Shown here: one piece after another, positions 1-64,000 of the stretch
How the letters are laid out: each line of letters begins with the position of its first letter
Position numbering within the stretch: position 1 is the first letter of the stretch
Origin: Spironucleus salmonicida
Lineage: Eukaryota
Length of the DNA stretch: 64,000 nt
Direction of reading: 5' to 3'
Assembly: GCF_000497125.1 (NCBI RefSeq)
Contig: NC_090602.1
Location: 1,054,001 to 1,118,000, forward strand
Position numbers and translations under genes: made by a program
Notes under the pieces: generated by a model
The model's database searches: none
Told to the model about the DNA's origin: nothing
The model's input: only the letters and a program-made list of their open reading frames with translations

Positions 1-242
<242 letters not shown>

Positions 243-543
243 AAGCATAGATCTACTATATACAAAGTCACCAATAAATGCAAATTTAATATTTATGACT
301 ATTTTCAAAAAATTAATCCAAAAATAATGCTGTAAAATTTATGCAATAGGAATATTAAAGGTTATTACTCGCATTTAATGCGGGCTTGATCTCCAATCTA
401 CTGGAAGTTGGACGCATGTCAAAATTAAAAGAAGAACCTCAAAAATGAGGTTTCAATTAATTAAACTAAGAGTTATTAGCTACTCGGAGTTATCCCTAAG
501 CTAAAAATCAACTAGGCGATAAGTAATAAATAAAAAAGATACT

Positions 544-768
544 TGAAAGCGAGCCATGCGCGACGTCCGCTGATGCTAGTCTGGGAACCGCCCACTGCCA
601 GCCTAATCTTGCTCCGTTTCCGGCCTGGGACGTACAGCTCGTTTAACCACCAGAGGTCTGGTCCTTCCGGTCCATTCCGCTGGGGACAACAGGCGAACCT
701 AGGGCATCGGGGCGCCGCGCATAGCTGAGGGAGCGGGGCCGCAGATTTGAAGTAGAGGGCCGCGGTGC
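544..768 (-). ncRNA. SRP (7SL) RNA, array copy 1
   Basis: Reverse complement of 27243-27467; contains helix-8 motif CCCAGGCCGGAAACGGAGCAAG and is followed by a T-run. Ends approximate. Confidence 0.88.
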
Positions 769-927
769 AAATTGGAATATAATAATATAATACTGCAAAA
801 GGGGATCTTAGAAAACTTCACTTCCAAACTTCAATATATTGCTTCGATTTAGTCCCACGAACGATGAAGAAACCGATTCATCTGGATTAAGATATATCAT
901 GGCACCTGCTTATTTTGGTTTCGCCAA

Positions 928-1347
928 ATGTAACTATCGCCTCGCGTGTATCAGGAGCCCCCAAAGTCTCCGAGATCCCTCAAAGCGCTTACCAGCCAGC
1001 CCTCCTTCGCTCGAGTAGTTGAAAGTCCCCTACCGAAGCTGAAGACGATACGCTTCATGTACAAGCGGTCGCGGAACCACGTTGCCTCGCCGCGCAAGAC
1101 CGAGGCTAGCCTGATGACGTCTAGCCTTCTATCGGATATAGAGAAGAAACCTTCGTTCCACAACTATTACGAGAATGACTTCCACCAAACCGACATCTTG
1201 GATAACTTCAGCTTCAAGATCGAGAAGAAATTGTTTTCGAACCGCGCTACCTATTTCAGCGACCTGAAGAAAAAGGAGGTACAGGTGCGGAAAATGCTCG
1301 AGAAGCAGGAGCGCCAGCACAAGGGCCTGCCCGAAACTGATGATTGA
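928..1347 (+). CDS. Hypothetical protein, 139 aa (MQLSPRVYQEPPKSPRS...), array copy
   Basis: ATG at 928 in frame with the 946 ORF when TAA=Gln; TGA at 1345; related to 21051-21476. Confidence 0.75.
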
Positions 1348-1350
1348 ATG

Positions 1351-2231
<881 letters not shown>

Positions 2232-2532
2232 AAGCATAGATCTACTATATACAAAGTCACCAATAAATGCAAATTTAATATTTATGACTATTTTCAAAAA
2301 ATTAATCCAAAAATAATGCTGTAAAATTTATGCAATAGGAATATTAAAGGTTATTACTCGCATTTAATGCGGGCTTGATCTCCAATCTACTGGAAGTTGG
2401 ACGCATGTCAAAATTAAAAGAAGAACCTCAAAAATGAGGTTTCAATTAATTAAACTAAGAGTTATTAGCTACTCGGAGTTATCCCTAAGCTAAAAATCAA
2501 CTAGGCGATAAGTAATAAATAAAAAAGATACT

Positions 2533-2757
2533 TGAAAGCGAGCCATGCGCGACGTCCGCTGATGCTAGTCTGGGAACCGCCCACTGCCAGCCTAATCTTG
2601 CTCCGTTTCCGGCCTGGGACGTACAGCTCGTTTAACCACCAGAGGTCTGGTCCTTCCGGTCCATTCCGCTGGGGACAACAGGCGAACCTAGGGCATCGGG
2701 GCGCCGCGCATAGCTGAGGGAGCGGGGCCGCAGATTTGAAGTAGAGGGCCGCGGTGC
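2533..2757 (-). ncRNA. SRP (7SL) RNA, array copy 2
   Basis: Same sequence as 544-768. Confidence 0.88.
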
Positions 2758-2916
2758 AAATTGGAATATAATAATATAATACTGCAAAAGGGGATCTTAG
2801 AAAACTTCACTTCCAAACTTCAATATATTGCTTCGATTTAGTCCCACGAACGATGAAGAAACCGATTCATCTGGATTAAGATATATCATGGCACCTGCTT
2901 ATTTTGGTTTCGCCAA

Positions 2917-3336
2917 ATGTAACTATCGCCTCGCGTGTATCAGGAGCCCCCAAAGTCTCCGAGATCCCTCAAAGCGCTTACCAGCCAGCCCTCCTTCGCT
3001 CGAGTAGTTGAAAGTCCCCTACCGAAGCTGAAGACGATACGCTTCATGTACAAGCGGTCGCGGAACCACGTTGCCTCGCCGCGCAAGACCGAGGCTAGCC
3101 TGATGACGTCTAGCCTTCTATCGGATATAGAGAAGAAACCTTCGTTCCACAACTATTACGAGAATGACTTCCACCAAACCGACATCTTGGATAACTTCAG
3201 CTTCAAGATCGAGAAGAAATTGTTTTCGAACCGCGCTACCTATTTCAGCGACCTGAAGAAAAAGGAGGTACAGGTGCGGAAAATGCTCGAGAAGCAGGAG
3301 CGCCAGCACAAGGGCCTGCCCGAAACTGATGATTGA
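2917..3336 (+). CDS. Hypothetical protein, array copy
   Basis: Same sequence as 928-1347. Confidence 0.75.
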
Positions 3337-3339
3337 ATG

Positions 3340-4220
<881 letters not shown>

Positions 4221-4521
4221 AAGCATAGATCTACTATATACAAAGTCACCAATAAATGCAAATTTAATATTTATGACTATTTTCAAAAAATTAATCCAAA
4301 AATAATGCTGTAAAATTTATGCAATAGGAATATTAAAGGTTATTACTCGCATTTAATGCGGGCTTGATCTCCAATCTACTGGAAGTTGGACGCATGTCAA
4401 AATTAAAAGAAGAACCTCAAAAATGAGGTTTCAATTAATTAAACTAAGAGTTATTAGCTACTCGGAGTTATCCCTAAGCTAAAAATCAACTAGGCGATAA
4501 GTAATAAATAAAAAAGATACT

Positions 4522-4746
4522 TGAAAGCGAGCCATGCGCGACGTCCGCTGATGCTAGTCTGGGAACCGCCCACTGCCAGCCTAATCTTGCTCCGTTTCCG
4601 GCCTGGGACGTACAGCTCGTTTAACCACCAGAGGTCTGGTCCTTCCGGTCCATTCCGCTGGGGACAACAGGCGAACCTAGGGCATCGGGGCGCCGCGCAT
4701 AGCTGAGGGAGCGGGGCCGCAGATTTGAAGTAGAGGGCCGCGGTGC
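4522..4746 (-). ncRNA. SRP (7SL) RNA, array copy 3
   Basis: Same sequence as 544-768. Confidence 0.88.
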
Positions 4747-4905
4747 AAATTGGAATATAATAATATAATACTGCAAAAGGGGATCTTAGAAAACTTCACT
4801 TCCAAACTTCAATATATTGCTTCGATTTAGTCCCACGAACGATGAAGAAACCGATTCATCTGGATTAAGATATATCATGGCACCTGCTTATTTTGGTTTC
4901 GCCAA

Positions 4906-5325
4906 ATGTAACTATCGCCTCGCGTGTATCAGGAGCCCCCAAAGTCTCCGAGATCCCTCAAAGCGCTTACCAGCCAGCCCTCCTTCGCTCGAGTAGTTGA
5001 AAGTCCCCTACCGAAGCTGAAGACGATACGCTTCATGTACAAGCGGTCGCGGAACCACGTTGCCTCGCCGCGCAAGACCGAGGCTAGCCTGATGACGTCT
5101 AGCCTTCTATCGGATATAGAGAAGAAACCTTCGTTCCACAACTATTACGAGAATGACTTCCACCAAACCGACATCTTGGATAACTTCAGCTTCAAGATCG
5201 AGAAGAAATTGTTTTCGAACCGCGCTACCTATTTCAGCGACCTGAAGAAAAAGGAGGTACAGGTGCGGAAAATGCTCGAGAAGCAGGAGCGCCAGCACAA
5301 GGGCCTGCCCGAAACTGATGATTGA
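4906..5325 (+). CDS. Hypothetical protein, array copy
   Basis: Same sequence as 928-1347. Confidence 0.75.
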
Positions 5326-5328
5326 ATG

Positions 5329-6209
<881 letters not shown>

Positions 6210-6510
6210 AAGCATAGATCTACTATATACAAAGTCACCAATAAATGCAAATTTAATATTTATGACTATTTTCAAAAAATTAATCCAAAAATAATGCTGT
6301 AAAATTTATGCAATAGGAATATTAAAGGTTATTACTCGCATTTAATGCGGGCTTGATCTCCAATCTACTGGAAGTTGGACGCATGTCAAAATTAAAAGAA
6401 GAACCTCAAAAATGAGGTTTCAATTAATTAAACTAAGAGTTATTAGCTACTCGGAGTTATCCCTAAGCTAAAAATCAACTAGGCGATAAGTAATAAATAA
6501 AAAAGATACT

Positions 6511-6735
6511 TGAAAGCGAGCCATGCGCGACGTCCGCTGATGCTAGTCTGGGAACCGCCCACTGCCAGCCTAATCTTGCTCCGTTTCCGGCCTGGGACGT
6601 ACAGCTCGTTTAACCACCAGAGGTCTGGTCCTTCCGGTCCATTCCGCTGGGGACAACAGGCGAACCTAGGGCATCGGGGCGCCGCGCATAGCTGAGGGAG
6701 CGGGGCCGCAGATTTGAAGTAGAGGGCCGCGGTGC
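6511..6735 (-). ncRNA. SRP (7SL) RNA, array copy 4 (terminal copy)
   Basis: Same sequence as 544-768; the array ends ~18 bp upstream of it. Confidence 0.88.
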
Positions 6736-6783
6736 AAATTGGAATATAATAATGTAAATATCAAATTTGCTTTAAAATTAATA

Positions 6784-8700
6784 TCAGACAATGGCCTCAT
6801 TTTTAGACTCTTTTTCTCTTTAAAGGCCTAGCTGATCCATTTCAGTTCTCAAAAGCGGCGGCTTGATAAAAGCTAATAAAAACAAGCAGACGCTCTAAAA
6901 CATCGTATTGAATAATTGTCCATCTCTATAATTATAATCATACATAGCGCCTGTAATTGCACCGCTAATAATTCTGCCTATTGAGTTTCCAATTTAAAAA
7001 ACACCCATAACCTGGCCTCTATTCTAAGGAACTGTATACATACTAGCTAGCTATAAAAAAATTGAGTCGCAAAAAATAGATGCCAGTCCAGTCATTAACA
7101 TTGTAAGGAACATAAGAGGCTAAGGAACTGGCGGATTTGGTAAAAAGTAAATAAGTGACTCAGCAATTGATATATACTAAGACAATACTATTGATCTATA
7201 TTCTCCTAGAAATTTAATAAGGTATTTAGAAATAAAAGCTGAAAATAATGCTCCTAAAGTAATAGATACTAATTAAACTGTAGCTGAATAACCTTTTGCT
7301 TAATTAGCATTGGTAAAACCGTATGTTCTAGTTGTATAAAAAGGAGCACCGGTTCTGGAATTTATAGCACCTGTTAAACTCAAGAAATAACTTATAAAAA
7401 GTAATATTATGTTGATATCTTTGATCATCTAGAAACAAACTCTATACATTGGGGTAGTATTCATTTATTTAACATTCTTGATAGATAACCCTAGAGCCGC
7501 TGTCTTCCGCATAGTCAAAACACGCTGATTACTCTCCTTTAAAAATACTGATACAAAGACCAAACATCCTGCGAATATTACAGTCGCAGTGATATGACTA
7601 TCTCTAAAGCTGAGTGTTGATCTGGCTTAAACTTCATCAAAAGGGAGCGATGGGTTTCTAGTGTCATATTTTGCGGCATTGCTAAAGTACAATTAGATAG
7701 CAGACTACATAACAGAGCCTAATTATGCAGAAACATTTACCAAAATCATAACAAATCCTCTTATCTTTGGCGTAGCTAAATCAGATACTATAGTGACTGC
7801 TAATGGAACAATAATAGCAACTGATCCTTATGAGGCCCTAATAATAGTAATGATGAGAATGATATTTTGACTATTTGTTAAATTAACAGTAACCAAAAAT
7901 ATACCAGTTGTAATGGTGTAGACAACTACCATTATGAGTGCAATTGGTTTTCTTCCAATTTTATCTGATAACCATAGCCAAAAAACGGAGAAAAATAGTT
8001 ATGCTAGGTTGAAATAAGTTGTCTAACTAGTTACTTATGAAGCTGTAGCGCCTATAACTTGGATATAATAAGAAATATTCGTAAAAGATACTTATAATCC
8101 ACACGATGCAACAAAAACCATTACATAAACTACCCATAATCTATTTTGATAAAATTTTGGTTCTTATTTCAAATCATTATTTATATCTTATATATCTAAA
8201 CATTGAACACCTTCTATATTAATAAAAATCTTGACCTCATCTTCAGATGCCTAATAATCTAGAACGAATTCATCGCTATTAAAGTCCAATTTTGGCATAT
8301 ATTCAACTTTTTATATTGCAGTAAAAATTTTAATCATTTAATGGATAAATTCAAAGTAGTCATCAAATGGAATTGATGATGAAATAGTAGAATCTATCTT
8401 AGATGCAAAAGTATTAATAGAGATAATATTTTATATAAATATTGATTTCTACGCGCTTGTTATTTACAAATCAAATACTTAAAATATGCTAATATCTAAC
8501 GGTGAGCTAATAACTGGTATTTGTATTTATGATATCAGTTTTTCTAGAATATCTGATGTTAATAAAATATCAGCTATATATTTATCTTAGCTTACGTTCA
8601 CATCTAATATTTACCCTAATTAATGAATATAACTCCATACGCGATATTAATTCCTTGCGTTGATCACTGACCTCGAGTTTAATTTAAGAGAATGCTACAT
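6784..8700 (-). CDS. MFS transporter with long N-terminal extension, 638 aa
   Basis: Table-6 ORF MQHSLKLNSR...; MFS motif A WLSDKIGRKP; many hydrophobic segments; paralogue at 58722-60638. Confidence 0.9.
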
Positions 8701-9192
8701 TTTTAAATATAATTCAATTTTTATATAATAGATATTAAATATATGTTGTAAAAAGATAACAATAAATCATGTATATATGCTAATTTTCATTAATGTTTAC
8801 GACAAGCTCCATAGTTTTTTCAAAGAAACGGGTACGAGCTATTATTAAACATTGAGTTCATTAATATAATGATAATACTAAGTATTACTAAGAATTTATA
8901 TATGTTCCAACAAGATAATTTTATGAAAATGTATATTTAACTTAATCTTAGAGGTACTAAGTGATTTTTATTACTTTCTCTAACTTTTATTTATATTTTT
9001 GTCATATTATAGTATCTTGTTATTATTCTTATTAGCAAGTATCTAAATTTAGGATAAATAGTTTAGATAGAACTAAAATTAGAATAGAGATTGCGTATTA
9101 CAATTCTTTCTAAGATAATTCAAATTTTAATACTAGTTTTTATAAATTACTAACATTTATTATGTAAAAATAAATAAGCAAAATTTAGAAAA

Positions 9193-10335
9193 TCATTACT
9201 TAGCTGATTTTTTTCTGCCTCTTTTTAATGGCAATACTGATGTTGTTGGTTCTTAAAAAGTTAGGTTAAATTCAGATTCATATTATTCTTTTTCATAAGA
9301 TTTTATAGAATCCGTTATTTAATATTTTATTCCTTGCTAATGCATATCCTTAACTTAATCACTTCCTACAAATAACATTTTAAACAGATAAAAGGGGCCT
9401 ATTCCAAATATATACTAATCTATGATAACACTAGAAGCATTAAACTAACATTTCTCTTCATGCATAACTTATTTTGCCATTATATTTATTTAATCTTCAT
9501 TAACTTAACAAACAATATACGGCTTATGATCCTGTTCTTATATAACTGTTGCTCCATTGCATAAAGATAATGCGTTGACTTTATTATGAAAGCTGGATTA
9601 TCTACATATACTTAAACTATTTGAAAGTGAAGTTTAACCCATTATGTCTGGAGCATAAATGGTACCGTTTTCGTTATAAAATAAAGCAGGACTATTACGA
9701 GACTCACGTGAATAAAATGTTAAATCTTAATTTAATTTTATTGTTTTACCAGAAATCGAAGAAACAAATATAAATTCATTATTAGATGATATTTACGTAA
9801 TTTAACCTATCCCTAACGGTAACTATGCAAATATTGAAAAATCTTAATTTATAAACTTTAGTACTCCTAATGGATTTCCTGTGATGAAATAATTTTTATA
9901 TGATCCAATTGCTGTACATTTGGAACAAAGTTCACTAACTTATAAATTCAAAGAGATACTACAGATATATACGGTTCCCTGTGAAGATAGATAAATTATA
10001 TGTGAATCTGTTGAATCTGCTTAAATTATTTAGGAGTCAGGATATATAATAGTTTCATATTACACTTAAAGTGAGTTCACATCTACAAAAATTATTTTAT
10101 CCTTTGTAAATATATAAACTAAATTTTATGAATGTTTTTAAATCAAATAAGGATTTTCAACCGCAACAGCTTAGAATATATCGTAGTTTACTAAAGATGA
10201 TCGTTTTTTCGCCGATGTAGCGTGCGCTAATTATGAAGATAAAGGAGATAGCAAATCATTTATGTTTTAAGCTATATTTGATAATGATAAGACTGTTTAT
10301 TTACAATCTGAATGAGTAACAGTTAATTACGTCAT
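9193..10335 (-). CDS. Hypothetical protein, beta-rich (possibly divergent WD40-like), basic C-terminus PLKRGRKKSAK
   Basis: 380-codon table-6 ORF; the fold is a guess from beta-strand-like patterning. Confidence 0.7.
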
Positions 10336-10389
10336 GTTTACTATTCGAATATAATTATATAATAATAAATTAATATTCCGCAATTTCAA

Positions 10390-11373
10390 ATGTACAATAG
10401 ATATTAGTTTACAGAGCAGATTTTATCATAGACACCATCTGCTACAACTCAGGCTGCAGTAAACATTCAGACAAAAAATTATGTACTCATCAAAAAGTAT
10501 GCAATTACTGTTGAAAACCCTCATAACTTCATCGCATCAACGCAGTTGCTTAAGCGCCTAAACCATCAGAATCTTATCCAGTATGAGAATTTCTATGAAG
10601 ATGCTAGTCATACATATATAGTCTCTGAGTTATCGTCATAGGACAATCTACTCGAAAAGATCCTCTCAATGAAGTACTATTCTGAGGACGACTGCCGTGG
10701 ATTTATTACATAAATTATCGAGGGATTAGCATATTTACATTCCAATAACATAGCAAATTTGAATCTGAAGCCTGAAAATCTGCTCACTATTAACAATCAG
10801 GTCAAGCTTTGTGATTATGCTCTGTATGAACTTTTTCCTCTGGAGAATCTTTTATATGCTCCTGGATTCGTTTCAAAAGATTAACTAATTAACAGGATCA
10901 CTGATTTTTAGCCTGATATATTTGCGGTTGGCGTTATTTCAACATTGTTATTAACCGGAAATTTACCATTTAAAGAGGAAGAAAACTACATATAGTCATA
11001 TCTTGACCAGACATTAAACAATAGCTTTGAGATTAATGCCAAAACTATGTCAACTAGAGCTGTAGACTTCGTTACTAGCTGTTTTAGCGGCTAGTCTACT
11101 GTTTTTGATCTCCTTAATGATCCATGGCTCACAAATGAAGCTCCTGTAATTCCTCTTTAAACAACTTAAATTTAGCTTAAAAGGTACGTGGCAAAGCTAA
11201 AATTGAGAGACGGTAGCGGAGTTAACGCAAGTAAATTGGTCCAGCTAGCAAGAAAAATTGGAGAAATTGAAGATGATATTGAAGTGGAAGGTGAGGAGAT
11301 CGATGCTGAACTGGACGAAGTGGATGAAAACCAAACTGCTGTAACTCAAATGTTGGAGGATGAGGTGAATTGA
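10390..11373 (+). CDS. CAMK-like protein kinase domain, probable pseudokinase
   Basis: GLAYLHSNNIANLNLKPENLL, VKLCDYAL, DIFAVGVI...GNLPF; acidic tail. Confidence 0.88.
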
Positions 11374-11688
11374 TCGGATTTATATTAACTGAAATAGATT
11401 AAAATAAACTAAGATAGATAAGTAAAAAGGTAGTAAATAATAATAGATAAAGATTTAGTATAAAAATTTGGAAACTATAAAATCAAGTAAACGAACTCGA
11501 TTAATAACTTTTTGCTTAATGGAGGGTAAATTTCGGTAACCATTGTTCTAGACTCATTAATATTGACAAAACGTCACTAATGAGGCATATTAAACTAGAG
11601 TTTACAAAATTGACTACTATGTAAAGCATTAAAGCGGAATGAATAATTAACAATAATATTAATTATGTATAATAAGTACAAGTATAAA

Positions 11689-11967
11689 TCACTAAGTGCT
11701 ATTTTATTAAGATATAAGTTAAACAGTGTTAAATTATTCTTTAGCTACTTCCATAAACTAATCATCAAAAGAATCTATTGTTGACTAAATATTAGAAAAT
11801 TTCAGCATCAAATCAACTAAATTTTTATAACTTTACTTAATATTAATATATAGTGATCTACAGTCGTCGTCTGCTGAACTAGAGCTGATATACGAGCTAC
11901 CTTAACTAACAGTGAAGGAATCTTTTATAGATTCAGGTGCCGAATATTCGTATTAAGCTAAGTCCAT
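11689..11967 (-). CDS. Hypothetical protein, 92 aa
   Basis: Table-6 ORF MDLAQYEYSAPES... ending TAGTGA. Confidence 0.55.
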
Positions 11968-12262
11968 TTTTATTTTTATAATAACTATTAATTAACTAAA
12001 ATAATCAATTAATATTTTACTAACAGTAAAATTAAATGTTGAATGATAATATACTTGGAAGACTAGTATTCTGTAAAAGAAACTAAATTTTACATATTTT
12101 ATAAATTTAGGAAAACTGTATTATATACTATATAATTCTCTTTTAAATTCTAAACTATGATTAGTATTATTATGATATTATATTAGTAATAATAAAATCA
12201 TATATATATATTAATATTATATCATTAAAAAAATATATTTATTGATATTAAATTTTGTAATT

Positions 12263-12271
12263 CCACTCCAC
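12263..12271 (+). promoter_or_regulatory. C-rich promoter-like motif CCACTCCAC
   Basis: Just upstream of the RPL30 ATG; similar motifs precede the ATGs at 12725, 13772, 16937, 17691, 23621, 33982 and 60912. Confidence 0.6.
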
Positions 12272-12278
12272 GTGTGAA

Positions 12279-12670
12279 ATGGCTGACCGCAACTAAACCG
12301 TGAGTTTTAACAACTGAGACCGGTTTGGTCTCAGAAATCTTAACTTTTACTAACAAACTAGAAGAAACAGTTAGAATCAACCTCTCTCTAATTAGGTCTC
12401 ATCATGAAATCAGGAAAGTTCACCTTAGGTGTTAACCAGGCTATGAAGTCAATCAGAGACGGATCTGCCAGCCTTATCATCATCTCCAGCAACTTGCCTC
12501 AGCTTGTTACATCTCAAATTGAGTATATGGCTATGATCTAAAAGATTTAAGTTTATAAGCAGCCTTATAACTCTCGTGATTTCGGCCTCTAGATTGGTAA
12601 AACTTTCAATGTCGGCGTTATGACTATTACTAATGCTGGTGATGCTGATCTTTCGGCTTTCCGTAACTGA
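12279..12670 (+). CDS. RPL30: 60S ribosomal protein L30 (eL30); exons 12279-12299 and 12362-12670
   Basis: Spliced product MADRNQT|KKQLESTSLQLGLIMKSGKFTLGVNQAMKSIR...IEYMAM...VMTITNAGDAD. Confidence 0.95.
12300..12361 (+). other. Spliceosomal intron, 62 nt, phase 0
   Basis: GTGAGT 5' splice site; fused branch point and acceptor ACTAACAAACTAG; removal restores the RPL30 frame. Confidence 0.93.
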
Positions 12671-12724
12671 TTAAAACTACCAAAATTATTTGTCACTTTA
12701 ATATATATTTACCACTCCTTTATA

Positions 12725-13315
12725 ATGTAGTTTCTAACTAACAACATTATACTTATACCATATCCAGGATTTTGCTTCTATCTTTCAATAGATGGTATCA
12801 GAGTATCTGAAAAAATCTATCCATAGTAGTAGTATAATAAAGTTAAGCTATGTGAAAATTACAAACTCTTTCTAGAAATCAAATAATGCTTACACCAAGT
12901 CTCTCAAAGCTAAAAGTTTTTTATTTAATCTTGTGGGTCATAATATATAACTTAATAAATATTATATACATATGTTAACCCTTAAATCACGTCTTTTAAA
13001 ATGAACAGCACTGAAATTTTAATCAATCAAGTTGAATCTCCAATTCTTCTTAAATGCATGACTAAAACATGTGTAGTTAAGGTACCATTTTCGCACTTTA
13101 ACGAAGGAAAAGCTATTTTTTCTTGTGATATTTATAAAAGTAATTTTGAATATATTCTAGTAAATAACTTCCAAATAGGAAAATTCAGTTAGGAAATAAA
13201 TGTACTATCTTCTATTATATATTAACACTGTGCAGAATTTAATTTTTAAAATATTCAAGTGTGCGATTTAATATAGAAAGGGGGTGAAATTTGGGGTATT
13301 TTAAGGGACGTTTGA
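12725..13315 (+). CDS. Hypothetical protein, ~196 aa
   Basis: Table-6 ORF including the 13001 fragment; ACCACTCC upstream. Confidence 0.55.
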
Positions 13316-13408
13316 GTTTATATGCGAGATTTGAGATGAATATAACTGTTATCCAAATTTAATTTTAAAGGTGTATGAAAATATTATATAACCAGAGATA
13401 TAATAAAA

Positions 13409-13750
13409 ATGTTAAATGATATACTATTATTCCTGAACATAGTGCTGAAAGGAATCACACGGCATACGCTGAACCAGAACGTCTTCAACGCGGTGTACAT
13501 GCTGATGGGCTGGAGCGGGCTCGCGCTCCTGCCGAAGATCGTGGTGCAGTTCGGCTGGGGGTGTCTGGGGCTCGTCGTCGCGGGCGGGCTGTGCTACAGC
13601 GTCGGCCTGGTTGCGTTCCAGGTCGAGCGCCCGAACCCTGTCAAGGGCGTGTTCTGCGCGCACGAGATCTGGCACTGCTGCGTGAGCCTCGGGGTCGTGT
13701 TGCACTACCTGAGCCTGCTGGTGTACGTGCTCCCGTACCAATAGTCGTGA
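13409..13750 (+). pseudogene. Hemolysin III / PAQR family, C-terminal half only
   Basis: YMLMGW, GGLCYSVG, HEIWH and LHY motifs present; the N-terminal TM helices are absent and upstream DNA is AT-rich and unrelated. Confidence 0.75.
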
Positions 13751-13771
13751 GATTTATAATTCACTCCACAA

Positions 13772-14497
13772 ATGAGCAAGACCATCTACCTGGTGCGCCA
13801 CGGCGAGACGGACTTCAACACGGATCCAGTTCCACGCGTACGGGGCAGAGTCGACGTCCCCCTGAACGCTCAGGGCGAGGCCCATGCCAGGCAAGCCGCG
13901 GAGTGCCTGCGGGACGTAGCGCTGGGCAGGATCTACTGCTCCGCGGTCAACCGGGCCCTCCAGACAGCAGAACTGGTGCACGAAGCCCAAAAGGGGCCGT
14001 GCGAGCTGGTCGTAGACGAGCTTGTGATCGACATCTCCTGGGGTGACTGGGAGGGCAAGACCTACCTGGAGGCCTTCGGGGACGAGCAGGCCAGTACCTT
14101 CTTCAACGCCCCAGAGAAGCTGGTGATCCCCAACGGCGAGAGCTTCTACCAGGTGATGGACCGCTTGCGGCGCTTCCTGGTGCGCTTCTACCAGTCGGAC
14201 GAGCAGGTGTGCTGCATTGTGTCGCACGGTGCAGTATTTAATCTGCTGGGCTGCCTGATCACGGAGGCCCCCGTGAGAAAGTTCTGGAGCTTCTACATGG
14301 GAGGCTGCGGGGTGAGCAAGATAATTATGACGGGCATCGACAACTTCACCATCGGGTTCTGGAACTCTATGACGCATATTAATTACTCACTTATCATTAT
14401 TTAAATGCTAATTAATATTTTTCTCATTCATTACTTAAATTACGCTTTATGGCCACAATTTGATTGGAGCTGTAGGTGCATCAAACTCATCTAATGA
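13772..14497 (+). CDS. Histidine phosphatase (phosphoglycerate mutase-like); recognisable domain ends ~14380
   Basis: IYLVRHGET, WGDWEG, GES, VSHG and WNSMTH motifs; first in-frame TGA is at 14495, inside the opposite gene. Confidence 0.9.
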
Positions 14498-14896
14498 TAA
14501 CATAATTTAATGAGAAGATAGTCTATTAATATGTGCTAAACTTAGAAGGTGATATGATAACTCCTCTCGTTATAATAAAGATCTAAACGTTTAAATAAAG
14601 ACAATTATTGCATCAAATGTTTAACCAGGACTAATAACTGAAGGAAATTCATTAACAAATCCATTCCATAGTATCATAAAATCTATATCTTTATCTGATA
14701 TGTGTGAGGTTTAGACTGAGTTTTTAAGTACTGTAGGATGCTATGATATTTTTTCATATACAATAGGAGGGACATGGTGAAATTAATTAGGTAATGGCTA
14801 ATGAGTAATTTCAGAATATAATTATTGATCTGACACTAGTAGTGGGGCATGTGTGCATCCATCTGGCAAGACTAATGGAAATGGTTTCAGTTCCAT
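14387..14896 (-). CDS. Stand-alone VEFS-box (SUZ12-like) protein candidate, 169 aa
   Basis: LYSEITHQPL...ISDKDIDFMILWNGFV...AIIVFIQTF...HLLSLAHINRLS matches the VEFS-box pattern by eye. Confidence 0.6.
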
Positions 14897-14946
14897 TATG
14901 GAATATTAATTAATATTATATAAATATTATCAACATATTAAAAGTT

Positions 14947-15150
14947 ATGGGAAGTGCATGCGCAAAAAAATCAGGTCCTTTATATGAGAAGACAACAGTT
15001 TATAACACAATCGAAAAGAATAAGAATCTCACTGTATAAAAACCTACAGTCACAATGGAATGTTCTAAAATTATGAATTATTCAACTAGCGATAAAACTT
15101 AAAAAGGAGAGTCAAATTCTCTAGATTTGACTGTACAAGATTTATAGTGA
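14947..15150 (+). CDS. Small protein, 67 aa, with dual-acylation-like N-terminus MGSACAKK
   Basis: Table-6 ORF ending TAGTGA; Gly2 and Cys5. Confidence 0.6.
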
Positions 15151-15512
15151 TAATTAAATAGAATATTAACGATTATGATTTATGGTATTTAGAATTCATC
15201 TTGATTTTACTAACTATGCAAACGTTTATTCTACTTTTTTAGAATAATATAAAGGATATGATGAGATATTCTTAATATTATATCCGAATTAGAGTAATTA
15301 TGAGTTTAACGAACTTACTGGTATTATTTTATTTAATAATAACTGTCATAAATTTCAGCGATGTTTCTGTAGTATTGATAAACCTCTATAGTATCATTAA
15401 AATATCTATTTATTCCGATCACATTTACAGTTTTTAATGCTATTAATAGAAGTAAATAATCGATCACATATATATTAATTAGAAGTAATGTATTTTTTAC
15501 CTTTATCCGAAA

Positions 15513-16061
15513 ATGCCTAGAGCTCCATTAGATTAAAATACAGCTCTACAAGCTATAGCCTTTACATTATAATAGTTATCTACCTATAGTGTAGATGAAC
15601 TGCTTAAAGATCATCACCTTTTGGAGCAATAAGTGAAGCGGCTAAATATGTCTTGGAAGCAAGCTGCTGAAGTTATGGGAGTATCTAAATCCAGACTTTA
15701 TCACTGGTTCCGAGAGACATTTAGTAGAAAACTCAGATAACAGCTGACTAAAGAAGACTTCAGAAAAATAAAAAGAGAAGTTTAGCAACAAATGAGCACA
15801 GGCGAAAAACCGATACTTAGCTAAATCAAATCTTCACTATCCTAAGAATACGACTCTTATGTAGTGAAAGTTGCATTCCAAAATGCTAAAATTGGCTGCC
15901 GTATCCAAAATCTTCCGCTATTGGCATTGCCTAGTTTTAACGTGGAATCTGACTCTAAAGTCAACTCGGCAAGAACGATACTTAATAACTCCCAGACTGA
16001 CGCGCAGTGCGAATTTAGCAATTCTGAGGTCTTTTACTTTTAGAGCTTCATTATGGAATGA
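15513..16061 (+). CDS. Hypothetical HTH/Myb-like protein
   Basis: WKQAAEVMGVSKSRLYHWFRETF helix-turn-helix pattern. Confidence 0.7.
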
Positions 16062-16092
16062 TTAGTTTATATCATATTAACGAATTCAGAAA

Positions 16093-16581
16093 ATGTCGTA
16101 TTCTGCGAAACTGCAGAAACTGCAAATTCAGGCCGAAAATGCGAAAATGCAGCACCGAATCGAGCAGTCGAGGGGCGCTATCAGCTTTCAGAGCCTCGAA
16201 CTCGAGTTTCAGCAGCACATAGCGACGCAGAACAGGATCGCGCGACTGCATCAGGTGAAGTACTCGCCGCCGCGCGCTTTCAAGCCGCCGCCTGCGGTTC
16301 TGAATAAAATTTCCAGGCGCCGGTCTTAGACGATTGCTGGAAGCGACGAAACGGCGTTTTAGGCCCTGTGCAGCGAGCAGCGGCCCAAAACGCCCCCAAA
16401 GGCGTTAAATGAGTCGATTTTGCCGCTGGCGAGTTTTTGCGGCGAGAATGCACGCCAAAATGACGATTTTGAGCAGAATCTGCAGTTTTCGGCGTTTGTG
16501 AGTAGCGGAAATGTGCAAATTCCTGGGGTGTAGGTAGCGGCGCAGGTCGATGATTTTGACGATAACGATTTTGACGAGTGA
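16093..16581 (+). CDS. Hypothetical protein, 162 aa, GC-rich
   Basis: Table-6 extension of the 16093 ORF to GAGTGA. Confidence 0.7.
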
Positions 16582-16590
16582 AAAAGGCAA

Positions 16591-16848
16591 TCACTTAGCC
16601 AGCTTCTCATTTACAAGCTAGAAAAATAGGTTTTAAAAGTCTTAGGACGTGTTCATAAGTAAATTTTCGAAAGTGGGATAATAGTCATTTTTATATAAAA
16701 ACCCACTTTCGCTGATCTCGATATTTTTCAGTTCTCCGTTATGCTAAATGACGATGATATTTTCCTATTGCACTTCAATAAATTGGTATTCATAAAGCTG
16801 CTAATTGTTCTTTATAAACTCAATTTCCTGTTGTAGAAATTCAGCCAT
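16591..16848 (-). CDS. GSKIP/DUF727-like protein, 85 aa
   Basis: IEISESGF...YPTFENLLMNTSQDFQNLFFQLVNEKL resembles the GSKIP C-terminal motif. Confidence 0.6.
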
Positions 16849-16936
16849 GGTTTCAACTAAATAGTTTATCTATTATATATTTACATATAATAATATAATA
16901 TACAATTTTGATTTTCACTCCTATTGGTTTCCTCAA

Positions 16937-17569
16937 ATGGCTACCTACTATTTTGTCCACATTCCTAAAGGAATTAAGTTTGCAGAAGCTCGTGAGGTGA
17001 TAAAATCAAAGTGCACTTGTGAAGTTAAGAATGCTTGTAAGGGTGCATTTTTCGTGCGTACCGAATCTGATTCTTTATAAACTTTTAGCATTGAAGACTA
17101 AGAATGTGAAGTTTAAATATCCACCTCAGTTAATGATGAAAATTGGGATACACTTCGTATGCCTAAATTTATGCGCGCAGAAAGAACAGAAGATGGCGAA
17201 CACCAGAATGAATAAAGATAACCTTAAAAAGCTGAGAGAAAACCTAGAAATACAGAAAGAAAACCTAGAGATGAAACTAGGGAACCTAGAGATGAAAATA
17301 GACAACCTAGAGAAAAAGATAACCTTTTCCGTGCCTTCATTGTCAGTTCTACTTCTTCCCTTCAAGAAATAGAGTCTTATTTCAACAAGACGCTTAAGAT
17401 TTAAAATGTAGGTTTAGATACTTTTGAAGGTAAGAACCATGGTTACTTAACTTTCAATACCATTGAAGAAGTTCGTGCTGCACGTGCTGCCTTCGCTGAA
17501 AATCCTCTTGCTGAAGTTACTGTTAGACCTTATATTTCTAGAAGTATGAAAAACTAACGTAATATGTGA
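16937..17569 (+). CDS. RRM-containing RNA-binding protein with charged linker repeats
   Basis: RNP1-like NHGYLTF; repeats ERKPRN, ERKPRD, TREPRD, NRQPRE. Confidence 0.75.
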
Positions 17570-17690
17570 CCGATTCAGTTTAATTTATTATCATCTAGTT
17601 ATCCTTAGATTTGCTAGATCCTACTCTAAAATCAATTATATAAATATAATATATAATTGGTAAAGTTTCCACCCACTTCAACATATATTT

Positions 17691-20096
17691 ATGGACTCAG
17701 AAATATCAATGAATTCTCTTTCAGCTGATACAATCTACTCAGAAAATTCCTCATTTTCCTCATAACTTAATGATACATCGAATTTTGAACTTGCTATTGC
17801 ATTAGCGCAACAGGCTTAAAATGTATTAAACTAATCACCATTAGAAGCATAAAAACTAGCATCTGACGCTATTAAAACACATTCTAGGTGTGTACTCGCT
17901 TATGAGATACTTTAGAAAGCTCTTTTTCTAACTGGTGAAACTAAAAAATCAATTGAAGTTCAACTTATCCATGCGCAAATAACTAAAAAGCAAACAGACT
18001 TCTTAAATGTTTTCCCTCTTATTTTTAATTAATTTGGTGAAAGTACCCTTTGGCTTAAATGTATTAATAAGATTTTTAGATATTCAAAAAATGACGAGTA
18101 ACGTGAAAAATTTTATGCATATCTCCAAAAAGACTATTACCGCCACATTAGTCAGAGTGGTAAGAAGAGAATTCAAAGTTATATGGCATCCAACGTATCT
18201 GATCCCTAGAAAGCGCTTGACCTTTGCTTAGAATACCAAAAGCCTTATATTTTTACGAAAGCAGTTCAAAAAACAGATTCTTTTGACTAAAAAGCTGTAG
18301 ATTTTATCTACTAGAACCTTGGTAAAAAATCTTCTTTTTACCTTCTGAAAGTCCTTTCAATTAAGCTTTAAAACACTGAATTAGACATTATTTTGGCACT
18401 TTCGTCCATTGAAATTGACGAAAAACTATTTTAAGCAAACGTACCTAAAATAATAAAGTATATGAATTCAAATCAAAATCCACTTTTCACTCCATTATTA
18501 GAAAAATATCTAAATCACGCTGTTATGAATTATCCCTAAATCGGATAAAAACTGCTGGAAGGTAGCAGTTAGAAACACCAGTTTTTGCTCGCTAAAGCGC
18601 ATTTTATTTAAGGAAATTACAGACAGGCAACACAGATTTTGAAGGAGTAATTGAAGCTAGCAAAAACTGAAAATAACACAAATTTAGCTATTATTTCAAC
18701 GATTTTGATGACAAAAATTTTGAAAAAATTGAACCTCAACGATAAAATTGGAAAATTTTTGTTCGATGACGCTTCTGATATTCCAAATCAAAATCAAATT
18801 TCCATTTCTATCTTGTAATGTTGTTTTTAAATGCGAAATTAGCCAATTCTGGCAGATTCAACAGTATTTTATTTCCAGGAAGATAAAAATTTGGCTATTT
18901 TCAGTGATGTACGAATGCGCGTGAGCCTTGGTGTATTTTGGTTGTAAAATACCAGCATATAACATTTTAACTTAATTCCGGAGCTTATATATGCTCCTTT
19001 GATTTAAGCAGTGTTTTTCTTGATTAGAAAAGATGCGTATATCGATTCTTTGACAATTAATATGATTAAAATTCTCACTCCAGCTTTCCATTGCAAAGGT
19101 TGTTAGAAACAAGTTAATTAAATACAATATAAAGATGAAATACTAGAAACGGAAAAGTCACTATTTTTCACACCATAAATTTTAGAAATTATAGAAATTC
19201 TGTAGGAAGTAGGCATTAATAATATTATTATATAATTATTGACGTAATTTTAGCTAAATACTCTTCATAACAATGTATGTCGTAAATATCGTGTTTTTGC
19301 ACTTCTTTATTTAGCAAAACTGATATAAGGGTCAAGTTCGTGCCATACAAAATTCACAAATGCTCAAATAGACGATTTTGAGACTTAGTTTTAAGTTCTC
19401 GCAATTCAGCTTAATTAGGGAGCCTTAATTTACAACGATTTGCGGAATTAATTAGGAAAAGACTATAAAAACTATAAACTTCTTAATTAAATGTGCTAAA
19501 TTGTGGTTAAAGAACCCACTGAAAAATAGTTTAAAAACTTTGTTCGTATATTAAAAAGATAGATTATTATATGTCCAGATGATATTTTTCTACAAAAAAA
19601 GTTACTATACCTAAAGCTTTTCACGAAGTAGAAGGTAGCTGAAAATATTGTCTTAGCATAAAAATTGTATGATATGACTTGTGAAAGTCAATTTTTATTT
19701 ATTAAGGCTTATTTGTAAGCAAGAATTTCTCATTAAAAACATACTAGTGACTTTTTCGAAAGTGTTTAGTCAAGTTTTAGTATAATTTAGTAATATTTAA
19801 GGATGTAAGAGAAAAAGGGGTCGCTTGATGGAGCTCAAGCGTGGTGTTCAGTGGCAACATTATTATGGACAGAATTCGACTAGATTCACTTTGCCATATA
19901 AATTTACGAAGCACTAATCACTGGAAAATAACCTAGAAATCATGCAGATGCGGTTTTAGGTGGGGCTCTTTATGATATTATTGCTGACGATAGAATAAAA
20001 TAAATATCTGCACATAATTTGTGCATTTGTTATTAGTAGGTGGGTAGTTTTGATAGAGCTTTATAGATCAGAAAAGTATGGTTTTCAAGGATGTGA
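17691..20096 (+). CDS. TPR protein, TFIIIC subunit Tfc4/GTF3C3-like, 801 aa
   Basis: N-terminal DAIKTHSRCVLAYEILQ...GETKKSIEVQLIHAQI; C-terminal IHFAIQIYEAL and SAHNLCICYQQVGSFDRA. Confidence 0.65.
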
Positions 20097-20549
20097 TTTT
20101 CATTTGAGAATTTCTACCTTCTAGTAAGTTAAAATAAAATTTATGTGCAATATCATTAAAAATTATCTCGTCAAACATTTATATACATAAAACTAGTGTT
20201 AGTTATTTAACAATAAAAATTGATGAAATTCTATAAAATTAGTACTTATTCATAATATTGAGTTTATTGATAACGTAAAGCATATTTAAAATATTAATAG
20301 TTAAATACTAGATAAAATCATTTTTAGATTCGACAAGATAGTAAAATTTATTAATTATTGTCAAATCAAATAAAAATTTATCTGAAATAATAAATTATTA
20401 TTTAATTGAAATATCAATAAGATTAACTTAAATAGTTTAATATTATAGATATAGTCATCAATTGATTTTAGGTAAAAATTAAAATTATATGAATAATTAA
20501 TAATGATAATTGAAATATTACGAACCAAGACCCGCATAATCTTTTAAAA

Positions 20550-20927
20550 ATGAACGAGGAAGATACCATCAGTGAAATTGGATCTCCTTAATGTAAATAT
20601 TAATCTACTAGTATCCGTTAATAATTAGTTGTTAAATTAGATAAACTCCATGAATATGAGAGGAGGCTATTATAAAGTTATCTGATAAAATAGCGTAAAA
20701 ATATAAACTAGTTACATGAAATTACATCGGATCTGTAAAAAATGATAGACGATGGTGATTTTGTTGGATTAGAAAATGAAAGATTGATAATAGATATCTT
20801 AGAAGTCGAGATGATCAATTAGAAAGAAGAATTCTAGTCAATAAATGATAATATCCGGAGTGCAAAGTATTTTACTAATAGTCTATTAGTGTCCCTTGAT
20901 AAAAAATTAGAAAACTAAAAAACATGA
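20550..20927 (+). CDS. Hypothetical coiled-coil protein
   Basis: Table-6 ORF MNEEDTISE...; start uncertain. Confidence 0.55.
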
Positions 20928-21050
20928 TTTTTTTGCAAACCTTTTAAATTTTATGTATTAACATATAGTATTCCAAATTTTTGTCTTCATTTATACAAAA
21001 ATAAAAATAAAAATACATATTTATATCATTCTAGCTAATCTGTTTTAAAA

Positions 21051-21476
21051 ATGTTACGATCGCCCAACTTAATTGTTCGTAGCCTTCAACAATAAAATAA
21101 CAAACGCTCAATGGACAATATAGCAAAACCACTAAAACCAATAGTCAGGAACCAAAGTCTCGTTAATAGTCGAGTTAAGAAGCACGTTATCAGTCCAAGA
21201 AGATAACTAAACCTAACTAGCACTTAGTCTGATAATTTAATGCAAAGCCCCTAAAAATTAGCCAAACTTAAATCATTTAAACTTGAGTCTTTTGAAAATA
21301 TAGAACAATATGAACAATCGCCTATATTAAAAAAATTCAATTATAAGGTAGATAGTTAACTTTTTATAATAAGATAGGAGTAAAAAGAAGTTGCATATCG
21401 CTAAAAACTAGAAATTCATGAAATCGAAACTAGAAGGGCGGAATTTCTCTAAAATATAATTGATTATGATGAATGA
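21051..21476 (+). CDS. Hypothetical protein, distant relative of the array ORF
   Basis: HVISPRR vs HVASPRK; ILKKFNYKVDSQLF vs ILDNFSFKIEKKLF. Confidence 0.7.
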
Positions 21477-21798
21477 CTGTGGTTTGTTCATATAATGTTT
21501 TATGAATATATAAAAATAATATTTATAATATTATATTAGCTTTACCTTGTATTTATAGTATTTTAAAATGTCCATTTTTACTCATCCAGAATTTTCATAA
21601 TTTTTAGAGGCATAATAATACTCTATGGGTATATTTACCTGGATTTTAGCAAACTTGAGCTTCTAAAATTTACAATAAGTTAAAAAACAACTTAACATCA
21701 TAGAACCATTTAAATAAATGCATTTTATTGAAGATTAAGTTATATTCATTGTTGTATAAGAATAAAATGTATCATAAACTTTAGATATTATTCAATAA

Positions 21799-22362
21799 AT
21801 GTCAAGTAATAAACGATAGATTATACTTTTAACTGATAGTATTTAATTTATTAAGCAGAACGATTTAATCATATCGTAGCTTAATTACTCCAGTTACGTT
21901 TAAAAAATAGCAAAATCAATGTGCCAATAAGTATACACAGTGTTAAGTGAAAAAGATGGTGAAGAATATGATCTACCTACTTTACCTTAATATTTTAAAA
22001 TCTTCATAAATTAATAGCAACAATATTCCACCTAATATTAGGCATTATAATTATAAACATCTAATATTTAACTGCTACCTCGATTATTATAACTATTTAT
22101 AGGATAAAAACCCCAGGATTCTGATATTCAATAACTTCTATAGTAAGAGATAAACTTCTATGGAATTTATCCCCAAAGCGATATTTTAGCATAAGAAATT
22201 CCAGACATTCCATCATAATAGTTATTATCGCAATAAAGTATTCCTGAGAATATCGACTATGAAAAAATATTTTTCAGCAATACAGCCCAGTCATTATTAC
22301 CTTTAAACGAAACACCTACGAAATTGTCATCAAAAAAGGTAATTAACCTTTTTAAAAAGTGA
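21799..22362 (+). CDS. Hypothetical protein, 187 aa
   Basis: Table-6 ORF ending AAGTGA. Confidence 0.65.
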
Positions 22363-22377
22363 TTTTTCAACCATTCT

Positions 22378-23088
22378 TCACTCCCAACCGTCCTCCCGGA
22401 TAATGCTCATCTTCACATCAGATTATTTTTCAACATCGTAATTTCTGGAGCATACAAGCGAACCAACGCCACTATTTTACAGTAATGATTTAACATCCCC
22501 AACAACGCCATTCAGTTTCCCAACCAAGTCACCGTATTCGCAGCAGATAATCCCGACTCCAAACAACACAGGTGCGCTTTCACATCCCTTGCTACCCCGC
22601 TTAATTTCTATATCCCCAATTTCCTTTATAATAGATTTCCACGCATCAAATCGCATTTTTTCGAAGGCACCAGCCCGTGAAATCAGCTCCCTGGAGCATG
22701 CCGCTAGTGCTGCTTCGTTATCCTACTTTTATGGCGCAGTTTTCGAGTTTTCTGATTGCTTTAGGGACATTTTGTATGCCCGAATCGCCTGATTTAACGC
22801 CTTGAAAGTCTGCTAATTCGAGGTTAAAAGCGCATATGCGGGTAGTAGAGCGCGCTAGGTTGCAATGTGTGAATCGTTAATAACTAGTTGCTGTTTAAGG
22901 GCCAGCTGTGCGATTCGCGCAACATTTGACGTCTCGGCCTGAAGAAGTTCCGATAGAGAATTTTAGAGCTTTGGACCAATTTTCGCCAGTTGATCCATCG
23001 CCTTATGATAATTAGCTAGGTCCAGTGAGAATGTTTGTAGGCGTTTATGTAGATTCTGCGTAAATTTTTCATATGCGAAATCTGACAT
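22378..23088 (-). CDS. Hypothetical helical protein, possibly BAR-like
   Basis: Table-6 ORF MSDFAYEKFTQ... ending GAGTGA; long amphipathic helices. Confidence 0.65.
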
Positions 23089-23620
23089 TTTTGGAAAAGT
23101 AGTGTAGTAATTAATATATTAATAATGTTAATATTTTTAATGGATAGAAATAGAAACGATATTAAGCAAAATTTGATTTACGTTCTTACTCATCTACCCG
23201 TAATAATATCATGGTATAATTAGGTATTGACATAAAATGATATATGAATTTTTGTATAATCTCATAACCATAAGCTTAAAAAAATATATGCAATAAATAT
23301 TCTAACAGATAACTATGGTAATAAAGTTTAGTTTTCTCTATTAATAATAATGTGGTTTGAATATCTTAGAATATGTTTATCTTAGAATTAGCGTATTTCT
23401 TAAGAAAATTCACAATAAAATAAACTGAAATATTTATATTTATCATGCCATATTAAAATATTTTAATATTACAATGACTAATTTAAAAATATGTGAGTTA
23501 ATTTAAAAATAAATTATAAGTTATAAGTTATATAGATATAATATTTAAATTAGTAAAAAGATTTAACTTCAAAACATATTTATTTTATATTATTAATCAT
23601 TACCTCTCCACATAATTTTT

Positions 23621-24466
23621 ATGTTCGTCTTGGTGTAATCATAGTTATTCCACCAGCAACAATTTCTAGATTAATTGAATCAGCTCAACTTATCTTGGAA
23701 GCATGCAATTCCTTCTCGCTTTGAAGGTTATACCAAAACTTAAATTTATTCATTATTTAATCACAATTAAGAATTAGCTAACATCCCTAAAACTATTCTG
23801 CGTGGCGAAGTACCATCCTCATTGGATTATAGAGTTACTTCACCGGAGTGTGTAGACGTAATACGTGATATGAAAGGTTGCCATTCTCATCATGCTTTTG
23901 TAATGGCTAATATATTATCTGATAACCGTTGCCTTAATAAGATTGACAAAACTAGAATACAGTATTCTGAATAATATATTCAGAATTGTGATACTTCAGA
24001 TGTTTAATGTAATGGTGGTACTGCTAAAGTTGTTCAAAGATTCATGAAATTTACTGGTACTGTTACTGATAGATGCTAACCTCTTAAAAATGCATACGCT
24101 AAATGTAGTGATCACTGTTGGGATAGAGATGATGAAGATAATACAAAGACTAAAGGTTTTGAAGATATATGCTATGATGAAGAAAGCATCATGGTTGGTT
24201 TATAATCTGGTACCGTTCATGCTGGCATGTTTATTTATGAAGATTTCATGTATTATGAGTCTGGTATTTACTATCATGCCTTAGGTAAAAGCATTGGTGC
24301 TTAATTTTTCTAAATTGTCGGTTATGGTGAAGAAAATAATGTTAAATATTGGATAGGCAAGAATTATTTAGGTAGGAACTGGGGTGAAGATGGTTTCTTC
24401 AGAATAGTTAGGGGTTAAAACGAAAGCAATGTTGAAGAAGAATGTTTCTTGACTAAACTTGAATGA
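23621..24466 (+). CDS. Cathepsin B-like (papain C1A) protein lacking catalytic Cys and His
   Basis: [46 protein letters not shown]. Confidence 0.92.
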
Positions 24467-24497
24467 CCAGTTGTTATAAATTTAAATTTTACATAAA

Positions 24498-24848
24498 TCA
24501 TTTCATATCTTAATAATAACTATTAATATCCATTAAAACACTAGCAACAGGATGCTTTTCTAACTCTTTAGGTGTGAATGCCCTACTAGAACGAATCTAT
24601 CGCAAAACACATTCTTGCTCTGAAATAATTTGGGCTCCTTCTGCTTCAAGCTATTTTTATACATTCAGCCATACTGCCTATGGATGTCGATTTAATGCAT
24701 TTTACCTACCTTAATGCAAAAGGTATCCAACTGAGCCTGCTTCAATTTTTTGCATCATATATGATTCAGCCATACCAAGAGTAAATTATAATCTATTTCT
24801 ATATTCATATAACTATTCGTAAGAAGAATTTTGAATTACATCATCCAT
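24498..24848 (-). CDS. Hypothetical protein, 116 aa
   Basis: Table-6 ORF MDDVIQNSSYE... Confidence 0.6.
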
Positions 24849-25499
24849 TTAATCTATGAAGTATATAAATAATATTGTATAATAAATATTTATTTGATCG
24901 AAAGATTAACTAATTTTAGTGTATTATATTTTATATAATTATAATGTTTAATATATTGCGTATTTCTATCAAGAAAGTGTGTATAAAGTTTCACATAATT
25001 TTTTTAATAATATAAATTTTTTTGCTGAAATTTTCTTAGACTGCCATTAATTAGGTGAATACAATATCTAAATAACATATTCCTCTTATAAAATAAAGTA
25101 TTCATTTATCTTAAATTAAATATTTTATCAGAGATTTTATTAATTTGGGTAAGATTATTAATTACTACATTACAATAACATGCTATGTTTTATTTTAATA
25201 TAAATTAATGCTTTTAAACTATCTATATAATCTATTTAAAAAATATCTATCAGGTTATTATTAAGATTAAAAAAATAAAACAAAAATAATAGTTTTATCA
25301 TTGTAAAAAAAATATATTTATTAGTCCTAAGACATAATTACTGGCCTGCAACATTAATTAAACTAGAGAAATAAATAATTAAAACACAGAATTAAAAATT
25401 TAGAATATAAGTATTAAATTACTTATTAATAATATAAGTTTAATTAATAATAATAGTATTATATATTAATATTTAAGTTTTATATGTTTTCATTCCTCA

Positions 25500-26660
<1,161 letters not shown>

Positions 26661-26663
26661 CAT

Positions 26664-27083
26664 TCAATCATCAGTTTCGGGCAGGCCCTTGTGCTGGCGC
26701 TCCTGCTTCTCGAGCATTTTCCGCACCTGTACCTCCTTTTTCTTCAGGTCGCTGAAATAGGTAGCGCGGTTCGAAAACAATTTCTTCTCGATCTTGAAGC
26801 TGAAGTTATCCAAGATGTCGGTTTGGTGGAAGTCATTCTCGTAATAGTTGTGGAACGAAGGTTTCTTCTCTATATCCGATAGAAGGCTAGACGTCATCAG
26901 GCTAGCCTCGGTCTTGCGCGGCGAGGCAACGTGGTTCCGCGGCCGCTTGTACATGAAGCGTATCGTCTTCAGCTTCGGTAGGGGACTTTCAACTACTCGA
27001 GCGAAGGAGGGCTGGCTGGTAAGCGCTTTGAGGGATCTCGGAGACTTTGGGGGCTCCTGATACACGCGAGGCGATAGTTACAT
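26664..27083 (-). CDS. Hypothetical protein, source copy of the array ORF (Pro instead of Ser in KR[S/P]RN)
   Basis: Reverse complement of 928-1347. Confidence 0.75.
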
Positions 27084-27242
27084 TTGGCGAAACCAAAATA
27101 AGCAGGTGCCATGATATATCTTAATCCAGATGAATCGGTTTCTTCATCGTTCGTGGGACTAAATCGAAGCAATATATTGAAGTTTGGAAGTGAAGTTTTC
27201 TAAGATCCCCTTTTGCAGTATTATATTATTATATTCCAATTT

Positions 27243-27467
27243 GCACCGCGGCCCTCTACTTCAAATCTGCGGCCCCGCTCCCTCAGCTATGCGCGGCGCC
27301 CCGATGCCCTAGGTTCGCCTGTTGTCCCCAGCGGAATGGACCGGAAGGACCAGACCTCTGGTGGTTAAACGAGCTGTACGTCCCAGGCCGGAAACGGAGC
27401 AAGATTAGGCTGGCAGTGGGCGGTTCCCAGACTAGCATCAGCGGACGTCGCGCATGGCTCGCTTTCA
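27243..27467 (+). ncRNA. SRP (7SL) RNA
   Basis: Helix 8 CCCAGGCCGGAAACGGAGCAAG at 27382-27403; helix 6 with GGAA tetraloop at 27343-27346; helix-5 pairing of 27285-27298 with 27446-27459. Ends approximate. Confidence 0.9.
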
Positions 27468-27473
27468 AGTATC

Positions 27474-27478
27474 TTTTT
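27474..27478 (+). terminator. Putative Pol III oligo-T terminator
   Basis: TTTTT just after the SRP RNA; the array copies have T6. Confidence 0.55.
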
Positions 27479-28641
27479 ATTTATAATCATGCTAGTAAAA
27501 CGCTTTGTTGTCTTATTTCTTTATTATTTAATGATTCATTCATTGCTATCATTTGTTTTTAACGAGAATTCACTGAAGAAATGGCATTCATAATACTTCA
27601 ATTTTATTATTATATGATGATAAAATAAAAACTAATATTAATATTCATCAGTTTATCTTATTTCATATCTTTTTGCATCTATAATGGCTAAATCAATATC
27701 ATCACTGTTTATTACTGTATGAATATGATATTAATGCATTTAACTAAAGAAACATTTTAAATTAAATAAAATCCTTATTTTATATCGTAATATTTAGTAC
27801 TGAATTTATTTTATATATTTGACTTTTGATAATTTATATATTAGATCACTTATATTATTATGGATTATAATTTTTTAATTTCTAGTTACTATTTTATAAG
27901 CATTAGTACATCTTTCAATTTATGTTCTCACGTATTTTACAATATTAATAATTATTGTATTTTATACTTATTCATGATTAATTGAAGTTTTATATTTAAA
28001 AATACTCCAAACGAAATATGTATTAATTATTTTACGGTTTCTCATAAACCCTTGCAAGTGAATGCTTTATAAATTATGTATACTATAAAACCATTAATAC
28101 AATAAGATGATTTATTTATAATAAAAACTGATAAAGAACTATGATGTTCTTAATACCATTAATTAGTTTCATTAATATGACCTCAATCTTTAGAAACCTA
28201 AAATCTTTATTTTATAACATGTTATAGTTTTCAAGTATAATCATCAACTAATATTTAATGACTTTATTTTTATTTAATTCATAATTTTATAAAGCAGTAA
28301 CTTAAATTTATAATAAATTTGGTCTACAAAGTTATTATTTATTCTATATTATATTGATATCATACCATCTATATATTACCATATTCCTATTATTATAAAA
28401 AATTATTAAACTTTATCTATCATTATTTTATCTGCAATCTAGCTGTAGTTTCTTATGGCAAAAATCTTGAAAATAATTTTTTTACATTGTAGTTACGTAA
28501 ATGCAAATATAATCATATAATATACTGATATTAGTTAGGTATATTATAGTTGATAATTTTCTTAAATTTAATTTATTTTTGTTATAAAATACAAATTTAG
28601 GTTAAAATAAATTCTTAGCTTTAGATAATTTATAATTAGTT

Positions 28642-28644
<3 letters not shown>

Positions 28645-28693
<49 letters not shown>
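28645..28693. repeat. (AT)n microsatellite, ~24 units
   Basis: Perfect dinucleotide run. Confidence 0.97.
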
Positions 28694-28696
<3 letters not shown>

Positions 28697-29460
28697 TGTA
28701 AACGCAGTGATGTTGTTTGATCATATATGTATCATAAAATTATTTCCTTATGCTCACAACGCTTTTTAAATATATTCAGTAACCTAGCAACATACTATGT
28801 AATATAATATTAAAATAATATCAAAGTTTAATAATCTTAAAGTTTTTGGTTTTTATAAACTTATAATTACATTATATAATACCCAATTTGCAGTACTCTT
28901 AGTATCAGTTACAATTGTAAATAAGTGATTATCCATATATTATGATAAACTGATAATATTGATAAGAAGTGAATATTTCAAAATGATGATGAAGACATCT
29001 AGGACTGGTACTTATTTCCCCCCTAAATATTAGTCCAGCAAATCATTGATAACCATGGCATCACCAAAGCTTATTACTTAGATAGCAGCTCGCCATTAAA
29101 GTTAAAAGATGGAGCACCTATTTATATTTAGTACTGACGAAGAATCCTGCTATTCTGAGCATCCACTGTCTCTAATAAAATTTATCGATTGAGTTTCTAT
29201 TTTATCTAATTAAATGAGGTTAGATCGCGAATTAACGATGCTTATTAACAAAATACTCGGTTAATCACTCTTAATTTCCAAAGTATACGTAGTGAAGTAA
29301 CTATTATTTTTATTAATATCATATATGAATTAGTTTTAAAATTTAAGAATTATCATTTTATCATATAAGTAAACATTCTACCTGTTTGTCTAATGTGAGC
29401 ACTGCTACTTTCCGGGCTTACAAAATGCTACAACTTCTAACTCTCATAACCCCAATTATC

Positions 29461-31725
29461 TCACTCTTGCAGCCCCAACTGGCCCTCACATTCCTCAATT
29501 ATTTATTCAATTTCAGTTTTCCACTCCATGTCCACACCACAATTTTTATAGCAAAATTGTTCAAAAAGTTCCTAGTTCCAGTCAAATTAGTCTAGATTTT
29601 TGCTCGCCTGAATGTTCGAAAACTCGGCATCAAACTTCACAGATTTTAGCACAGCATTTGCGTAAATAAGCCAAGGCTCATTCTTTGTCGACTTAAATGA
29701 TACTTCACTGAGCTATTTCAGACTCGCCAGCATACTCGTTATGTCATTGTTAATTTTTAGATTTTCCTGATTCTTTTTATACAATTAAATTCTCTCATGC
29801 AAATAATTTTTAATATCTTTTATCATTTATTTTATATAATATTGATAAATTCCGAAATTTAAATTTTATTTCCCTTTCAAAATTTATACGGCATTTTCTA
29901 TTTAATTATTTTATATATAATATTTAACTTTTGCCAAATTAAAAATTTCGTTTTTGTTATCGCAGAAGTACCCAAAATCTTAACTGTTGATTTTTGAACC
30001 CAAACAAGTGAATATGAGCTATATAGAGAGCATTTCGACTTCGTTGGAGCAGTTACGCAGAAAATCGAAACTACTCAATACGCATTATTATATCTTTTAA
30101 GCCCTGAATTCGTCGAACTCGAAAACGCTCAGAAACGCGACGACAACCATTACAAGCTGCCGACTTTCGCGAATTCCGCTTCCTCCAACGAGCTCCAAAA
30201 CCAGCTTTTCGACGTCGCTGCGTACCTTCTCGGAATACTTCGAAAACAGCACTTTAGAGCGCTTCAAATCTGCGATTTTGAGCAGATTTTCTCTGTTCAA
30301 CTCGAAGAATTTCCAGTGCAAATTGTTCAGAGAAATTTTAGTGAGCAGCAAATTCGCAATCAAAATCCTCGAAAGATCGTCCGTTTTTCGCTGAAGTTGA
30401 GTTGTGAAGCGGGAAATTATATATTAGTTCTTAATATCAAATAATAAGAAGAAATTATGAATTTGTTTTGTAGAAAGTTTTTCGAATCCGTCAAAATCGC
30501 TTTTTGCGTATTTAAGGGGATTAGCAAGCGTTAGCAATGACAATTTGAAGCTAGTATCAAATTGCATGCTAAAAGCAAGCTAAAATGCGTAAATTGAAAT
30601 GTGTTCTTTAAGTTTTTTACTAATTTTTTGCTATTTTACAGCTAGAAAAACATTGTATACCAGTTAAAATGCGTATTAAGAATTTGTATATTGTGAATAG
30701 TTCAAAATCGCTTCTAAATTCGTTTCTGAAGGTGAGAAAAGATCGAAATTAGGAATTTGTTCGTCTGGTAAATCGTTCAAATCTGAAAATGTGTAAATGC
30801 CTTATTTCGAGCTAAAACAAACCAAACTGGCGATTGCGAGGCTCTTCGCTAGCTTTTTATCTGCGTGCAAAACGAGGCTCAAATTATGGAAAACAGGGCC
30901 CAAAACGCTGCAAATTGAGCGTACACTGTACTAAATTTTGGCCCAATCAGTAACAAATTTTATTACAATTTCATTTTCCATTCCTAAAATAGGATACTTT
31001 TAAAACGAAAAATTTGACATTTCGCGGAAAATATGTGTGCAATTAGATGAATTTGCAAGCTTTTCGCCAGTTTTATCGAAGAGAAATTGGGAGGCAACCA
31101 ACCAGTGCGCCTTGTTCAGTATTTAGATTTCCTAGCTAATAGACAATTCACTGTTTTGGATGCCTAGTCTTGAAAAGTGGGTTTTCTCATTCAGAACTAT
31201 ATTTTTGTCGATTTTTTTGCTGAAAGTTTGCTCAAGTTTATAAACATCTGGTGAGTGTTCAATAATTGGCTGTTATTATATAATATTAACAATAGTTTAT
31301 ATTTCTGGTGATAGTTGAAGTGGTTCAAGTTTCTTGAATTGGAAGGTTTGGATGAAGTTTACACTGAGTGCAGTAGTTACAGCTGGGTTAATATTGTTTT
31401 TCTCGAGCATCTGAAGCTGCTATGCAATTTATACGTAATTTTAACTTCGGTGGTTAAATTCGGCAGTTAGTAGGATCTGCAGGAACTATTTTTAAAAAAT
31501 AATGGAACATGTATAGTTGACATCCTTTTTGGCTATTCTATATACTGTTCTGACGATATCTAAGCGATTTAGCTTAGAAGCTGAAGCGGCTGCTAAAAGG
31601 AGTGATGGGGGTGTAGGACGATATAATGTTAATAATGCAGTCGCAATTTTTAATGCAGATTTAAAGTTTTAAGCTTTGAAAAAATGATACGAGGCCTAGA
31701 CTAAAGATTATGGAGGATAAGCCAT
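29461..31725 (-). CDS. Hypothetical helical protein, ~754 aa
   Basis: Table-6 ORF MAYPPQSLVQ... joining the 30097 fragment; frame checked at several points only. Confidence 0.7.
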
Positions 31726-32661
31726 ATTGGAAGGGACTAGTGAAAAGTAAAATAATATGTTATTATATACGAAATATTATAAATTATGGAAGAGGATAAT
31801 TTAATTATTGATATTGGCAAGACTGTATGTACATAATATAATGGGATATATCATATAATCAAATTACTAATCAAAATAGGGCATTTCATTCTGAATTTTC
31901 TTCTTAAATAACGGCTTTGAAATATATGTTCAAAATTTAATGAGTTACATGTACTATTTGGTCTTCATGCTCCTATTTAATAATATTTTAGAAATATTAC
32001 TGTTGATTTTGCTTCTTCTTGTAACTATAAGTTTCAATTAATTTTAATCTCATTTGGAATCAATATGTTTAAATAATTATATATGTAACCTATTTTCAAT
32101 AAATTTTATATAATATGTAGTACTATCATTATTGTATATTAATCTATTGTCTAAATTCTAGTAGCAGGTAAATTTAACTCTCTTATTTTGAAAATTAAAG
32201 TATTATCAGATATTATACTGATTTATTTTTTCAAACAGAATTAGAATCTTAAATTTATGATGACTCTGTAGAGCATAAACAAATTTAAAAGCTATTATTT
32301 ATACTATCAATATCAGATATAAGATGTGTTAAATGAAAATGTTCGAATTATTTCATAGACTATACCTTTTCGTATTTTTACTTTAGCCGTAATCGCATTT
32401 AAGTAAAGCGGCTAACTAAAAAAATAACGAAATATACTCAATGTATAGTATGGTTCCATTATTTTTTTTTGTATATCAGTTTTTATATAATGTTAATAAT
32501 ATTAAATATAGACATTTAGGGTTTTTACATATACTTTATATTTAAATATTTATCATATATAGTATACAATGATATTATTTTTAAAGTTAAGAAAAGTTTT
32601 TGATATATAGAGTTGTTATCATTTTATAAACATTTTCGATAGACAACAATTACCGACGCAC

Positions 32662-33348
32662 TCACTTTCTTTCTAATTCCCTATAATTTCTACCACTCAT
32701 AGTAAACCCAGCATTAGGAGTCTTTTCTCTAATTTCATATTACCCTACACCAGGATTGGAGTTATCTCTAAATACATCACGACTTTTCGCTCGAGGAATG
32801 ATTGAAACAGGTGCTTTCTATATACGAGAATTTGTTGAATCGTCATTTTTGACTTCATATTTATTTGGACCTGGATTGATATTTTCTGGCGCTTTTGGCC
32901 TTTATCGCATTGTATATGATGGTGCAGATTTTTTATTAGAAAGTTAATGATATTCAGTACCACTTAAATTTAATTCACCAGAAGTTTTCAGTTTATCTTT
33001 AGAATATTTAAAAGACATTGTTGATGATTTTTACGAAAAACATGAAGGAAGCTGATATGACCCAGGCCCAACAGATACAGGTGTTTACGGCTTGATTTAT
33101 ACACGTTTTGTAGTCGAAAAAATAACCTTACCTGATAGTGATCTTCTTAAATTAGCATCTGCAGGAGATGCTTAAGATAAATTTTTAGTTGACAAAGAAT
33201 TAGACAGGGAATTCCTAGTTGATATTGATTAAGCTGGAGGTCTTCTAAATGCAGATGTATTTTTATATGAATCTAGTGTATTAGAATCTGCTGGAGATGG
33301 CTTTATTGACCTATCTGCAATTTATTATGTTGATGTGAATGCGGACAT
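32662..33348 (-). CDS. SHIPPO / sperm-tail PG-rich repeat protein (axonemal, ODF3/STPG-like)
   Basis: PSPAD, VGPGSY, PGPNKY, PGVGQY repeats with YTMR and FTMSGR. Confidence 0.8.
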
Positions 33349-33524
33349 TTTAGAAATTATATTATCATATAAATCATATATCAAATAAAATAATAGTGTA
33401 TAAATAACTTTATAATACAATTTACTATTTATATTATAGAGGTTATTTAAATGAGTTTTTAGATTCATCGTAGACCTTAAAATTAATCTAAGATGGATAA
33501 TCAAAACATGAAGACCTAAATCAA

Positions 33525-33731
33525 TCACTTTTTTGATTTCTTTGATTTTGGCTTCTATGGATTCAGTTGTGTTGATACTACAGTTTATTTTTAAAATTCC
33601 TCTACACCTTAAATAACTATAGATTATACATTATAGTTTTCAATAAGCCATAATATAATATACAATGATAATAAACATACCACTGTCCATGTAAAAGTAT
33701 CAAGCATTCGAACATATGTGTCTTCTTTCAT
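33525..33731 (-). CDS. Small single-pass membrane protein, 68 aa
   Basis: TWTVVCLLSLYIILWLI segment, Lys-rich end, AAGTGA stop. Confidence 0.55.
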
Positions 33732-33981
33732 GATTAAGAAGTGGAACTATTATAAATATTAATATATAATACTTAGATAATAGCGCTAGTATCATTTTAT
33801 TATAATATTATATACTGTATAAGTTTATTATCTTAAAATTAATTTTATCTGCTAACTAGTAATATTTTGCTGTAAAGCTTATGTATTATTTGAAATTCTT
33901 AATTTCCTCCCATATTTTCAAAAAATATAACATTATTATATGGTAATATATTTAATAGCGCCACTTCATCTATCATTATAA

Positions 33982-35136
33982 ATGCTTATATTGCTAGCAT
34001 TAACAAAAAAAACAGTTGTTTAAACTCCAATTAAAGGCGTCAATGCATGGTTTTAGAATTTAAATGGTATAAATGAATTAGATGCAGCTAAAACTGCTCA
34101 TAGAATGGTTAAGGAGGGTTTCTTATCCGCTGGGTATAACTATTTTATTCTGCCGGATGGATTCCTTAAGGAGACGAGAAACGCAACAGGTTATCTTGTA
34201 GCTGATAAAGATAAGTTTCCTAAGGGAATAGCATCTTTTGTTGATTTTTTGCATGATAATGATTTAAAATTCGGTATTTTAATAGGTGCAGGAATTAAGT
34301 CATGTAGTGGAAGGCCAGGAATGTTAGGCAATGAAGAAAAGGATATTAAAACATTTGTGAGCTGGGGTGTTGATTTTATATCATATCAGCTCTGTGGAAG
34401 TGTAGAAGCAGATTTTAAGGAAAACAGCAATAGGGTTGCTAATTTACTCAATAAATCACTCAGAAAAATTGTTCTTGAAATTAATGATTATGGATAAACT
34501 AAATCTTGGACTTGGGCACCACAAATCGCACATTAATGGCGTACCACCAAGGACATTACTTATGTTAAAAATCAGTGTAACTTTTTGGATATTTTAGCAA
34601 ACTACGAGTAAAATGTAATTTTAGATAGTTTCTCAGGTGTTTCTGCATTCAACTTCCCGGATGCTCTGTGTACGGATATGCCTGGAATTTCAGATGCAGA
34701 ATCTAAGACACAAATGGCTCTTTGGACTATTATGAATTCCCCTTTGATTATTGCTGCGAATCTTGATAAAATGCTGCATAGCAACGTTATGAACTTAATT
34801 AACGAAAATATCGTTAGAATTCATTCTGACACTTTAACGATCGCAGGAAAAATTATTGCCTAAATTAATGGCATAGACGTAATCGCGCGTCCACTTGATG
34901 ATGGATCTGTGGCCTTAGTTATTTTCAACAAAAACGAGTAACCTTAGAATATTTAGGTATCTCTCAAATAAATTAGCGATAACATTTAGATTGTTGACTC
35001 GGCTAAATGGACCAGTGCATCTTCATACTTAGTTACCGATGTTTGGACATGGGAAGAACAGAGTACTGGAAGCAAAATTAGTGTTATGGATCTTAACGGT
35101 CATAGTAGCGTTATGGTCATAGTGAAGCCTGAATGA
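33982..35136 (+). CDS. GH27 alpha-galactosidase-like protein with substituted nucleophile
   Basis: TPIKGVNAW, GYNYF, KFPKG, LKFGI, WGVDFISYQLC, WRTTKDI, QMALWTIMNSPL. Confidence 0.9.
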
Positions 35137-35399
35137 TTGCTTTTCTATTTTAAAAATATTATTTAAGATTATTTATTAATATATATATTCTAACTGTTTA
35201 TATAAACAAACTGTTAAAATAATTATACTATGATTATAAAATATTTCATTTAAATGAATAAAATCTACAGGTATAATATGAATAAGATTCATCAAGTAAT
35301 ATTTTTCTAAGACACGATTATTTTTAAATGAATGAACTGGTATAGTAATATCAATTATATCATATAGAGAAAATTTAGAAATCTACAGTTTTTAGTCAA

Positions 35400-35612
35400 A
35401 TGGACGCAATTTTAGAGCTAGAAAATGAATATTCTAGATACCTATAGATGAGAATTATAACACCAAGTTAACTTATAATTCTAATTCATGAGAATTTTAA
35501 AGAATTGAGACATATTAAAAGACGAGTGAAGATGGTATAGGCGAGAATTACAAAAATACGACTGGCAGAAGAATTTATTCTCAGTATGTAAGTTTCAATG
35601 TTGCGATAGTGA
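35400..35612 (+). CDS. Hypothetical protein, 70 aa
   Basis: Table-6 ORF ending TAGTGA. Confidence 0.5.
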
Positions 35613-35633
35613 TTTTTATACCATCACTTATAC

Positions 35634-38600
35634 TCAAATTTTAAGAAACCGCTTTTAAACCTCATTTCTAAGTTGATCTATTAGCCCAGCATCTAGTATC
35701 ATAGACAAATCAGCCCATTTCATAGACATAAATACAATCCCCAAAGACTCTTTCATTTATATATTACGACGTTTTTCGCACTCTAATTGGCCGCTAATCT
35801 TCACATATTCTGATTTTATTATTTTTGCAGCTTTCTGTGTTTTCCGTAAATTTATCTCCAGTTGTGAAACTTCTATATTCTATATTTATTTATACTCCTG
35901 TATATTGCTCTAAATTTCGTTCTTTAAACCATTCTTGATTACTGATATCCCATCATTTTCAAGCGAAAATAGTTCCCTATTAAATTCGTCTAACTTATTC
36001 TATTCTACAACTGACTTTGCTTGTTGAACCTTCATGATTTGAATATTTAATAGCTCCACAGTTTCTAGATTTTATTTTCTTTATTAATCAAGTAAAATAT
36101 TCAAATTTTGGATGTCATTATCTTTCTAAATTAGACGATTCTACAAACCAATAAACGAGTTCTGAGTAGCTTTATGTTAGAGTTTGAATACATCATTAAT
36201 ATCAAGCGTTATATCAGATTGTTATAGTGGAAGCTATGTGAGTTGCGAAATTTGTTCCTAAAGCTACTGGTTTTCTTCCTCTAAACCACGTATTCTTTCG
36301 TTTAGTGTTTTAATATATTTAACACAGTTTTGCAGTTCTTATTACTTATTCGTAAATTCTTGCCTCAAACTGCCAGATTTTTGAGTCTAGAGAGTCATTT
36401 TAGCGTTTTCCGAGGTTAAGTAATTCAGTTTCAGTTTTAATTATTCATATTAAGTATATTCAACCAAAAGCAATTCAGTTTATGTGAATTTTTAATTTTC
36501 TTCTGGATAAATATGGCAAGATGGAGGTGTTGGTGATGTAGCGGATGGGATGGAAATTGGTCTTTAAGCAATATTAATATTTTGATTGCTTTAATAATTT
36601 TACTATTTTTGTTATTGAGAATAAATCTACTATTAATAATGTGAATCGTTATTATACTAAGGAAATTATTATTGATTGAAATTTGGTTGCTGCTATATCT
36701 ATTACTGTGGGTATTACTGAGGATAATTTTATGTCTAATAAGGAGATTATGGATAAAATGGGGGATAAACAATAATTGGTTAATTGGAACCGAATTATTA
36801 AGGCAATTATTGCTATAATTAATATTATGGTTACTGACCTTATTATTAAAATTATTATTAAGACTATTAGTACTCAATTTATTGTTAATTTTTATTTTGA
36901 TTTAACTCTAACTGATATTACTCTAATTACTATTACAACTAGCCAGTTTTCAGTGATTTATTAAATGTGTTTTCAAACTCATCAAAATTGATGTCTGTTT
37001 AACAAACTTATTCAATTTAAACTTATTTAGCATTAGTTATTGGAGTCTCTTCTAAATCATGTAAAATATCTTTTGATTTGTCCGAAAGCAAAGAGTCTTA
37101 TAGTAATTGGACTTATTTTCTCAAGGACAGAGTATCCAACTCCAATCTTGCAACTTCTTTTTTATATAAATCAACTTATGTTTATAAGGCAGGGAATGTA
37201 ATTCTATGTGCAAGTCCTTCTTTACTATCAGCTTCAATATAGGGAGTGCTTTATTCTTTTATAATATTACCGCTATCCACTTAGTATATAAATTCACCAG
37301 TTTTCAAATAACCATCAAAATTGATAGTTTTTCCTAATTAATTTACAATATTATCCCCTTATATTTTATATTTCGATACGCCATTTTTAGATTTAATTTC
37401 AAACCAGCCATCTTTTGACATATCATATTATAAGTGATCATCTGATACTAGTGTATACTTATTTCTTTCATACACATGATTATCTTGATATTATGTTTAT
37501 TTATCCTCTTATAGAAGCATCGATTATCCATGCATTCCAATTAATCCGACTTAGACTTAAAAATCTTGAACATCAATTTCAACAAGTCTTCTTTTTCTTA
37601 ATTCTTCTTTTACTTCACCTACTTATTATTAAACATCAATATTAGTATTTTCACCTACAGTTTTCTTAAGCTTACGATTAAGCTTTTAGTTTTTATTTTG
37701 TAGTTCTTCGTTTTTCTCTTTTAAATCTATAATCTCATCCTATCGTTATGCTAAAACTAAATGCAGAGCGTCATATTCATTTTTTGCCTCTAATAAAGCA
37801 TTTTTAAGGTCATTCACATCATCTCCGAGTAAATCTTATATATCTTAGTACGATACTACTGTATCTTCTTTAGCTTATTCTAATAAACTTGGTTCTTCTA
37901 AAATAGTCTTATTTTTTATTAAATTAGTCATAAAACTAGGTGTAGTATTTTGTACTCGTTACATTGCTAGTTGTAGGTTACTTGGTATATCTTCTGCACC
38001 TAACATTGAAATTTTTGTAAATGATTTATTATTTAATGTAGTATTTTATTATTCTTATAATAATTAAGCTGACTTCTCACCTAATTATTTCCGAAGTAAA
38101 TTATTATCATTTTATAACCTCTTAATATCATTTTTTAACCCACTGAGTTCTTTAACCTCAGTTTAAAGTGCTGAAATACGACGCTTCATTTCGCTATATT
38201 ATACTTTTTCAAGAGATTTCGCACTAGGTACTACAAGACTATGATAAATCTCTTCTGGTCTTGGTTTATTTACATTGAGCATGCTCTCATTATTAACAGA
38301 TGTAGCTTATTATATTAGTGAGGTTGTTGAGTTTTATGTTTTCAATTATAACTGATATAATAAGTCTTAAACTTCACCCTCAAGCTATACAACAGTGTTC
38401 TCTAATGCTTATTTAACTTCTTCAAGAGCTTCCTTAGATTACATTTCTCCTGCAATTTATGTACTAAGTTAACTTACTTAATCTCCAAACTACCTCTTTT
38501 ATTACTAATTTTTAACCCTCAAACTCTCAATTATCTCTATTTATTTACTAATTAATTCCTTACTCTCTTAAACTGCTTTTTTAAATAAATTTTTATCGAT

Positions 38601-39338
38601 TTTTAAATCAGAAATCTAGTTTATTGTTTTTTAAGTTTCATTAAACTTTTCAATCTAAATAGTGGCAGTTTCATTTACTTCAATGACTTCTGGAGATGTA
38701 TCATCCAGAGCAAGATTTTCTAATGTTTATGGTTGTTATACTGGTTTATCAGTTTCTAACGCTAATTCTGCTTCTAAATTATTTTTACGTTCTTCAAGCT
38801 CAGCAATAATTTAAGTTAAATCTTAATTTTAGTCTTATAAAAAATCTATTTTATCGGCTTATGATGCTAAATTTTGTTAAAGCAATGATATTTCGTTCTT
38901 AAATTTTGTAACTTGGTCTTACAGAGATTGGTTTTCTTATAAAGTTTCCTTCGAAGCTGCTGCTGCTTTCTCTTCAGCACGGAGTTTTAAACCTGAAGAT
39001 TAAGCAGTAAGAGCATCACAGCGTTATTAAGCTGTAGAAAGTTCAGAATTTAGTGACATAATTTCTATATCTTTTGCTGAATTTTTTTCGTTAAGCTCAG
39101 CTATAATAGATTCATTCATTCTATTTGATTTATCGAGTTCAGCTTTATATTGAATATTTTCTTCTGTTAATTTTTTAATTTCTTCATGTAGTTTATGAAT
39201 TAAACCAGTTTAAGCTCCACCCTACGCATTTGTAGTAGAGTTGCTCATAGATTATGGTTATTTAATATTACTTGGGATTGGCCTCTAACCAGGTGCAACT
39301 GGTTTTGCACCAGTAGAAGGTCCAGGCTTTTTCATCAT
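35634..39338 (-). CDS. Large coiled-coil protein, ~1234 aa, with a Gln/Asn-rich low-complexity region
   Basis: ATG (MMKKPGPSTG) and TGA in the same frame; heptad-rich; Q-runs encoded largely by TAA. Not checked codon by codon. Confidence 0.75.
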
Positions 39339-39392
39339 TTTGGATTTTTATAATATATAGTAATCTTATATATTATACTATGGATATATAAA

Positions 39393-40229
39393 ATGTCTGA
39401 AATTTCACTATTTTCCAATCATATCGATTTGTGCATTCCTGCATCTGATTCGTTTAGTTTTACTTCATCTTCTATAAAAGTATAATAAATAAATCCTAAA
39501 TTAAAATAATTTATATCTAAAGTTCCACTTGTGATTTAAGTATTTGCACAGCTATTTTTCGGATTAGCTATTGGTACTTTTCTATCATTATTAATATTTG
39601 ATGTTACATCGTCTATGAATTACACGATAGTAGTTCCATAAAAATGTCCTTTATCTTATACATAAGTAAAGTATACTGATATTTATTAATTACCAGATTC
39701 ACTATTAAGAACATCTAGAATTCTTTAAACTATACTTTTTATGAACAAACCGAGAATTTATTAACGAACTGTTTGTTTAAAGAAAGAAGATGCAGTTTTT
39801 AATTTGCTTAACTAGACATTTGGAAATATTTATACGTTTCCATAATTTTTAAATCTTAATTAAGGATAATAAGACTATGTTATAATGAAATTATATAATG
39901 AAAATTAATATTTCAATGGGTAAATCATTGAAAAGCCGAAGGTAAATTTAACATTTTTAATATTACTTATTCCGTGTATTCCTTCCATATGGCTAGGAAT
40001 AGCTATTCTATTTGAAAAAGAGTCGCACTATTTATACAATAGGGTTTTGGAAACGCTTAACAATTAAAGAATCAGAAAAATGGCAGGGTTTGATGAAAAG
40101 TTGTAAAAAAGTGAGGTAAGAGCATGGACAATAAATCCAATATTTAGAAGATTTGAATATCTAGTGAACGGAGAAGATATATTATTAGAAGAAGGTGTGT
40201 ATAAATTGCTTGCTGATAAATAAAAGTGA
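39393..40229 (+). CDS. Hypothetical membrane protein, 278 aa
   Basis: Two hydrophobic segments; AAGTGA stop. Confidence 0.7.
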
Positions 40230-40238
40230 GAATTTTTT

Positions 40239-40940
40239 TCATTTAACTAATGAGGACTCCTCATCGGTATCCATATTCTACAAAAATTTAATAACTTGCT
40301 CTAGAACACAATAATTATCATCTTTTTCATCTGAAGTACTACTAAATAGTTCTCCAATTAAATCTTATACTGGCTTATCTATTTGAATTCCAAATTTTTA
40401 CTAATTAATTTATTCTGTATTTGATATTTTTTAAAACAAATCGTCAAATATTGATTCTTTTTATGTTGAATATAATTAATCTGAAATAATTTTACTGGAT
40501 TATTGTTTAGACGTTTATATTTTAGTAGTAACATTTTTAAGTTAGTGATAAAGAAAAGAATAAACTGTTTGAAGATGAAATTTCTTATGTGGATATTTTT
40601 CATAAAATTTAGCTATTGCATCATTTATCATTTTCTTTTGGTCTGTTTTAGCTGTCGTCAATGCAAAAATTTCTTGTAAAGTTTCTACTAGTTCTGATTT
40701 ATAATGCGTAATATTCTCATAAAATTACTTAACATATGTATTGTGGAAATAATCGTGCGCTTGTTTTGCCTTTATGTCTAGGGTTTATCCAACGTCTACC
40801 CATATACCTCTTCTTTACTGCTCTGTTAAATTTTAAGATGCTTGGAACACATCATTACTTGAAATTATTTGTTATTGCAATCGTTCTTATAAACATAACG
40901 CTAATGCTTATGGAAAATTCTCTTACCATTTATGCTTCAT
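40239..40940 (-). CDS. Hypothetical HTH/Myb-like protein
   Basis: RRGIWVDVGQTLDIKAKQAHDYFHNTYVKQFY; same pattern as 15513-16061. Confidence 0.7.
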
Positions 40941-41348
40941 TTTAATAACTTAAAGTTAGATTAAATCATTATATATTGAATAAAACCCTAATTTATATTT
41001 GTATATATATAAGATGAAATTTTTAATAATTGCGCATATAATTAATATTAATTTGTATTCAAACTAAATCTATAGAAAAATATGAATCTTTTATTTCTAT
41101 AATATATAAAATTTAATACCAAAAATATTTCTAAAAATTTCAAAACCCAGCTTAAAAATTACGAACATTTGAGATATTGGTTTATATATTCTCCAATATT
41201 ATTTTAGTTATATATTATTATTTAAACTTTAAGTTAATTCAATTCTCCTATTAATTGTGTTTCTATGATGTTTTTCTTTATGATTTATATCATTATTATT
41301 CTTAAATTTAGGTGGGTAAAAAATAGTGTAATAACATTAAATCAACAC

Positions 41349-44300
41349 TCACAAAAACAGCCCATTTTTGCGTTTTTCGGCTTCCTCTTCGAATTCCCGA
41401 ACGATTCCCACGCACTCTCGGAACTTTAGCTCTTCACGCCTGCAAATTACCCTCTCTTGTTACAACTTCCGCCCTAGCTCTACTACACTGTCCTTGACCT
41501 CCTCTTCGCACTGAACGACACCTTCCTAAATGCTCTTTTAAAGCATTGCCTTAGCAGTGGTCATGGCCTAAACCGCTTACAAAACTGCATTTCTCTTGTC
41601 CTTAAGCTATTTAACTTTCTGCTTATTCCGGATATTCTACTATTCTATCTGAGATGTTTCACCAATCAGATCAGATTTCAGGCCATTGATACCCATTTTC
41701 AATGATTTAATTTGGCCAGATATATCAGTTAAACGCTAGTTTAACTGGAGCATATCGTACTGCAGTTTATCTGGAAATGCTATTTTTCCAGCCAACTGTG
41801 CTAGTGAGCTTGATTTATGCGAATTAGTCGGCTACGAGATACGCTGCTGCTCATACAAAGACTCTAATTCTTGTAAAATTGCACTCATTTCTGACGTTAA
41901 TTCTGCGATTTATTATCGTGTTGAATCAGCCTTTAAATCATTAATTTGCCCAACGTGGTGAGTAAGGACATCAAATCGGTTGGTTTCAGACATTTCAAGC
42001 TAACTCACACTTGTAAGAATGAGCATCTGCTCTGTGAAGCGAATCTCAGATAAATTCGCATACTTTCGCAGCCGCTACGTCTGCTCCCTGAGCTAGTTTT
42101 AACCAATTTCTAACTCCTGATCGTATTAAATTATTTCCTTGAAAACTGTCTATTAGACTACACTACCAAGCTTTTATAGCGATTTCAATCGCCTTTTGCT
42201 GATATAATCGTTAACGCGTTGAATAATGGCATCTTTCAGTCCGTTAATTTCTTCATTTTTAAGCATGATTTTTCCGTTAATTTTGAAAATAAGTCCAACG
42301 TAAATCTTCTGAATAAGAGAATTTAGGGCGCTGAATTATCCAGGAATCAGATTCTGAGATGTCTAAATCAGCATTTGGAGTGTAGCAATTCTGGTCTGAT
42401 TCTGCTACATTGTGGTTTGAATAAATGAGTTTATTTAAAGCTATTTACTGGTTTCCTTGAGATTTAAAATATGCTAAATTTTGCGCTATTGTGAAATATT
42501 TTTGTTGATAAATTCGGTCGCACAAGCTGTAAGATTAAGGCACAGTTCTTTGCAAATAGGTGGGAAATATACACTGTAAAAATCCTTTTACGCTTAAAAG
42601 TCTCGTAAATTGAACGTTGCATTTTAGAAGTAGAAATTCAAATTTCTCTTGAATTCTTATAGAATTATAGCAAGCTAATAATTAGTCGTAATTCCGATTT
42701 CCGTGCCTGCTCCTACCTTCATAGCTGATCTTGAGAGTTTCTTAAAGAGTGAACGTAGTGGCATGTGCTTAAAGAAGTCGAAACGTGGTATAAAATGTAG
42801 ATTTTAGGTAGATTCTATGTCCATAACTCCTGTAACTCCAGGGAGAGGAATTGTGAAATGGGGAGATGGCGTGTAAGACTGTTTATATTAGAGTAGGAAA
42901 CTTTTTGAATGTGTTTAATAAGTTTTGAGATTTGCAAACTTATTTTTCGTTAGGAAAAATCTGTTGAAAAGCTCAAGATTTTCTTAAATAGACTATAATG
43001 GCTAAATTTAGTATATTCTAAGCCATTGTCTGATAAGTATGAGTTAAATTTAAGAAAAATCATACTTCTGAATATATATAAGATTTGGGAGATTTTCAGA
43101 AGTTGAGATAAAAGTTGACCCAATACGAATGTGTTCAATTGTTTGTAGCATTTGATCTAGTTTTGTATTGTTAATGGTCTCAATTTTGAAGTTTTCTCTT
43201 TTGTTAAATTAGAAAAGGCCAAATCGCATAAATTCAGAAAGTTTTAGATCATGTTCTGTAATATACTCTTTAAATAGCTATTATTTTAATATTTTTAAGA
43301 AGTTCATCGCTTTAACGAGATCTTCTGCACCATCTGAGGTAGAAAAATCATACGCTGAAATTGTCGTGATAAAACTAAGTTATTCTTCTAAAAATTCAGA
43401 TATTGATGTAATTTTTTACGTCAGTACTTCCGAATCTTCTTTTATAAGATTAAATCTTTAATTTAATAATTTTTCCTAAATTTAGATTGTACTGAACAAA
43501 TCCTCCTTCAATTCCTCGCTCAACCTGTCAATATCATCATTTCGATAGGTTTTCTTGCCAATTATTGTTTGACTTTCCTATAATTTATTTTTATCTGTAT
43601 CAATACCAAACTTTTTGAGGCCATATTATTTAAATTCCAAAATGAATGCAATATCTCTCCACCATTCAATTAATACCAATATAAGTTATTCTGAAAAAAC
43701 ATCAAATTTAAGAGTGGCAACACTTTAACAACTAGGGCAAATCATATTTTCAGCCATAAACCAGTCTTTCATATCCAAATTTAATTTGACATTTACTATA
43801 TGATGAGATGAAATAATATTTAACCATCTGCAAAGATTATTTCTTACTAAAAACATTTATTTCTTCGAATCTAACTTTCTTTTGATTTATATAAAATTAA
43901 AATTAACTATATCAAATTGACTAAATTTATCGAATTCTACTATCTAAAAATTAGATATAAGGGATTACCTAGCCTTGTAATAATTTTCTTAACTCCAAAC
44001 AAACTGACAAAATGCTAATAAATATACTTGATTTATAAAAAGTTTTGGAATATTTGACTTATCTTTTTATGTCAAAAATACCGTAGATGTGGTCATAGGT
44101 AAGTTTGACTGCACAATTTCATCTATAGAAGATGAAAAATAATCATATTTAGAAATAACCAAATTAAAAGTGTCTATTTATGCTCTAATATTCAATGCCC
44201 TAAAAGGAATAATATTAGAGTGCAGCAAGAATTCAAATTTTTATATCAAGAAATTCTTTAAAGAAGTCAAATATTCAAATACAGCAGATACTAAATTAGG

Positions 44301-46325
44301 TGGTAGTTCAGCTTTGTATGATGAAAGGTTTAGAATAAAATCAAATGTAGCGCTGTTATATACTTCACAACTATCTAAATTTTATAAAAATCGTTGGTTT
44401 CCATATTCTTTAAAACAGTTTAAAACAGAATAATTTTAAATATTTGATTGAATATTGAAAAAGCTATCAAATTCTGTCTCGGTCCTTTCGTATTCTACGG
44501 TTGTTATATCACTGCCGATTTCCTTCAAGCCACCTTAAATTGCTGTAAATAGTGATGGTACTTGAAGCATAAGACGTTAAATAAAAGGTGAATTAATAGA
44601 ATTAATAGAATCTTAACTATTTTTGAATTAGTATACATAATATAATTCTAAACGCGCAGATTCAATTATTGAAGCAAAAACGTCTTCTATTTTCAAATCA
44701 AATTATTGATATAAGTAAATCTAATCTAACATAAGTTTAATCGTCGTATATATGTTATTTTTGTAATAACTAGGATATTTATATTTTCGTTAATCTTATA
44801 ATGAATATTTTGTAATTTCTTATATATAAAATGTTAGATTTTAATTAATTTTGATATGTGGATTTCTAATTATAAATGCCATGAAAACTACTAATTCTGA
44901 ATGATACATATTACATCTATTCATTAAAATAAATAATTCATGAATTAACTATTTTATTTACACTTTATTTTCAACTAATTTCTCTAAATTAAATAAATAT
45001 TCCTGCTCATCTGCATTTACAATTTAATTTAAGGCTACATCTAATTCTTCTTCAGCGTCTTTGAAAAGAATTTAATTACTATTCCAAACCACATGAAATT
45101 CAGATGAACTATGATGAAAATTCTCTAATTTGAAGACTGATGATGTAAAATACCAACATGTTTCATTTATCTCCTGAAGAAGTAATAAACAAAGTTAAAT
45201 CTCCCTGGTTCTCATTAAAAGCTCACATGCTAGTTCCATTCCTGAAAATTTTTAATATCCGATAGAATATAAAAAATTAAACTCCGGTGTCATGATTGAA
45301 CTAAATATTGCTTTTCTGCGGAACTCAATTTGTTATTCATAACTCTAATTCATAAATTGCTCAATATCGAAAGGAATCTCCTATCTGATGTTTTAACCCT
45401 GAATTAATTTTTTCTGAATTACTTTAAGATCAACTGCAGCCTTTTTTGGGATGTTTTCATATTTTTTGAAGGTAAGGTTTAATGGATTCTCATTGTTAAT
45501 TTCATTTAAAATTTGTGTTATCGACCTAAAATTTTAAGTACACTTTTGCAATATTTAATTAGAAATGTTGTCACCTGACCAATTTCTAGGTTAAATGATA
45601 TCTTTTATCTAGATTTTGTATTTACTCATTTTCTGCGTTTTATTGGTACTGATTTATGCTTAAACAAATTACTTTTAGATATTAATTTTCTATTCAAATT
45701 CGCTTTAAATTTCAGTTTTCCATTCTTTTTATAATTCCAATTCACTAAATTTCAAATAAATTTAAACATCATCAATTCGTGATTGTGATCGGTTTTGCAC
45801 TTTTTAGATATATGCTCTTTCATCACCCATTAATTCAGTTTCTATATCAAAAAGTGGATTTAATTGACGCACAAGTAAATCTTGAGTAGTCTAAATACTA
45901 AAGTTATCTTTTGCGAACTCATAGTGTAGAGCTCTATGGATAACTTCATTCATTCGAGTAAATGAGATAATTTCAATTCTAGAACTTGCGAAGTCAATAA
46001 ATTCTGGTGATAAATTATCTATTTCTAAATAAGTAGAAATAGTATTATTCTATGTGACTTGATCATAAAGCATTGATTGCTTAATCTATTTATGAAAATC
46101 TTCTAAATCATATTATTATGAGTTGAGAGGCTCATTTTAGTGAAAAAATTGACTAGATAATGTAAAATTTAGAGGATCATAAGGTGGCATAAATGGTTCT
46201 GGTTCTCCATCAATAAGTTTTAAATTATGATTAATTTCCGCTATTTATTTCGTCAGAGCTAATGATGAAGGTTGTTATTATCTAATAGATTATAGTTAAA
46301 GCTAAAGCTTATTTTTTGGAGGCAT
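41349..46325 (-). CDS. Large hypothetical alpha-helical protein, ~1658 aa
   Basis: MPPKNKL...; frame concordant at 46323, 44568, 43770, 42264 and the stop at 41349. Confidence 0.7.
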
Positions 46326-46435
46326 TTTAAACAAAATTTAAAATTATAAAAATAATATATATAAAATTAATTTATATATTTTCATAGTACTAAGACTTAT
46401 GCATAATAATATATCCATTTACATTCCAATTTGAA

Positions 46436-46915
46436 ATGAGTCTTGAAGTTTCAGAGATTTAAAAATATAAAATAGGGGAAAATGTTAGTATTAAAGTTAA
46501 AGGAGTTGTCTTTAAAGGATAAATATCCGAGCATGGCATTGATAAAATGACAATGATAGATACTTATCGTCAAGGACAGGATAAACCCATACCTAAGACT
46601 AATATTCCTTACAAACTTGTGGAATCTATTTAGAATGATGCACCTATTGATATATTAGATGTAATTTTAGATAAACCTCATAATATATATGAACTAGCTC
46701 CTTAGGTGAACAACAAGTAGCATGTTCAAAAATAATCACACTCACAAAATACTGATAACAATATGAATATAGAGGAGGTTATTAATGATGGTTAAAATTG
46801 GGATGAAAGTAAAAAAGTGAGAGAACAGAAAAGACTAAATGATGGGATATAAAAGAATCCAGTTATGAATGGATTCTTTGATAATTTAACTGTTTCAAAT
46901 TATAATAAGAAGTGA
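46436..46915 (+). CDS. LSM14/Scd6-like protein (Sm-like N-terminus plus FFD motif)
   Basis: IGENVSIKVKGVVFKGQI...; C-terminal GFFDNLT. Confidence 0.6.
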
Positions 46916-47048
46916 TCTTAATTTTTTTCTAACTTTATTTCTAAATATATTATCGAGAAACTTTAATTACTTATAAATCTCATAATACTATCACTATTTA
47001 GATATGGCATTTATTATATTAAGTTATAATATTATTATAACTATATTA

Positions 47049-47498
47049 ATGGAAATAGATTCGGATGAACAAGAGTATTCAAGTAGTGACCTTTCTGAAC
47101 ACTTATATGTTCATGATTATATGACAGATATGACAAAATTAATAAAATTGAAGTTAGACCAAGTATTGGAAATTGAGGATCATACTTTATCGTAGTAACT
47201 ATTATTTAAATAGAATAAATTGCATTAAATCATACAAATTAATAAAGAACATGTTAAATTTTAGGCTGATTACAATGATTTAGGATCATGTACTGATATT
47301 CTGCTTTAAAAGCTTATTTGCTAAGTATACGAACTATAATCGTAGCGAATTTCTATCATCTGCTCTGAAATTGATCTTCAAGATGAAATATTTTCCATTG
47401 AAAGAGAAGAAATATTAGAGAAAAAGAATAACCTCATAGAACTTTTAGCATTGCTAAATTGTTCGTCACAAGATCCATATTAGTTATATAAAAAGTGA
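47049..47498 (+). CDS. Hypothetical protein
   Basis: Table-6 ORF MEIDSDEQEY... ending AAGTGA; an in-frame ATG also lies at 47004. Confidence 0.6.
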
Positions 47499-47510
47499 AC
47501 AATGATATAT

Positions 47511-48179
47511 TCATTCCATCAAGAACCTACGCACAATCGTTACCAGTTCCTCAACAGCTATTTCAACAACATTATTACATAGAATACAATTATAAAAGTC
47601 TGTATGACTATCAAAAAATTCCATCTCTTAACAGGCTGTCTTAATTCTGATTTAAATTTATTCCTCAGTCTCCGTACCTCTATTCCTTAGTCTATCTATG
47701 AAATCTTATCTAGTTGGTGGTGTCACTAATAAATAAAATTAGTCATTAGGCAACTTTGCCTTCTTTATATTAAGGCTACCTTTATAATCTAAATCAAGAA
47801 ATACATGCTATTTTTATAAAACTTTTTTCAATTCTAAAAATGTAGTTCCGTAATAGTTACCATGATTTTTAGTCCATTCGACAAAAGCATTTTCATCAAT
47901 TAACTTTTCAAATTACTCAATATCCACAAAATTATATGAAATACCATTCTCTTCGCCTGCTCTTGGCTTCCTAGTAGTATGAGAAACTGAAAATCCAAAC
48001 TTATCTTTAAACTCTGGCATAACAAGTAACTATTTATATAGAGTTGATTTTCCAACCGCAGTGACCCCATTAATAATAACCATCTTATTAAGATTGGTTT
48101 GTTGTTTAGCTTCTTATACATTTTTCTAAATGCTTCTAAACTCTTCTACTGAGGCCTCGCGATTGGCTCCACAGGGCAT
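47511..48179 (-). CDS. Guanylate kinase, paralogue A
   Basis: [38 protein letters not shown]. Confidence 0.92.
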
Positions 48180-48647
48180 TTTGCCAAAAGAAATGAAAAG
48201 GGAAATGAGGTTATAAGAAATTACTCGAACTAAAAAAAGAATTTTATATTTAAATGTAAAATAGAAATAATTAATTATTTGTAGATTCAATTTTCATTGA
48301 ATATTATTATGATATTAAAAATCATTTATACCTTCAAATCTATACAGAGGATAAACTCCCTGATAATATACGAATCATGTAATATAAAATATTTCAAATT
48401 AATTTAGTATAATTAGGTAAAGCCTATAACGCTTTGAATCAAAGTATTCAGATGGTAATGACTATATAATATATTTTTATATAATCTTATCGCTTTAGTA
48501 ACAGTTATCAACACAGCAAAGAATAATTTTATGTTAAACTTTTTTATTATTACGTATGTGCAGATTATATAAAAATTATAATATTCCACACCTATGAATT
48601 TCACATCCAAATTAAGTTGTAAACCAAAATCTGATATGTAATTTAGA

Positions 48648-49253
48648 TCACTTTAAAAATTTTATGACAATATCTTCTAGTTCTTTTGCAGCTTTTTCAA
48701 CATTATCGTTACAAATTTTGTAATCATAAAACCTTCCTGAGTTATTGAAAAATAACATTTCCTCCTTTGCTGTCTTTATTCTTGTTTAGATCTAGTCCTC
48801 AGTTTCGGTACCTCTATCTCTAAGTCTTTAAATAAACGATTCCTGGTCAGGTGGTGTGATTAATATGAAGATTTATTTATTTTTGAGTCTTGTATTTTTT
48901 AAATTTTTACTACCTTTGTAATCGATATCTAAGACCACATTCGACTACTAAAGGGCAATCTCTAGCTCTTAGAAGCTTGTTCCATAATAGTTATTGTGAT
49001 TCTTAGAATATTCCAAAAATTTATTATGGGCTATCATATCTTCAAAAGTACGAGCGTCAACAAAATTATAATCCACACCGTGAGTTTCATGAGGCCGTGG
49101 CTCTCGTGTAGTATGCGAAATACATAATTATGTCTTACCTTACAGTAAATCTGCCGCCATCATAAGCTTGTAAAGCGTAGATTTACCCACAGCAGTTACA
49201 CCATTGATGACGATAATCCTGTTATCCCTCTACCCCGAACATGAAACACCCAT
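48648..49253 (-). CDS. Guanylate kinase, paralogue B (N-terminus MGVSCS)
   Basis: [37 protein letters not shown]. Confidence 0.92.
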
Positions 49254-49361
49254 TTTGTTTTTTCGCTCAATATATTATTTATTACTATATAATATATATA
49301 AAATTTCCACGCGTTTTTAATCCTACATAATACCATAATATTTGCTTTTATTCGCTCCAAA

Positions 49362-49856
49362 ATGTCACTAAATTGTTCGTTCCAGACCCAGACCGCCCCT
49401 GCTCTTTCCCCCACCTACGACCTCTACGACCTCAAAATAAAAATCGACCACCTCCGCACACAGCTTCAAGACCAGCAGGAAGTGCTCGCCTAAATCCGCG
49501 TTTCCGAGTGCGAATTTGAGCGCAAAATCAAACTTCAGAACGAGCAGATCGACCTCCAGAACACCACAATTGACGGCTTACGGGAGGCGATTTACGATGA
49601 AAAGCAGACACTGAGCATTGGCCGGCAGCGCGTGCGGCAGCAGCTCGCGGCACTCGAAAAAGTGCGAGCGCAGGTGGGGGTTGCGGAGGCTCAGCGCGCA
49701 CGGGTGATGCGTGAACTTTTGGTGGTCAATTTCGAGGTCATTTAGGTCGAAAAAGCGAAGATTTTGGGGACCCTCAAAGGGAGCGATGCGAGGCAATTTG
49801 GGGAGTCTGAAGCGAACGTAAGGGGTCTGAAGATGCTGTTGAAGGCCCGGGAGTGA
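49362..49856 (+). CDS. Hypothetical coiled-coil protein, GC-rich
   Basis: Table-6 ORF ending GAGTGA. Confidence 0.7.
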
Positions 49857-49939
49857 GCAATGTGGTTGTAATATGCAGCGTATAATAATGCATGTTCTGG
49901 AAATTGATTGAATGAATGCATTATTTGCTTAATAATCAG

Positions 49940-50458
49940 TCACTGCATAACTTCTTTCAAAACTATCCTTACTTCTGCACATTTTGTTCTTAGGATCTCC
50001 ATAACCTCGCGCACCTCACCTCCGCTAATTTTTTCTCCAAAAATATAACTTTTCCCACTACCTTCACTATAAAAAACGTTAGCATCAGGTCCATCTATAC
50101 TTTAACCACAAATGCCAACAGCTACCGCACCATTAGATGAAATACCAGCAGCAGCACAATACGCAAAAACTGCATTAAGAACGTGTGCAGGAATTGCACG
50201 ATCAGCATCCGAAATTGTGATCTTGATTGTCAACATAGAAGCAGTTTGTAATGACATCTCTATGAAATTTCGTATTAATGGAACAGAAAGTTAGAGAGTC
50301 GGTGAAAATTCAATTCTAAAGGAGAGATAATTTGATGGAGTAGACGTAATAAATATAGTAGTATCTGTAGCTTTGTAGCTTAAAATATTGTCCTAGAAGT
50401 TAACTACTGGCCTACGTAACTCTTAGAACGTGCGTCCATCATCGCGAAGAGTTGTCAT
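49940..50458 (-). CDS. RNase PH-like exosome core subunit, reduced
   Basis: LRDDGRTFQELR start motif; AHVLNAVFAYCAAAGI. Confidence 0.7.
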
Positions 50459-50558
50459 TTTTAGAAATGAAAAAGAATAATTGATTATCTTATTTTATAT
50501 ATCGGTATATAAAATAAGTATTAAATGATTGGCAATAAATAAGAAAATTTCCTATGAC

Positions 50559-52697
50559 TCACTATTTTGCATAACACTGTCTCTTATAAAATACATCTGA
50601 TATTTTCTTCTCTAATTCGCTTGGCCCTAATTCACCTAAAATCTTCCCTTAATTAACTTTAAATTTTTCATCATAATGAATATCTAATGGCGTTTCTTCT
50701 AAAAAATCTGCTTCATGTATTGAATCAGTCCCATAAACGCTAATATAATTTTATAAAAAGCTCCAGTTTCCTATACCTTAAGTTTCATAGTCTATATTTA
50801 TTCCACCTTCAATCATAAAATTTCGACCAATAATGCAACTTTAGTTTAGTGGTTAAAGTCTAAAATCTAAGTTATAATCAAATATTTTTTCGTCAGAAAC
50901 TTCAGAAATTTCTTCTACAGCGTCATGATCTAAAAATTAAAGAAGATGTGGATTTTGACTAAAACAAAGACAAATATCCTTTTTAAAGTTTTAATCAAAT
51001 TTAACAGATGGAAACTCAGTGCATTCCTAGATCTTGTAGTGTGGTTAATCATAACTAATAAAATTTGGTAATATGTTAATATACTTAGTAATACATTCAT
51101 GAAATTCTTCATCTGTAAATTCTAAAACTCTTTTAGAGCTTTTTTCATTATTGTGTATATTATTGTCTTACACTAATTCAAATACTAAGCCTAATTTTTT
51201 ACATTATTGCATTATTACTTTTAAATATGGAAACTACTTCTCGATATTTTTACTATTTTCGCTAAATATCTCTTAAATTATCTATGGATAATTTAATTTC
51301 AAACCTTATATTGGTACATTTGGAAAGGTTTTAATTTAATAATCATAAAATTAAGCATCATAAATAGCACTAATATTACACATATAACAACCGCACATGG
51401 GCCTAAAGATTAAAATATTCTTACTTGCCGACTTCTCTGTCTAAATTTCATTAGTTATAAAATTTTAAGCGTTATGGACATTAAGAAACGTATTTTTAAG
51501 TATTTTGCAATGTTGGCGTTTAAATGATTTTAAAAATTATTCGGTTAAGTTATTAAAAGCTTTAGATGATTATGAATTTAAATTGGAAATATAGTTTGAA
51601 AATGATCCTATTCTTGTATATGTTAAAATACGTTCCGCTACTAATGGGGCTAAAAATGATCGCTTTTAGGCCGAGTTAAAAGTGTAAAATAAATTATTTG
51701 ATTGCTTATACTGAATTAATGCTTATACTGAGGAATCGAATATTAATTCTGGACCAAAAATATACTGGTGTTCTACATTAAAAACTAGTATTGAAGAATC
51801 TAATAGATATGTTGCTTCTTTTAAAACAGAATCTATTAACTAATCTAAGAAATTTGGTTCTGTTTATTAAATATTACTTGATTATAAAATAACTTATTAA
51901 AGATCAACGTTATAGTCTTCAATTATAGAAATATATGCATCCTATACTTGGCATTTTAACTAAGCATTATTCAATACATCAACCCACATTTCATGTGCAG
52001 ATTTGCTACGAAATGCTATCTCTCCATTAAACTCATCAGCACCAAATTCAAAAATTTTATCTCTATACGCAAAATCTGATGGCTGTAATTTATTTTTGTC
52101 GTAATTAGGATAAATACAACAATTTATACGATCTGAAAATAATTAATAATTATAATCTAAATTAGTATACCTAGAATGCATATGAAACTATTAAATCGTT
52201 TAGATTTGAGGTTAAAGATAAGTCTAGTATGGAGTTTATGTCTTATAGTATTAATTTTCTAACGCTATTTCATCTCCATATCTATCAATAATATCATAAG
52301 CATTAACTTCTGTACGTACTTTATTATGATCGTGAAGCCGTTCAACTACCTCCATAACAGAATGAAGTTTAATATAATGTGCATCATCTTCTAAATCTTC
52401 AACAATAGAGTTTGCTAAGGACTAATCAATTGTTGAGTGCTTTTATAACTCAGAATAATAAAACTAAGTAGCTAGAATGTGAATATCAGTAGGTATATTA
52501 TCTGGATCTGCTGGAATATCTCGTAGTTGAATCCTCCAAGTAGCATCAAAACCTGAGGAAAATACTAACTACTAAGCATATTTCATAGAAAAAAGAGGGA
52601 TTGTGGGAGTTTCGTTATAAAAATGTTTTGGAATCTATGGCAGGGCAAAAGGTAATGGAATCTTTTGTATTTGAGGCGTATAAATTTATTAACTCAT
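50559..52697 (-). CDS. Hypothetical protein, ~712 aa
   Basis: Table-6 ORF MSQQIYTPQ... ending TAGTGA. Confidence 0.7.
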
Positions 52698-53061
52698 ATG
52701 AAGCGGAATGTATTTGCCATATATTATATATAATAACGATAGTAATAAATTATCTTCTATAATTCGTTATTATCATATCGAGATTATGATACTACTAAAT
52801 TAGTTATACTTATATTACCGTATTTAATAATATAAAATATGCAACTAAGCGAAAAACTATGAAAATCAGCTTAATATCTAATAGCAAATAACTGTTTGGC
52901 AGTCATATAATAATAATTGTTGCCTTCGCTAGTCAATAGATAAAATAAAAAATTAGCCGAAAAGTTCATGACTCTACATCATTTATAAATATTTATGACA
53001 ATTATATTAACTACGTAATATCTTAATATTATAACGTAAATACATTGGCCCTTCCACTTTA

Positions 53062-54654
53062 ATGTTCGATTAGTTCTTCTTTATTCATACGACAGGATTA
53101 GTGCTTTTTTAATCAACAGAGCCAAAGGATAGAGCATAATTGAACAAGATAATGACCTAATTTATAATTGAAAATAGAGTTTAGCAAGATCCAATAATTT
53201 CGACCACACATAAATATTTTGTTAATTACATCAGAGAGCTGTCAATTATAGCGATTGCCTCTTTGCCCCGCAACATTAATGTCCAAAATATTACCGAACT
53301 TTTGTCTGGAATTTGCCTTTATTTTATAGAAAACTTCGAAAATGAAATTAAAAAATGTCCCCTAAATTTTAAAATATCAGATTTCTAGCCATTTGGGGAC
53401 GTGTACCAAACGCAGCTAAACGCGTTAGTCAAAAGTGGCAAATTAGCAGATTCGTAGTCGTAAGTTGTGCAAACTCAAGAAATTGAGGCGACCGAAAACC
53501 GAATTTCCTCTGCCCAGTCGAATCCGGAAGAAGCAAAGCTGAAAATCGAACTTATTAAGCAGCAAATGCGCGAAAAAGCGAACCAGGACAGAAAGTAAAA
53601 ATCGCTCCAAAAATCTCAATCGCCGAAAAATTAGCGCACGCAATCCCCCAGCAAACCGAAGCCCGTTGAAGACGACATGTCAAAATATTCGTTTATTGAG
53701 TAGGCATCAGAATCTACGAATTAGCTTTTACTTGAGAAAACGTAGACTATTGCAAGCATACCATAAAATAATACGTTTTCACTTTTTTCGTCAAAAACGT
53801 TAAATAGTGCGACGCTTGACGATTTCATGTCGACGTTCCGTGCGTAGCTCCTGAATCAGAATATTTCGTCATAAACCACAGATTCTATTCTAAATTCCGT
53901 GCGTTAATCCTTATAAAATGCAAAATTACCAACCTTCAGATCTGCTAAAAATTTAATCTCAGAAACAGTGCGTTAGCAACTAATTAAGTCAATAAATTTA
54001 CGCCCGAATTTCGTGTTCAACTAGATAAATTAGGCGCACAAGAAGCCTTTTATTATTGCAATTATTGGTATTAATGGAATGGGTAAAACTACTACAATAG
54101 GAAAGCTTCTTTTTAAAATAAAATAAGCTAATTTGAAAGGCTTTGTTTGTGCTTGTGATAGTTTCAGAAGTGGTGCTGTTGAGCAAGTTAAGACCCACTG
54201 CGATAGACTCGGAATGAGCTGCTATGATCAGGGTTATGGTAAAAATCCATCTGCTATCGCTAAATATGGTATATAATAAGCTGTAAATGAAGGTAGTGAT
54301 GTGGTTTTGATTGATACTGCCGGTAGAATGCATAATAATAGTGGCCTTATGCAAGAACTCTGTAAACTCATTAGCGATAATTAACCTGATCTAGTTATTT
54401 ACGTTGGAGAAGCATTGGTTGGTAGCACAGGAGCTGTTTAGATAAAAGAGTATGGCTAATAAATTTTAGAAGCCACTGGGAGGAATATTGATGGAGTTAT
54501 TTTAACAAAATATGATGCAATTGGCGACAAGGTCGGGGCAGCTCTTAACTTTAGCTACGAAAGTGGATTGCCCATTTTGTATGTTGGGATTGGCTAATCA
54601 TATCCAGATCTCATAGAAATCGAGGTGGACGAGATAGTTTAGCAAATTTTGTGA
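53062..54654 (+). CDS. SRPRA: Signal recognition particle receptor alpha subunit
   Basis: SRX-like start [52 protein letters not shown]. Confidence 0.95.
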
Positions 54655-54691
54655 GAGAATTGCTTTAACATTAGAAATAAGAAAATTAAAA

Positions 54692-55675
54692 TCAATCTTT
54701 TATTACGCAATAAGAAAATTCGTTTCTAAGGCACTTATTGCATTTATCACACTCTTTATCGTCTTTAATAAGGAAAGTAGGGTTTCTAATGAACTTTCTA
54801 GCAAATCCTACCATTTTACAACCTAAATCAAAGGCTTCCTTGGCATCTTCTTTAGTATCAAATCCTCCTGTTGCAATAATAAACTAAGACTCCATATGCT
54901 TTTCTTTGTTTAATAATTCTACAGCCTCCTTATAATAAAACTTATCTTATACAGGTCTAATAGTTGCTAGCTTATTTTCTTTTCCCCATCCGCCACCAGA
55001 TACTTCTACAAAATCAAAATCTAATGATGAAATGATTTTAACTGCAAATTCTGGGTTTACGCCACATCCATCTATCCAGTCATTAGTCTAGATTTTGATG
55101 CCAGACACTATACCTGCTTTTCTCACATTTTCTAAAACGAGTCTCAAAAACTTAAAATCTTGAGGATTAAACTCATCAGTTCTCTTATTATAAGCATCTG
55201 AAATTGATTAAGAAACTAAATATGTGTGAGCGCCGTGTATTTAGACACCATCATATCCAGCAGCCTTAGCTCTCATAGCAGCATCACCAAAAGCCTTTAT
55301 AATGTCATATAGAGTTTCTGCGGAGCAAGTATTATAATCAAGCTTGTTTTCTTCTTAAGAGTGCTACCCAGCATGTGCGAGCTAACAAAAAACTTATGTC
55401 TTGGGGTCAACAGCTTTAATACACTTAACTAACCTCTCATGATACTTAATTTTATCATCAGAGTCAATACCTACCTAAGAATGACCTGCATGTCCTCTTC
55501 TTTCAACGTACATATGATCGAGGGCTATAATACCAATCTAACCTCTAGCGAGATCAGCATAGTAGGTATACATTTCTTCTAAAGGAATACCTGTGGCATA
55601 ATCGCATAACTTCATGGCAGTAGCTGATTTATAGTAAGGATTTTAAATGATCAAGTTTTTAAGATTCAATGCCAT
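54692..55675 (-). CDS. NADH:flavin oxidoreductase (Old Yellow Enzyme family) with C-terminal CxxCxxC
   Basis: QLAHAG, AGYDGVQIHGAHTYL, NKRTDEF, CDKCNKC. Confidence 0.92.
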
Positions 55676-55935
55676 ATTTAAAGGAAGGTTAAAATGACAA
55701 TCGTCTATTTTACTATCTATAATTATATTCTTATTAAAGTTTACGTAACAATACGTTCTACAAAATTTATTTAATGATCACTTATTATCATTATATTATA
55801 CCATCAAAAAATGGGAAACAAGATAAGATCCATATAATAAATAGAATAATATCTTTGATTTATTCAGGTGTCATACACTTTATTTGAATTAATATTAATA
55901 TTATATAAAATAATATATAATAATCAGCGAATCTA

Positions 55936-57384
55936 ATGTCTCTAGCAAAACTAGAACCATAAATTATTTGGGACATATTCGGCTAGATTAGCAAAATACC
56001 AAGAGGCTCTGGAAACACTAAAAGCATAAGTAAGTACCTTCAAGAGTTAGCAATTAAACATAAACTTTCAACATTTATCGATTCGGCTGAAAATCTTATT
56101 ATTACTAAACCTGCCTCTGAAGGCTATGAAAATGCACCGGGCATCATATTACAAGCCCATATGGACATGGTTTGCACCAAATCGTCAGATTCGACTCACA
56201 ATTTCGAAACTGATCCAATAGTTTCTTAACTCGTTACAGCAAACCAAAAGTAATTTATTTCAGCCACCGACACCACTCTTGGAGCAGATAACGGCATTGG
56301 TGTAGCTGCTGGCCTAGCAATTATCTTCGACGAAACTATCGCAACGCCAAAATTAGAACTTCTCCTGACAGTTGACGAAGAGACAACAATGAGCGGCGCA
56401 CAGAACATATAACGTGGAATTTTAACAGGTAAATATATGATAAATCTAGACTCTGAGGAAATTGACACCATAACCGTAGGATCTGCCGGCGGCTTCAATC
56501 AAATCGTCAAGCCGAAGCTGACAACGCACACTCCAGCCCAGCTTGATTTTCCCTATTTACTGAAGGTTCAAAATTGCTCAGGTGGTCATTCTGGGTGCGA
56601 GATACACAAGGGCCACGCAAATGCGATAAAAGTCCTGTTTCGCGTGCTCGCATAATTCGTCGAGTTCGACATCAAAATAGCTACCCTGCGGGGTGGAAGT
56701 GCGGACAACGCAATCCCGACGAGTGCGGAGGCCATTTTTTATGCGGATTCTTATCCAGATTTGAGCAGCGTGTTCGGCCAAATAGAGGCCGAGTTCGCCA
56801 GTACAGACTCTAGAATGTAGCTTGTTATTGAGCCATTTTCTCAAAAAATCCAGCATATCAGTAGTGCTGAATCCGCCAAAATCATCGATTTCGGCAACGC
56901 TGCGCCCTCGCAGCTGCTAAAAATTGCTGGTGGCCTGGTCGAAAGCTCGGTCAATTTGGGGATAGTCAGTATAAATGCAGCTGATATAATAGGGGCTTAG
57001 TTTGTCTTCCTTGGGAGGAGCACCAGTAACTCGCAAATGGAGTATATATCATAGACGATTTCTGGCTTGGCCAGGCTGGCTGGGTTCGAAGCTACTGGAA
57101 TGACGAATTTCTTCGGCGGGTGGACGCCTGCGGCGTAAAGCAAGCTTTTGGAGGTTGCGATTTCACAGTTTAACAGAGTTTTGAGTGTCAATGCCAAGGT
57201 GGAGGCAGTGCACGCGGGGCTGGAGTGCGGCGAGATTCTGCAAGCGTACCCTGGCGTAGAGGCAATTTCGATAGGGCCTACGATCATCAATGCACATAGT
57301 TATAGAGAGGCGGTAGAGATTAGTACAGTGGGCTAGTTCTGGGAGATCCTGCAGGGCATTATCAAGATTATTTCGTGCTAATGA
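55936..57384 (+). CDS. pepD: Aminoacyl-histidine dipeptidase (M20C)
   Basis: IPRGSG, LQAHMDMV, TTLGADNGIG, DEETTM, NLDSEE, GGHSG, HAGLECG, SIGPTI. Confidence 0.95.
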
Positions 57385-57536
57385 ATACTAGGTGAGCAAG
57401 TTCAATTTTATTTTTATATTATATTTGTATATAATAATAATGTTATTTTTATTTTCCATTCCACAAAAAAATCATAATTATATCTATTATTATATATTCA
57501 TTATCATATTAATTAATTTTACTCTGTCCTCTAATA

Positions 57537-58478
57537 ATGGAAACCCTAATATCCAACCGCCAGTACTTCCAGATAGGTGAGCAGATCAAACAGGCCATTT
57601 TCGACAAAACTGACCTTCAAATTTCTAATTTGAACTCAATTTTCCATTTCCTTGACCAAGAAATTCTAACAACCTATTTTGCGTTCGTCGAGAAGAAAAT
57701 TCCCGACGATTTGCGCAAAATCCAGCACCCCACAACGCTGGCGATTATTCACGCATTTGATGTCCTCCAGAAAGTGCAAAACAAGCAAATTGAGGTAATT
57801 TCTGAGCTCGGAATCAAGTTTGAACTGCTCCCGGCGCAGGTTCTGATGGCGAAAGCTGAGCTCTTGAGCGCCATTTTTGACCGCAAAAATGTGTGTTAAT
57901 ATTATGTGAAACTGAGCACTTTTCCAGAATTTTTAGTCGCTGACGCCTTGCGCGAATTCGGCGATTTGGCGTGGGCCGCGGGCATCATGGAGAACGAGAT
58001 GATGATGGGATTCCCTATTCGCTATTTGGAGCGGTTCGCAGCCATGACTGAGCTCCTGCACGTCGATTCGGTGGTCGAAATTGGCGTAAACGCGATCGCC
58101 AAATACGAAAATTGGGAGATTTGCGTCACTCAGGAAAGCGCCAGAAAATGGCAGATCCTGACCGCCGTAATGAACTATTTGATGCGGCAGCCGGTGTCCG
58201 ACAGGTCGAAATTGGGCTACCAAAGCGCCCTCGAGCAGCTGAAAATCCAGGAATTCGAGCTGGAGCTCATCATTAGCGAAATGGTGCTGAAAGGGCTCAT
58301 CAAGGCGTCCATTGACACTGTTGCTTAAGTTTTCTGCGTCACGTGGGTAAAACCGCTCGTTTTGGACCAGAAAGGCCGAGATATCGTCGTCGAAAGACTG
58401 TCTGAGTGGAGCGCGAGGATTCAGCAGACAAAAGGGCTCATCGAAAGGATTATGGTGGAAGATGATGAAGCTGTATGA
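57537..58478 (+). CDS. 26S proteasome lid subunit Rpn9/PSMD13-like (PCI domain)
   Basis: KGLIKASIDTV...VTWVKPLVLD; the two supplied fragments join through TAA=Gln. Confidence 0.75.
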
Positions 58479-58721
58479 TTTTTCTGATTATTTTTGTGGG
58501 CAGGTTACGTATAATAATAGATATTGCCAAATTTTTGGGATGGTAATTCTTACTGTGATATGAAAATCATTAAGAATCCGGACTTTGCTTGTAAGTATTT
58601 TTGAGTAAATATGATTAGAACTACATATGAATAGTTTTAGCGGTTTATAGAAACTACTAAGCGAGCTGAAATTAAATATTCTAATTCATAATTTTCAATA
58701 TATAAATAAATTTTCTTAAGA

Positions 58722-60638
58722 ATGCAAGACTCACTAAAGTTGAACAGAGACGCTGTTAAAAAATCTAGAAATCAATTTAGAGTCTGGTAATATTGCTCAA
58801 ATCTAGGTATTATATTGAATGTTAAAATACCTGATGAAAAGTACTTGCCTAGTTTACTAGTCAAATCGGACTTTTTACTTCAATTAATTAATCATTTGTA
58901 GATAGAAATACCAGAGGAGATTTAGGAAGCTTGTATTTTTGAATGCTTTGATATGAATATTACAGATGAAGAGAAGAAGAGGTTTTGCCTAAACTGCATT
59001 GCAATTAATAATTTATCACATAAAATAGATGCTACTATAAGTAAAGATATCCCATTTACAGACTATTTTCAGTTTATATCTCATTGGATAACTGTATTTA
59101 CTGCAATCTAAAAAGTAGAGCATATGCCAGCTATGGATTTTAATGATGATATGTTCATAAGTTAATACGAGCCTTCAAACGAAGAGATAAAGTTAATGAT
59201 TAATTTAGAAGGGGTTTGCTGCTTGGATGTCAAGGATATAAATGCGGAATTAGGCAGAGAACCCAGATTTTATGAAAATAACTTATGGGTTGTTTATACA
59301 TTTTTACTAGTATCAGCATGTAGTCTTTCACTTTCTATGACTAATATAAGTTACTATATTTAAATTTTAGGGGCTACTGCAACTTAAGTAGCATCATAGA
59401 CTACTTTTTTCAATCTTGTATAATTATTTTCTTCAGTATTTTGGCTATGGTTATCCGATAAAATTGGAAGAAAACCCATTGCCGTTATTATGGGAATTAT
59501 TTATACGATCACCTCTGGATTATTTTTAATAACATTAAATATGACTAATAATTAGAATATTATCAGAACCATTACTATAATTAGAGCATCTTAAGGATCT
59601 GTAGCTATCATTGTGCCATTAGCAGTTGTTATTGTTGCTGATAGAGCAGCTCCAAAAATACGTGGATTTGTTATGGTGTTAGTTAATGTTAGTAGTGTTA
59701 TTGGTGCTGTTCTTTCGTCAGCTCTTTAAATATATTTCAGTAGTGCTTAAAAATATAATACATCAGATAGATAACTTACTTTTTCAGAAATATAAAGAAG
59801 ATCAATGCTTGGATTTTAAGATAGTAATATTGCAGCTACAGTACTTTTTGGAGTGTGTCTATTAATTATAATTATCTTTTTGAAAGAAAGCAACTAAAAT
59901 ATTATAACAATAAAGTGTGCAAGAAAATTAGGCTTAACGATAAAAGATAGCAAATCATTTAAAACTATTCCTATCCATAAGGTATTCGTCACTATGATAA
60001 AAGACTATAATCTAGATTTAATATTTTTGAGCTATTTCCTTAGTTTAACTGGTTCTACTAATTCTAGAACAGGTGCACCTTATTATACAACAAGATCTTA
60101 TGACTTTACTAATCCTAACGAAGCAAAAGGCTATATTTCTATTGTACTTTTAGTAACTCTTACCCTTGCTTCTATTATATCTGCATTACTATCAAAGTAT
60201 TTCATTAAATACTTTGGAGAGTTCAAATCAATAATTTTTTCATAATTTATCTCGATTGTAGAATCAATTATTTTATTTCTTCCAAATCCACCAATAAATC
60301 CAGCACTGTTATATTTAACATAAACTTTGACAGGAATTTCTATTATATTTTGTGATTCTTTATTCTTTTAGCTTGTAAGTATGTATACTGTTCCTTAAAA
60401 TAGAGGTTAAATCCTTGGGATTTTTTAAATAGGAAACTCGTTAGGCAGAGTTACGAGTGGAGCTATTACCGGTATTATGCAAGGATTTAACTACAGAGAC
60501 TCATAGATTTTTAATACGCTGTTCTAATCCGGCTGCCTTATCCTTCTTTCTCTTATTAAACCTCCAATTTAAAGAACATAGATGGACAAAGAATACCGTA
60601 AACAAGAAACTCATATGTAAAATGATGCAAGAGTTTGA
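58722..60638 (+). CDS. MFS transporter with long N-terminal extension, 638 aa
   Basis: MQDSLKLNRD...; WLSDKIGRKP; collinear with 6784-8700. Confidence 0.9.
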
Positions 60639-60911
60639 ATGAATCGAAAATTTTATTTATTTTTAACAATGCGTGCTTAAACAGTAATTTAATATGCTGC
60701 ATTAACAACTTTATATAAAATATCTTTTATATTATTAAAATTATTTGACCTATTCACAGTAAAGATTACTATTTCAGTTACTAACACATGTTATACTAGA
60801 TCTTTAGACCGCTACTATTTTAAGCAGTTAAGCAGTTCTCAAGATACTCTATTTTTGAAAAATAAAAATATTATATGCTATTTATACTACCTCCGTTTAC
60901 CACTCCACCGA

Positions 60912-62567
60912 ATGTCCAAGTTCAGCCTCACCGCAACGAAAACCTCTGCATTTTCTCTGAAACCGGCAGAATCTGTTGCCTCTGCTATGGCACCAAAGAA
61001 AATTGTTATTGATTTGGACGCCCAAACCCGCAAGGCCGAAGAAGAGAAAAAAGCAGAAATTTAAGCCCAAAAACAGGCTAAACTCGAAGCCAGAAGGGCT
61101 ATAGAAGCCGCAAAAGATACACCTGTAGAGCATACTGCTCCCCCACCTCCTCCAAAGCAAAATAAGAAGCAGGAGACTAAGCCCGAAAGAGAAGCCAGGC
61201 TCACGGCCGCCATCGTAGCGGAAGAGAAACAACGTGCTGCATACAAGGCCGAAAAGAACCCCAATAAGCCATTGTCTGTCATCTTTTCCGGGCATGTCGA
61301 CCACGGTAAATCGTCAATGAGCGGCCACATTTTGACGAATTTGGGCATTGTAGACCAGCGTCAAATAGATAAGTTTAAGACTGAGGCATCAAAGCTCGCT
61401 GGTGAGAGCTGGGCGTACGCTTTCGCATTGGATGCTTGCCAGGAGGAGCGTGAAAAAGGAAAAACTGTAGAATCTGCTCGCGCGACATTTTAGACTTCTT
61501 CTGGTAGGAGAGTTGTTCTTTTGGATTCGCCTGGACATAAAGGTTTTATAATGTCAATGATTGAGGCTGCTGCTCAGGCCGATATTGGTGTTTTAGTTAC
61601 ATCTGCTAGAAAAGGAGAATTTGAAGCAGGATTGGAAAAAAGCGGTTAAACTGCTGAACATGGTTTAATTTTATATATTTCTGGTGTTAGAAATCTTATT
61701 GTTGCTGTTAACAAAATGGACGATCCAACATGCTAATATTCTGAAACTAGATATAATGACATAGTTGCTAGCCTTACCAAATATTTAACTTCAATTGGAT
61801 TCAAAGCTGCAAATATTTAATTTGTTCCTGTTTCAGCTATTACTGGTGAAAATTTGACCAAGCCTCTTAGTGCTGAATTTCCTGATTCTCCTCTTAACTG
61901 GTATAAAAGTTCATGTTTAGTTGATCTTCTCGATTAAATTAAAATACCCAAACGTGACGCCGGTGGATTTTTACGTGCATGTGTATCAGGAAAATATAAG
62001 GATAATGGATATTATGTTGTTTGTAAAGTAGAGAAGGGTGTTATGAACAAAAAAGAAGTTATGATTCAACCTAGCAGTTTAATAACAACTGTGTAATCTA
62101 TGGAAGATGAAGTAGGTGATTAAATCCAAGAAGCTCTTAGCGGTGAAAATTGTAGAATTTAAGTTACAGAAGAAGCATATGAATAAATATATGATGGTAC
62201 TGTTATTTGTGATAAATATTATCCTTGTGAAGTCGTAAACAAGTTTGTTGTTAAATTTATGGTATTAGATCACCCTAATGTTTTAACAGCTGGATTTAAT
62301 GCTATAGTTCACGTTAATACAAGCATGTAGCCATGTATTGTCTCTAAAATTTTAGCTACTTTAGACCCCAAAACTGGTAAAATAAGTGAAAAAGCACCAA
62401 AGTTCCTCAAAAATGGTTAATAAGGTTTGATATTAGTGGAAACAAGAACTCCTATTTGTGTATCTGAGAGTAGTTATGAAGGATTCTTAGGCAGAGTTTT
62501 AATGAGATATGAAAGCTCTACCATTGGCATTGGTCAGGTAGCTAAACTCAGATATGATGAAGAGTGA
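60912..62567 (+). CDS. SUP35: Eukaryotic peptide chain release factor 3 (eRF3)
   Basis: Charged N-terminal extension; [42 protein letters not shown]. Confidence 0.88.
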
Positions 62568-62770
62568 TTGATTTTTTGCTCTATTTTTCATATTTTTAAT
62601 AATTCTATTAAACATTTTAGTTACAGACTTACATAAAATTTATCTATTTCTAATTTTGTATTAAATTTAGTATTAGTATAACATATATATTTCCACCTAT
62701 GTCTTTATAAATTAAGCTAATCAGAATATATTATAAACATTTTATATAATTATCATCATCACTATTAAAA

Positions 62771-64000
62771 ATGTTTAAGAATTGCCTCGAAGCATGCCAA
62801 GGTGATAATACCTGCTATAAGAAGCTTTGTTTCGGTAATCTATAAATCAAGCTTACTGATATACTAGGGTCTGGTTCCTATGGAAATATATATAACACAA
62901 ATAATCCACAATACGTCGTGAAGTAAGTGTAAACTTAATTTCAAGAGACATTTGATTAAACTGTCTAAGAAGTCAAGATTTTACTAGAATTTAAAGGTGT
63001 TGAATCAATTTTACCTTGTTATGGTGTACTGTTTGATGAAGATTTCGTTATAAACCCAGTAGATATACCACACCAAGCGGACAACATTTTCATGTTATTA
63101 CTTAAATGTTGTAGCTAAAAACTAACTTAATTGTCCATTGCTGAGGCTGCAGGTGCAATTTCGAACCTGCACCTCAAAGGATACACACATCGTGATATTA
63201 AGCTGGAAAATCTAGTTTTCCATAATAATAAGTGTATTTTAATCGACTACGGATCAGTTTCAAGCAAAACTATAGATAGTCTGAAGCTAATCACAGATAG
63301 GGCCTATAACGCAAAAATTAACGACGAAATACAAGGCCAGACAACCCCATAATACCGAGCGCCAGAGCTAATCAACCTCTACTCAAAACTACCTATCACG
63401 TAAAAAATTGATGTATTCGCCCTTGGAATCATAGCATACTAGGTCTCCCGCGGCAAGGCCCCGTTTCCTGACGGTGAGATACTAGCCAACTTCAACTGCC
63501 GGGTCGACTACCGCACAGACTCGTTCTTAGAGCGTATCATAGCACGCTGCCTAGTGAAAGATGTCGCCGCTCGGGCGGATATTTTCGAAATTTGTAGACT
63601 CTGTGAAAGTGAGTTTGGTCGTAAATTCGGCGTTCAGCCCGGCGAGACGGTCATCAAAACGAAAGATTTTACTTCTGTCTAAAAATTAGCATTACCAGTT
63701 GTTATGTCCAGTATTGATACCATATTATCGGACTTCGAGAATCCAAATGCATTCGAAGAAATGCTGGTATGGGTCCACGCTTAAAAACCCGCATTACTAA
63801 TCGAATAACTGCTACAAATAGATCAACAGTTTATGTATGCGCGAGTTTCGCTCGCCCTACTGGCGGCACTGCGTCAACGAGAGCCTATTCCTTTAGCACT
63901 TTTTGGAGATTTTTTATAGAATTTGAGGTAAAAATGTGAATCAAGTTCTGAGCTAGTGCCACTTTTCTACCTCGCTAGCTATGCCCGGTAAATCGCTATT
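62771..64000 (+). CDS. NAK family (AAK1/GAK-like) protein kinase, runs off the window
   Basis: GSGSYG, HRDIKLEN, DYGS, EIQGQTTPQYRAPELINLY...KIDVFALG. Confidence 0.88.

Follow-up and report, generated by a model that had tools for sequence, protein, structure and literature searches.

The gene and its neighbourhood

We observed an open reading frame on the minus strand at 14387..14896 of the window (the whole 64-kb stretch of DNA that was analysed). It runs from an ATG at 14896-14894 to a TGA at 14389-14387 and, translated under table 6, encodes a protein of 169 amino acids, here called P0001. Twelve in-frame TAA/TAG codons are read as glutamine, and under table 11 the interval 14387..14896 contains no corresponding ORF. 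The frame has no possible upstream extension, since an in-frame TGA lies 12 codons 5' of the ATG. The initial annotation had proposed an ORF visible only under table 6 at this position, and this was borne out; the three peptide strings that it quoted are all present in the translation. The assignment of the interval as a coding sequence draws on the ORF, its homologues, its codon usage and its cover by RNA-like contigs.

The window genome reads TAA and TAG as glutamine, as Pfam domains continue uninterrupted across ORFs with up to 48 such codons. The domains that span them are of the protein kinase, MFS, SRP54-type GTPase, Oxidored_FMN, peptidase M20, papain, melibiase and EF-Tu-like kinds. 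The two longest ORFs of the window have 111 and 139 TAA/TAG codons; neither carries a significant Pfam domain. The GC content of the window is 33%, and the spacers between genes are very short. ORFs of up to 1691 aa run without interruption, so the genome is apparently intron-poor. Together with the TAA/TAG=Q code, these traits suggest a hexamitid diplomonad and agree poorly with a ciliate. Neither Rfam (at the gathering threshold) nor ARAGORN gave a match anywhere in the window, and Tandem Repeats Finder reported no repeats at positions 1-16000 with a period limit of 500.

The convergent neighbour is a His_Phos_1 gene on the plus strand at 13772..14497 (Pfam E 1e-41). This gene has a TAA at 14402-14404, the position of its stop under the standard code, and is read through to a TGA at 14495-14497. 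Because it reads past the TAA, the coding frames of the two genes overlap tail to tail under table 6, for 111 nt (14387..14497). The codon score of the plus frame over 14405-14497 is -0.445 per codon, and the P0001 tail that lies within the overlap (W-P-x-S..Q..M) is conserved in its family.

Upstream of the P0001 ATG, at -27..-19, lies a TATA-like element, TTATATAAT (14915..14923, minus strand), which is promoter-like and common to other genes of the window. The words TTATAT, TATATA, ATATAA and TATAAT are found there at -27 to -24. ATTATA or TTATAT was present in 11 of 17 gene upstream regions of 70 nt, versus 11-12% of 4000 random 70-nt windows.

The open frame of P0001 by itself is not more than chance. 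Chance frames are long in this genome, because TGA is the sole stop. Of ATG..TGA ORFs, the 64-kb window has 150 with at least 120 aa and 87 with at least 169 aa; 33 of the 150 sit entirely within Pfam-confirmed genes, in the wrong frame. Per codon, the P0001 frame has a log-odds of +0.063, which falls slightly short of the 0.064-0.231 seen in 15 confirmed genes. An overlapping plus-strand ORF at 14494..15150 scores +0.055, and codon usage alone is therefore no discriminator between the two. The ORF counts and the score of the plus-strand ORF would be compatible with a frame that is open by chance, whether in AT-rich spacer DNA or in the His_Phos 3' UTR, a reading that has to be weighed against the transcript and homology evidence.

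Four sequencing runs (X5-X8) are termed RNA-like. None is on record as RNA, and that they are RNA is a guess; they are treated as RNA-like for their patchy, gene-shaped cover and for a poly(A) loose end: one contig has a loose end of 11 A, located 13 nt past the stop of the neighbouring (upstream) gene. The share of the words of a 2-kb stretch that was present came to 61-66% in the four RNA-like runs, versus 98-99% in DNA runs. Contigs from all four cover the P0001 ORF. In three of them a single contig reaches from the His_Phos gene to 14887, 14961 or 14975, and this continuity is a further point in favour of a chance frame in the 3' UTR of that gene. The longest contigs over P0001 terminate about 65-80 nt 5' of its ATG. 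In run X7 we observed two separate contigs, one at 13780-14511 (His_Phos, depth 221), ending 14 nt past the His_Phos_1 TGA, and one at 14578-14882 (P0001, depth 9.5). This pair fits two convergent transcripts of unequal abundance.

RNA-like cover is zero in every run at 15005-15298 and resumes at about 15520, with the exception of one low-depth X7 contig from 15420. The plus-strand ORF, which would need a transcript to 15150, is thus unspanned, since there is no RNA-like cover beyond 14975 until past 15298. As the contigs are strandless, assigning the P0001 transcript to the minus strand rests on homology. The P0001 gene is transcribed, with its strand taken from homology.

A small family of relatives

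We ran an exhaustive phmmer search with P0001 over 1.84 billion cluster representatives, and three proteins were returned (P0002, P0003 and P0004). P0003 (193 aa) matched at E 8.2e-19 with 37% identity across residues 4-153, and P0004 (313 aa) matched at E 3.3e-13. Both can be aligned with P0001 end to end, in the P0001 frame. This speaks strongly against a chance frame, which we consider extremely improbable. With the conserved columns, the codon usage, the RNA-like cover and the TATA-like element in agreement, we are nearly certain that the P0001 gene is real. P0002 (1341 aa, E 4e-25) was rejected as a relative: it is a repeat artefact, in which one 35-residue match to residues 19-53 recurs 17 times in tandem. 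The third relative, P0005 (345 aa), came from a profile search.

The four-protein family (P0001, P0003-P0005) has 34 invariant columns. These include an N-terminal FPLxLPDG, a middle D-F-x-x-L-W, Q-T-F-x-A, H-L and R-L-S-S, and W-P-x-S in the tail. The N-terminal motif F-P-L-x-L-P-D-G is at 14858..14881 on the minus strand (residues 6-13; invariant in all four members at F6, P7, L10, P11, D12 and G13). It is specific to the family and lies outside the Pfam VEFS match described below. Residues 148-169 of P0001 form the short conserved tail.

The relatives come from Logan and JGI records and have a G+C-rich amino-acid make-up. At 193-345 aa, they add only low-complexity, basic, Arg-rich N-terminal extensions. 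A profile search for longer family forms of 605-2000 aa among 7428 candidates (the range 549-604 being left out) returned none at E<=0.01, which is weak evidence. Among the 1.84 billion representatives, exhaustive phmmer brought up nothing from Giardia. Scans of metagenome contigs with P0004, and then with the family alignment, gave 114 and 190 pattern matches with no confirmed locus, and an ESM Atlas search with P0003 gave no usable match. The family is a new and tiny one, with three relatives among 1.84 billion representatives, and P0001 was not found in the predicted-protein collections searched.

Likeness to the VEFS box of SUZ12

When P0001 was compared with Pfam, the only match was to the VEFS-Box (PF09733), at E 0.1 and 12.9 bits against a gathering cutoff of 23, with residues 66-124 corresponding to profile positions 63-124 of 137. 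As a control, the 33 wrong-frame ORFs were used as decoys, and five of them matched some Pfam family at E<=0.1 (best 0.0032). P0001 alone gave no phmmer match in the PDB at E<=10, and a word-based search with it gave none at E<=1 among 25 candidates. P0001's own VEFS likeness is therefore not more than chance, and its significance arises only through the relatives.

For P0003 the VEFS-Box score was 22.3 bits (E 1.3e-4), with profile positions 21-120 of 137 aligned; P0004 scored 14.5 bits (E 0.034). For both, as for P0001, this was the sole Pfam match, so that the VEFS-Box is the only domain matched in three of the four members; P0005 had no Pfam match at E<=0.1. No member reaches the 23-bit gathering cutoff for formal Pfam membership, which P0003 misses narrowly.

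These scores leave room for a different explanation, namely that the gene is real and conserved and belongs to a new, unrelated helical family, whose likeness to the VEFS box comes down to a common helical arrangement and a few shared residues. The sub-threshold scores and the unmatched P0005 would agree with this. The occurrence of the VEFS-Box as sole match in three members tells against it, and so does the comparison with proteins of known structure. A profile built from P0001, P0003 and P0004 was searched against 177,635 distinct PDB sequences. The top 10 matches were all SUZ12, at E 2e-6 to 4e-5 (best 31 bits), and were followed only by repeat artefacts; the TALE and Hax3 rows were rejected as such, with no stretch passing alone. 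With the four-sequence profile, all 10 matches at E<=0.01 were SUZ12.

Profile positions 53-158 are collinear with about 560-677 of human SUZ12, over about 105 residues. Human SUZ12 has the same residues at the family-invariant L-W, Q, A, F and H-L positions (in MKLWN, DNQ, HAC, LFV and LHL, respectively). The collinear match to the bona fide VEFS region of SUZ12 (PF09733; entries 5hyn, 4w2r and 6c23; human about 560-685) is a significant one, and the two share a PL(R)P segment, an M-x-L-W-N motif and an L-H-L helix. In P0001, the VEFS-box-like region is placed at 14471..14800 on the minus strand (residues about 33-142), on the basis of the Pfam match, the family profile and the model superposition. 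The PL(R)P segment comes first, and after it a helical bundle that holds the invariant D-F-x-x-L-W-N motif.

Template-free AlphaFold2 gave a P0001 model with a mean pLDDT of 58, the helices at 68-139 being at 63-82. Foldseek with this model placed SUZ12 at all of ranks 1-8, at E 0.13-0.75, with no match at E<=0.001. In VIA-align on the Foldseek list, SUZ12 held ranks 1-11 (Z 6.1-7.5), and unrelated proteins appeared from Z 4.5. In a Foldseek-independent VIA-align comparison with 48,161 representative chains, the two SUZ12 representatives were at ranks 1-2 (Z 7.5 and 7.2 for this model of pLDDT 58), and the next chain followed at Z 5.1, a margin of 2.4 Z units. The predicted helical bundle superposes on SUZ12 590-685, with 91 residues of the model's residues 48-142 aligned at an rmsd of 4.5 A.

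For the P0003 model (pLDDT 52), SUZ12 was again at ranks 1-2 (Z 7.4 and 7.1), and unrelated helical proteins came next at Z 6.9. This predicted replicate is not decisive, as SUZ12 is tied with unrelated helical proteins. Z values under 8 are common for helical models, and the values of 7-7.5 obtained here, from two models of low confidence, are also what an unrelated helical family might give. These structure comparisons favour the VEFS box by rank, SUZ12 being first, though the Foldseek E values are 0.13-0.75, the models have low confidence and Z stays under 8.

Three independent kinds of search rank SUZ12 first with nothing else near, and the roughly 105 collinear residues carry family-invariant positions that coincide with identical human residues. 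We regard an unrelated helical family as improbable, and the P0001 family as very probably a true VEFS homologue. The original identification of a VEFS-box protein is in this way supported at the level of the family, by profile and structural likeness, and not from P0001 alone.

A probable VEFS box alone and the question of its partner

The absence of a zinc finger, also claimed initially, holds, as the protein has 169 aa, a single Cys, an upstream in-frame stop and no other Pfam domain. A canonical SUZ12 orthologue has ZnB, WDB1, C2, a C2H2 zinc finger and WDB2 before the VEFS box; compared with SUZ12, P0001 stands alone and carries none of these. The FPLxLPDG motif is peculiar to the P0001 family in comparison with SUZ12. 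Human SUZ12 has an acidic stretch before the conserved Trp, whereas the equivalent of P0001 is not acidic. Crystal entries 5hyn, 4w2r and 7td5 contain SUZ12 chains of only 129-191 residues, so a minimal complex can form with a VEFS-only fragment. With 169 aa, P0001 matches the size of these VEFS-only fragments in minimal PRC2 crystals (129-191).

The survey of Sharaf et al. 2022 (PMC9018016) has already described VEFS-only 'Su(z)12-like' proteins as a group, with members in 75 of its 283 species. Those listed in its Table S8, for example three in Carpediemonas membranifera, likewise consist of the VEFS box alone, and like P0001 they occur in lineages, Metamonada included, where the survey detected no canonical Su(z)12. 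We class P0001 with these known VEFS-only Su(z)12-like proteins. The likeness is by description only, and P0001 differs from the catalogued proteins in that Table S8 has none in any diplomonad. A VEFS-only protein in a diplomonad-like genome, from a group for which that survey's table has none, is new here, and so is the family's own N-terminal FPLxLPDG motif. We found no paper on VEFS proteins in diplomonads, and nothing relevant on PRC2 in diplomonads, SUZ12 in Giardia or Polycomb in Spironucleus either; what came up on histone methyltransferases of Spironucleus concerned arginine methylation.

Catalytic activity depends on the VEFS box of SUZ12, the part that binds to E(z)/EZH and stabilises its interaction with EED (PMC9018016, PMC10638273). 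By analogy, P0001 would be a small helical adaptor that wraps onto an E(z)-type SET-domain lysine methyltransferase, and this wrap would hold the SET enzyme in its active conformation, as the SUZ12 VEFS box does. The protein might then be a natural minimal SUZ12, one without the N-terminal lobe that in animals recruits RBBP and accessory factors. Partner binding and a role in histone methylation are what we infer for P0001 from this analogy. Our main reading, that P0001 is a real transcribed gene for a divergent VEFS box that serves as an adaptor to an E(z)-type SET methyltransferase, has in our estimate a probability of about 0.5.

Very divergent proteins that fill the SUZ12 role and evade standard searches have precedents in ciliate and fungal PRC2 (Tetrahymena, Neurospora), whose Su(z)12 is divergent or short, and in MES-3/Bnd1. 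The E(z) enzyme has been demonstrated in Tetrahymena, Neurospora and the others, whereas none is known for the organism of P0001. A Suz12-like protein of Paramecium is reported to be wholly without the VEFS box (PMC9018016). In contrast to SUZ12 systems, no E(z) or EED is reported in the presumed lineage of P0001, and a SET domain was absent from the 28 large window ORFs that were scanned.

In the supplementary tables of Sharaf et al., E(z) is missing from all 20 Metamonada surveyed, and Spironucleus salmonicida, three Giardia and Trepomonas stand at zero for E(z), ESC, Su(z)12 and VEFS proteins (PMC9018016). Among the Metamonada in those tables, ESC is recorded in Carpediemonas membranifera only; the only VEFS-Box proteins are two in Streblomastix and three, all VEFS only, in Carpediemonas. 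In supplementary file 3 of de Potter et al. 2023, EZH, EED and SUZ12 are each recorded in one of 11 Metamonada (PMC10638273). The S. salmonicida data set of Sharaf et al. is listed at BUSCO C 0.4%, and because of this figure its negative is of little force (PMC9018016). We suspect a genetic-code problem behind this value.

A true VEFS homologue might also no longer work with E(z), if PRC2 was lost and the VEFS box was kept for another SET enzyme or for an unrelated complex. The diplomonad entries of the published survey, which contain neither E(z) nor ESC (PMC9018016), would be expected in that case. The same source also describes VEFS-Box proteins other than Su(z)12, both where E(z) is present and where it is absent, and suggests other complexes for them, and the invariant FPLxLPDG motif outside the VEFS match could belong to such a separate role. 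On the other side, no VEFS box is known to have any other partner, and EZH, EED and SUZ12 strongly co-occur across eukaryotes in the data of de Potter et al. (PMC10638273); the negative for S. salmonicida, as noted, comes from the BUSCO C 0.4% set. We hold a repurposed VEFS box to be possible, though not the reading we would choose. The odds for the mechanism, an E(z)-type partner or a repurposed VEFS box, split about evenly, because the surveys are near-empty for E(z) and the S. salmonicida negative is weak. If the VEFS homology is true, an undetected E(z)-like enzyme (a reduced PRC2) would have an even chance of being the partner, and some other partner or role would have the same chance.

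PRC2 is regarded as already present in the last eukaryotic common ancestor. On the reading with an E(z)-type partner, hexamitid diplomonads may keep a cryptic, drastically reduced PRC2-like module, made up of the VEFS-only protein and a SET enzyme derived from E(z), one that its divergence, or mistranslation under the standard code, has kept from being recognised; in this specific form we offer the proposal only tentatively and think it rather unlikely. Were it true, the reported absence of PRC2 from diplomonads would be an artefact of detection, and P0001 would rank as the smallest SUZ12 in nature. Read with the standard code, the gene cannot be seen, and the survey's data set for S. salmonicida, the best-known table-6 diplomonad, stood at BUSCO C 0.4%; absences reported for organisms of this kind therefore merit a second look with the correct code.

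A VEFS-only gene that is conserved and expressed in a diplomonad-like genome would mean either that Polycomb machinery partly survives there unrecognised, or that a VEFS box lives outside PRC2. Either meaning would sharpen our view of the loss or rewiring of chromatin silencing in these reduced parasites.

Deoxyhypusine synthase repeats and MFS paralogues

We observed that the window begins with a 1989-bp unit repeated head to tail at 100% identity, spanning positions 1 to about 6757. A deoxyhypusine synthase ORF is present in every unit; one example lies at 1351..2181 on the minus strand (Pfam DS, E 1e-99). An inverted copy of the repeat, 1704 bp long and also 100% identical, was seen at 25775-27478, where it lies at a full-length DS ORF (25185..26660). 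This repeat may represent a genuine array of genes, or it may have arisen through misassembly.

Two MFS transporter genes, at 6784-8700 (minus strand) and 58611-60638 (plus strand), form a paralogous pair on opposite strands separated by 50 kb. The N-terminal extensions of the two, which lie outside the MFS domain, are also alike.

A possible helix-turn-helix ORF

The plus-strand ORF at 15060-16061 showed weak helix-turn-helix matches in its C-terminal part (HTH_3, E 2.9e-4, below the cutoff). Cover by contigs from the sequencing runs that we take to be RNA was confined to about 15420-16036, and the true start is therefore probably the Met near 15510.

The G+C-rich island and its two ends

The segment 13431-14380 has a G+C content of 59-61%, as against 33% for the window as a whole; a HlyIII fragment lies in it, together with a complete His_Phos_1 gene. 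High G+C (50-53%) is also seen in the deoxyhypusine synthase copies. Codon bias linked to expression and recent acquisition are both possible sources of the high G+C.

The HlyIII/PAQR ORF (13409-13750) encodes only the C-terminal half of such a protein (positions 120-224 of the 224 in the Pfam profile). In all four RNA-like runs, a contig joined 246-255 nucleotides to position 13431, which coincides with the start of the island, and its depth in these runs was roughly 10-20 times that of the colinear contig. The joined nucleotides do not occur anywhere in the 64-kb window, and the join is not marked by an AG. It could stem from a paralogue located elsewhere, from a remote exon or trans-splicing, or from a break in the assembly.

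At the other end, the G+C-rich sequence stops at a TAA within the His_Phos_1 ORF (13772-14497, plus strand; region 14402-14497). When TAA is read as glutamine, the frame gains 31 AT-rich codons before the first TGA (14495-14497), and one RNA-like contig terminates 14 nt past this TGA. The His_Phos_1 tail may illustrate how reassignment of a stop codon can force a protein to be extended at its C-terminus.
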